Positions 1 to 64,000 of a stretch of 64,000 nt of DNA are shown one piece after another. The stretch covers positions 127,782,001-127,846,000 of the forward strand of contig NC_059427.1 in assembly GCF_021028975.2 (NCBI RefSeq). Direction: 5' to 3'. Every line of letters starts with the position of its first letter. Position 1 is the stretch's first letter. The notes beneath the pieces are model-generated. The model was not told where the DNA came from. It saw only the letters and a program-made list of their open reading frames with translations, and did not search any database. A program made the translations under genes and the position numbers. Source of the stretch: Sphaerodactylus townsendi. Taxonomy: Eukaryota.

Positions 1-1988
1 TCCATAAACACCTCCACAGCACTGAAAGCTAGCATGAATTAAAAGACTCATAGCCCTGATCTGAAGCCTTGCACTCTAATATTGCTGGATAATCTTCAGG
101 TGTGTCTGCTCCGCAGAGAGCATACAGGGAGATAGGGGGCCTGTATGATCAGAGAGTCAATGGAGCTTCAGATTGTGGTTCTCTGTTTGAATTAAATAAA
201 TACCTGGAGCTAGATGTTAAATCCTCGTTCTCTGCATGTTCTGCAGATTGCTCCTCGATTACATTGTTTCTGGGGCTAGCTTGGAGTCTGCAGGATTCCT
301 ATGGCAAACCCCTGCTGATTCGTAGACATTTCCCTTACCTCAATTCCACTGCTACTGTTTGAGAATCTCTGAGGCATCTGGGATGTGACAGTGAGGACAC
401 AATAATCAATTGAGAGCCATTTATATTTGTTTAAGCATGACAGTAAAATCCGTAGTTCACCAATGTACACATTGATTTGTGGACTGATATTGGTACTGTT
501 TTCAAGCATGTCTATGTGTTGATGTTTTTGTTCTTTGAAATTTGTAATAAAGTAATTAAATTTTTTTAAAAAAATTAAAATTAGTCTGCGCTAAATTAAC
601 AAATAATAATGTTCAGGCTTTTGTATCCCAGATTTCTTTGCATGACCAAGGTGCAAGGTTTGATCTCTGGCATTTCTGTTTAAAGGACTTCAGGTGGCAG
701 GGCTGGAGTAGACTTAAATCTAAGTAGAGATAGGAGAGCAGCTGCCAATCAGAGTAGAAAGCACTGGGACAGATGGTGTCCCATATACTGAACTTGTTCC
801 TGTAGATCTTGGTAGTTCACTAGACTAGCTTTCCATTGTCAAACCCTGAGGATCCTAGTTCAAGCCTCAAAAATTCTGTCTATGTGTACAGAACATCTGA
901 GATCTCCAATTAAAAGGTTCTTAGATAGCAAAGATATGAGGAAATCATCCTCACAAATGATTATGTTGTCCTGAACTCAGAGTTAGAGAAGAATTTCATT
1001 GTTGCCCACCATCCATCAGAAATTTGAAATCAAAACTTTACCCCACTTTCTGCTATCTTCTTGTATAGTTTGCATAATCTGTGTAACCCACCTCCCTTTC
1101 AAGCATCCAGATTTTACCAATTTAATCCTTATTCTGCCTAGGCAGTGCTATAGTAATGCATTATGTACCTCTTCTCTCTGTATTACAAAAGGTGCCATAA
1201 ATGTTTCATGCTCTAAGGAGGCATTTGGTTACCAAATATTTGCAAGGTCAATACTACTTTGTGTTTAAATGCCATACAACTACATTTTTTTTGCATATCA
1301 AAATGATAGTTGAATCTTATTATTAGTCCTGGCTCATCTTAAACTTACTGGGGGGTTTTCTTCTGCATTTATGCTAATGTGATTATCCAAGTGGAATGTT
1401 GTTCAGGAAATTAGTTTTCAGAAAACTCCAGTATCCTGCTAGCTTGGGATTTGAGTGATTTGAATGGGAAGCAGAAACCTATAACATGTGTCAATTAGGA
1501 ATCCACCTGAAGGACTATTAGTACACACTGATATTTACAGAAGATTGTCACTGTGCAGTAAATGAAGGTATGACTCCTGTAAAGTTGGGAGTGAGAAAAG
1601 ATAGAAGATGAAGAAATAAGAGAACACAGATAGAAGAGGAAGAGCTTTCAGTGTTTTCAAAATAAAAACACAAATGAAATGTGGGATGATTTTTTTTAAC
1701 TCATACGAATTCAGAATCTGCAAATTTATATCTGTGGGTTATACCCACAAAGTTGGTAAAATATACATGATAGAAAAGGGCAAACTTACCAATGTGGTGA
1801 GATAATGCAGAAGCTTTATGCATAGGTTGCTGAAGGATTGAAAAGTTTATTTTCATAGATCATATTGGGGATATGCATTGTCATCTGCCATTATTACCAA
1901 TAATTATGCTTAACACCAATAACTATTCTGTGTGTTTTTGTAACTCAGATGTGATGTAGTTTTCACCCAGAGTGCTCACACTCTAGGT

Positions 1989-2066
1989 CAGGGGTGGCCA
2001 ACCTATGGCACTCCAGATGTTCATGGACTACAATTCCCATCAGCCCCTGCCAGCATGGCCAATTGG
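1989..2066. mobile_element. Half copy of the same hAT MITE
   Basis: Matches the left arm of 20690 and ends at the CCAATTGG palindrome centre. Confidence 0.8.
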
Positions 2067-4689
2067 AAAACACGAGATATATTACTCAACCAATTTAGAG
2101 AGGAATACACTTTAGAATCTGGGAATATCAAAATACCAAGTAACACAAACAAAAAAGGTCAGAATACTAAGAGTGTCATAGTATGTAGGAGTCCAAGAGG
2201 ATGATGGGCTTGTTTCATGACAAGAGGAACCTTAGTAATATGTATCTTCCTCCTTGACATAATGAGTGAGAAAGCTTCCATGACTGTGTATTGTAAATTG
2301 CATTTTACTCTTTCCATTTTTCTTCTACCATTGGGTAATTTTTCTGCTCTGATTTCCTTCCTGAGTACTATAATGTACTTCTTTGAGTCAGTCTTCCGTG
2401 AGGTTACCGCGCTGCATCGAGGTATTGTTGATTTCCTGCAGTTTCCTGAACAGGATTAAAAGATGTGGGGAATGAAAATCCTTGATTAAAGCCAGGAAAA
2501 TGAAGAGACGGTTTAAATGTCTTAACTTTTGTGTGCCACTCAGCTATGCCTTTTCAGTGTTCAGGCTGCTGAGGCTGAAACATGTGAACCCCTTGTTCAC
2601 TGCCGTAATGGCGACTGTTAAATTGAATGAAGAGCTGTTCGTGTCTGAATAAAAACTGAAAATGATCGGTGAAGAAAGGCAAATTTTCTTCATATGTTCA
2701 TTTCTAGGAGGAGTCATTTTGCAAATATCTGTGCTTCAAGGTCTATTTAACCAGTTTTGAATTGGCCTTGCTAATTACAGCGCTGTCATTTTAGATGAAC
2801 TTCCAGCATGTGCACTCTTGCCTCGTGTTTAGTTTCTGCAGATTTTTTTGTATGTATTATTACAACAGAAATAGAGCAACTATTCCCTCCTGCTGGTGGT
2901 ATTTTCTTTCATCAGTACAGTGACTCAGGTGGTTCAAACTTGACCAAGAACAGTCTTGAATGTGTCACTCATGTTGAATCTGTGCTATGAGCAATCCTTT
3001 CATTAACATATGGGGAGTCCCATTCCAATAGTTATTCTAATGTGTCTAAAATCCTTTATATGTCTACCATTCGCTTTAGTTACTGAGCAAGGGAGGAACT
3101 GCGGTTCTGAATTCCTTTTTCTTACATAGGTTTCCCCCTCTCTGTCCCCATTGAAAGAAGAAGATGTGGGTATACGAGTTAGGTCAGGTTCTCAAGATAG
3201 TGAAAGATACTTTCTCTCTGCCTCATCTTTCATGAACTTTAAAAGGAATCTCAAACAGTTCAGATTTCCCAGCAGTCCTTATGTAATTTTCTGCATAGAC
3301 CCAAGAGCACAGGATGCAAGAATGCTGATCAGGGGAAAGGGGGCTGTGGAGAGCTTTCCTGGTGCCTGATGCATTGACAGCTGGCATTTTCCTGACTTTC
3401 ATTATTTTTGCCTGCTGCTGTCCTTGTACCTTCCAGAGTGAAAATTCCAAATATCCAGTTTGTTAAATGATTTCATATTCCTGCCATTGTCCATAGTCAG
3501 TAGGCTAGGAATATTGGCTAAAGTCATTACCAAATAGCAGTATTAAACACTGGTCGTTTGTTTTCACAACAATTGCTGATTGGTCAAGTTTGTGTATTCT
3601 ATGTCCTTTTGGGACCATGACTGTTTAGTGACAGATAGGGAGATGCTTGTGTTTACTATGGGAGGCATGTTGTCCCTTTGTAGTAACTCATATACAGTCT
3701 TAACATGGAGTGTGCCTAGGGTAGCCATTGTAGTTTGGTACTGGTGAGGCGATAGGGAACTCTAACCCCCAAACCCTTCCTTGTAACAATCATAGGTTGA
3801 TTCCTTCCCAAGGATTAGTCTTCCCAAGCAAACCAAGTGGCCCCAATCATTTGCATTCTAGGACTTTTTCTCCCTGGCCAATTAGCCAAGAGGGTATAGT
3901 CACAACTTTTAATTTCCTTTAGTTTTTGATTTTTGTATTTTATTCTTTTAGGCCAGTTGTCACTATTATTTGTTATTATTGGTAATTGGCCATAAATAAA
4001 GTATTGATAACTATCTAACTAGGTTTTTTTTTATTTTGAGTGTCTGTTCAAGGTCAACTTGCTGTGTTAATTTTTCCTACACAGAGAGAAATCCCAGGAT
4101 AGATAAAAAATAATGATGTGATCTTCACATATTGAAATTAGTCGACAAAAAACAGCTGCAGTCAGATCAGGAGTTTTTGGCTTTTTGCTGTTTTTCAAAG
4201 TTGACCATGTGATCAATAACCGAGATACCATTTCTTGTGGGTAGAGTTCAGAGCTTTCTACAGAAACACAGCAGATGTTAATGACACAAGATACACAGCA
4301 AGGAATTGTGGCTAAGTACATTAGAACTGGCCCAAGGGACTCATGTTGCACTGATTGTAAGGGGCTCCAAGCACAGTTCACAGTGCAGGCTATCTGAAGG
4401 AATACCTTCGTAAGGCTAGGGAAGGACATGACAGAAATCACCAAGGAGACCTAGTGTAGGATGTTGTCACATTAGAGGTTCACCAGATAACCCAAATTGT
4501 ATCTTTCTACTTGCTCTCAAAGGCACGTTGAGGCTAACTCTTTGTATTCTTTATGAAAATGGTAAAATCTCGTGTCTTCAGGAGGATTTTTTGTCTTATC
4601 TGAAATGCTGGAAATCCTATATTTTATGGGCAAGATTTTATGTCCCACTGCTGTGTATTGTGCTGTTTGTTGTGTAATAGACCCTTTTA

Positions 4690-5322
4690 TTAATTGATTT
4701 TATTTATACTTATACTGTAAACTTATAGACCACTCTCCCCCGAAGGGCTCAAGGCGGCAAACAACGTGGAATATAATAATATAATATAATAATTTAAAAC
4801 AGTATTAAGGCCCATAACAATAACCTAGTAAAAGTATAATCAGAACCATATAGGACAGATGGCAATAAAAACCCACCCCTCCCTCCCCAACTGAGCCCAC
4901 CGGAGGCCTGATTAAATGGGATCACACTCAACCCAGCTGGCCAAATGTCTGGCAGAACAGGTCCGTTTTACAGGCCCTGTGGAAACTCTGTAAGTCCTGC
5001 AGGGCCCTGGTCTCTCTAGGGAGCCTGTTCCACCAGAGTGGGGCCAGGACCATAAAAGCCCTGGCCCTAGTGGAGGCCAGCCAGATGTGTTTCGGGCCAG
5101 GGACCTCTAATAGGTTCTCCTCTGAAGATCAGAGGGACCTAACGGGGCAATATGTTGTCATGTTAGGGAGACACAGTCCCTCAAGTATGCAGGCCGCTTA
5201 TGGCCTTAAAAGTTCAAACCAACACCTTGAATATGACCCGTAACTCAATGGGCAGCCAGTGAAGGTGGTACAGGACCAGTGTAACCTGGTCCCGACTGGA
5301 AGTCCCCGTGAGGAATCTGACT
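4690..5322 (-). mobile_element. L2-type LINE 3' fragment
   Basis: The minus strand reads LHWLP (near 5250-5265) and RAF..APTLWNRLP (near 5020-5062), typical of the L2 ORF2 C-terminus. AT-rich tail at the left end. Confidence 0.75.
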
Positions 5323-5982
5323 ATACATTAATTGTACATTTGTATGATATTTTAATTTTTACAAGTTTGAAGATTTGGTAGAGGGCAAGGTTTAAATTGG
5401 GGGACCAGGGGAGAGGTTCTTGACATGTAGACATCTGATAAGATATCCTGTGAATCATGCCTATGGTAACAATTCCAAGATCCTATTACCCAGATAATAT
5501 TTAGTTGTTTATTTATGTCTTTACCCCACATTTGCCTCCAGACAGCATACAACATGGGAAAAAATAAATCAGCAAACACCAAAGAAAACAAAATGTCTGT
5601 GTATTGTTCTGGTGTTAAATTTATTGGCTGGCTCATTTGAAAGCATAGTCTGTGAGCCATGAGCTAAGACCAAATGGCCCTTGAGCTCTTGCTTTGCACA
5701 ACCAGGCTTTGTAAGGTTAAAACGGGAAAGGAGTCTTCAGCAAAGAAGCTACACAGGTGACAAAGATAAGTGTTCATACAGCCACTGTTGCATTTAAATT
5801 TATTTGCCACCGTCCCAGCCAGCATAGGTATTAACACCCTAGCAGTTAATGAGAGTGCCACAGTTTGATTTGGGGATGCAGGGGCAGGGGGGGAGACTTG
5901 GACATCAAGCTTCATGGGCTTGATAAGTTCAAACCCACACACACATCCTAAGTAAGTTCCCTCTGAAGTTCAGCCATCATTA

Positions 5983-7352
5983 AGAACATAAGAACATAAG
6001 AACAAGCCAGCTGGATCAGACCAAAGTCCATCTAGTCCAGCTCTCTGCTACTCGCAGTGGCCCACCAGGTGCCTTTGGGAGCTCACATGTAGGATGTGAA
6101 CGCAATGGCCTTCTGCGGCTGTTGCTCCCGATCACCTGGTCTGTTAAGGCATTTGCAATCTCAGATCAAAGAGGATCAAGATTGGTAGCCATAAATTGAC
6201 TTCTCCTCCCTAAATCTGTCCAAGCCCCTTTTAAAGCTATAAAGGTTAGTGGCCATCACCACCTCCTGTGGCAGCATATTCCAAACACCAATCACACGTT
6301 GCGTGAAGAAGTGTTTCCTTTTATTAGTCCTAATTCTTCCCCCCAGCATTTTCAATGAATGTCCCCTGGTTCTAGTATTGTGAGAAAGAGAGAAAAATGT
6401 CTCTCTGTCAACATTTTCTACCCCATGCATAATTTTGTAGACTTCAATCATATCCCCCCTCAGCCGCCTCCTCTCCAAACTAAAGAGTCCCAAACGCTGC
6501 AGCCTCTCCTCATAGGGAAGGTGCTCCAGTCCCTCAATCATCCTTGTTGCCCTTCTCTGCACTTTTTCTATCTCCCAATATCCTTTTTGAGATGCGGCGA
6601 CCAGAACTGGACACAGTACTCCAAGTGCGGTCGCACCACTGCTTTATATAAGGGCATGACAATCTTTGCAGTTTTATTATCAATTCCTTTTCTAATGATC
6701 CCCAGCATAGAGTTTGCCTTTTTCACAGCTGCCATGCATTGAGTTGACATTCCCATGGAACTATCAACTAAGACGCCTAAATCCCTTTCCTGGTCTGTGA
6801 CTGATAGCACTGACCCCTGTAGCGTGTATGTGAAGTTTGGATTTTTTGCCCCTATGTGCATCACTTTACATTTTGCTACATTGAACTGCATTTGCCATTT
6901 CTGAGCCCACTCACCTAATTTATCAAGGTCCGCTTGGAGCTCTTCACAATCCTTTGTGGTTCTCACCACCCTACATAATTTGGTATCATCCGCAAACTTG
7001 GCCACCACGCTACCCACCCCTACTTCCAGGTCATTTATGAATAAGTTAAAGAGCACTGGTCCCAATACGGATCCTTGGGGGACACCACTCCCGACATCTC
7101 TCCATTGTGAGAACTTCCCATTTACACCCACTCTTTGTTTCCTGTTTCTCAACCAGTTTTTAATCCATAGGAGGACTTCCCCTCTTATTCCTTCATTGCT
7201 GAGTTTTCTCAACAGTCTCTGGTGAGGAACTTTGTCAAAAGCCTTTTGGAAATCCAAGTAGACAATGTCCACCGGTTCACCCCTGTCCACATGCCTGTTT
7301 ACACCCTCAAAGAACTCTAGTAAGTTTGTAAGACAGGATTTGCCTCTGCAAA
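5983..7352 (-). mobile_element. CR1 LINE, 5'-truncated (RT C-terminal half + 3'UTR), frameshifted
   Basis: ORFs 6568-7290 and 6176-6562 carry CR1 RT motifs (YLDFQKAFDKVPH, GVPQGSVLGP, KFADD, RPHLEYCVQFWSP). The 3' end is an (AAGAACAT)n octamer tail. It has a 1-nt deletion near 6575 relative to the second copy. Confidence 0.95.
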
Positions 7353-8666
7353 TTCAGAATGGCCTAATTTTGGTCCCATCATGCTGCCTCCATTTCCAAA
7401 AGTTGCTAAGGGGAATGGGTGGGGTGGAGGTGCTCTGAATAGATACAGGCCTTGACTCTGCCACACGTGCTTAGGGTTTTGTCCACAAATACTATGAAAC
7501 AGAGAAAATGAAATTCCTTTTCTTCCCAGTGTTGGTGGATGCTGTTGTGCCTGCTTATGGGGATATCCATTGAACTTAAGAGCTACATTTCCCACCCTTT
7601 TGACTGTCCCTGGCTGCACAACAGCACCCTGGCCTTAAATCAGAGGCTTACAGTGGATGTGATCTGAAACAAAGAAGCAATTAATTGAAGGCCACCCAAT
7701 CAGTTTTATGGCTCAGCAAGGCTTTGACCTCTGGGTTTAAATGTGTGAAGTCTATGTTTTTTCCCCCTACAGTGGCTCTCCCACAATCTCAAATTAATCA
7801 AACCACATTATTGAAAGGGTCTTCGCTGTATTAAACAGAAAAGCTTGTTTTAGTGTTTGTTTCAATGGAACTGTCCTCTGCTAAATCCATTGTGTACCAG
7901 ACAGTCAAATAGTAATTTAATCTGTAGGTTTCATGAGCAAATGAAAAGTCAGAAAGATGGTTCTCTTGCCCTGTCACCTCTTTCTAACCAAGGCAAGTGT
8001 ATGTAAAAGAACATAGTTCACAGACAGCTCACGATTGCTAACTGTATTCTGTTTAAGACTTTGGACACAGGTTCACAAACAATTGCCTGCCAACTATTAA
8101 AGTGGGCACTCTGTCATGAAAGCTTATGCCAGAATAAATGTTAGTCTTTCAAAAGGGCAATCCAAATGAGGAGTTGAAGCCACATTGGAAGCAGCAGAAG
8201 CCCTATGCCAACATCCATTCCCACTGTGCTACACATTGGCATGGAGCCCCTTACCTCAGCGTTGGCCTTCAGTGTGGATGCATGGCAGCTGAAGCTGGAA
8301 GCTGGCCCCTGAGTGATGGGCCTCCCACACAGTTGCCCACACCAGCATTGTGGGGGGCATTCCAGGGCATTCCTAGAGGTAGAGGTAACAGTTGGCTCCC
8401 ACTGCTCTTTCAAGCCAGGAATGCCCCCTCCCAGCAATGCAGATTTATGCCACTGAAAAGTCTGGTGTAAGTGTGCAATTTGATTTTCCAGGGAATTTTC
8501 CCTGGAGCCCGCATGGACCTATCTTTTGCCTGTAGCACTGAAAAAATGGAGTGTTACATGGAGAGCGGTATGGAGTGGTATGCTGTTACATGTATTAGAG
8601 CAGTATATATGACAAGTTGGTCAGAAAATGTGATTGGAAAACTTTTTTCTTCCCTGTTGCTTCTAG

Positions 8667-8785
8667 GGGTTTCTTTCAACAGCGTTTACACACAGATTTG
8701 GAGAGTTCTCTTACACTTGGCTGCTGATCCCTACCCAGATGTCTCAGACTTGGCTATGAAAGTGCTCAACAGCATTGCTTACAAG
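8667..8785 (+). CDS. RPTOR: Raptor coding exon (about human exon 21): (G)VSFNSVYTQIWRVLLHLAADPYPDVSDLAMKVLNSIAYK
   Basis: Pyrimidine tract + TAG acceptor at 8664-8666 and AAG|GTAAAT donor. 119 nt, phase 1->0. The peptide matches recalled human Raptor residues 801-840. Confidence 0.97.
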
Positions 8786-9923
8786 GTAAATCTCCACGTG
8801 CTTCTGAGTTCCAGTTTCCAAACCTTGTGCCCGTTGCAAGAAGATGGATCTTGTTCTTGATATTTTGGAAGTCTTTCTGAAAAAATTACCAGTAAACAAC
8901 AGACTGTTGAATGCCTTGGAGTAAGGCATAAATTTCTCAGTGCCCATTATTTCTTTTGGTTTGTGGTCAGCTCTAAGGTCTGGGTAATACCACTTATGTA
9001 GAAAAAAAGATTTGCTTTTCCCCAAATAATTTTTTGCCTAATTCAAGTATAAAGCATCTGGGAAAAAGAAAACTGCAGAATTGTTAGTATTGGGCTTAAA
9101 GCATCTCAGAAGATAACTTTGTCCCATCACTTTTAACTACCTGATTCCTTACTGTGGTCCCTCTGCTCTGAACACAATGTGCAGCTCACATCTTCTTTCA
9201 CTAAAGAGTTAAAACTGACTCTTGACATCACCTCTGAATCTATCATCTGAGAGTAGAAAGATAAAGGAGGGGAAAAAACCAAGCTGCAGGTGTCCACGTA
9301 GAAATTACTGGAGGAATCAGAATATGGAAGGACGTACACAATTATTTCAAATATAGCTTTTCTTGGATGTCTAGCTAGTAAAGTTGGCCTGACGCATTTT
9401 TTGATTATTTTCTTTGCAAACTTGTTTAGATTATGCAAGTGAAAGTAAGACTGGATTGCAGATTGAAGCCACAACGGCTGCCCAGTGCAGGTGATCTAGT
9501 ACATGTGAGTCAGCATGCAGACACTCCATCCCACTCTTCACCTCTCTTTTGAAAGCACTACCATCACTGCTTTCCTTCATTTCGCAAGGATGATTTGTTT
9601 GTTTTTTTATCTCAGAGGCTGCTGTCACGATTATTGTAGAAGTACTAGCTCAAGGAGCTTCAATAACTGGTCTTGGTATCACATGCCATTCGTGATAACA
9701 AATCTTCTGCCAAACAGCAAAGCACTCCATAAACACTTGGTATATTTGATTCTCAAATACCTTTATACCTGCTCTCACTAATATGCAGCTGAAGATCATT
9801 TGGACATTCATCACTCCAACAAATTAATAGCATGAATGAGTCCAGTGTAGATGAGATATTTAACCGATGATTCAGCCAACGTTTAAGATTCAAGTTCCTG
9901 AGTTACTGATGGGATAAAAGATG

Positions 9924-10317
9924 CAGTGGCAAGGCTACCAGGGGATGGGGGGGGGTGCGCCACACACCGGGCACACAGCTTTGAGACACGTGGGGGGCAG
10001 AAAATTTCCCCGACCCCTCCCCCCTTGTCGGTCGTTTGCTCAGCTCACTCCCGCCCCCCCAGCGACGCCCCCCCACACTTACTTTAACAAATGGAGCAGG
10101 CTGGAGAGGAGGCCTGCCTGTGTTCCCTTCCAGGCTGCAGACAGCCTGGTGAGAACTACATTTCCCAGGAGACCCTGGGAAATTTAGTTCCCACCAGGTC
10201 ATTTGCAGCCTGGAAGGGAACAGGCAGGCCTCTTCTCCAGCCTGCTCGGTTTGCTAAAGTGTGTGTGTGTGTGGGGGGGGCCAAAAAGCCAGAGTGTGCC
10301 GCCCAGCTACGCCTCTG
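9924..10317. mobile_element. GC-rich MITE (PIF/Harbinger-like termini) with palindromic core
   Basis: CAGTGGC...TACGCCTCTG termini and an internal inverted repeat. Related to 23391-23750. Confidence 0.6.
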
Positions 10318-10789
10318 AAAAGATGCCACCAAATTAATGCACTGGCCAGTATCCTATTATCTCACTTTTCCCCTTAAGACATTAATTTTTCATTTAAAAC
10401 ATTTATTCACTGGGATTCGGAACACACTACATGATCATCTCAGCTAGTTGGCCATGTCTCTTGGATTTTTCATTACAACATTCTTTGACAACTCAGAGAA
10501 GCTAACAATTCAGTTCCAGAAAAATATCGGCATGAAGTTGAAAAATCCTGATTACCCATATCTAAAGTGAATGATGAAGAGGGGAAATTATATTTTTGAA
10601 TGCCTGATTTACTCACATTGGTATTGTACATGACGTCAGCTAGATAAAACTATAGATAAATGAATACAGGTGAGTCTGAAATGGATTTATACTAGAATCA
10701 AGGTTGTGAGGTTTTTAATTGTTTAGATATTTAAACCCCATTTATCTCCCCAGTGGGGGCCCAAAGCATGTGACAACATCATTCTCCTT

Positions 10790-13500
10790 TCCCATGGAGT
10801 CTACACAGTCCCCATTGTACGTACATAGTCTTTGATGATAGGGAGTTTTGGTGAATCTCCCTGTTAATACAGCTGATGGAAGACCATTACAGCAGGCCAG
10901 TATCATTGCTCTTCGTAACCTGGGCATGATTATTTGATGAAGGTATTTCCAATATAAGGAATGCCCAGGGCAAGAGGAGAGCAAGACCTGGAGGCCTTTT
11001 CAGTTAGGGTTTGATGTTCCTGATCCAGCAATCTCCTTTTCAGTAATTGAAAAATCTCTTTGGATGAGAGCATAGTCAAAGAGTCCAAGGAGTAACCTAA
11101 CTTGATGATTTTAGATTCGATAATACCCCCACCATTCAGAGTAACAGAGAGTCTGCAGGCCTTTGTACATCAGAGAGATGGCATCACAGTTGAAACAAAG
11201 GCGCAGCCAATATTTGTGAATATGTTGAATATTCTTGTTCAGGTCATTGCATTTGGTAGCGCCATGTGGTATACTTTATCATAGCATATTGAGCTTGTTC
11301 TATATATAGTCTAGGATCTGGGTTTGTTGGGATAATGGGATAAATTGAAATTACACCCTCCCCGTTCTATTCAGTTTATAGCAATAGTTATTGACTGTCT
11401 GGTGGATCATGTGTTTCTCCCTGTAGATCGGGCATGCACCTCATTCTGCCTCATTCATGGTTAAAATTCACACTTATCTTGATTATTCAAACATTTTAGG
11501 CCTCAGCCATACCCTGTGCTCACTTGCACATGAGTCCACTGATGGGTTTTTTTTTTAATATTTCAGTCATTCCCGTATTCCCTGTGGAAATAGTTTTCTG
11601 GGTCCAGGCATATTTTCAGGTCTTTGGCTTGGTGGTTTTGTGACTGATTTGTCGGAAGGCTGAAAGCTTGTAATACATCCTCCTGAAACAACAGCTGTGG
11701 TGGATGCCTCTCTAAAGGGTTGCGTCTCTAAAGGGATGCCCATTGTGGCCTACTCTTGGCTAATGGTGTTTGGTCCCTCTCTGAGTCTAGGTTACATATC
11801 AATCTCCTGGAACTCAGGGCCACCAGGCATGAATTAACTTGTTTGCAGCTGTTCTGTGAGGCAAGATAATCCAACTGGCTACCAAAAACATAACTATTAA
11901 TTTCTATTCCCACAAGCAACTTAATGTCATCAAATTAGAAATGGTCTCGAAAAGGCCCCACATTTGAGCTCTGTTTTTTTCCCCTGTTTGGACCTGTTTC
12001 CTCCCACATCAATTTTAAAGGCTCCTTTCCCCATCCCAGCTTCTACAGGGAATGGATTCCTGTTTATTCAGTGGGGAAGTCTTTTTCATATATCCCCCAC
12101 CCCCAACCATTACTGTCATGGGCAGGGTGGTGTCCAACTTGCAGAGCAATAATGCATTTAGAGCAGATAGCCCCATTCCAGCCCAGGCAGGTCAAGTTTC
12201 CTAAGCTGCGGACCTTGACGGGAGAAATCCTATTCCACTCCCATTAGAGGAGGATCTGATTCACATAGGGTCCCTTTCTTTATCATGACCTACTACTGCT
12301 TCATCTAACGGCCTGGCTGGTAGGATGAAAAGGGAAGTTTCTTCTAGGTTTGCCTAGATTTTAACTTGCTGTCACAAACCTTCCGTGCACAGACATATGG
12401 CTAATGTTGTAATTTTCTGGTTGGGCTTCCACCTTTTGGACATTCCCAGAGTCCTCTTCATTAATGTCTGTTTTTATTACCTTTTACTTTTAAGGATACA
12501 GGGTAGGCAGGAGCCTTTATTAAATTTCCCTTGTCTGATATTTCCGCATGTCATGACTTTATTTAATTATGTTTTTCTGCATACCTATCTAAGAAGTTCC
12601 TAAAGGTCTAAGAAGTTTCTAAAGGCTTTAAATCTCTACCCTGCCTTCTCCCCAACAGTCCCTCAGTGGAGTCTGTCCCTGTTTCTTGCTAAGCTGATGC
12701 ATAAACTGTTCAAACCTATGGCTCTGTGAGTTATCTTTCCTTTAAGACAGCCTTTTTAGTTGCCATTACATCAGCCTGTAAGTTAGGTAAACTGGGTGCC
12801 TTATGGAGTGATCTCCCCTTTCTCTGAGTTTCACACTGACATGGTGGCCCTATGCCACAGCTTACATTTTTCTCCAAGGTTTTGTCCAGTGTTCACCTTT
12901 TCCAATATATTATACTGTCAGTCTTTTTTCCTGCACCATCCAACAAAGCACACTTAGCCACTTAAGATATTAGCAGAGCACTGCTGTTTAATTTAAAGCA
13001 TACAAAAGAATTCTGCAAAGATCTGGAACTCTTTGTCTGCTGAGGGGGGCTGTGAAAAGATTATCCATTTTATCCTCAGTCTCTTTCTCTGCGACGGTGT
13101 CTGCTATCCAGTGCTTCTATTCTCTGGCTCAGATAACTTGTTCGCTACCACTCCATCAGGGCTCAGGTGTCATCTGTCACTCTCCTCTCAAGTGTGACTT
13201 TCTCTGACATCTGTAGAGCTGCTACATGGTTGTCTGCCTCCACCTTCGTCAGACATTATTCTGTAGACATAAATTCGAAATGTGACTCAGCTGTTGTGAG
13301 ACCTGTTCTACAAAGTCTGTTCAGTTAAATATGCCACACCCGCCAACACAGTAAGCAAGCTTACGAATGTATGTGTTTGGGACTGTTCAAAAGCCATGAG
13401 GATAAAAACAGGGTTTCATTTACCTGTTGCTAATTGAGGGGTTTCCTGTGCAGGCACGAATCCCTCTCTCCTTTCCCAGCTGTGGGCTCTCTGTTCAATC
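10790..13500 (+). mobile_element. Decayed DIRS-like tyrosine-recombinase retrotransposon (RNase H, MT-like and YR remnants)
   Basis: Hand translation gives DASLKG (11703), HINLLELRA (11795), KTAFLVAITSA (12744) and HSIRAQ...ICRAATW..STFVRHY (13149-13259). Boundaries are approximate and there are many stops and frameshifts. Confidence 0.85.
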
Positions 13501-13639
13501 ATGGAATACTAACTGTGATTTCTCTATTAATTTGGAAAATGTGAGATACAGGAATTAAAAGTTGACTATGAAATACATGGATCTCTATCTTGGATTTGAA
13601 ACCAAAGACTCCACTGTGTAAGAGGAAGACGCGTGTGTA

Positions 13640-13900
13640 TGTGCAAAGTCCCATCAAGTTGCACCCAACCTTTGGCGAACCTATAGGGTTTTCAAGACAG
13701 GAGAGATTCAGAGATGGTTTGCCATTGCCTGGCTCTGTCACATCCCCAATATTCCTTGGACATCTCCCATACAAATACTAGCCAGATTCAAGGCTGACTG
13801 ACTGGCCCAAGGTCACCCAACAGGTTTCCATGGCAGAGTGGAGATTCGAACCTACGTTTTCCAAATTCTAGTCTGACACCTTAACCACTATACCATGCTG
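13640..13900 (-). mobile_element. tRNA-derived SINE (antisense)
   Basis: GATTCGAACC and CCTTAACCACTA box complements plus a GCCCAAGGTCACCCA core. Confidence 0.7.
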
Positions 13901-14810
13901 GGGCTTCAGTTAATTCGAGGAGTTACTGATTTCCTTCACCCCACTCTAAAGAGCTTCCTTCGAGTGTTTCTTGATGTGCTGGGGCCAGTTTGTTGCTGGA
14001 TAGTAGGATCAAAAATCAACAACATCCCCCATTCCTCCCACATACCTGTGTGCCTTCCTTCTTGCACACTGAGATCTTTGGAGCTTCGCCATTAATTGAA
14101 GTGGAATAACTTTGATTTCAGCATTTAAAACGGTCCTGTTGCTCATTTGCTCTTTGTGTTACAATTCAAAGGAGGGGAAATGACCTTTAATGCACAGTGG
14201 CTGCAATTAATATAATAATTTTCTAGATTGTTTAAATTATCGCCGGGCGGGGGTGGGGGGGGGGATAAACTGCTTAGAGGTTCAATTCAGAAAAGAGTTA
14301 TTCCAGTCTATTGACTTCAATGGGCATAGGTTGGAGCAACTAGCACTGTAAGCTCACTTGACTGTGGCAATTAGATATATGCAGCATTCATTCTATGTCA
14401 GACAGTTCTGTGAATGAACGAGCGCTAAACCCTAGTTGCTCTTCAGGCTCCATCATTCACTGTCTTCTTTTTTAGACAAGATACATGTGGTTTGAGTATC
14501 ATTGAGAATACATTTTACGTTTATTTTTCTGCAAATAGATTTGAAACATATTCATCAAATTGATTGTTGGCTGTTGGGACTTGAAATTTGTAGCTGCTAG
14601 ATAACAAATGTTGACAAGGTTGTTTCATAAGGATTTATACTCCTTTTTTTTACCCAGTTCCCTATGTTTCTTACTGTTCAGGAACTGAGTCCTCTGTTTA
14701 CATGTCAGTGGCTTATTCCATCTTGGGGAAAAAAGATTAAAGTCCAGTTGCACCTTAACGATCGGAAAGGTTTCCAGGGTATAAACTTTAGAGACCTTCA
14801 TCCCTTTGAT

Positions 14811-14945
14811 GTCTGACAAGGAGAGCTTTGACTCTTGAAAGCTTGTAACTGGAAATCTGGTTGGTCTTTAAAATGATACTGGATTCAAATCTTGCTCTTC
14901 TACTGCTTGGTGAACGCAGCTACCTGCCTGAAATTATCTTCATGA
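14811..14945 (+). mobile_element. Penelope-like element terminal fragment
   Basis: CTGACAAGGAGAGCTTTGACTCTTGAAAGCTT...TTGGTCTTTAA resembles reptile Penelope pLTR ends as recalled. Confidence 0.55.
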
Positions 14946-15569
14946 GAAATAGCTGGCCTAAGTTTTGTGAACAAGATTATACAAGTGTTGTTTCTAGGGA
15001 TGTAGTATTAGTATGATTCTTCTTTGCTCATTCTCTTAAGTCATCATTCTTTTCTTGTTTTAAATAGGAAAATCCAGCATTTCCACATCTTTCAAAAATG
15101 GGCAAATAGAACAAACCAGAGCCCCAATCCACAAAATTCCTGCATTAAACTGTTTACCGCTCTTCCTTTCTTCCTTTTAAGAAAGCTAATGCAAGCATTC
15201 CAGCAAATCTCTCAGGCAGATGCACAGATGTATAACCACTGATAGCTCTTTTGTTCCAGTTCAGGACATTTGCAGCCACTCTAATCTGTTGCAAAACCTC
15301 CCATTCAGGGAAAAGTGCCATAGGAAGGCAGTCTGCTAAATGTCGGTTGTTATAATTGCATATAGTATAGATCATCTACAAACAATACTTTTGTGGAATC
15401 CGTTAAACATTATGTGGATGACCTGGGATGCCTTTGCAATTTGCTTGGATTGTTTTCTTTATCTCAGGGTTTCAAATTCTTTCCTAATGTAAATGTATTT
15501 ATCATTTTGGTGGTGACCCATTTGAAACAACTTTCTAATGAAAAGTTTAAGCAGTATGGTCATTTAAAC

Positions 15570-16184
15570 CAAGGGTTGGCAACCTTTACCACCCAAAGAG
15601 CCATTTGGACCTGTTTTCCACGGCCCTGAAGATCTACTGAGCAGAAGAGGCAGCTCCACATGGAGCTGCCTTCAGTTCGGCCCCTCCACTCACCTTTCCT
15701 ACCAGCGCTGGGAGGCACCGGGCAGGGAAACTCCCTCTGCCCGATGGAGCAGGCAGCTGCTTGCTTCGTGTGGCAGAGAGTGGATGGCAACCGCTGCCTG
15801 CCCAGTGCCGCGGCCTCTCGCGCTGCAGGAGGCAATGGTGCCAGGCAGGGAAACCCCCTCTGCCTGATGCAGTAGGAAGCCGCCTGCTCTGTGGGGCAGA
15901 CAGGGGATGACGACTGCTCTGGAGGGACACGCCCACGCTACCCTCCGACCTCCAAGGGTCGGAGGGCAGCATGGGTGTGTCCCTCCAGCCCTCCAGAGCA
16001 GCGCTGGAAGGAGAGGTGAATGTGCCCTCAGGCACAGAGCTGCCTCCGGTTTGGCCCCTCCACTCACCTTTCCTTCCAGCGCTGCTCTGGAGGGCTGGAG
16101 GGACACGCCCATGCTACCCTCTGACCTCCAGGCTATGTGGAGCCGCAGTATAAGGCTGAAAGAGCTGCGAGTTGCTGACCCCTG
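15570..16184. mobile_element. hAT non-autonomous element with GC-rich internal repeats
   Basis: CAAGGGTTGGCAAC...GTTGCTGACCCCTG termini and a 7/8 TSD ATTTAAAC/GTTTAAAC. Confidence 0.8.
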
Positions 16185-18337
16185 GTTTAAACAATATATC
16201 CTGGGTTAAAAGTAGCATAATGTCAGGCCTGCGCCATTCTAGGCCTAGCAGTTTACACGTCCACACCCCAGCTGCAAATGGCCCAGTCATTATCATCATT
16301 CAAGGCTACAGAGGCCTCCCCATTCTTGCAAAGTAACTAGTTCAATAGAGCTTAACCGTTCACCCTTATCTGCCTTCCTGAAGGAGTGAACTGTCTGCCC
16401 AAACAATGCCGTTGTTCCCACTGTCCTTTCACATGCTGATATTATGGGAATGCGAGGGTGGGGGGAATCCAGGGGCTGAACTAATATGTAAGTTAGTACT
16501 GCTCCCCTCCCTTCATAGCCTAGAAAAAAATAGCCCCCAGTTTCGGCTATCTGAGCCCGGGATGACACAGTTCCAATAAAGCTCTTGAAACTTTCCTGAG
16601 TCTTGTTGATGACTGGAGTAACAGACTCTTACACAAAACACATATAATCATCCACTTTCATACCCACTTTTTGGCTTTTTAACACAGTGGGAGGGAGGGG
16701 TGTTCTTGCTTGGTTTTGTTCTTACAGAAGCAGAGAGGGTGGGTGCTAGCTCTGATATGGTTTGCTGGTTCACTGGAACTAGTTCTAGTGTGAACCACAG
16801 AGAAGAATCAGATGAAGAGGAATCTTTTTTACAGCGCCTGAAAGTAATAGAGATATTCTGGGTTTTTATAAGTCTTTGTTGTTGACAGTGGATGAGAAAT
16901 TAAGTGCTTTTTAATTAACCTAGGATTTTTTTTTACCATGCCTGATTGGAAGACTGTAGCCTCAGCAGCTGCTTCTTCTTTCACTGATACAGATGCAACT
17001 GCTTCTGCATCATTGTGAATTCACAGATTATTCATCTCCACCAACTATAAAGCACATAAGTCCCTTGACCCCCACCCCCCTTTTGAGGGCACTATGAAAA
17101 TGTCTCCTTCGAGAAGTAGGAAATAAAGAAAAAAAATCCATCTGAAAAGGCCAACGCAACCAGGTGAGGACTGCAGGAGAGATAAAGTATGCTCTCAAAC
17201 ACAACAGCTATAATCTACCTGCATGCACCCAGCAATCAGAGGCATGAAGTGCAAATGCAGGTATTATGAGAAACACTCTCTTCCTTTTATGCTGTTTATG
17301 TCTCCGAGTTCCCAAAGGCCTTGTCAGTGGCTGATTTATGCCCCCCCCCTTTTTTTTTGGTACAACTGTGATCATAATAGCCATAATCTCAATTTCATTT
17401 GGGTGTGATGCACCTCTAAAAGTGAAAGTTTTGTCGCATTAGCAGCCCAGTTATTAAATTCTCTTGCTGTCAGCCCCCCCCCCCCCCGGCCGCCTTTTTT
17501 CCTTGCTAATGGTTTTCAAGAGGCAGTAAAGGACGTTTATCTATTATAATCTTTCAGGAATTGCTGGAGTTGCTGCATTTTATTTCCTGATTTTTTAAAA
17601 AAGTAATTGCACAAAAAGCTATTTCCCCCTCATCTCAGTGCATAAAGACAATATCTAAAGACAATATCTTAGGACAATATGGGAACAGTAAGTAATATGT
17701 CTCCCCTGAACACACTTGTTTTTTTCTTTCCTCACAGATTAGAATTATAGTAGAGCACCAATGCACGCATGTTGGTTTGTTTGCAAATTTACCTGTCCCC
17801 ATTTCTGTAAGCTTTTTCAAAATGTTATCATAGACTTTGTGCTCAACAGGCATCAAGCCAAGCTCTGATATGTTGGCAGGTTGGTAATTTAATGAAATTT
17901 CCTTTCAGTCATAAAAGTTAACCTCAAGCTTTGTTTTCCCCTGTGCCAGTTCGTCTCCCGCTCGAAAAATGCCAATGCAAATCTTAACTACATTAAGGGG
18001 AGAAGGAATTGCTTGTTAATTGTGAAGACTAAGCAAAGTTGTAAAAAGACTTTTATTAGGACCGACCAAAATGATGTGAAACATTGTGATAGCTTTCAAT
18101 CTCACCAAAATTATTCATTTTGAGCCTTTTGTCAGCTGGCATCAGATAGAATCCTTTGTGGTAAGTGTGTCCCTAAGTAGTCTAATATTACCAGTAGTGT
18201 TCAAGAATGATGATCGTTCTATTGTACTCCTGTGGACTGTGAGGTTGTTCACATTTGTGAAAATTCATTTTATTACCAATGCTAAAGAGAGGTTGGCATT
18301 TGCTCCCTCTCAGTTTTTCAATTTTTTTGTTTCCTAG

Positions 18338-18441
18338 GCAACCATTAATGCCCGCCCCCAGCGCATCCTTGACTCATCGTCTCTCACACAATCTGCGCCA
18401 GCCAGCCCTACCAACAAGGGTATGCACATACACCAAGTGGG
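18338..18441 (+). CDS. RPTOR: Raptor coding exon: ATINARPQRILDSSSLTQSAPASPTNKGMHIHQV(G); includes S855/S859/S863-equivalent phosphosites
   Basis: ttcctAG acceptor and GG|GTAAGC donor. 104 nt, phase 0->2, in frame with both neighbours. Contains the TQSAPASP motif. Confidence 0.97.
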
Positions 18442-18567
18442 GTAAGCTACTTATAACTTAAATTCCTTGTCATCCACAACTGTTTGTACTAAGGGCTGGT
18501 GTGTGTGTATGTGCATGTATGTTTGCATAAATATTATTCTCATTTAGGCTTGGCTTTTATACTGTTA

Positions 18568-18854
18568 GGAGCCCCGTAGTGCACAGTGGTAAGTTGCAGT
18601 ACTGCTCACAACCTGAGTTTGATCCTGACCGAAGTCAGGTTCAAGTAACTGGTTCATGGTTGGTTGACTCAGCCTTCCATCCTTCCAAGGTTAGCAAAAT
18701 GAGTACCCATCTTGCTGGGGGTAAAGTGTAGATGATGTGGAAAGCAATGGCAAACCACTTCATAAACAGTCTGCCAAGTAAAGGTCATGATGTGATGTCA
18801 CACCATGGGTCAGTAATGACCTGTTGCTTGCACAGGGGTCTGCCTTTACCTTTT
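18568..18854 (+). mobile_element. Sauria-type SINE
   Basis: tRNA-like head, TTGACTCAGCCTTCCATCCTTCC..GAGTACC body and (CCTTTA)n tail. Confidence 0.75.
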
Positions 18855-19521
18855 ATATTCCTGTTTTGCTCGTGGAAGAATGGGAAGATGATTTTTTTCA
18901 GTTCTCCTCTTCCACTGCAGCCTGCACACCACTTCAGTGCCCATGGTATTCCTGGGATCTGGGGGCACAATTTGGAAGAGAAGTTTGGAGGATGATAGAA
19001 GGGGAATGATGGGATGAGAAAGCTGCCTTTTGACTAACATAGCTCTATCAAGCCATGGTTAGTTACACCTCTCTGGAGCTGTGAACTATGAGATGTTTCA
19101 TAGCAGAGCAGTTTCCACCAAAACTCTCTCTTTATATAATGATCTCGTACAATCTCTGCAAAAAATACTGCACTTCCTCAAAATGGCTACTTTTTATTCT
19201 GCAAGGAGGGGATTCTCTCATATATATATATAAATAATGTCCTCTAATATATGGAAGGTGTCACAATCATCTTGTCATGCCTTATTCTTTTGTACTGGAA
19301 CCTATCAGCTTCCTACTCCACGTACCCAAGTATAAAAAGGACCATTAAGCAGCCTTTCAGTCATTGTGGAATTCAGACTTTTCCTAGCACATAGAATAAT
19401 CTGTGCATTGGGAAAAATGGCTGGTCAAGTGATTCTTGTGGTTTTGCTATGAAGGAAGAACATCTCTGCACAGACTTCATTTTCATTGAATAGTTGCCTT
19501 TCACTTAAGGATAACCCAACA

Positions 19522-19837
19522 CAGTGTTTACCAACCTTTTTGATGTCACGGTACCCGTGACCTCACTTTTCATATCTCATGGTACCCCTGCCATCCCCCC
19601 ACCTTCCCCTCCCAGTGCCCCTGCTTGCACCACCCAGGGTGAAGGGAAGAACTGGGGGGGGGGGGCAGGAAGTGGCTGCTGACCTTGTGGCAGGCCCTGC
19701 CCTGAGCCAGCTCCATGTCCTTGCTGGCGCCGGCAGGAGACACCACAAAAGTGAGGAGGGGTTAGCATTGCCACGGTACCCCTGGGACATGCTCATGGTA
19801 CCCCAGAGTACCACAGAACCCTGGTTGAAAATCACTG
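19522..19837. mobile_element. hAT non-autonomous element
   Basis: CAGTGTTTACCAACC...GGTTGAAAATCACTG termini and a 7/8 TSD ACCCAACA/ACCTAACA. Confidence 0.8.
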
Positions 19838-20134
19838 ACCTAACATTTTGATCGCAGATAGGGAGAGGTGAGACAAGCAAATTGTGGTACCCACACGTAC
19901 ACTTGGTTGTAAAATGAGACAATTCCTAGATTTTAGGTAAAATTTCACATTGACGTCCTCAGGCAAGGGCCAGATGCTGCCGCTTTGAGGAACAATATCC
20001 TCAGACACAATTGGAGTATTCACAAGAGTAGACAAGATGGCAAAGGCAACAGGGAGACTCAAGACTATTGTCAGTAAAGGTAACTTGAACATTCCCAGTG
20101 CTGTGTTCCCTCATATTTCTTTCCCCTTTACTAG

Positions 20135-20309
20135 AGGATCACCACCAACCACGAGCACCAGTAGTTCCAGTCTGACAAATGACGTAACAAAGCAACCTGT
20201 CAATCGGGACATTTCATCTGTAAGACCGGCAAATGTGGGGGTTCAATACACTCCCCACTCCCACCAGTTTCCCAGGACAAGGAAAATGTTTGACAAGGGC
20301 CCAGATCAG
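20135..20309 (+). CDS. RPTOR: Raptor coding exon: GSPPTTSTSSSSLTNDVTKQPVNRDISSVRPANVGVQYTPHSHQFPRTRKMFDKGPDQ (S877 equivalent and claw segment)
   Basis: tttactAG acceptor and CAG|GTAAGG donor. 175 nt, phase 2->0. Confidence 0.97.
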
Positions 20310-20689
20310 GTAAGGAGATGGTCTTCCTACTAGTTCTTCTAACCTCAGTCTTAAGGCTCCTAGATGCGTGTAATTCATAACAGCTTTCCATTCTTCAGTC
20401 TGTGGAAAGAATCTGATTGCATTTAATAGCACATAACAATATACAGAATTTCTGAACAGGATGAGAGGCAATTGTTAGTGTATGATATAGAAAGCACAAT
20501 CATGGTCAGTGCAGCCCCAGTGGAGTTGTGGGTGGTCCAGACACATCAAGATTTTTACTAGACACATCCAATTCTGTACATTATGATATACAAAAGCAGA
20601 ATATGGCCATTATGGTTCTAGCTACCTTTGGCCTCTCAATAAACCCAGGTCAAGTCCTAGTCATCATCACAACCTTTAATGGCATAGTA

Positions 20690-20821
20690 CAGGGGTGGCC
20701 AACCTATGGCACTCCAGATGTTCATGGACTACAATTCCCATCAGCCCCTGCCAGCATGCCAATTGGCTCATGGGAATTGCAGTCCATGAACATCTGGAGC
20801 GCCATAGGTTGACCACCCCTG
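20690..20821. mobile_element. hAT-type palindromic MITE
   Basis: CAGGGGTGG...CCACCCCTG termini, near-palindromic body and a perfect 8-bp TSD GCATAGTA. Confidence 0.9.
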
Positions 20822-20829
20822 GCATAGTA

Positions 20830-21175
20830 AAACCAGAATAAATTAACAATTGAAGATAATATAACTCATTAAAGATAAAGGATAATAAAATATTCCTTAT
20901 AGGTAAAAGACGTAATAAAAGTAGTAGTTACAAATTTTTAGAACGCATTATAATAACATGACAAAGAAACTTGGCCATCATCTCTAAAATATGCATATCT
21001 TCATTGTTCAGTAGAAATACTGTCTTTTGCAAGTCAGATGAACAGTCAGTGGCCGCAAATAAGGGAAGTAATAGCTTGGCCCTAGCTGTGGTATATACTG
21101 GACAATGATGCAATATATGCACTACAGACTCTTCGCAATTCATAGCGCAAATGCAAACTCTTCAATGGTGTGGAA
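20830..21175 (-). mobile_element. Non-LTR retrotransposon 3' fragment with C-terminal CCHC zinc knuckle
   Basis: The minus strand reads RVCICAMNCEESVVHILHHCPVYTTAR (C-x-C...H...C pattern). Clade not determined. Confidence 0.65.
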
Positions 21176-21507
21176 GTTTTAAGAAAAAATGACTGGGTCA
21201 TATACTTCCAAGTTCTCACTTTGGGAACCCTTCATGCACTATTGTTCCAACCATCGTAGCTCATCAAGATATATTGGAACAGGAAATGTTTCCCGAACTT
21301 AGGGAAGCTATACAGGATCAGGAATTGTTTTACAAGTCCTAGTCTATGCTGTTTCTGCTTTGGCACCTTTGTGTTGCAATAACTGGTTCTTGGTTGATTA
21401 TGTCATCACGTCTTAGTCTATCTGATGCCAGTGTCCAGAGGAAAGGGGCATGCAAGTCTCTAGCTGAAGTGTTTGTACTTTCATCTCATCTTTCTTTTCC
21501 TGAACAG

Positions 21508-21618
21508 ACAGCAGATGATGCCGACGATGCTGTGGGACACAAGAACTTCATGTCAACCACAATGCAGACAGGGTTTTGTGACTGGAGTGCCAAGTATTTT
21601 GCCCAGCCAGTGATGAAG
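21508..21618 (+). CDS. RPTOR: Raptor coding exon: TADDADDAVGHKNFMSTTMQTGFCDWSAKYFAQPVMK
   Basis: Pyrimidine tract + aacAG acceptor and AAG|GTACAG donor. 111 nt, phase 0->0. Confidence 0.97.
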
Positions 21619-23390
21619 GTACAGTCTGTCTATTTTCCATAAACCTTTTCTGAATCATAGAACTGGGGAAGTATGCTACCCCTAAAAAGTGAATCATTTC
21701 CATATATCTTTAGCCAAAGTGTCTTCCCAGTGCTCATTCCCCATTCATGGTCCTGTGTTTCTCAATTATTCATTTTACTTCCTGACTAATGATTTGAACT
21801 CTATGAAACCATGAAAAGGTCTCTGGATTAACTAAAGAAACAAATAATGCTTCCGTTATTAACGTGGCGAGTTGTCAAATGGAAACTCTCTGTGGTATGT
21901 TTATGTGAATGCCTGTGTTTTAAATCACCTGTGAATGCTCCCTGATCATATATTATACTAGTAATATACTATACCACTGTCCACTGATTGCAGAAGGAGC
22001 AGAAATCTTTCTGTGTGAACACTGCAACAGGTGTCTCGCATGCGGGCCAATGTAAAGTGGTTTAAAAAATCTTGCAATGAATTTGGGATAAAATTGGCTG
22101 TAAAAAGAAAACCAACCAGATGGCATAAGTGGGCATACATTCAAAGTTTGAGTCATGGCAATGTGCTGTATCTTGTAAAATAACAAAAGCCCGTTGCCAG
22201 TGCTATTGTATTTAACTACTCCGTTATCTCATACTTATTCACATAATGGTCAGACCCTTTCATCAACATGGAAGCTTGTGGTAACAAAAACAGTCATGTG
22301 AGAAGAGTACCTCACATGGCCTCTTCCCTTGCCAGGACCGACCCTGCTCTGAGGTGGAGGAAGCTTTTAGGAGTAGCAGTCCTGGTTCTGGAAATAGTTA
22401 TGGTGCTGGTCCTCTTGCTTAATATCAGAAATCTGATGCTGCAAAGCCTTGTGGGTAGGAGACATTCCTCTGCACAGTTTTCACCACATTGTGGTTTGGA
22501 AGTTTTCACCTAAGATGATTGAATGGTACAACTAATAATATAATGCACGAATGTGGTGAACAGGTATTTTCCTGGGAACCAGAAACTGGCTGATGACAAA
22601 CCTGCAATGTAATTTGTGAAACTGCTCTTAGCAGATGCCCATGCCAAACAGACTACCCTGCCCATTTTTACATTGTCCCTCCTGATGGCCGCACCAGAGA
22701 AGTGCAGCCTCAGTGCCACTTTACATTGCAATTCATAACAGTTTGTAAATGCGGTAACAAAAATGTTCACAGCATCCTGCTTCACCCGAGCACCTCTCTG
22801 AAAAGTGAACAGCATTGTGCATACACAAAACCTGGTTCTAAAGATCCTCTGGATATTTCTGCCAGTAGTGTCTCATGTACACAGCATTACTTTGTAACAT
22901 GTGCTTGTAAAAAGCGTACTTTTGTGTCAGTCTTGCTCCTTGAGCCTCTCAAAGCAAAAGACAATGGTGGATTTCTGAAGAACATGGCAATTCAACTGGT
23001 TTGAACTTGCAGAAGTTTCCTGCTGCATTTTACTGAAAGGGATGCTTACCAGCATCCAAGTAGATTGGGTCTGATGCTAGTCTCTCCAGAAATTCTGGAG
23101 ATCTTCAATTCAATAGGTGAATTAGCTAGGACTTACCTTAGACTTGCTATTTCTGAAAACATCTAGGTTCAGTAAATTTGAGCTGCCTTCAGCTTTAGAT
23201 TCTGCCTCTCCATTTTTCTCCCTAATCCCCCCCCACCCCTGTTTCACTTTTAAATATTTTTTCTTTTTTATACTTATTACCTTTTTCCCTGTATCCTTGT
23301 TGTTGTTTTGTTGTTATTATGTTTTGTGAAAAATTAATAAATGTTATTTTTTTTAAAGCAAAGGACCAAAGTTTACTTTATGATTGCTAA

Positions 23391-23750
23391 CAGAGGCATA
23401 GCTGAGCCAGACTGCGCCCAGTGCACACTCTGTGTTGTCCACCCGCCTGCCCGCCCTCCGTGGCGCCCCCCCCCCCCCACTTACCTTTGTGAAACAGTGC
23501 AGGCTGGAAAAGTGGCCTGTTCCCTTCAGGCTGAAAATGGCCTGGTGGGAACTACACTTCCCATGGGATCCTGGGGCTTTCAAAGTCTCCTGAGAAGTGT
23601 AGGACCCGCCAGGCCGTTTTCAGCCTGAAGGAAACAGGCCGCTTCTCCAGCCTGCACTGTTTCACGAGGGGGGGGCAATTTTCCGCCTGCCCTCCAGGCG
23701 CATGCCCAGTGCAACGCACACACCCCGGGCCCGTGGTAACTCCACCTCTG
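23391..23750. mobile_element. GC-rich MITE related to 9924-10317, ends in opposite orientation
   Basis: CAGAGGCATAGC...CCACCTCTG termini and a shared GCAGGCTGGA..GAACTACA core. Confidence 0.6.
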
Positions 23751-24624
23751 ATTACTGATAATAATAGTAATGCTGTTGCCAAGTGAATCAAGCAGATATT
23801 GTTGGTGTCACTGATCTTGGTTTTCTTGGTGTCACTGAAATCTTGGTTTTCTGGACCAGTTAAGTTACTGAACATCCATTATTGTTGTTCCATAGAACAA
23901 TTGTTTTTACTTAACACAAAGATTAAGAGAAAACCATGTACTAACTAATTATGTGTAATAAGTGTTTTATACTAGCACAGATATTGCAAACAAGTTTGCA
24001 ACATATGAAGCTTAAAAAAAACCTTGAATCATAAGGGAATTCCCTGAGCAACAAAACAGTTGGTACTTCATCCACCACAGCACAAATGTAATTAATTTTC
24101 TCTTGATACCCATAGCTATACAGCCAGTGAAACATTTGGAAATATTACTGATTTGATAGGCATCTTATTATGTTCAAGCTGTTGGCCTCACTACAAATGT
24201 TTGCTTTGGCCCAGCTCAGCTTTATGTGCTTGTCTGAAAGTCTAGAAAACAGTAGGTAAAATTAAAACAAGGAATTAAGATAATGGTGTCTTATTTTACC
24301 ATTTAGAGTGGGTAATTTATTAATTCCCAAAGATTATTAAAAACATTTGTCTACTTTCTGAGAATAGCTGTTTACCACAGTGGTGCCTTATTAATCTAAT
24401 AAATCACTCTAGACAACCAATCAGAATGCATCTTTTTGTGCACATATGGTTGGTGGAATATATAGATATATATATTCAGGCCTTTAAAAACTTTCAGATT
24501 ATTTGCATCATTACTGTTAATCACTTGTTATTGGACAGAGATTACAAGAGAGTAATTTAGAGATTTGTCCAGTGTGTGAGTCTGATAGGGCCTTAAAATG
24601 ATTAGTGTGATGCCCCTTTGCCTT

Positions 24625-24769
24625 GTGGTCTGCAACCTGTGGCTCTCCAGATGTTCATGGACTACAATTCCCATCAGCCCCTGCCAGCACGGCCAATTGG
24701 CCATGCTGGCATGGGCTGATGGGAATTGTAGTCCATGAACATCTGGAGAGCCACAGGTTGCAGACCCCT
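24625..24769. mobile_element. hAT-type palindromic MITE (same family as 20690)
   Basis: Same core sequence and hairpin. TSD not evident. Confidence 0.8.
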
Positions 24770-25303
24770 TAGGAATATCAACTATGATCTGCCAGATATT
24801 CTCCTTCACAATTTGCACTAGAAACTATGAATTTCCTTTTTTTTTTCTTTGGATACTTACAAGGGAAAAAAATCCTAGTGGATTGTGGCAGTGGTCTACG
24901 ATAAGCTTCATACAGTGAAATTATTTTCTTCCCAGTTCTTAGTGCCATTTTTAAAAATTGCTATCATCAGAACGTCCATGGTCAGGGCTGGTCAGGGAAA
25001 TAAAGCAGAAGTCCAGTTGCACCTTGAAGACCAGCAGCATTTATTTCAGCTGTCACAACAGAAATCTCTTCAAATATTATGGAGAGGAAATCAGTTACTT
25101 CATTTTTAGGGCAGAGAGATGCTGTGTGTGACTTGCCCAATAAATCTTTCAGGTGTGATTCTCTGTGTTAGAGGCTGAAACGGATTAGGTTGCTCACATA
25201 ATGGGTGGTCAGAACAGAGTTCCAGCCACTCTCTCATGGGGTTCAGATAAACAAGAGTGTAATGATATATGATAATCAGCAATCTGTAGAGGATCTATAA
25301 AGG

Positions 25304-25580
25304 TAAAGTTTCCCCTTCAGTTGTGTCCGACCCTGGGGTACCACTGCGAGCAGTGATTTCATAGGCAAGCCTCTTTTGTGGGGTAGTTTGCCATTGCTTT
25401 CCCTGGCTATTCTTTACCCCCTAGCTATGAGCTAGGTACTCATTTACCGACCAAGAAATGGATGGATGGCTGAGTTGACCATGAACCAGCTGCTAGGATA
25501 TCTGACCCACAGGGGGCTTGAGCTCCTGACCGTGTGAGTGGCAGTGCAAGCACTTAACCACTACACCACGCGGCTCCTCC
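25304..25580 (-). mobile_element. Sauria-type SINE with 16-bp TSD
   Basis: AGAGGATCTATAAAGG occurs at both 25288 and 25581. The tRNA-like head is on the minus strand. Confidence 0.8.
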
Positions 25581-26249
25581 AGAGGATCTATAAAGGGTGG
25601 TAATATGATAGAAAATGTTGTGACCAGCCACTTAAAATTTCTAAAAGTGTATTCTGATGAGCTACTATAGAGAAATTCAGGTGTCTGTTTTAGTCAAAAT
25701 GACAGAAGGTGGGTTTGTTTTTCAGTTTCTTTTTTGGGGGGGGGAGGGGGTTGTTAGGTAAAACAGTGACTTTCAAATCTGCAACAGTATAACCAGGAAG
25801 AATATTCTTCCACAGGTTTCTGCTTGCTAATGTAATGTCAGATTTGTGTTTATTGATTCTCTCATGTAAGGACTGACATGTCTATCCAATATTCTGGTTT
25901 GTAATTTAATGGCAATTCTAATTCTTGTGCTTCTGGATGCTCAGGTGGCAGCTATGCCCCAGAGTGCCTTTTATTGAGTTTCAGCTGATACTTCAGTCAA
26001 ATCCATTACCAGAAGATAAAGAGCTGGCTACCATTATAAATGTTTTGGTGACTTGCAGATTAGTTTACTTCTGCATTCCTTCTGTGGGGCTATCCTTGAA
26101 GATGGTCAGATACTTCATGAAGTACAAAGTGCTGTTGCCAAATTTAAAACACCTTCATTGGAAAGTTTTGCGTTTAACCTGTATAATCATAAACAGTCTA
26201 GCTCTTAGCCAAGTACCACTTTTCAAATGACTTGCCCAATGGTTTAGCA

Positions 26250-26545
26250 CAGTAATGGCGAACCTTTTCGAGACCGAGTGCCCAAACTGCAACTCAAAAC
26301 CCACTTATTTATCGCAAAGTGCCAATGCGGCAATTTAACCTGAATATTGAGGTTTTACAGGTTCCAGTGGGTTTTCCGGGTTGTGTGGCCGTGGTCCGGT
26401 GGATCTTACTCCTAACATTTCACCTGCATCTGTGACTGGCATCTTCAGAGGTGTATCGCAGAGGGAAGTCTGTTACACACTGTGATACACTCTGTGACTT
26501 CCCTGTGTGATACACCTCTGAAGATGCCAGACACAGATGCAGGCC
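26250..26545. mobile_element. hAT left end followed by an inverted pair of Penelope-like terminal fragments
   Basis: CAGTAATGGCGAACC terminus. 26423-26543 forms a hairpin with CTGAAGATGCCAG.CACAGATGCAGG on both strands. Confidence 0.6.
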
Positions 26546-28664
26546 ATGGGCCCTATGATCCATGGGCAGAGAAAGCTTGATGGGGATGGGGGGGGGGGGG
26601 GAAGCTGTCACTGCCCATGGACCCTGTGATCCACGGACAGAGAAAGCTTGATGGGGGTGGGGGGGCGGATGGATCAAAGGAGACTGGAGTGCCACTCTCT
26701 CTCTGAGAGGTAACCTTTCAGAGAGAAGTGGGCTCCAGCCCTTCCTCTCAGAGAGAGAGGGGACCTCCAGTCTCTGCATTTGTTTGGGGTTTTTAAATGC
26801 CGAAAAAGGGTCACTTTCTTGGCTTAAAAAAAATGCCCAGGCTGGAGTGTTGGAGGCCACCGAGCAGGTTGCCAATGCAATTCCCCCTCTGCCCGAGGGA
26901 GAAGGCAGCCTCCTTCTCCCTCGAGCAGAGGGGGTTGCCTGCTCGGCGCCGCTGGCTCCCGCGCCACAAGAGCAGGTGGCCCCGAGCAGGTCACCGCCGC
27001 CGTTTCCCCCTCTGCCCGAGGGAGAAGGTGGCTGTAAAAGCAGTATACAGGGTTTTTTTAGATAAATAAAGGGGGATCTAGGTCAGTATTCTGTGAAGTG
27101 GAGGACATAAATGTTGAGGTAGATAGTTTAAAATGTTCCATTTTTTCCCCAGACACACAAACTGAAAACATTAAGCTATAATGGCTGAATGCTCAGACAC
27201 AAACAAATTATAATATTGAGTTTACATGTAATGTTAAGTTTACAAGTTTAAATCTGCTATTTCTTGTTATAGGCAGTGATTACGCAGTTGTAAGCTTTTT
27301 CCCCCCTGACTCCCAAAGGAAAATAGTATAAATGTGGTTTATATAATCTTAAAACGCATACATGCATAATTTAGGTGCCACTTCTTCATACTTTTCCTAT
27401 ATCATTTATACCATGACCTTCATTTTTAAAACACTTCAGTCACTTTGCAGAGTCAACAAATCTGCTTTGCCTTGTAGGTATGCTGTTTCTGCCCCTACCC
27501 ACCACCTTCCCTCACACATACCAAAGACCAGTGACACTTTCCCTTGGCCAGACCTTTCCACAATATAGTTGGGTATTATCTGACTGCCTGCCTTCATGCT
27601 AATATGTTTTTTACAGACAGTTACCCAGCTTGGCCTTCATTAGCATGAGAAATGGAAGCATTAGCATATGCTTCACTGATAAGGTTTTCTTTTGTCATCT
27701 TGCACAATATTGATTGTGCCATCTAACCAAGGGAATACCCTTTAACAAATGCGAAGGAATTAGGTTTTCTTTTAAGGTGGTTCACAATGCTGTGGCTGGG
27801 TTTTATTCTAGTGGATTCTTGCAGCCAGTAAGACTGGCTGTGTGTCAAACAGGCATGGCAGACGAACGTGTCCAGTGCCATTGTGACTGCTTTGAAATGA
27901 CCAGAAAAGAACTCTTTGAAACTCACCTGTATGTTCCTTAGCTCTTTATAATTGTGAGACAGAATCAGGCTTGCTTTTAGCCTGATTTAGATGCACTCTA
28001 TCCTTCTTTTTGAATTCAAAGTGATTCTGATTTTCTAATGAATAAACTTATGTTTATCAGTGTGATTCATCTGCGTCAGGATTTAAATATTCTGTTCTAT
28101 CCAACACTTAAGTGTACTGTTGTGCTGCTCTTTACCAGTACTTTCATTCTAGATGAATAACTGAGGCAAACCCCAAAGCTTAGGATGGGAAATATAAGAA
28201 AATCCTATTTGGAAACATGGCAAGCAGTGACTATATTGGAGGATAGCTACACCATGCATATGGGCACAGCATAATACTGCAAATGAAGGATGTTACTTCC
28301 ATCCACAGCCACTGCCTAGATATCTTAAATTGTAATTTTATACACACACAAATGGCCAGTGTTGTACTCCATCATAGAAAGGATAATAAGTGGCAATAAG
28401 TTCCCAAAGTCTGCTGCTGACTCTGGAAAGTCACTCCTGGCTTCCCTCACCAGCAGGTGCAACATTATCTGAAGACTGTTATTGGTTTGGGGAGGAAATG
28501 AAGAACACTTTTGCCTCAGCCTGAGCTTTTGAATGTCCTGATTTGCTTCCCGCCCCTTAGTAGCAGTACAGTCCGATAGCTTTTGCCTTTGTAACACACT
28601 GGGGAAGAGTGGGGGGAGGGGTTCTTTCTACTCTCATAGGGAAAGGGTCAGGCAAGGAGGTATG

Positions 28665-29033
28665 CAATGGTGGGATTCTAATAATTTAACAACCTGTTCA
28701 GCCACCACCACCACCGCACCCCCCCACACTGCTGTGGCCCCCCATCGCCGCCCACTTACCTATTGCAGAGGAACTTCTTGTGGGGGTGGAGGGGGTGCAA
28801 CAAGGCCTTGCCACCACTGCTCTGAAAGCCTTCTCGCTTCCCCTCCCCTGAGAGAGGGAAGAACGGGGCCTTTAGTGCCTCAGAGCAGCTGGCTGTTCCG
28901 GGGCTCTGAAAGCCCCTTCACTCTCGCTCCCCTGGGAGAGGGAAGGACAGGGCTTTTAACGCCTCAGAGCACTCAGCCGCTTTTAGCAACCGGTTAGCCT
29001 GAACCGGTGCAAACCAGCTGAATCCCACCACTG
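28665..29033. mobile_element. hAT non-autonomous element
   Basis: CAATGGTGGGATTC...GAATCCCACCACTG termini and a perfect 8-bp TSD GAGGTATG. Confidence 0.85.
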
Positions 29034-29201
29034 GAGGTATGACACTTGTTCCACTCCATACCCTGGTTTCTCTGATCCTCTTCCAGTCACAAAAGTACAT
29101 TGAATAAATTCAGTTCTTTAGCAGAAATAAACCATCATTCCTGGGGATGCTGTTGCGCTGATGGGAAAAACCAGCCCTGCATTAGAATTTGGGCCAGTTG
29201 G

Positions 29202-31240
29202 CAGTGGCGTTCCTGCCTAGGGACAGGGGGTACCCTCTGTCCCCGGGCGCCCCCATTTGGTCACGTGGGGGGGCGCCAACATTTCAGGGTCATTTGTGTG
29301 TTTTTAAAGTTTTTAAGTGTTTTTTCACGTTCCAGCCTGCAGGGGGCGCATTTTTAAGGCTAGTGGCACCAAAATTTCAGGGTACCATTCAGAGACTGTC
29401 CTAATGATACCACCCAAATTTGGTGATGTTTGGTTCAGGGGAAGCAAAGTTATGGACCCCCAAAGGGGGTGCCCCATCCCCATTGTTTTCAATGGGAGCT
29501 AACCTGAGATGGCGGCTACCCATTTGAGGGACCATAACTTTGGTCCCCCAGAACATAACTTCACAAAACTTGGGTGGCATCATAAGAATAGTTAACAGAT
29601 GATACCCTGAAATTTTGGTGCCACTAGCTTTAGAAATACACCCCTTCCAGGAACCCCAAGAAATTTGCCCAAGATTCTTTGTTTTGCAGTGACTTTGCTC
29701 CATTGTAGCCAATGGGGAATTTCTTAGTGTGTAGGCAGGCTGCACATTTTTGAAGATAAGAGGCACCAGACTTTCAGGGTGGCTCCAGGAGGGCCTCCTG
29801 GTAATAGCATCCAGGTTTGGAGACCTTTGCTTCTGGGGGTTCAATTTTATGGGCCCCTAAAAGGCTTATTTTGTTTCCCCGCTCCTGCACATTAAAGCCT
29901 GTGGGCTGAGTTTATCTCAGAACTCTCTCAACTCCCCCCCCCCCCACTCCAGAAGCAAAGCTCACCAAGCTTGGATGCTATTACTCAAGGCCTCTTGGAG
30001 CCACCTTGAAAGTCTGGCGCCTCTATCTTCAAAAATGTGCAGCCAGCGCTTGCACACTCAGACATTCCCCAGAATCTGCCAGGCTCTTCAGCAAGTTCTG
30101 TGGTGGGAAAAATTACTTTTCCCATCATAGACTTCAATGGGGCTTTCTGTTATTCCCAGATGGCTCTGTGGTAGAAGTTTCAACAGGAGGTAGGGATCTT
30201 GCTCTGGGTGGGGGCATTTCCTGTAGCTGCTGGTGTGAGTCTCCTGAAAGGAACCAGCCAAATTTGCTAAAATGTGTGTGGAAGAGGAAAATGCTGTGGG
30301 CACCGAGTTGAAGGTGAACCTGATGCTCACAGCATTTGGCCATCCCAGGCAAACTTTAGCAAAGTTGGCTGGTTCCTTTCAGGAGACTCACACAAGCAGC
30401 CCTGCAGGAAATAAGTGCGGGGGCACTTATTTCCTGCAGGGCTGCTTGTGTGAGTCCAGAGAAAGACCACTACCACAGTGCCTCCTGTTGAAACCTCTAC
30501 CACAGAGCTGGGCATAACAGAAAGCCCCATTGAAGTCTATGGAAAATATTTTTCCCACCACAGAACTTGCTGAAAAGCCTGGCAGATTCTGGGGAATTTC
30601 TGTGTGTAAGCAGTGACCACACATTTTTGAAGATAGAGGTGCCAGACTTTCAAGGTGTCTCCAAGAGGCCTTGAGTAATAGCATCCAAGCTTGGTGAGCT
30701 TTGCTTTTGGGGGTGAGTGGGGGCGCTGAGAAGTTCTGAGAGAACTCAGCCAGCAGGCTTCATGTGCAGGAGCAGGGAAACAAAATAAGCCTTTTGGGGG
30801 CCCATAAAATTAGACCCTCAGAAGCAAAGGTCTCTAAGCCTGGATGCTATTACCAGGAGGGCTTCCTGGAGCTACCTTGAAAGTCTGGTCCCTCTATCTT
30901 CAAAAATGTGCAGCCTGTCTCAGAAATTCCTCATTGGCTACAATGGAGCAAAGTCACTGCAAAACAAAGAATCTTGGGCAAATTTCTTGGGGTGCCTGGA
31001 AGGGATGTATTTTTAAAGCTAGTGACACCAAAACCCTCATAGGGTTGTTGTGATTAGGAAATTAGGAAAAGAGTTGGTGGGCAGAGAGCCATGTATGTTT
31101 TGCTCGGAGTGAGAAGTGTTTTGTGAGCTGGTACAAAACATCATTGTTTGATCATGGTGGGGGAGGGTGGCCAGCCATCACGCTGGCCGGTAGCAAACTC
31201 AGGTTTTGTCCCCAGGCACCAGTTTGCCTAGGTACACCCG
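29202..31240. mobile_element. Large fold-back DNA element with long internal inverted repeats
   Basis: About 29612-30190 is the reverse complement of about 30480-31032, with nested hairpins in the centre. Harbinger-like ends, boundaries approximate. Confidence 0.65.
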
Positions 31241-32728
31241 TTCCAGTTGGCATTTCCTGGTGGTGATCTGTATTTTAGTCCTTCCTCCCCATCCATAACT
31301 CGAGCAGTGTCCCTGAAAACTCTCTATTGCCACCTTCCACCAGGGTTGGCATTTCCTGCTGTACTGAACATTATGCTGTGTTCTTCAGGGAGCCCTGCGT
31401 CGAAGATAGTAAAAATAACCTAATGCTTTATTGAGCAATAATTTGTGTTTTTGTAAGAAAGCTGTATTATATTCCCTGTAATGAAGAGGTAAAATTGGAT
31501 CTGACTCCCTCTTTAGCTGTGCTATTTTCTCGATAGTTGCACCAGTTCATCTAGGCAAGCTTGACATGCTTACAATTTTCATTGTTTGCTGGCATCATGA
31601 GTCTCTCCTCTGCAAGTGCCACAGTTGGCGCATTCAAGAATAAAGAAACCTGGTTTGTTCCTGCTACCTTTTGGGAATTTCAACTGCCTGGATAAAATAG
31701 GCTTAAATGAGAACTAAATATCTGTAGGAGAAGCAGATGTTTTCTGCCCCTTATCCAAAGGCTCTCCTAACAAATAGTGGCATCAGGCAAAGGGACAAAG
31801 TGGAGGCTCGGCAATGAATAAACGTAGAAGGTCTACAATCCCTAACTTTTGTTAAGGCCTTGTTCTGTCAAGACCTTCTTTTTCTTTTTTTCCCCCTTTC
31901 TTTTTAAAATATTCTGTTCCTTTGCAGAAAACGGGTACGATTATACTGTAAATTACTGGTGTGGTTTCAGGTATCAGTTACACTTTGATTTATTGACTAT
32001 CGGATCACATTTTATTGCAGAAGAGAGGACTGCATTGTGGTTTCTCGTTAAAGTCTTTAATTGATGCTGCATGAAGGCTGATCTAATCAAAGATTTTGCG
32101 GCCCCCCTCTCCTCAGAATTCTGAAAACGCATGAAATAAAACTGTAAGCTTTGAACTTCATCAAGGAAATGCAGCCATGGTATGTTTCCCCCCTCCCTCC
32201 CATGTGAAAGTAAATTGATCTATTATGTGTAATACTGGGAGAATATGAACGAAAAATATTTGAGGGTAGGAAGATTAGAGATGGTGGATAGAAACAGTCT
32301 AGCATCAAAATCCCATGTGTTCACCTCAATATCACAGTGGTCCAAGCTCAGCTGAACTGATAAGAGGATTTAACCCCTTAGGAAACCCCTTTGCCTTAGC
32401 CTGTCAGCCAGCAGAGAACTCCTTATAACATTATTCATTGCTTCATGGGTCCATCCTCTGCCCTTATTTCCACAACCTCTCACGGATTGTTTCCATCTCA
32501 ATACGGGTAACAACAAGAACAAATTCATTGGCTTTCACATGGCACTCCTCAGTGGGAGGCTTCTGAATTGTAATTGCTTTCTGTCTAAGTGGAAGCCAAG
32601 AGGTGTTAGAAATCAGTAGTGTGTCATGATCTAAATCATGTAATCCTATTACAAACACCCATATACTTCTGGGAGACCCACATAGAAGATAATAAAATGG
32701 AAGCCCAAAGCTTGGCTCTTATTTACTA

Positions 32729-32981
32729 CCGTGTTTCCCCGAAAATAAGACAGTGTCTTATATTAATTTTTGCTCCCAAAGATGCGCTATGTCTTATTTT
32801 CAGGGGATGTCTTATTTTTCCGCTCCACAGCTATATGCTCTGGTATTCTGTTCGACGGGCATGCTTCCAAACAAAAACTTTGCTAAATCTTACTTCCGGG
32901 GGATGCTTTATATTTAGCACTTCAGCAAAACCTCACCTACGTCTTATTCTCAGAGGATGTCTTATTTTGGGGGAAACAGGG
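32729..32981. mobile_element. Tc-mariner (Tc2/pogo-like) MITE
   Basis: TIR CCGTGTTTCCCCGAAAATAAGAC ... GTCTTATTTTGGGGGAAACAGGG with TA flanks. Confidence 0.8.
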
Positions 32982-34687
32982 TATAGATAGATTTCCCTGA
33001 GTTAGAAAGGAAAAAAATTGAGGAGGAAGACCTAAGGATGGCCTCAGAAAAAGGATTTTTGCAACACTTACTAGCCAGATGCTTCAGGGAAGCCCATAGG
33101 AAGGATACTGAGGCACCCATGACTACTGCTACCTATATTATTTGCCCACCAGGAACTGATTGTCCAAGGCATATTGCTTCTGAACCTGGAGATTCCATGT
33201 TTTCATCATCACTAGTGACTGTTGATGAACCTGTACTCCATTAATTTATTTAATCTTCTTCAAGGCTGCCTAATCCAGTGGCTTTTGTCATATTTTGAAG
33301 CAGTGACTTTCATATGTTACTCGTTCTTTGTGCGAAGAAGGACTTTCTTGTGCCTGTTTGGAATTTACTACCAATTATTATCAGAGATTTAAAAATCTTC
33401 TTTGTCCACTTTCTCCATACTGCTTATAATTTCACAAGCCTTTTTATGTTCTGCCCCTCCCTGTCTTTAGTTATCTTTTTCTAAACTGAAGAACTTCGGA
33501 TGCTTTAACTTTCCTCACAGAAAAGGGACGAAGGATTTGCCTGAATCACTGATGCAGCTTTTTAGAGCTTCTTTTAATTTATTTCCCTAAAACTAGTTTT
33601 TTATTAAAGTGTAATATTCTTCACTTGAATATACCTGAATGCAATGCATTTGTTCTTAAGTTCACTTATTGCTGTACATTGCTGGTCATTTGTCATTCTC
33701 TGTCTAATAAAGCTTGGATTGTTGCAAAAGAAAACCTGGTGCGGGGTGGAGGGGGGAATAAAAATAAGCAATCTACTTTAGTAATTTCTGTTCCAGGGGG
33801 TGAATTGCTGAGAACACGGTTTGCATGGCAGTATGATTGGGCTAGCTATGTGCAGTTTTCCTATTGCCGCAGGATCTGCCAATAGATCACAGAGGCAGTG
33901 GGGCATCCACATGGCAGATTTCCCCATAGTTTCCTTGCTGTACTTCCCTTGCAGCGGCTATTCTTTTTATCTCCCCCCCTCCCCCCAACACACACTACCA
34001 GGTATTTTTCAGTGTGTTTATTTAGCAATGGAATTGAATTGCATTGAAAATGACATTTTAGCAATCTGGATATCAAGTTTTTGAATTCCCATTTGCATTT
34101 TTAAAGAAGTAAGTATCAAGGCTCTTGCGTTGCAGAGATATGCCTTTCCTGTTATATCTCTGCAACGAAAGGGGTTAAAAATGAAATCTGGCAGTTTAGA
34201 CAACTTGATGTGCAGATGATAACAGTACAAAAAGGAACAGTTTCCAATACTGTTAAAAAAAACATGTCATGGTGTGGAAAACTCAAACTCTCTCCATCAC
34301 TATGTGATTAAGTTATATTTAATTTTCTAGTTCACATTCAGCCAAACATGCACATTTTTCAAGTTCCAAAGTGTATAGGAGTGTATAGGCAGTATTCAGT
34401 CAACCAATTCACAGAGACTGAACAAACTTATCTTTGATAGTCATGACTTCTGTTTAATAAGAAACTCTTAATATTGGTTCATTATGGAAATTTCAGATCT
34501 TCAGGTACCTTCGTCTGACTTGCTTGCCCTATCTACTCTGACTGGCGGTGATTCTCTGAGGTCCAAAATGCACAATTCGTGGGACACAGGAGTCCAACTC
34601 AATTTGTTGTCAGACATAGGATTAGTGTAACTCTCTTTGGAAGCATTGTGTTTTCCTGTGCATCTCCAACTGCTGCAGCGGGAGGGA

Positions 34688-34785
34688 CAGTGGTGGAATT
34701 CAGCAGGTTTGCACCACTTTGGCAGAACCGGTTGTTAAAATGGTGCTTGTAAACAACCAGTTAAATTATTTGAATCCCACCACTG
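34688..34785. mobile_element. Short MITE with the same TIR as 28665
   Basis: CAGTGGTGGAATTCA...TGAATCCCACCACTG. TSD degenerate. Confidence 0.7.
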
Positions 34786-34884
34786 GGGAGAGGCTTTGGG
34801 TCTCTTGGCAGAGCGGATCTATTTGTCTCTTGCTCAGGCTCCAGGTGCCCAGGGATAAATATTTGGAGCCTGAGGAAGGGGCAG

Positions 34885-35645
34885 ACATAAGAACATAAGA
34901 ACATAAGAACTAGCCTGCTGGATCAGACCAGAGTCCATCTAGTCCAGCATTCTGCTCCTCCCAGTGGCCCACCAGGTGCCTTTGGGAGCTCACATGCAGG
35001 ATGTGAAAGCAATGGCCTTCTGCTGCTGCTCCTGAGCACCTGGTCTTCTAAGGCATTTGCAATCTGAGATCAAGGAGGATCAAGATTGGTAGCCATAGAT
35101 TGACTTCTCCTCCATAAATCTGTCCAAGCCCTTTTTAAAGCTATCCAGGTTAGTGGCCATCACCACCTCCTGTGGCAGCATATTCCAAACACCAATCACA
35201 CGTTGCGTGAAAAAGTGTTTCCTTTTATTAGTCCTAATTCTTCCCCCCAGCATTTTCAATGAATGCCCCCTGGTTCTAGTATTGTGAGAAAGAGAGAAAA
35301 TTTTTTCTCTGTCAACATTTTCTACCCCATGCATAATTTTATAGACTTCAATCATATCCCCCCTCAGACGTCTCCTCTCCAAACTAAAGAGTCCCAAACG
35401 CTGCAGCCTCTCCTCATAAGGAAGGTGCTCCAATCCTTCAATCATCCTCGTTGCCCTTCTCTGCACTTTTTCTATCTCTTCGATATCCTTTTTGAGATGT
35501 GGCGACCAGAACTGAACACAGTACTCCAAGTGCGGTCGCACCACTGCTTTATATAAGGGCATGACAATCCTTGCAGTTTTATTATCAACTCCTTTCCTAA
35601 TTATCCCCAGCATAGAGTTTGCCTTTTTCACAGCTGCCATGCATT
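34885..35645 (-). mobile_element. CR1 LINE 3' fragment, same family as 5983-7352
   Basis: ORF 35080-35640 is near-identical to the ORF2 C-terminus of the first copy and has the same octamer tail. Confidence 0.95.
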
Positions 35646-35695
35646 TCTGGTGGCAAAAAACAGCATGTGAGAGAAGCCTGAAGCTCCCCTCCTGC

Positions 35696-35936
35696 CAGAG
35701 GCGTATCTAGGCAAAATATAGACCGGTGCAAAATCTGAGTGTCCCCCGCCCCCGTATGGGCAGCCGCCGTCCCCCATGACCAAACAGCTTTTTTTGCACC
35801 AGGTCTTGAAGTCAGTGTATGGACCTGTGGGGGAAGGAGGAGGGGCGTGGGGGGAATTCTCTGCCCCCCATGTGACTAAATGGCCGCAGCCCAGGGACAT
35901 TTGACCCCATATTTCCCCCTGAGCGGTACGCCCCTG
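35696..35936. mobile_element. PIF/Harbinger-like MITE
   Basis: CAGAGGCGTA...TACGCCCCTG terminal inverted repeat. Confidence 0.6.
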
Positions 35937-37238
35937 CCTCCTGCTCACAGCCTTTGGCACCTCATGAAGCAAGACAGCATTTTCAAAGTGAGTCAGGTTG
36001 GACACCCATGTTCCAACTACTCATGTCACTCGTATCATGTGTTTTAGCTATAAGATCACAGCCAGAAATCTTTCCCAGCTATGCTGTTTAGATTAATTTG
36101 AAATGCTGGGGGGCTGTATTTGACACCCGCACAGTTGCAAAACGTGTACTCTGCCAGACGGCTATGGCCCCTCCCCTAATGTCACAATAGTTTCAACTAC
36201 TGTGTGAATCATAGGATATTGAAAATCTGTTGGTGCTCTTCAGCAGTATTAAATTCTTGCACTGGGACTCCAAAACAACCTTTCCTGTTTTCTGGTCACA
36301 TTGGTACTTCCAACCCTGAGTTAAAAGTAAATGATGAAGCATTCCTTTTCAAACCCTTGAGAGTTGTATAGCAAAGAATAAAAGATTTCCATGTGGACCG
36401 TTAACTGTGAACTAGACCATCCATAGTTATGCTCCAGTCTAGTGTTTTATGGCACTATTTACTAGAAAGGAATTATGCAAACTACCATGCTCCTTCATTA
36501 AAAAAAAAAAGCCATGGAGGCAACCGTTTCAGAATATGCCATGTATTTGTGGGTTCATAACAGAAGCCACTAGATTAATATATATCCTCGGCGGCGACCC
36601 ATTTGTGTAAGCTTCATAAATTTATGTTGCTCTTTAAGGAAAAGGACGGCCATTTTCTTCCTAGGAGATTATGCAGTAAGAAAAGACAAAAAGGCAAGAC
36701 CCTTGTTAGGGCGTAGGTAGAGAGTAGGCTTTTGGAATTTTTGTCAGTTGATTGATACAATTTATTCATCACAGGCTTAAGATGTATTTTTTAAGCAGCT
36801 ATTTCTCTATGTTGATAGCATTTTTGTGAGCAATCTGTGTACATAATTACATTCAAACTGTACATTCCACAATGCCTACCAAATCATAAATCATTTTTTC
36901 ATGCATTTAGTACAAAAAAAGTCAGCTTGATTATGTTTGCTGAAAATATGTAGAAAAACATGTAATGTTTATTTCACCTGATTAAAAGAAAGCCTTTAGT
37001 GTACCCTGGTCTTTACCCAGGCTTGGGAGGGGGTTGGTTTATGGTGTTTATCTGTAATGAAGTGTACCAGAACACAAAGCTTTTATCTACCTCATACTGC
37101 TGTTGGGCCTGCTGCAAGAGGACTTACCAACTACGGACTTTTATGACTGAAATAAACCAAGATGATATTGCAAGGAACTTTCTGCTCCTCATCCCTTTTG
37201 CCCTATTCTATTATCTCTTTTTATAAATTTACTGGCAG

Positions 37239-37344
37239 ATTCCAGAAGAACATGATTTGGAGAGCCAGGTCCGCAAAGAGAGGGAGTGGAGATTTTTGCG
37301 CAATGCTCGAGTTCGGAAGCAAGCACAGAAAATCATCCAAAAAG
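37239..37344 (+). CDS. RPTOR: Raptor coding exon: IPEEHDLESQVRKEREWRFLRNARVRKQAQKIIQK(G)
   Basis: ggcAG acceptor and AAG|GTAAAT donor. 106 nt, phase 0->1. Confidence 0.97.
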
Positions 37345-39889
37345 GTAAATGCTTCTTTTAAAAAATTCTTGTATATCTCTGGCTACTTACAAATATGGCA
37401 GCTGGGCCTGGAGAAGATCTCTGTGGCAGCAGCAGTAAAGGTAAGAGAGTTAGCTGTGCATGCGTAGACAATGTTTTTTAAAATATTGAGGGGATTTAAA
37501 TTCCTCCCCAATTTTTTTTTTATTTTCAGATTTTTCTGCAGGCCTAGGGGGTTTCCTAATTCTGCAGAAACATCTGTAAGTGTGCCCCCTATCAACAGAT
37601 TTGGGTATCCTCAGATGGAGGCATACTTGGGAATTAGATATATGAAATATGCTGAAATATGAAATTAAAAATTTAAAAATCACTCCATTACTCTTTCATT
37701 ACCGTATTTATGTACCCGTAAGCTGGTTCATAAACCTGTAGGCTGGTTTATGGTGGTCAAGAACTGCCCCAAGAGTTGCAGTGGTACTAGTCCAGGAGTT
37801 TTTCAGGGAAATTGGCAAGTAAAATCAAATGGCTCGGTTACGCTCGGTAACACTCATTGCAAATTATTCTTTTGTGATACGGTTTTACTAAAAGTGGGAA
37901 AGAATAAAGAATTAGAGAAGTGAAAGAGCTCAACATTCAGCAGCTGAAGTGAGATTCTACTTCTTTGGGCTTGAGCTCAGCATCCTGCTGTTGAACTTGT
38001 AGGCAGCCATGCCAATCAGAGGGGATGTGCTCACTAAAAGACGCAGTAACTTGCACAAAATGAATCACTCAAGGGCACTTAATGGATGCTATTAGCTGAC
38101 CATGTTGGCCTTTCTTCCTTGTCCTCTGGGCTGATAGATATTGCAGCTTAGTTGCAAGAAAAAAAGGTGTTTCAAGGAAAATGCCAGAGTTTCCACTATG
38201 TCCAAAGGGCAGTGTCAGAATTGGATGCATTTCAAAATGCTTCGGGGGTTGTCAACCTTACCAGATTGGCTTCTGTTCTGCAACAGTCTACTGTGTCTTC
38301 TTAACATTCAGGAGGCAACTTAATGACTTCAGTTTCCCTTGGTTTTATGGAGCCCTGAAAATGATTGTTTATTCATATCCTGTCATATTTCTGCAATTTT
38401 TTTTATGTGTGACCTCTCTTACACTATGGCTCTTTTAGCTAATAAGCATTTGGCTCACATTTCACCAGCATGTAAATTCTGTTCTCCACTCGGAACTCAT
38501 CTTGCTCATTTATAACATGTTATGTGTTTACGAGGCAGAAATCAGTCTGTAGATTTCTTTGTTTAATGTCAGACATTGTCATTCCCTGTATTTTGCTGAA
38601 GTACCCCCTTCATTTTGCATTGCTGTGAATAGAATTGATGTTCCTGCTCCTTCTGCTGCTTGCTTGGCCAGTCAGTAACAGGAATGAATTTGTGCTGTTC
38701 ACCGATAGTGGAATTTTCAACATGATTTGAGATTGCTGCCACCAGGGAGGAAAACATTTGGGGTGTTTTCCCATCTTGAGAAGTCAGCTGGGGGAAGATT
38801 AGTGTGAAATATTAATCTGCGTTGAGAGATGACTGTCTCTCACGTAACAGCTCAGAAACCTGATAGACTTGAGTCAGCAGAGAGGATTTTACGAAACAGC
38901 TACAAATAATTGAAATGACCAGTTCAGAATATTATGGGAGGGTTTTCTCTTTACTACAATGAAAACAAATGAGGATCTCATGTCCTTTCAACTTTTAAGC
39001 TCAACATTTGTCATGGCACCTTATAGAGCTTTGATCGTTTTGGCAGTCCCATTATCTCAATTTTAAAATATGTAATATTTTACAACATTTTATTGGGCAA
39101 CATAAATTGCGGTGAAAGGTCTAGGAGCAGTCTATTTTAAAAGGCGACTTTTACTGGTTGGTCATACAACCAGTGTGGAAAAAATACTTTGTAAAAATTA
39201 TTGCCAAATTGCCTTGAGCCAACTCTGTGCAAACGTTATTTTTTGTGAACTTTCTTTTTTTTAAACTGTAACAAATATCTTTATTTCATTTTCAAAACAC
39301 AAATGAAAAAACAACCAGAGTCAATAAAACACACCAATACAGTAATAACACAGGTACAACAACTATCCAAAGAAAATAAAAATTATTGCCAAAGTGCCTA
39401 AAGCCAACTCTATACAAACATCCTTTTTTGTGAACTTTCCATGACCATTTGAGAGCCTTGGTATGATACTCATTTTGCAAAATTTCTGGCATGATACTCA
39501 TTTTGCACTTTTTTTATTGAAAAGAGTTATGTGTTTATGTGACACTTGGATTTGTCCATTCATAGTGCCCTAATAAATCAAAACACCTTGACCTTTTCCA
39601 CCCCCATTGTAGCCTTACAGAGTGGCAAGCTTAGATAAGCTTCTTCATTACTCTTATTTCTCAGGGATGCAGTACAGTGCCAGGAAAAAAGTATCTATCA
39701 ACAAATTTAGCAGCCATTCATTGCCTTTGTTCTCACGTGGGAAAGTGATATGCTGGACAGTGCTAAGTTCATCAGTTGGGCTTCTGCTTGATAGAAGCTG
39801 GGTGGTGTGTTTACATTCTTTCTGAGACCAAATTCCAGTTGGAAGGAATGCATTTTTGAGTATCTCTTGTAATATAGAGCAGTAAGCTA

Positions 39890-40475
39890 CCGTGTTTCCC
39901 CGAAAATAAGACAGGGTCTTATATTAATTTTTGCACCAAAAGATGCATTAGGGCTTATTTTCGGAATAGGGCTTATTTTAGGGGAAATACGGTATTTTCA
40001 CAATTCATTAAGGCGGGCTCTCGGCAGCCCCTGCTTCCCTGTCACATGTGATGTAAGCTGCATCCTCATTGGCAGGGAGCATTTTTTTTATTTTATTTAT
40101 TTATTTATTAAACTTTTATACCGCCCCATCCTCTAGGGGCTCTGGGCGGTGTACAGCATAAAACATGGTAAAACAAGTCACTAAAATCTTTAAAACAGCG
40201 GTAACAAACATTAATAGTAATCCATAAAATAGCTTAAAACTCATAAAACAGCAAAAAACCATAATACATAATAAAAGGCGTCCGACCCCAATTTAAAACC
40301 TACCCCCATGAGGGGGGATGGCAGGACCCCTCAATATGATCTGTAATCCTGATCTGTAACTACCAGTAGGGCTTATTTTTGGAGTAGGGCTTATATTTTA
40401 AGCTTCCCCAAAAAATCCTGAAAAATCATAATAGGTCTTATTTTCGGGGTAGGTCTTATTTTCAGGGAAACATGG
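39890..40475. mobile_element. Tc2/pogo-like MITE (same TIR as 32729) with an internal extra TIR-like end and a nested retroposon tail
   Basis: Same TIR with TA flanks. A TIR-like end lies at about 39972-39992 and a (TTTA)n-tailed insertion at about 40081-40340. Confidence 0.75.
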
Positions 40476-40537
40476 TATGTCAATTTGAATTGCAGATACT
40501 TAAGCTGGTATTCTTTGTCTTCCCATCTACATCCTAG

Positions 40538-40652
40538 GTATTTCAAGACTTGATGATCAAATCTTTCTGAACAGGAACCCGGGCATGCCCTCAGTAGTCA
40601 AGTTTCACCCATTCACCCCTTGTATAGCAGTGGCTGACAAAGACTGCATCTG
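40538..40652 (+). CDS. RPTOR: Raptor coding exon (start of WD40 propeller): (G)ISRLDDQIFLNRNPGMPSVVKFHPFTPCIAVADKDCI(C)
   Basis: cctAG acceptor and CTG|GTAAGA donor. 115 nt, phase 1->2. Translated by hand because the ORF track does not show it. Confidence 0.97.
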
Positions 40653-40966
40653 GTAAGAATCAGGATTATAAGGACTTACTTGGCACTGGTATTTCAAAGT
40701 GGCATAGGCATATCTGAGTTGATATCCTTCTCTTGTTTTTTGCCTTGTTTATGTCTACATTTGTTACAAATCCTTCTACTGCAATGTTAGCTGCATTGCT
40801 CCCTCTGCAGAAGCTGGAACTGTAATTAATCAAGAGATGCCAAATGCTCTCTGGAAAAAAAAGTCTAGTTTGAAGTCAGTCTGCAAACTAACTTTCTGTA
40901 ACTTGGGATAACTACATGGTATATGAGCCCACACATCTAATGTTGATTTTTTTCTCCCTTTCTTAG

Positions 40967-41091
40967 TTTTTGGGATTGGGAAAAGGGAGAGAAACTGGAT
41001 TATTTTCACAATGGAAACCCACGGTATACCAGGATCACTGCCATGGAGTATTTGAATGGACAAGACTGTTCTCTACTCTTGACTGCTACAG
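40967..41091 (+). CDS. RPTOR: Raptor coding exon (WD40): FWDWEKGEKLDYFHNGNPRYTRITAMEYLNGQDCSLLLTAT(D)
   Basis: CTAAT branch-like motif, pyrimidine tract, ttAG acceptor and CAG|GTCAGT donor. 125 nt, phase 2->1. Confidence 0.97.
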
Positions 41092-41275
41092 GTCAGTATG
41101 CACTTATTACAACAGGAGAATGTGAGAGACACTCCCAAGCATCAAAAAATGTTGGAGATTGGAGGAAGCACCAGTGCTAGGCTATCACCCCATGCCACTG
41201 GTTCTGACAGTGACTCCAGGAATCTACCCAGGACTTCTACCCTTTTCCACTGGCTCTCCCAACTCCACAGAGAGT

Positions 41276-41545
41276 GGAGCCAGTGTGGGGTAGTGGTTAA
41301 GAGCAAGTGGATTCTAATCTGGAGAACCAGATTGGATTCCCCACTACTCCTCCTGATTGGCGGAGGCTTGTCTGGTGAACCAGATGTGTTTCCACACTCC
41401 TACATTCTTCTGGGTGACCTTGGTCTAGTCACAGTTCTTCAGAAATATCTCAGCTCCATCTACCTCACAAGGTTTCTGCTGTGGGGAGAGGAAGGGAAAG
41501 GAGCTTGTAAGCGACCTTGAATCTCCTTTCAGGAAAGAAAGGTGG
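41276..41545 (+). mobile_element. tRNA-derived SINE
   Basis: A-box GTAGTGGTTAAGAGC, degenerate B-box, and body shared with 48744 and 49771. Confidence 0.8.
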
Positions 41546-42470
41546 TGGTTATTCCTCCTCCTCCTCCACCCCCCCACACCCCCCCCCCCCGCACTGGAAT
41601 TCTGTCATTGGAACTCCTGGCCTCTGCTTTAACCGTAGGAAGCAGTGGTAGAAGAGAAGGGAGGGGAGGGGAGAGGAATGCTGGGGAGAAGAGGAGGAGT
41701 CTCCAATTAGAATATCATATGCATACACACAGGGCTGATCTGAACCATAGCTGGGGTAAAGAAAAACCACGCTATGAGTACTAGAGGCCATTACAGAACA
41801 TAGGTCCAGGCATTTGGGGCTCTGTGACAGTCTCTTCCACTTTAACGCCAAATAGCAACAGTTAGTTTCAGAGCAGATTGTGTTTATGCAAATACCATTG
41901 CTGGGTGTATAATCATGACTTCACCCTGTGGGAACTTTATATGTATGAGTAGCTGAAAGAAATAGCATGCATGTGTACAGGGAGACAACCATCCTAAAAA
42001 CAGAGCCCTCCGAGGGTAGGGCGGTATACAAATCTCAGAAATAAATAAATAAATAAAAGCAGACTCTGTTCAATGCAGCAGACACCAATATTGTTCAAGT
42101 AAAAGCATGCATAAAGGGCTTCGGTGAAATTCCTTTGGAAACTATTGAACACAGTGCAGTTTACTTCAATTATTATTTTTTAGGCTTGTTTGCAATTAAG
42201 GTAGCAATAAAATTCCTATAGGAAATCATTCATATAGGTCCCAAACCTACCTGAACTCATGATTGCATTACAGTGGAATCCTAAACAGAGTTACACACTT
42301 CTAAACCCACTGACTTCAGTGGACTTGGAAAAGTGTAAATCTGCTTGGGAGTCCTCTCTTAATGTACCAAACCCTTGTCCACAAAACACACAAAAGAACT
42401 CTGTTCTTACTGACGGTGTTTGAATGTCGGTGCTAATATTACTTGAGTTGTGAATGGGTGTGTTCGTATG

Positions 42471-42601
42471 NNNNNNNNNNNNNNNNNNNNNNNNNNNNNN
42501 NNNNNNNNNNNNNNNNNNNNNNNNNNNNNNNNNNNNNNNNNNNNNNNNNNNNNNNNNNNNNNNNNNNNNNNNNNNNNNNNNNNNNNNNNNNNNNNNNNNN
42601 N
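42471..42601. other. Assembly gap (131 N)
   Basis: Run of N. The flanking exons are phase-compatible, so no canonical exon is missing here. Confidence 0.99.
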
Positions 42602-43915
42602 AGACCTGGACTGCACTCCCCCTTTGTCATGCTGTTCACAAGCTGAGCAAGATACTCTCAGCCTAACATTATTCACAGGGCTGTTGTAAAGAGCCATGCC
42701 TCTTTGAATGAGTGACAGGTTAAAAATCTAGCACATAAGTAAAACCGGGGGCGGGGGGGTTATATATCTTTCTTTGCCTGTGTTATGTTAAAATTAAAGT
42801 ATCTTCAGTGTCCTTGTCTGATCCCAAACCGATAAACTAATGAAAAGCATTGCTGAAAACATTTGCAGCCTGGAGTGGTATTCTCCATCAATGTTCCTCT
42901 CCAAACCACCTCCACTCAAAGCTGATACTTGTATATTTCCCTTTTTCCTGGGCTCATTTTAAACCTGTCAGACTAAGGATTTTCTATTGCTGAATTGTTT
43001 CACTTAATTAGGAAACTTTGGCAAAGGAATTGTGGTGCCTCTAAAGCATCCTTACCTCCCAAATCCCCCTGCTGATTCTTAAACACTGAAAACTTTTTTG
43101 TTGTTGGATGACAAGAGAGAGCAAATGAGGTGAAGGGTTGGTGAAACATGCTGTTCAAAACTGGAGCCATTTATGATAGCCATTGTGGTGTGGCGGTTAA
43201 TGACTTGACTTGAAATCCTCCCTCCCCCATGAGGAGCTCTGCATGACCTTGGGCTAGTCATCCTCTCTCTCAGCTTAACCTATTTCACAGAGGTTTTGCG
43301 AGACCCAAATGGGGAGCAGGACTGAATATGCTGCCCTGACCTCCTTGGAGGAAGGATGGGATTACAGTGAACTAGATGGATAAGTGCCTACCCCATTTTC
43401 AGGAGCAAGTGAAAAGAAAGAGCACTAGAAAGCAAAAAGATGGTTGAAGGCTCAGGAAGGAAGCACCTTTATTGTTAGATTGTTTCCTAATGGGTGTCTT
43501 TTTTTGAAAAAGGAGAAGGGGCTGCTCTAATTGACACTCCAGTCCAGAGAATCATGACAAGAGGAAAATGCTGGGTCGCGAAAGTTTGTTCCCTGTGATT
43601 GGGAGTCGGGGCCACTTGATAGTCTAACCCGCACTTTAAAAATAATTGGTTCGAAAGGGTTAGGGAGGAGCACAAACCTTTCTTAGCGGCCACTGATCTC
43701 CTTAGGGATGTCTGCTTTATGTTTGGAAAACCATTGTCTCATGGAGCCAGTCCCAAGCCCCATTAATTTTACATTAAAGCAGAATTGGTAATGGGGATGA
43801 GTAAATGACATTTAATTATGTGCTACTGTCCAGACTTTCTGTTCTCTGAATCTAATGCTTAATACATGGCGGAACTGGCACTGCCTTATGTTTTTCTTTC
43901 TGTCCTTCCTTGAAG

Positions 43916-44020
43916 ATGATGGTGCTATAAGAGTGTGGAAAAACTTTGCTGATCTGGAGAAGAATCCTGAGATGGTAACTGCCTGGCAGGGCTTATCAGA
44001 CATGCTGCCAACAACACGTG
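43916..44020 (+). CDS. RPTOR: Raptor coding exon (WD40): (D)DGAIRVWKNFADLEKNPEMVTAWQGLSDMLPTTR(G)
   Basis: Pyrimidine tract + AAG acceptor and GTG|GTAAGT donor. 105 nt, phase 1->1. Confidence 0.97.
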
Positions 44021-45743
44021 GTAAGTATGGGCCTGACAGCCTATCCAGATTTGAAGGGGTAAAAATAACTTGCAATAGCTTGTAATAGGGCTGAATAACC
44101 CGGCATAGTTTTCTCTGCTTCTGCCTTCAGTAACATCTGTTTAACTATCCTTTGGCCTTTATGGAGTGACCTGAAGAGAGATATCTTCTGCACCATACTT
44201 TTAAAAAGAAATCATTCTTTAATGGGTATTCCAGCCGGGAATAGAGGGGGATACTGTTTTTCCCGATGGTTCCAGATAAAGGGATGCAGTTGTGTTCTCC
44301 CACCTGGATTTCAGTGGAGTTGCATCACTGGAGATCAGATCTAACATTTGCTTCTAGGTGGAGAACTATCATGAAAGACACTGCCCTTCCTTGACCTCCT
44401 TCTGGCAGCTGGGTATCTCCTCTCAGTCCAGGGCTTGCCCAAGAGCTCACCCGTTGCCTCTATCCTTTTGGTTTGCTTGTTCACCCCACCCCCACCCCCC
44501 ACCCCCCCCAAAGCTTTGCATGCTTCCCATATGACCCTGCTCAGCCCGCCTTGACTTTAGCTCTGCTTGCAGTACTTCCTGCCATTCATTGGGGGAGGGG
44601 GGGAATTCAAAGGGAGAATCGGAAAGGTATATATCTAGGATGGCAGTATAGATATATGTAAATGGCCCAAGTAATTTAATGATCTAGGAAGGGCTAAATG
44701 GCAACAAGAGACCCCTCACGAAGCAAGCAAGTCCAGGAGGCCAATGCTGGGCTACATCATGAGTGCAGAACTTCTGTCAAACACTGTAATAGCACGAGGG
44801 CTCATTGGTGCTCTGACAGCTCTTGTTTCTGAGCTTGTGTATCTCAGCAGTCAAGCCTTGACAATAGCTTAAGTAAAAACTTCCTGTTGCTAATCTATTC
44901 TTTTGCTATTCCTTTTTTTAAAAAATGTGCTGGCGCAGCCCAAAAGCAGTAGCAGTTCTGACATGTCAAAATAAACATTTCTATCTTTTGAACATTTAGA
45001 ATTTTACATTTCAGCAGCATTGCCTACTTATTTTTCTTTAATGTCACTCTCCTTTCTTGCGTTGCCCTGTTTTTCCTGGGCAAGGCACCTTCAAGCTCTT
45101 CTTTCAGATTCACCTGCCAGCCTTCTCTCAGATCTCAAACCTTGACAGCTCTTATACTCTGTTCTCTCATTTAAAATTGTCTCATGGTGCTTTTATTTCT
45201 CTGCCTAATCTAGCCCAGCAATGAGAAAGCTGAGGTCCATTTGCTCTGAGCCCAAACTTCACAGTGTTGCATTACAAATGCAAGAAGTTGATTGCAAAAT
45301 GCAGGAAGTTAAATTTGCTGTGGCTGAAATCCTGCCACTTGCTACAAGTCATCAATAGTAGCCAGGAGAAACCTGCCGCTCTGGAAATTGTTGTGTTGCT
45401 CAGGGAAGAGAACAGAGTGCTCTGCTTTAGTCTCAAGTTGATCTCTCCAGGACTTGTCTTCACTGGTCCCTTCATATTTATTTAATGTTCGTTTAACATT
45501 CATCTTGCCTGAAGTGTCCTCAGCCATCCACCTGAGAATCAGAGTAACCACTCCGTTATTGCACAGTTCAGCTTGTTATATTAATTCATGTGTAGTTGTC
45601 CAGGTTAGTACCAAATACCACAAATACAAGAAATTAGTCCCAGAGCAGTGTGAAATTGTATCAAGAACTGGCAATAAAACCTGAGATCTAATCTTGAAGT
45701 ATAACATGTCAGAAAAAATATCATGGGGTATATCACCTTCTAA

Positions 45744-45950
45744 GAGCCAGTGTGATGTAGTGATTAAGAGCAGGTGGACTCTAATCTGGAGCACCAGATC
45801 AGAGTCCCCACTCCTCCACATGAAGTGTGGCGGGTGGCCTCAGAATTGTCAGCCCCTGCAAAAGCGATCATTGGCCAACTACCCCCAAATGTCTGTTGCC
45901 TTGAAAACCCTACGGAGTCTCCATAAGTCAACCTTTGACAGCACTTGACA
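45744..45950 (+). mobile_element. tRNA-derived SINE (shortened)
   Basis: GAGCCAGTGTGATGTAGTGATTAAGAGC head and TTGAAAACCCTACGG tail region. Confidence 0.65.
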
Positions 45951-46065
45951 CACATTATCTTCTATGCAAGTCCAGCAAAATGAGTAAACAGAGTTCACGT
46001 ATAAGTCCTAAAATGGCAATAGTATAATACATTTTCATTAGGATCAACCCGAATATTTGAGATTT

Positions 46066-46280
46066 AGTGGGGTATAGTGGTTAGAGTGCAGGACTGGAAA
46101 CGGGGAGTCCCAGGTTCAAATCTCTACTCTGCCACGAAAGCTTGCTGGGTGACCTTGGGCCAGCCAAACACCCTCATCCTAACCAACCACACAGGATTGT
46201 TGTGAGGATAAAATGGAGGAAAGCAGAATGGTATAAGCTGCTGTGGGAGAGATAGGGAATAAATTAGGTAAATCAATAAA
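46066..46280 (+). mobile_element. Older tRNA-derived SINE (MIR/L2-tail-like)
   Basis: TAGTGGTTAGAG A-box, GGTTCAAATC B-box and GGGTGACCTTGGGC core. Confidence 0.7.
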
Positions 46281-48743
46281 TGTCTGAAATTAATGAGCAA
46301 AGCTCTTGAGTTCCATGAAAGTCTTAATCAGAGCTGATGTTGAACAGGACAAAATGAGGAGGAAGGGGGGGCAGAGAAATGTTGCTGGGTTTGATAGAAA
46401 AGCCCTTCTATGTGCACAACTTAGATATTTGCATGCTAATTGCATTACACATTTGGTTGGTCTTAATAAAAAGTGTTACATTACTGTTATTTTTGGATTT
46501 TTAAAAACAAAATTTAGGTGCTCATCCATCTGAATCTCTCCTTGTCACAAATCATAGCAAAGTAAAAGCTTCTTTCAAAGGTAGCTGGTGTGTTTTCTTC
46601 AAAAGTTCAAGATTGAGCAAGAATCTGTTTCTACAAGCAGTTGATGGATGTTGCCCTGTAATGCCCTCACTTCTGATTTCAGCTATTTTTAGAAATTCTG
46701 TTTAGCCATGATCCCTTAAGTAGTTATTTCTTGTTATTTTGAGTTAGAGCACAGATACACTCCTAGAAATTGCATTTCAGTGGATTATATCTCAATTAAG
46801 TGAAATATGTACAAGTATATTTGTTTTTAACAAATGGATGACCAGCATAGAAACTGGTGTCTGTATGCAAACCCCGTGGCATCCTTGTGCTTTTCATTAA
46901 CCTGCCCACTGCTGCTATCATCTGCTTTACCAGTTTAAAAGACGAGACACACCAATATCTTGTCCATGCACCGGAAGTCTATTTAGAATTGCTCCAGCGT
47001 ATCCCACCATGAGGAGAGAAAGAAGAGGAAAATTATAAGGAAATGTACTCTAAAAAAGTTCAGCCATCATATTGGCATACAATGTACCCATGAAATATTG
47101 GATTGCAAATATAGTTAATTTTGAATAATGGACATTGTTTGTGTCTCAGGAATAAAGATACTGTCCTTACAAAGGCATTGTCAGTGTCAGCTACGAAGCA
47201 GGAAAATGTTGGCTATGCTTGACCGTCCCCCTCTTCACCCCCTTTTGCAACATCAGTAAGAGATGATCTGAACAGAGAGTGACAGAGGTTCCTTTATGCC
47301 ACCACCCTGTCTGATAATCCATCCATGCACTATGGTGTGGCTTTCCAGCCAGCCTCAGCCTCTCCGTTTTGATTAACAGTCGCTCTAAGGGAGGGCCGGT
47401 CGGCTTCCATGGCAGAATCTTTTTTCTGTCAAATGCTTTTTCAATCTTCGAGTTTGCTGTTATCTTTACATTCTGCTGTGGGGATGATAGGGGTGGCTCA
47501 GCACATGGACAACTTCGCTTGCAGCATAGACACAGGGCGAATGAAATGAGATTCTCAGTGGCAGTGGTTTGCAATAGAGTCTGCAGGTACGGCTCAGCAC
47601 AAAGTTGTAACATGCCTGGTGTCCCTCGGAGATCGTTATTTTCATGGCCTTAATATTCTCTGTCATGCTTCCCTCTTTGCATGACCAGAAGAAAACTATC
47701 AACGTTTCAGCAGCTCTTCTGGTGATTTCCCCCCCAGCTTCCTCCTGCACCTCCTAATGCTCTTGCTTCTGATGTAATCTTCTTGATGAGAACGAGGTCC
47801 CTGACCTCACCAGGGGATTGGATGAACAGCAGGAGCCGAGGACACTCTTAAGGAGTGGACATGACTGCTCTAAGTAAGCTTACTCATTTGTGAAGAGCAG
47901 GCTACGCTAGCTTAAGAGAGCTAGAAGGAAAGAAAGCATCTAACCGATCGTGTCATTCTTTCTCTGTAGCAGAACACTTGTTGGTCCCGCCCCCAAAGGC
48001 TTTAGTGCAGTGCTGACCATATATCACCATCACAAATAGGCTTTTTTCCTTAGCTTTGATTATTCCCTTTCTTGGCTTACATCCACCATCCAGAATAATT
48101 GTCTAGCTGGGGTGTAAAGCAGACAGAAGTAAATCTCATGTTGATTGTACTCTGACATTTTAGACTGAATCAAATGGAACCACAGGGCCTGTGCATTTTA
48201 TTATTATTATTTAATTAATTAATTAATTTAATATACCGCCCTATCCCCGAGGGGCTCATTTTGTGAGCTAACTCTGGTTCAGAGCTGACCTGATGTTAAT
48301 TTAATCACCATCTAATCAGAGTTGTCTGTAATGAAACACCCCGGGACTAGTGTAGGCATCACCAGAAGCAGTGTGCACATAATTCATATTGGGGGCAAAA
48401 AGATTGACATCCAAATACACCCAGTTCCTGGTCGTCATGGCTTTTGAGTGTTTGTCTTTGCCATTTGTCTGCTGCTTTGGACTGTTCTGTTAATCATGTC
48501 AACAGAACTGAGCAAGCATTTGTGTGTGTGTAGGAAGAGGGTGTTTCTAGGTTGTTTCTATACCAGTTCATTTATCTTAAAAAATTTGTGCAGTGGCTTT
48601 TAAAATAGAGGATCAAATCTAAAGGCAATGCAAACCTTGACTAAGCTTATGCTATGATAGGTTGCGGTCTAGGCAAGCTACTATGCCATCATAGGTAAGA
48701 GTGTTGTACTGTAACTAGGATAAGAAAGATCTCAGCTCAAATC

Positions 48744-48987
48744 GGAGCAGCAGTGGCATAGTGGTTAAGATCAGGTGCACTCTAATCTGGGGGACCGGGT
48801 TTGATTCCCTGCTCTGCCACTTGAGCTGTGGAGGTTTATCTGGTGAACTAGATTAACTTGTGCACTCCAACACTCTCAGCCCCACCCACCTCACATGGTA
48901 TTTGTTGTGGGGGGGAGGGAAAGGAAATTGTAAGCCCCTTTGAGTCTCCTTATAGGATAGGGGGGTATAAATCCAAAACTCTTCTTC
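48744..48987 (+). mobile_element. tRNA-derived SINE nested in an older SINE
   Basis: A/B boxes and short (TTC) tail. TCAAAT is repeated at the flanks, within the B-box of a decayed SINE. Confidence 0.75.
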
Positions 48988-49713
48988 AAATTCCCATTCA
49001 ATTATGAAGCTTACAGGATGATTTTGGGCCACTCTAGTATTCCCTGATCTACTTCACAGGATTTTTTTAGAATAAATGAAAGAAAACTGTGAGCTATACC
49101 CACTGGAAGAGTTCAGGCAGAGATGACAGAATCAGTCTTCCCATCGTTATTCAAGTATTCTGCCATTTGTCTCAAAACACTTCCCTGAGGACTGAAAGAC
49201 CCTTGCAAGCAAAATGAGCCATATTTTGGGGCACTGCAATAGCAACATGGAATCAACTAAAATCTGCTCTTTTGGCTGCTTCTGCTTAGGTAAGCCGTGA
49301 ACAGAAAGCAAAGGGGGACATTTTACTTGATTTCTGATTATCACTGCAGCCCCTCCCACCACTCCACCTCCATCCATGGAGCATCTTGCTGGAGAGGCCC
49401 CTTGTGGTCCTCAGCAGTTCCAGGACAAATGGCACACTGCCTGAAGAAGGGAAAGAGGAGGCAAGATCCATTCCTCCCAACACTTTCCCATGAACTCTTC
49501 CACTCACTCCAGCCCAGTGTATGTTTTCCTGAGCTCAATGAAGAAAAAGTGGGATTTAAAAAGTCATAGTTTCATTTTAGTTACACTGTGGCAGACTTTG
49601 CAGTGTTGAAAGGCCAATGCTGGTTTGTGTGAAGGTCATACAAGAGTCCATGTAGAACACAAAGTCAGTTTCTGATACAAATAAGTTACTTTAGATGAAT
49701 GGTTTAGCAGAAA

Positions 49714-49770
49714 GGAGGAGGAGGAGGAGGAGGAGGAGGAGGAGGAGGAGGAGGAGGAGGAGGAGGAGGA
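49714..49770. repeat. (GGA)19 microsatellite
   Basis: Read directly from the sequence. Confidence 0.95.
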
Positions 49771-50033
49771 ATTTGGATTTATACCCCACCTTTCTCTACT
49801 GTATGGAGACTCAAGATGGCTTACAAGCTCCTTTTCCTTCCTCTCCCCATAACACCTTGTGAGGTAGGTGGGGCTGAGAGGGTTCCAAAGAACCGTGACT
49901 AGCCCAGGATCACCCATCAGGAATGCAGGAGCGTGGAAGCATATCTGGGTCACTCAGGTGGAGGAGTGAGGAATCAAACCTGGTTCTCCAGATTAGAATC
50001 CACCTATTCTTAACCACAACACCACACTGGCTC
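49771..50033 (-). mobile_element. tRNA-derived SINE (antisense)
   Basis: Reverse complement of the 41276/48744 family. Its tail expands into the adjacent GGA repeat. Confidence 0.8.
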
Positions 50034-51135
50034 TCAGAAAGCACAGAATAAGCTGTTAGCTAGGCCTCGAAACTGGTACGAAGAAGACATGTCACTTCCT
50101 CTGAGCATAATTACCATTCTGTATAATAATACTTGCTCCAAACAAATTTGTGAAGGACAAGCGGGGCAAGTAACAGTCTTTTCCTGGGTGACATTGGCAG
50201 CCCACCTAGCCAAGGTTTTTGTCTGCCTGCGATCAGTAATGGATGTTAGCAGTCTGTACAGCAAATCATCTTGTTCAAGGGGATCCCCTACTCTTGAAAT
50301 GGGGCTGTGTGTTTCTGTCAACTCGCTTTCCGTTCTCTCAGATTTAAATAAGTGAACTAGACCTACTTGGACAGAACAAGCCGGTTCTCTTGCTCAAATA
50401 CATGGTGTTCTGTGGCAAAGCCCAAGGACAGCTAACCTCAGTATGTATTTCTAATGCCATATCTTTATCGCTGTACTGCTGCCACCACCCTCAGCTCTTC
50501 TCATTATCCAGCTTTCTTTCCGATGACTTCAAATGAATCCTCTCGTACCACTAATTTCCCCCACTTAAGCAGTTGTTTGAGCACAGCCTCTGTAAATTGC
50601 TCTGCCTGTCTGACGAGGGCTCATTAGCAAATCATTGAAGCGCACTGAATTGGAGCCCATTAGACTGTTTCACAACCAAGCTGATGGCTCAGTGTGTGAG
50701 GCCTAAACAACACATACGTCCTGTTTTGTGTTTATCTTTCTCCAAGCAGGTGTTTTATGCTGAGGGTCAATTAGAGCAGTTTTTCATTTCTCACTCTCCC
50801 TTAGCAATGGAGGTGTTTTGATCTAGGTCAATGGGAAGGGGTCGTTCTTAGAGGAGAAAATTGCCAACAATATGGAGATAGGAGCAAAAAGAAAAAGGGG
50901 AAAAAAGTGCAATCTTGTTTTTCTCCCCATGGTTAATGGCTTCCAAGGACGGCTGCAGTGTTCAAGCTATTTGTCTGCCTTTGTTCCTAAATGGAGACCT
51001 CTTCTGCTTCTCTCTTAACTGTGTCCTTTTCTGTTCCTTTTGGGTTGCTTTTTCTAATCCTTTTTTAAGATTTGTTTTGCTTTGGCTGACAAACTTACCC
51101 TTAGCATCAACCCCTTAATCCCTGTCTTCTCACAG

Positions 51136-51183
51136 GTCTGACCCGAAGGGTTTCAATCTATCTTGACAGAAGTAAACAGGGAG
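51136..51183 (+). CDS. RPTOR: Putative alternatively spliced 48-nt cassette exon of Raptor: (G)LTRRVSIYLDRSKQG
   Basis: About 140-nt pyrimidine-rich upstream tract, CCTTAAT branch-like motif, ttctcacAG acceptor and GAG|GTGAGT donor. 48 nt, phase 1->1, open in the Raptor frame. Confidence 0.75.
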
Positions 51184-51649
51184 GTGAGTGCTCTCTTTCC
51201 TCTTACCTACAATCAGCTTGGGAGGGGCGGTTCTTCTAATTCATCTTTTTTTTAAAAAAAAATTACCATTCCTTCTGATGTCTATTGGGTTTTGTTAGTT
51301 TTTGGAAGGCTGGTTAGCTTCTTAAGCCCCTCTGTCATGCCTCGTCTTATATTGCCTGTCTATAATAAACATTGTTGACTTCTAAAGTGCGGTGTCTAAT
51401 ATCCTGTCCAGACAGGCTTCTGTGACTAGTGGGGGGGGGGGGGGAATGAAGGGGGGAGATTTTTCTTTGTGTGTTGCTTCAGGTGCTTGTTCACAGAATG
51501 GGGATTTCTTTTGAAAATGTGTGGAGAATTTTTTTTAATGTCAACACTTAAAACTAGGATTGTAATGAGGCTACAAAACCCAGAATCTGCACACCACTTC
51601 TCCCACCCGCACCTGGTCGTCCAACATTCTGGTATGCTTCAACAGGATA

Positions 51650-52151
51650 CAGTGGAACCTCGGTTTTCGTTGGTAATCTGTCCGAAAAGAATCGATGAAA
51701 ACTGAAACTGATGAAAACCGAGGCAAACTTTTCCATAGGAATCAATGTAAATCCAATTAATCTGTTCTAGGCACTCCAAAAAACATACCAAAAACACATT
51801 TTTGGCGAATAAACATAGCATTCAATGCTGAAAACAATAACAAATAATAATACTAGGACCAGCTTCAGAGCCAGTGGACCAATGTTGCACCAGAAAGCTG
51901 TCCCAAGAGGTCTGTTTCTGACGCCTCTTTAAGATTTGTCTGAAATGGGGCAAGATGTCATTAAACAAGTTGTAGACACGACCTGCAACAGCTTTGTCTG
52001 GGTGATTTTTCTCCACAAACTCCTGCACCTTACTGCAAATTGATGAAAACCGAGGCAAATCAATGAAAACCGAGACACATTTTTCACTGAAAAAAATCAA
52101 TGAAACCTAAATTGATGAAAAGCAAAGGCAATGAAAACTGAGGTTCCACTG
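51650..52151 (-). mobile_element. Tigger/pogo-like non-autonomous DNA transposon
   Basis: TIRs CAGTGGAACCTCGGTTTTC / GAAAACTGAGGTTCCACTG flanked by TA on both sides. Internal minus-strand peptide (HFRQILKRRQKQTS) resembles a Tigger transposase C-terminus. Confidence 0.85.
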
Positions 52152-55100
52152 TATTCTGGAATATTTGAGTGTCACTTATATTTGAGCATCTTTCTGTCCT
52201 GTTGATTGCTCCCATTAAGTTTGTGACTGGGATTACATTGATTCAAATTGAATACTAGGTACAGCCTTCCTGTTGTAATCTGGAAAGTGGGTCTCCTCCT
52301 CTGTGTGTTAAGCCATGTATGGGCAGCTCTCCAGAGTCAAGCTGCAGAATCCGGTGGTGGGAAGGGACCTGAAATCTTTTGCAGTTCCTTCAACCTTTGA
52401 GATAGGGACAGATGGCTAGCACAACAGGACATTGTGTGGTATGTGTCAAAAAGCTGATGTAATCTTCTTAGGTACTTTATGAATGATTAATATTTGATTC
52501 TTGGTAAGGGCTGGAATGTGTCTGCAGCAATTACCAGAACAAAGGGAGCTACATGTTTATGATTCAAGCTTCTTTTAACCTGAGGCCTTTATACTTCTGA
52601 TTTCTGGGAGGCAGTGGAGAAAGTTATTAGCATCCTGACTTCCCATTCTCAAAGAAATGGCTGGCTAGCTGGCAGGATTGAAATTAGAAAGATGGAAGTT
52701 GAAAGGGTTTTCGGTCTGATACAACAAGCATCAGAGCAAGCTTCATGCAACCACAATGGAGCATCTGTACTAACAATGCTCAGGCAGCAATAGTCTATCA
52801 AAAATGCACAGATAGATGGCTGTGATTTAGTACCAGCCTGGCACACTTGTTCAGCGCCTTGGAACTCTCCAGATCTCTGCTCCTATTCAAAGAAACGGGT
52901 TCTCTGAGTGGCTTTGCATGTTACACAAGGGCATCTCCTTTCCACTGTATGTTGCATGCAAAACCATAGTCATTCATACAAAGTTAAGGCAGAAACTCTT
53001 CAAGGTCTCATGCAGGTTAAGGTCTTTCTCAGCATCAGCTACCTGTGCTTCTTGAACTGGATTTGCCAGGGACTGAACCTGGCACCTTCTGCATACAAAA
53101 CATGTCTTCTCTCACTGAACCTAAATGGTGACTAAATATATGCTTAATTGCCGAATATTCCGCATCCATCAGATTCTTTTATGACAAGTATACTTGCTGT
53201 TAGTGCAGCATCTGTTTCTCCTGATTTTAAAAAAAACTTTTTAATCCAGAACATTTTCCAAGGGTGTCTTCTGTAGCTATTGTTAATCTAATTCAGAATG
53301 GAATATCGCAAATTTATGTTCAGCCCACCTTCTAGTCATTTGCTAAGGCAGTTGTGGCATTCCAAGGAAGCAAATGGACACTTAGAAACAGCATGCAATT
53401 TTAAGGAAGAACATAGATATGAGCAAAGGTGGAGCTATATTAAGTCATATTTTTATTTTGTTGGCATGCTGATATTTTGAGGACTGCAGCAAATGTGGCA
53501 CAGTTTTCTATCTCCTAGACTCCAAACAGCCCTTCTGTACCCCCAAAATCAAGTCAGCCCCATTTTCTTAAACTAGATATTTGAAATGCTGGCCCCTTTA
53601 AGCAGTTCAAATCCACCCTCAGTCTCACCTCTAGTAGTCAATGCACCCAAGGGAATCTATCAGGAAATATTTTAGGATTTGGGGACTTCAGGAAGCCAAA
53701 ACATTTTAAATAGGATTGTGTGTGTGTGTTGGTTAACTAATGAAAAAGCTCAACCAAGAAGTCCTATTTGTCACTGTCCTTATTATGAAAATGAATAGGT
53801 TAGCTAACAGTATTCATTAATATTTGTTATTCTGACATCTGGCTTCTGGCTTAGACAGTTCAAGCAGAGTTCAGGTTCAGAGGGTGGGTGGAGCAATTCA
53901 GAAAACAACAAAGCAACAGAGAAATTTCTGAGTCAGCAGAGTAAGGCTACTTCTGTACAAAGGTGGGAAAATGCTCCACTACAGCAGCAAATGGGACAAG
54001 ATCAACATCCACGCACCTCCATCCCCACTATGCTCGCTGCTACCACTGACACCCCCCTTGCTCCTCCCCCCCTTTCCCCATGACATCTGTGCTTTAGTTC
54101 AGGCATTTCAGCCCCTTTCTCCTCCCTTTTATTTATTTGGAACCTGCCTGAGGCATCCTATGACATAAAGTGTAATAAAAACAATAAACATTTAAAAGTT
54201 ATCCATTGGAGTCTACCATTAAAATAAAAATATTAATAAAAATCCAGAATTTTTGAAATCAACCTTTAGCTCATTGTAGCTCATCTGGGAAAGGGAGGAA
54301 AGCCCTTTCAGGGGTTGAAAAAGAGTGGGGTGAAATGTGGATCATGAAGGTGAGCGTTGCCTTCTTCCCTATAGTGGTTCCTCTGTTATTCCCCTTTAAT
54401 AGAAACTCTCCCTGCAGCCACCCCACAGATTCACTTTTGAGCTGGATTAAAGCAGGTTTATCTTTAATCGCTCTCGAGGGGAAACAATACAGGAGCCAGG
54501 CAAGTCATGGATCATGATGTCATCTAAATGCTCCTAATACCGTGTCGGTAACCTGCTGTTCATGCAGAAAAAAATTCTATATGGAAACAGCCTAAAACAG
54601 GCTTTGCAGCATGGTGGGCTTCTTTCTTTCCATGGTGTTTCCATCCACGTCGTTGGCTTGGGAAGAGCTTTCTCGGTTCTATATTCTATTCATTCCCTCC
54701 AGTCAGCCTCACTCTGCCTGAGCTGGTTCTGTTCTTTTGAGACTGAACGTTTTCAGGTTCTTTCTGGTGTTCTGCAGATTGCAGAGCTGCTGTGTGACCG
54801 AACACTGTGAGAGAAAGTGTGATTGATTTGCTTTTTTTAGTGGAAGGGTTGCAAGATGTTTTTTTTTTTAAGCTGCTGCTTTTTATTTGAGCCTGCTGCC
54901 ACCGTCTCCAAACCCGAACAGAATGCTTGGCGCTGCTATAACTTAGTACGATTGCCGGTTGATCCACAGTCCAGTATTTTCACTGGCTGTTTGGGAAAAA
55001 GCTGGAAAAAATATCTAACATTTAAATGTGCATTATTTTTTTCCAGTCCCCCCCCCCCCCAATATAGTTATTGAAGATACCAGACAGTCAAAGTCAGTAG

Positions 55101-55479
55101 CAGACACCTGGCAACCATATTTACTACTGAAGAGAGGGCTACTATTCAGCTAGTGTGAGGTTCCCCCCTATTTCCTTTCCCTTTAACATTAGTTCAAATG
55201 TAAATCTGTCTGTGATTCCATTTCTTTTCTGTTTGTACATTTGTTGTGTCACTGTGTGTTTCACTTTGATTATTTACAATGTAGACAAATAGTGGATACT
55301 TGAGTGTTATTCACACTGACTAACTGCCTGCAAAGCAAGTCACTAGTCGCTCCCATTCTATGTGTTATATGCACTGAAGTCTACATGCACTTCAACTTGT
55401 TTCTGCTAAGCATGATTTTATGGTTTGTTTTCCATTAAGGAGTTACTCTCACTCTCTGAATAGTGATCAAGTGATAGGG

Positions 55480-55615
55480 CCGTGGTGGCGAACCTTTGGC
55501 ACTCCAGATGTTATGGACTACAATTCCCATCAGCCCCTGCCAGCATGGCCATCAGCAGGGGCTGATGGGAATTGTAGTCCATAACATCTGGAGTGCCAAA
55601 GGTTCACCACCACTG
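55480..55615. mobile_element. hAT-type palindromic MITE (same family as 20690)
   Basis: Hairpin body with GGACTACAATTCCCATCAGCC core and a perfect 8-bp TSD TGATAGGG. Confidence 0.9.
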
Positions 55616-58539
55616 TGATAGGGGATTGGTTCTAAATGTTCTGCCATCACTAGCTACCTCACTTGGGGTGCAAAGCACTTCCCTCAGCTTGTTTCTTGAA
55701 GGCATTAAATGGAAGTCTCTGTGCTCACTGCATAACTTTGCCTTCCTTTCATGAGGTTTCAGATCCCCACTGATCTTCAGTTCTGCCTGCCTTGTGGGAG
55801 TGCCAATTATATACCTGTGCAGATTCTTCTAGCGAGAATTTAAACTTCCTGCAAAAATGGTTACTTTTTTTCTATCTTCCTGAAATTTGGCAGGTGCAAT
55901 TCCAATCCTAGAACATTTAAATCAAGTTGGATTGAAGATGATGCTTCAGGCAGAAATGTATTTGCCATTGAAGCCAGTGAAAAATGAGTGATGCAATAAC
56001 AAAACAAATAACATTTTTAAAATTTTAAAAGTGCACCCCCCTACTTCTAGTGATGGGCAGTCCCATTCAAACCTGGAGGTGGTGGGAAATAGTGCCACCC
56101 CACTGCCTCCAGTAGGGCTTTCTGGCAGCGCAGGGAGCTCAAGAAAGCCCCAAAACTCCCTCGCCGCCAGAAAGCCCCACAGGATTTAAAGGACATATGT
56201 CGGCAAAAGGGTGGTGTACATCTGACCCCAGGAGGGAGTCGACTAATATTGGCTCCATCCCTGGGAATGCCCTGGCCCATGCTGGCATCCCTGTCACAGC
56301 CTGAACTTCCAGGTTTTGTGGCGGCGGAGCTGTGAGACACGCAGCCACCAGCCCGTCTGCCGAAGTATGTGCCCCAGGGAGGGTAAATCTCCAGTACAAG
56401 ACTGCGCCACTCCCTAAAACCCTTACAGCCCACCCCCACCCTCAGATGGGGCTCTAGATTGGTCTAGTTTAATGCTTATTAAAGAAAGCAGTACATAAAA
56501 TTCCAATTTTTGATCAAATGAGAATTTAAAGAAGTGCAGGGGTGGTCAGGTGTCTTTTCCATAGCAAAGTGTTCTTAACAAATCTCAGATCTTGTGTTTT
56601 TCAGGAGTGGGGAGGGCTGGAGGGATAAGAGGAGAAAAGAGCTGCAGGGCAAAATACAGAAACATGACTATATTCAGAAGTAAATCAAACTATGGTTTGT
56701 CATTACAGGAATGAGTCTTGGAAGTCCTTAAGTTCATATGCTATTCGGATGTCCTGGTTCCCACAAAACACAGTTTAGTTTAACATCTGAATGCAGGGGA
56801 AAGCACCCCAATGGCTTGTTCTCCTATGTATAAAATAGGATCCCAAAACACTATTTATAGATAAGAGGACAAACCAGCATTTGCCGTTATGTCTGAATGC
56901 AGCCTCAATGAAACAAGGAACCAGTTGGAGTTCCTTTTGTAGAGTAAATGCTATATAATGGAAAACAAGTTAAATTTTAAATTGAAAAGTCACTGTTAAA
57001 ATGCCATTCATGGAAATATCTAGCAACCCTGTTTGACAGAGAGAGGGGAATTCCTGAGGGGAAACTCTCATCATGGTGCATTTATGCTACAGAAGAGCCA
57101 GCATCAAAACATGAACAAAACAGCCCTGATCTACAATAACCTAAGTCTAAAATAATGAAGTCAAGTGGTGAATCCCAAAGCTTGCTTGTGTCTAGGTCTG
57201 GCATCTGTTGTGTCCCCATAATCAAGACAAAAAGCTATGCCTTAAGAGAGGCCAGGTCATTCATGCAAATAAAGTAATTAGGGGAGCTGCAGCTCTGTTT
57301 TGAGTCTCTTTGGTTTGTTAAATTAAGCTTCCCTGTGTCCTAGATATTTTTCTTTTGTCATGTGCTACTGTGGGCGATGCTTGGCACAGAAGGAGTGTCA
57401 CTTGGAGGTGCATTTTTAGGAATTAATGAAGAATGAGGTAATTCAGCCTTCCCACTGCTACCTGGAAATTAAAACAGGGACATGCCTCATTCATCAGCCA
57501 AGAGGATATATATATAAAAGATCAACTGCCTGTCTCTGGGATGCCCTTGTGTTGTGGTTCATGCATACGTTTCCTCATAAATCAAAATACGAGCTAGACA
57601 CTGACTACATTCTAGTAATGGTTTCCAAAAAAAAGTCCATCAAGGATATATGTACTTGGAATACAACTGCTTGTGAAGCCAAGGTACTAAACTGAAATAT
57701 ATGCAGGGAACTATTCCATTGAGAAGCATCTCTACCTTTAGGGGGAAATCTACAGAGTTATCAAATGTTCTTGTTGTTGATACCCATTGCCTACAGAGCA
57801 CTGCACTTCTTGCAGAACTGCTAGTCCTTGTGTGCAGAAGCTAAGCTGAATTTTTTTTAAAGGAACCTTTTTCCAATGGTCTTATGCATCTTTCTTAATC
57901 CTCTGTTGGACATATGGGCATTCTAGCAGTGCCATGAATGTCTGCATCATCACGGAGCTATGCAAATTCCTCTGTACAAAGGGATGCCTTCAATTAGCAG
58001 TGGGTCTGAGCAGCCCGTATGCCCCCAGAAACTGGCATAAACAAGTAATAGGTTAGTTTATATTTGAAATGATAATCTTAGATCTTTTGAGCAGCCCATT
58101 CCTCTGCTTGGAAAACTGCCAGTACTGGATGTACCAGACCAGATTTAGTTTTCCCTGCATCAGACAGTACAATCTGGGCCCCAGGATACTGGCAATTGAT
58201 CAGCACCACGGCACCTGAGAATTGCTATAATGACTTGGGGGATTTGCTGTATAGGGCAACTATATTTGGGGGGGTTTTTTTTTACTTTTCTTCAGTTGTT
58301 GAGTTGGAAAGCACATTTATGACAGGGCTGGAGAGGAGAAACTCCACAAAGCTTTGAAATACCCAGCGTTTTAAAAATAAAGAGTCTAGAACGTGGCAGG
58401 GAATTGCTGAGATTGAGAGAGAAAAGCCAAACTGGTGTTTGCTGCTTTGTCAAAAATGTTTGCCAGAGGGTTTGAGGCTTGTTTGGCCCATAACAAAGTA
58501 AAATGATAAATGAAAAACAGATCATCTGATCAGGGGAGA

Positions 58540-58940
58540 ATGACATAACATAACAGAAGCATTTATTGTCATTGTGCACGCACAACGAAATTTACAGCAG
58601 CATTCCTCGATGCACACAATTTCAGACTCATACCCCATCCTCACTTTCCCCTTCCTCCACCCATCCCTACACAGCCCCAAACACATCAACACGAAGCCAC
58701 GGAGTTTAGCATAGCCACAGCTCTAGAGTAGAAGCTGTCTCTAAGCCTCTTTGTCCTACTTTTTATAGACCTGTATCATCTGCCGGATGGTAACAGTTCA
58801 AAAAGAGAGTGTGCTGGATGAGACGGGTCTCTCAGAATATTTTGGGCTTTCTTTAGGCTTCGGGAATTATAGAGTTCTTACAAGGAGGGGAGAGGGCAGC
58901 CGATAATCCTCTATGCAGTAGTGATCACCCTTTGGAGCGC
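58540..58940 (-). mobile_element. Rex1/Babar-like LINE 3' fragment
   Basis: The minus strand reads DPSHPAHSLFELLPSGR*YRSIKSRTKRLRDSFY, characteristic of the Rex1 RT C-terminus. Short (ATAAC)n tail. Confidence 0.8.
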
Positions 58941-59913
58941 CTTTGGACCAGGGATGTCACAAGCTGTGTCCAGTAGGTTGGTGACTGTGATGTTCATTCA
59001 ACCGCATTCCACACCATGCTGACAGCAGCAATTTACATGCTAGCTGGAGAGGGAATATTCTGTTTGTATCCCTACCAGTCCTGCTGGCTAAGTACAACAT
59101 TCTTGCAATAGAAAGCACTAGCTTGAGGGAAGGGCACCTGAATCCTGCTGCAAACAACAAATAATTGCCCACAACTTTTATTTCAAGCAAAAATCATTTG
59201 TCCTCAAATATTTTGGAGAATCGTCATTCTCAATCCCTATCAGGCCAGGAATGGTTTTGCTTGGAGTTTTTTCCAATTACAAAAAAAATCAAGAGTTGAC
59301 AACAAGCCTCTCGTGGTCAAGATGTAAAAAAAATTTCAAGATGTAAATAAGAATCAATAATATCACAATATTCCCCTCTTTGAAAATATGAGAAACCTCT
59401 AGCCCGCTTTAAGAAACATCAGTTTATGCTGAAGAAAATAAAACACAAGCTGCTTCTCTTAATTTGTGGAGTTTTCTCACAATTAGCGTTTCACAGCCTT
59501 CTTTGCATTTAAGCAATTACGAATTACTTCAATTTCCGTGTGGAAGAATGCTACCAAACCATTTTTTTTAGCAAGACACAGCATAAGCTTAGATGAGTAT
59601 CTTTGCAGAAGTGTTGCTCAGGTGGTTCTTCTCTCCTGCAGTGCTTTGAGGGTGAGAGCAGTGCTGTGCTGTCATGGTTTTCAGCACATGGCTACCCTCT
59701 GCTGGTGCCTGCGCAGCAGCAGCTGAAGTCATTCTCTGTTTCTCACCAACAAGAAGCGAAAGGCTGCTTCTCTGCCATGTCATTCTCCAGGGACTGTTCA
59801 CTTACCGCTCAGTTAAATGGGTTTTCTGGAATTGTGAGAGCCCAATAAGTTGCTCATGTCACATTTTGCTTAACAAGATTTTTAAGGAAGGCTAACATTT
59901 AGTGAAGGGAACC

Positions 59914-60525
59914 TGCTTACTGAACCTGAGCTGTAGGCAGGCAGGAGCTGGAGTGTGGTCAGGCGAGCCATTGTCAAGGTGGGCAGCATGTGGGGAGCGG
60001 TCAACCAGTCCAGAGTCAGGGCAGGCAGCAGGCAAATTCATTGTCAAAACCAGACAGGCACAGGTGTGGTCAAGGCAGTCCAGGGTCAGGGCAATCCAAA
60101 GTCAAGCCTCAGGCAGGAGATCAGGCAGACTGATTGAAAGTCAGAGGGAGACTAGGTACGTGGAGCTTTCCATGTTGTTGTTGCCAAGGCAGGATTTATA
60201 TAGGAAGTTCTAGTTACTGAGTCTGAGATCCTGCAAGGACTCAGTGCTCCTCAGTTGTAGATCCCTCCATTTCGCAGAGCTTTCTGCCATACCTAGCAGC
60301 ATTGTGAGCACTTTTCCTTTTACCCTGCAACTGTAGCCTCTGTCTCCTTTGCACAGCTGACTCGCTACTCAGCTCCTCTGAGGGCTCTCCCAGCTGCACA
60401 TCATCCGAGAAGGACTTGGAGCTGGCTCTGCTGCCTGCACCTCCTCACAAGGAGCCAGGGTTGGCTCCATTGTGTCTTCAGGCTTTTTAGCAGAGTCCTC
60501 AGTGTCCAGGGACTGTTTCATGACA
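59914..60525 (-). mobile_element. Probable solo LTR (Gypsy-like)
   Basis: TG...CA ends with GAACC on both sides (the left end could be 59914 or 59927). Minus-strand TGTCATG start and a TATA-like CTATATAAAT near 60194-60203. Confidence 0.5.
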
Positions 60526-63392
60526 GAACCCCAAGTTTGCAGAAAAAAATGAAATCTAATTTTAAAAAATTAGGATGCCCCAATACTACCGGGGGTGGGT
60601 GGGTGGCGAACAGGCTAGTGAAGGCGATACAAGGCCATGCTGGTGTGTTTGCCCCCTCCATAAGAGACACCCGTGCAGATGGAGAGGGGAAAGAGCTGCC
60701 GGTTGGATGCCCTTCAGCTCCACAGCAGAAAAACTCAGAAGTGAGTGCCCCCATGGACCTCTGCTGGTGTCCGATTGGATGCCTGTGCAGGGAGGGAGGG
60801 CTGGGGGTGGAGCCGACTATCATCAGCTTCCACCCAGGCTTTCACCCTGTGAGCACTGCAGCCAGTGCCCTGGACTAGCCCAATGGAGGGCTTTCAGGCA
60901 GCTGGGGAGATTTTTTGTTTTTTCTGCCTCCCCGTGCCACCTGAAATCCCTCTGGAGGCAGCAGGCGGCACGACAGCAGCACCATCCCTGGCCATTTCAG
61001 GCTTTGAATTGAACTGTCCCACTCTTCAAAATAATAAAAATAAGAAAAACAATGCCTGTAGCTTTAACGAAAAAAATGCCACTAAGCAACTGTATTTCTG
61101 AGGCAGGGACAGCCACAAAATGACACCCACACTTCCCTTCTCTCACACAATGAAGATTCTTGTGTTGTGTTGGCTGCTGCTGGCAAAGCAACATTTAAAA
61201 AAATCTGCACAGCCAATCAGAAACCTTGCTGGGCCCGTGACCCTGATCACTTTCTAAAAACACTTGACAGGCACTAGGAAGGCTGTTGGCAGGTGCCATG
61301 GTGCCCACAGCACCATGTTGGGATTAGGGTTGCCAGCCTCCTAGTGGTTCAACCATAATGGAAGTGTGGTAGGTTGCTCTTATCTGGTGAACTGGATGTT
61401 TCCCTGGCCTGACACATGAAGCCTGCTGGGTGACCTGGGGCTATTCACAGTTCTCTCAGAATTCTCACTCAGCCGCACCTACCTCACACAGTGTCTGCTG
61501 TGGGGAAGGGAAGGAGCTTGTAAGCAGTTTTGAGATTCCTTATGGTTGAGAAAAACAGGGTATAAATCCAAACTCTTCTTTTCTATCTACCAATAGATAC
61601 TGGGAGTTAAGCAGTGATGTTTGCTAACAGCTCCAGCTTCCAAATTCTCTTCAAGGCGGCCCTATCTTAAGCACAACGCAGCAATCTGTGTAAGACAGGG
61701 GTACCCAGTGTGGCACCTGTGAACACCATCGTACCCACTGACACCTTTTCTGGTGCCCACTAAGTGTTTTTTGGAAGATGGAAAGGCCAACAAGGCTTCT
61801 GATTGACTCTTGGATATTTTATTGGCTGTGTAGATTTTTAAAAAACATTGCTTTTGCATCAGCTGCTACCGTAACACAAGGATCTACACTATTCTAAGCT
61901 GCGACAATCACGTTGTGGCTGCTTTCAGCTCCTGTGGTGACTATTTTGTGGCAGCCATTTTGTTCTTGCACACACCACCATGCCCTGTCAGAATTCCAAA
62001 TGTGCCCACAGGCTGACAAAGGTTTGGGACCCCTGCTCCAATATATTGTAAGATGATGGGGCTCAGCACAATGAGGTTTCTCTTCTCAAAAAAAGAACAA
62101 AACCAGCATCCCTAGCAATGGCTGCTAATTGAGTGATCCATAAGTGAGGCAGGAAGTCTGATCGCACCCCCGACCTCTTCATTTGCTCAGGGGAGGAAAC
62201 ACTAACCCCATCTATTGTAGACAGCCTGACTTCCTTTAGGGCACCGGGATTGGTAATACACCAATACTGCCTCCATTGTGTCTGGATATCACTTCTGTCT
62301 GCCTCCAAAGCAGCACAAAGGAAGCCCTACTTGCACCTGTGCAAGAAGGAAATGCACTGTCTCTGCACGGCATCCAGATTGTGACACTGCTGAAACTCCG
62401 ACTTGAAATGTGGGTGCAGGTGACTAAAAACTGGGAGCTGTAGAAGTACTTCCGAGAGTGCTGCCAGCTTAAGATGAAATAGCAGCATCCATTTCAAAGC
62501 CTGCTGGGTTTATCTTGTCATACAGACCATAAACAAAATGACGAATGCAAAATGCTTCAGCGGTACTTATCTAAATGGCTGCTGCCTGGCTTGTTCTGAA
62601 TTGCTACCACCTCTCCGGAGTTGCCAGAGAAGCTGAAGAAACAATCGATTTGGATGTCCAGATAAAGATGTGAGCCGTCAGTTCAGCTGCGGTTTTTTGC
62701 CTTTCCCCTTTTGCTTCTATCCTGCAGTGGGATAAAAACTGTCAGTTAGTTAATCCAGTGCTTCAGCAGGACTTGGTAACATTCAAAGTTGACCTGGCTT
62801 TTTTATGTGTTATTCAGAGATAGGGAATAGGGAGATAATTAGAAGAATGTTTGCAGCGCATACAGTTTAATCTCCTGCTTTCTCCTCTGAACAGAGGCAT
62901 CAGCTTTGAACAAGGCAGTTTTGCCGCCGTCGTATTTTTGCTCTGCAGAAGCCCCACTGCGTTCATCTTTGCAGTCACAGTTAGTGCATTTGTCTAGCTG
63001 TATGGCTGCACTGCAGTTCACATTTAGGAAAGGCTTTGAAATGTTGCTCTAAGGACAAAGAGAAAACAAATGGTAGAGCTCTATCTGACTGCCAGACCAG
63101 AAAACTGGGCTTCAGGCAGGGTAGTGAAGATTTCCATGTCATGCCTGTTTCAGAAGTTGGGGTTTGTTTAGTTATTCTTGTAAAAGAGCCTGGTGGAAGT
63201 GATGGGGAAGTTATACCTGAGTCACTGGATAGACAAACTCTTGTGAATCCTCACCTGCTCCACAGCCATTTGACTTAATAATCTAACCTTCCTAGAAGAT
63301 GTCAAAACCTGCCCTGTGATTTTGTTCATCAGAACCAAGGATGAAGTTGTAATAGCCCAACCAACTCATGTCAGCTTTTCCAAAGCTAAAAC

Positions 63393-63393
63393 G

Positions 63394-63440
<47 letters not shown>
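63393..63440. repeat. (GTT)16 microsatellite
   Basis: Read directly from the sequence. Confidence 0.95.
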
Positions 63441-64000
63441 ATTTATTAGTTTTCTTATGCCGTCCAATCCCCGAAGGGTTCTGAGCAGTGAACAGAGGCC
63501 AATAGGCAGCATATACAATACAATAATAAAATCAATGTATAAGCATTAAAATTGTTTAAAATACAGTAGCAGCAGCACATACAATTGTATTGGCGGCGCC
63601 TGATCCCAGGCTCAGGAGGGGACTTGGCAGAAAGCCGAGAAAAACATAGACAGAATCAAAGGGGGGTATCACGATGTTTTGTTTCTCTCGACAAAAAATG
63701 CCATAAACGTATATCCTTTTGGCAATATTGTAGACGCGTTGTCCATTTCTTCCCAGCGAAACGTTGGGAGGAAGGGATGATTGCCAAAACTCTGTCCTTC
63801 AAAGTAGAATATTTGCCCACTAGGCAAATATTTGTGAATTTTGTTAAAACAGCCATTACATATGGTGGAATCCACTGTTAGAAACCGCCCTGCCTCTTTG
63901 CAAAACTTGCTATTCCCCAAAGCCCTCAGTAGACAGATCATATTCGAAGATGGGAAGCTCTGTGTTGTTGGCTTTGTCTGTTTGGTGATGAACATTTATT
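63441..64000 (-). mobile_element. Probable non-LTR retrotransposon 3' end, running out of the window
   Basis: An L2-like tail (CCCGAAGGG...) abuts the (GTT)n repeat. The minus-strand ORF remnant could not be assigned to a family. Confidence 0.4.

Follow-up and report, generated by a model that had tools for sequence, protein, structure and literature searches.

A conserved 48-nucleotide alternative RPTOR exon that very probably adds 16 residues to the WD40 region of Raptor

Results

The 3' part of RPTOR

The window analysed here, a stretch of 64,000 nucleotides (nt), carries on its plus strand the 3' part of RPTOR, the gene of Raptor, which is the substrate-recruiting subunit of mTORC1. Its exons were located by direct reading, by block-wise alignment of a cDNA contig, and by tblastn of a RefSeq protein (Table 1). 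When compared with the window by tblastn, isoform X1 of Sphaerodactylus townsendi Raptor is 100 % identical in the bodies of the exons for all blocks that stay within the splice sites, including the block at 51135-51185, and Anolis Raptor matches at 83-100 %. By this match and the shared exon peptide, the window very probably derives from S. townsendi or a very close relative. The constitutive exon upstream of the cassette exon ends in phase 1 with ...CCA ACA ACA CGT G/gtaagt (...PTTR; a slash within a sequence marks a splice site here and below). The next constitutive exon downstream, which encodes GAGMVVDW, is absent from the window, and the downstream junction is therefore not readable there.

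Two further features of these introns are a run of 131 N at 42471-42601, between the exons at 40967-41091 and 43916-44020, and a trinucleotide simple repeat at about 49700-49790, one frame of which would read as ~24 Arg; the latter is intronic and lies 1.4 kb upstream of the cassette exon.

Table 1. Position of RPTOR exons and of features around the cassette exon, in window coordinates
Feature	Position	Strand	Basis or remark
RPTOR exon	about 8645-8788	+	tblastn block only
RPTOR exon	about 9430-9519	+	tblastn block only
RPTOR exon	18338-18442	+	tblastn block only
RPTOR exon (...QYTPHSHQFPRTRKMFDKGPDQ)	20136..20309	+	start taken from tblastn block, not from an inspected splice site
RPTOR exon	21508..21618	+	cDNA contig alignment, tblastn
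RPTOR exon (IPEEHDLESQVRKEREWRFLRNARVRKQAQKIIQK)	37239..37344	+	cDNA contig alignment, tblastn
RPTOR exon (GISRLDDQIFLNRNPGMPSVVKFHPFTPCIAVADKDCI)	40538..40652	+	direct reading, cDNA contig alignment, tblastn
RPTOR exon (CFWDWEKGEKLDYFHNGNPRYTRITAMEYLNGQDCSLLLTAT)	40967..41091	+	direct reading, cDNA contig alignment, tblastn
Upstream constitutive RPTOR exon (DDGAIRVWKNFADLEKNPEMVTAWQGLSDMLPTTR-G), donor joins cassette exon	43916..44020	+	
Conserved island, ~100 nt upstream and ~55 nt downstream of the exon in relatives	51016..51240	+	contigs from four runs of other organisms
3' splice region: pyrimidine tract (82 % C/T) ending cacAG; CTTAAT branch-like motif at 51114-51119	51111..51135	+	
48-nt alternative coding exon of RPTOR, phase 1 to 1, encodes (G)LTRRVSIYLDRSKQG	51136..51183	+	direct reading, orthologues, cDNA contigs, tblastn
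5' splice site GTGAGT, GAG before it	51184..51189	+	top donor score in 20 kb of intron

A 48-nt open exon between strong splice sites

The cassette exon is situated 7.1 kb into the RPTOR intron downstream of the exon ending ...PTTR. As read directly, its acceptor is ...ccccttaatccctgtcttctcacAG/GTCTGACC... at 51136 and its donor is ...AACAGGGAG/GTGAGT after 51183; a longer reading of the same bounds gives ...ccccttaatccctgtcttctcacAG/GTCTGACCCGAAGG...AAACAGGGAG/GTGAGTgct, with a length of exactly 48 nt. Joined in phase 1, the codons are G/GT CTG ACC CGA AGG GTT TCA ATC TAT CTT GAC AGA AGT AAA CAG GGA G/, i.e., a stop-free translation of GLTRRVSIYLDRSKQG (G-L-T-R-R-V-S-I-Y-L-D-R-S-K-Q-G) with one base left over for the next codon. 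An earlier note on this DNA had described strong splice signals that delimit 48 nt, in phase 1 to 1 and stop-free after CGT-G, and the sequence at 51136-51183 reads exactly so.

In a rough weight-matrix scan of splice sites, which covered the 20 kb of this intron inside the window, the donor of the exon ranked first and its acceptor was within the best eight. The pair 51136/51183 was the sole acceptor/donor pair to pass strict thresholds (~0.02 expected by our own estimate, the thresholds having been set post hoc), and among the five pairs that passed moderate thresholds in the 20 kb it was the sole frame-preserving open one. Given thresholds chosen after the candidate was known, this ranking favours the exon in an only suggestive manner.

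Other origins of the signals were considered and rejected: (i) a repeat or transposon origin of the exon, as no second copy of the exon island occurs in the window, and (ii) a recursive splice site, the GTCTGA recreated after the acceptor being a poor donor. Several TCTT/CTCTCT motifs are present near the exon, and Rbfox GCATG sites near it are absent.

Conservation of the exon and its surroundings

Sequencing runs were searched with positions 51090-51230 as the query. All sampled words are contained in 5 large runs, and one third to half of them in 18 small runs, which stem from five other organisms and have 61-531 million letters; none of the runs found to contain the query is recorded as RNA. 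Four small runs were assembled on 50416-51855 (1,440 letters), and each yielded one contig over about 51016-51240, unbroken across both splice sites and with no joints, that either stops inside the conserved island or continues into sequence unlike the window. The contigs of these four relatives are unspliced, genomic-type sequence and are uninformative on splicing. Within the core of the island (51092-51205) there is a single difference among the four relatives; the exon differs from that of the window at one position, 51141 (A>G, Ala for Thr), in all four alike, and synonymous changes in the exon do not occur among them. The last 20 intron nt and the donor hexamer show zero differences in the four relatives, and the differences listed for the outer flanks of the island amount to ~4-11 %.

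As the small runs contain just the island, at a contig depth of 7-58, they look like target capture; they are probably DNA, perhaps from target-capture libraries, and the region around the exon may serve as a locus for phylogenomic capture.

More distant copies came from a phmmer search of 1.84 billion representative proteins with the 44-aa read-through open reading frame (ORF; 51105-51236). All ten matches are ORFs on unspliced contigs that are otherwise unrelated and have only ...GLARRVSIYLDRSKQGGEC... in common, i.e., the exon together with the codons of AG and of the GTGAGTGC donor. Contigs were retrieved for nine of the ten matches, with P0003 left out, and the orthologous exon was found in 12 unspliced contigs from other runs, which represent nine distinct exon sequences. 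Every one of these nine has a pyrimidine tract (73-91 %), (c/g)cAG, a 48-nt exon, and GTGAGT; identity to the exon of the window is 85-90 %, and more than ~20 nt away from the exon, in either direction, it is no better than random. Exon, frame, and splice sites, the conservation of which the earlier note had singled out as a check, are hence kept in other species, namely in nine distinct distant genomic copies and in four relatives.

Regulated alternative exons commonly have conserved flanks. Here, the intronic flanks are kept in relatives and have diverged in distant species, a pattern suggestive of splicing-regulatory sequence at the level of the lineage; a short exon (48 nt) with conserved intronic flanks is also what is looked for in a tissue-regulated short-exon programme.

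The remaining match, P0003, is a 336-aa ORF with GC- and Pro-rich flanks that carries AGLARKVSIYLDHSKQGGEC. It reads GLARKVSIYLDHSKQG, with the AG and GTGAGTGC codons intact, and differs from the exon by two conservative changes that leave R-K-V-S. It may come from a mammal. Like P0003, the mammal-like contig proteins P0021 and P0025 could be of human origin, and these two enter only a protein alignment.

Coding constraint on the peptide

Among ten distinct exon sequences, 10 columns are variable, of which nine are silent in the Raptor frame, compared to two and none in the other two frames. The third frame has a stop in most copies, and the copy in the window has stops in both other frames. 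For this frame bias, the binomial probability is ~4e-5, in which the columns are treated as independent events although they are not fully so. The silent changes are at third positions or are CGA/AGA and CTG/TTG exchanges, and the sole amino-acid change among the ten sequences is the Thr of the window itself. Because the variable columns are almost all silent in the Raptor frame only, the pattern reads as that of a translated exon: on this codon-level evidence, the exon peptide is under purifying selection, and the signature is not that of a nucleotide-level element.

At 51141, the window has ACC (Thr), and every other copy seen has GCC (Ala), i.e., four relatives, nine distinct genomic sequences, two cDNA contigs, and 120 proteins. 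Among the copies seen, Thr occurs outside the window only in the RefSeq isoforms of Sphaerodactylus townsendi.

At the protein level, R-R-V-S-I and the Leu at -5 are invariant in all 120 listed insert-bearing proteins and in every aligned DNA copy. The rest of the peptide, (I)Y-L-D-R-S-K-Q-G, is nearly as constant, with 15 of 16 positions identical across 100 clusters that range from eel to birds and a marsupial. Changes are rare and mostly conservative, comprising Y to C/S and S to T (salmonid/esocid), D to E (Crotalus tigris), and A to T (window). Because the neighbouring residues are almost as invariant, the constraint seen in these sequences is not specific to the putative phospho-site and does not single out the serine.

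Salmonids and esocids provide the main amino-acid variation seen. Their exon copies (L014; P0018; P0036-P0039; P0055-P0075) are 51 nt long and have an extra Gly (SKGQG); in one salmonid paralogue group, Tyr is changed to Cys or Ser (VSICLD, VSISLD), and in some copies Ser is changed to Thr (DRTK).

Spliced transcripts and alternative use

In two cDNA contigs from other species (L013 and L014), the exon is joined precisely to the PTTR exon on one side and to the GAGMVVDW exon on the other. L013 matches six exons of the window in successive blocks of 77-95 % identity, continues into the 48-nt exon, and then passes directly into the GAGMVVDW exon; L014, which is salmonid-like, contains the 51-nt version of the exon in the identical spliced context. 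By their exon order, the two contigs are spliced molecules that use homologous splice sites, and transcript use is thereby known from the cDNA of other species, not from that of the animal of the window. From an unspliced ORF we also reached a 309-aa frog protein (GenBank 'hypothetical protein GDO78_004012 [Eleutherodactylus coqui]', with the UniRef name Raptor), which reads ...LPSTRGGLARRVSIYLDRSKQGGAGMVVDW... and which led to P0017 and P0018, two contig-derived Raptor ORFs with the insert; of the window itself, only the read-through ORF served as a protein query, and the spliced context was read from database proteins.

Forms with and without the insert are found side by side. One 90 % cluster of sauropsid cDNA contigs holds P0017 and P0033 with the insert and P0035 without it. 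Among RefSeq X-isoforms, which are computational predictions, the plus and minus forms are X7 (1351 aa) versus X8 (1335 aa) in Macrotis, X1 (1351 aa) versus X2 (1335 aa) in Crotalus tigris and Thamnophis elegans, X1 (1376 aa) versus X2 (1360 aa) in Anolis, Tiliqua, and Podarcis, and X1 (1374 aa) versus X3 (1358 aa) in Sphaerodactylus townsendi. Because models with and without the insert coexist in several species, the exon is, as judged from these gene models, alternative.

Annotation in public databases

An insert-bearing query of 925 aa from Salmo trutta gave 690 matches. The best 120 of the 690 all have the insert, and in 100 of these 120 it is exactly GLARRVSIYLDRSKQG. Insert bearers among the matches listed are birds (e.g., Apus apus X1, 1351 aa, representing a cluster of 950 sequences), lizards (Anolis, Podarcis, Varanus, Sceloporus, Tiliqua, and geckos), snakes (Pantherophis, Pseudonaja, Naja, and Crotalus adamanteus, UniProt A0A0F7Z7I6), turtles, alligator, teleosts (eel, carp, electric eel, sea bass, pike, and salmonids), and a marsupial (Macrotis lagotis), usually in the form of a 1351-aa "isoform X1" (1335 + 16). 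No insert was seen in placental Raptor models, among which mouse X4, Peromyscus, Pygathrix, and Rousettus span the junction, all without it.

For Sphaerodactylus townsendi, isoforms X1 (XP_048344389.1, 1374 aa) and X2 (XP_048344390.1) contain exactly GLTRRVSIYLDRSKQG, which corresponds to residues 1147-1162 of XP_048344389.1; X3 (XP_048344391.1, 1358 aa) is 16 residues shorter and has no insert. By these matches, the exon is already annotated in >100 species, apparently including Sphaerodactylus townsendi in RefSeq. Full-text searching of the literature for the exon or the peptide returned no paper.

The earlier note had presented the sequence as a hidden, in-frame Raptor cassette exon in the WD40 region. 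Its central part is well supported, by the cDNA contigs, the silent columns, and more than 100 protein models, with the insert placed after the equivalent of Arg1123; the alternative splicing that it proposed is likewise reflected in plus and minus models within one species. The word 'hidden' has to be dropped, as RefSeq, Ensembl/UniProt, and GenBank models of >100 species contain the exon, and the note's own warning of a possible earlier listing by automated pipelines proves entirely right, given X1/X2 of Sphaerodactylus townsendi in RefSeq.

Position of the insert in Raptor

In an alignment to solved human Raptor (5H64 numbering), in which the frog fragment covers human residues 1047-1335, the insert follows the residue aligned with human Arg1123. 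The beta-strands VTAWQG and VVDWE, on either side of it, belong to the same blade of the C-terminal WD40 propeller. The canonical 1335-aa Raptor of humans (PDB 5H64, 6BCX, 6BCU) has flanks nearly identical to those of the insert-bearing form, but is without the 16 residues: in the sequence of the solved structure, Arg1123 runs straight to Gly-Ala-Gly-Met, as the earlier note had stated. The 1351-aa Raptor forms (e.g., X1 of Apus apus and of Pantherophis guttatus, A0A0F7Z7I6 of Crotalus adamanteus, and X7 of Macrotis lagotis) use the same exon at the same junction and add 16 residues, differing from the window by Ala (GCC) for its Thr (ACC at 51141); the salmonid/esocid versions differ by their 51-nt length and extra Gly.

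An AlphaFold model of the frog fragment, built on a 58-sequence alignment, displays a propeller-like series of strands (mean pLDDT 60, pTM 0.59); an earlier model on an 11-sequence alignment was unusable (mean pLDDT 38.6). Frog residues 69-99, which include the insert, are modelled as coil with pLDDT < 50, in a model whose mean is only 60, between strands 64-69 (VTAWQG) and 102-106 (VVDWE). In the usual WD40 topology, such a position corresponds to the loop that connects strands one and two of a blade, and the model weakly suggests that the insert is an exposed loop.

Kinase-site and docking motifs

The PKA substrate consensus is R-R-x-S/T followed by a hydrophobic residue. The earlier note had pointed to this consensus in the insert, and R-R-V-S-I is indeed present and invariant. 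With Leu at -5, it fits a basophilic-kinase site of the PKA-type, PKD-type, and related classes; R-R-x-S in general fits many kinases and is frequent by chance. Basophilic phospho-sites are known elsewhere in Raptor, with Ser722 and Ser792 phosphorylated by AMPK (14-3-3 binding) and Ser791 by PKA. Like the insert, these sites have an Arg-rich context upstream of the Ser, and they offer a precedent for kinase input via Raptor. They are, however, constitutive and located in the linker before the WD40 domain, whereas the serine of the insert is in an alternative exon. Searching full texts for the peptide brought up no experimental record for this serine.

Two docking motifs were tried and rejected. 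A 14-3-3 mode-I site (R-S-x-pS-x-P) fails at +2, where the insert has Tyr and Pro is required. A PP1-docking RVxF motif fails at its last position, where R-R-V-S-I has Ile and F/W is required; the insert only resembles this motif, which we take to be [RK]-x0-1-[VI]-{P}-[FW] and an example of which is RRVSF in the muscle glycogen-targeting subunit, regulated by PKA.

Discussion

Taken together, positions 51136-51183 are very probably a genuine and ancient coding exon of RPTOR that is alternatively included, and the 16 residues it adds would serve as a recognition element in a surface loop. Spliced between the ...LPTTR exon and the GAGMVVDW exon, it contributes 16 residues, which are GLTRRVSIYLDRSKQG in the window and GLARRVSIYLDRSKQG in almost every vertebrate sampled, such that inclusion converts the 1335-aa Raptor into a 1351-aa form. 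The insert would be displayed as a loop at the surface, and its near-invariant sequence could be what a partner recognizes. The most plausible role would be that of a basophilic-kinase acceptor (R-R-V-S-I, Leu at -5) and/or of a docking site that alters Raptor regulation or binding; the phospho-site is a tentative component of this explanation, suggested by the motif.

Several readings in which no such protein element exists deserve consideration. Decoy sites are many in long introns, five pairs having passed moderate thresholds in 20 kb here, and no run recorded as RNA was found to contain the stretch for this species; 51136-51183 might accordingly be a chance pseudo-exon with splice signals that are never used. 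This is next to impossible, however, being refuted by use of the exon in cDNA contigs, by selection at the codon level, and by its presence in >100 annotated proteins, Sphaerodactylus townsendi RefSeq models among them. A conserved non-coding element of the enhancer or ultraconserved type, open in frame by accident, would agree with an island that reaches ~100 nt upstream and ~55 nt downstream in close relatives without a synonymous change, and with the many small runs that hold just this island in the manner of a capture target, but conservation in distant species collapses outside the exon and its splice sites, and the changes inside the exon are almost all silent, making this explanation extremely improbable. 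The exon might instead be terminal, with its donor read through into ...SKQGGECSLSSYLQSAWEGRFF* (stop at 51234-51236) and its transcript polyadenylated downstream of the AATAAA at ~51364, at the cost of most of the propeller. Both the read-through ORF (...GGECSLSSYLQSAWEGRFF*) and the AATAAA are in the window, and one GenBank model, from a goby (P0019), reads through the donor; against this, the conserved island includes neither the read-through tail nor the AATAAA, the tails are wholly different between species, the donor is near-consensus, and P0019 looks like an annotation artefact, so a terminal exon is highly improbable. The goby model itself (Mugilogobius chulae) runs ...SKQGGEGMVLCVF... 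into the intron and loses the rest of the propeller, and is probably an artefact.

For an alternatively included coding exon, the question then concerns the function of the insert. The earlier note had favoured a PKA-type (or CaMK/PKD-type) phospho-loop that, through tissue-specific inclusion, would couple cAMP or Ca2+ signalling to mTORC1. In keeping with this, R-R-V-S-I and the Leu at -5 are identical in 120 of the 120 listed proteins and R-K-V-S is preserved in P0003, the insert is predicted to be in a coil, and Raptor is, as a matter of general knowledge, regulated at other basophilic sites. On the other hand, conservation is not focused on the motif, IYLDRSKQG being almost as invariant, the R-R-x-S consensus is unspecific to any one kinase and common by chance, and full-text searching for the peptide came back empty; we therefore regard the phospho-loop as somewhat unlikely in this full form. 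The insert could also be a phosphorylation-independent structural or docking element, i.e., an isoform-specific interface of the propeller that alters partner binding or Raptor stability. Identity at 15 of 16 positions across 100 clusters, with rare and mostly conservative changes, exceeds what a short linear kinase motif would require, but the predicted conformation is a low-confidence coil, and we consider such an element possible without holding it to be probable. A composite of these ideas is more speculative still: the invariant insert may act as a kinase-controlled switch of the propeller, with an input or partner absent from the 1335-aa form, that was kept since before the teleost/tetrapod split and has perhaps been lost, or left unannotated, in placentals. 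As suggested by the sequences, this is rather improbable.

As a discovery in this genome, the exon is minor, since it is already in public gene models. Its interest is instead in the second form of Raptor that it points to in many vertebrates, with a peptide that has barely changed and that contains a textbook basophilic-kinase motif. From teleosts to tetrapods, conservation of the peptide spans over 400 million years. Every solved Raptor structure found is of the 1335-aa form, as is, to our knowledge, the Raptor of nearly all mTORC1 biochemistry. The insert-bearing form is thus a reasonable lead for mTORC1 biology, and a comparison of the Raptor isoforms could show whether splicing tunes mTORC1.

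Further variation in RPTOR splicing was encountered along the way. RPTOR_v2 is reportedly a 1177-aa human splice form without part of the HEAT region; this is another splicing event of RPTOR in another region, and it removes 158 residues, whereas the cassette exon adds 16. A 1177-aa flamingo model labelled 'isoform 2' is among the cluster members listed. In squamates, the lizard X1 models have 1376 aa versus 1351 aa for the plain plus-insert form, pointing to at least one further alternative segment of ~25 residues in RPTOR models of this group. For salmonids, isoform X3 of a Salvelinus species (P0020) is predicted to carry another insert, PTTRG-QPSSSAHS-AGMVVDW, at the identical junction, and X2 of the species has the GLARRVSIYLDRSKGQG insert; there may be a second alternative event at the PTTR/GAGMVVDW junction in these fish.
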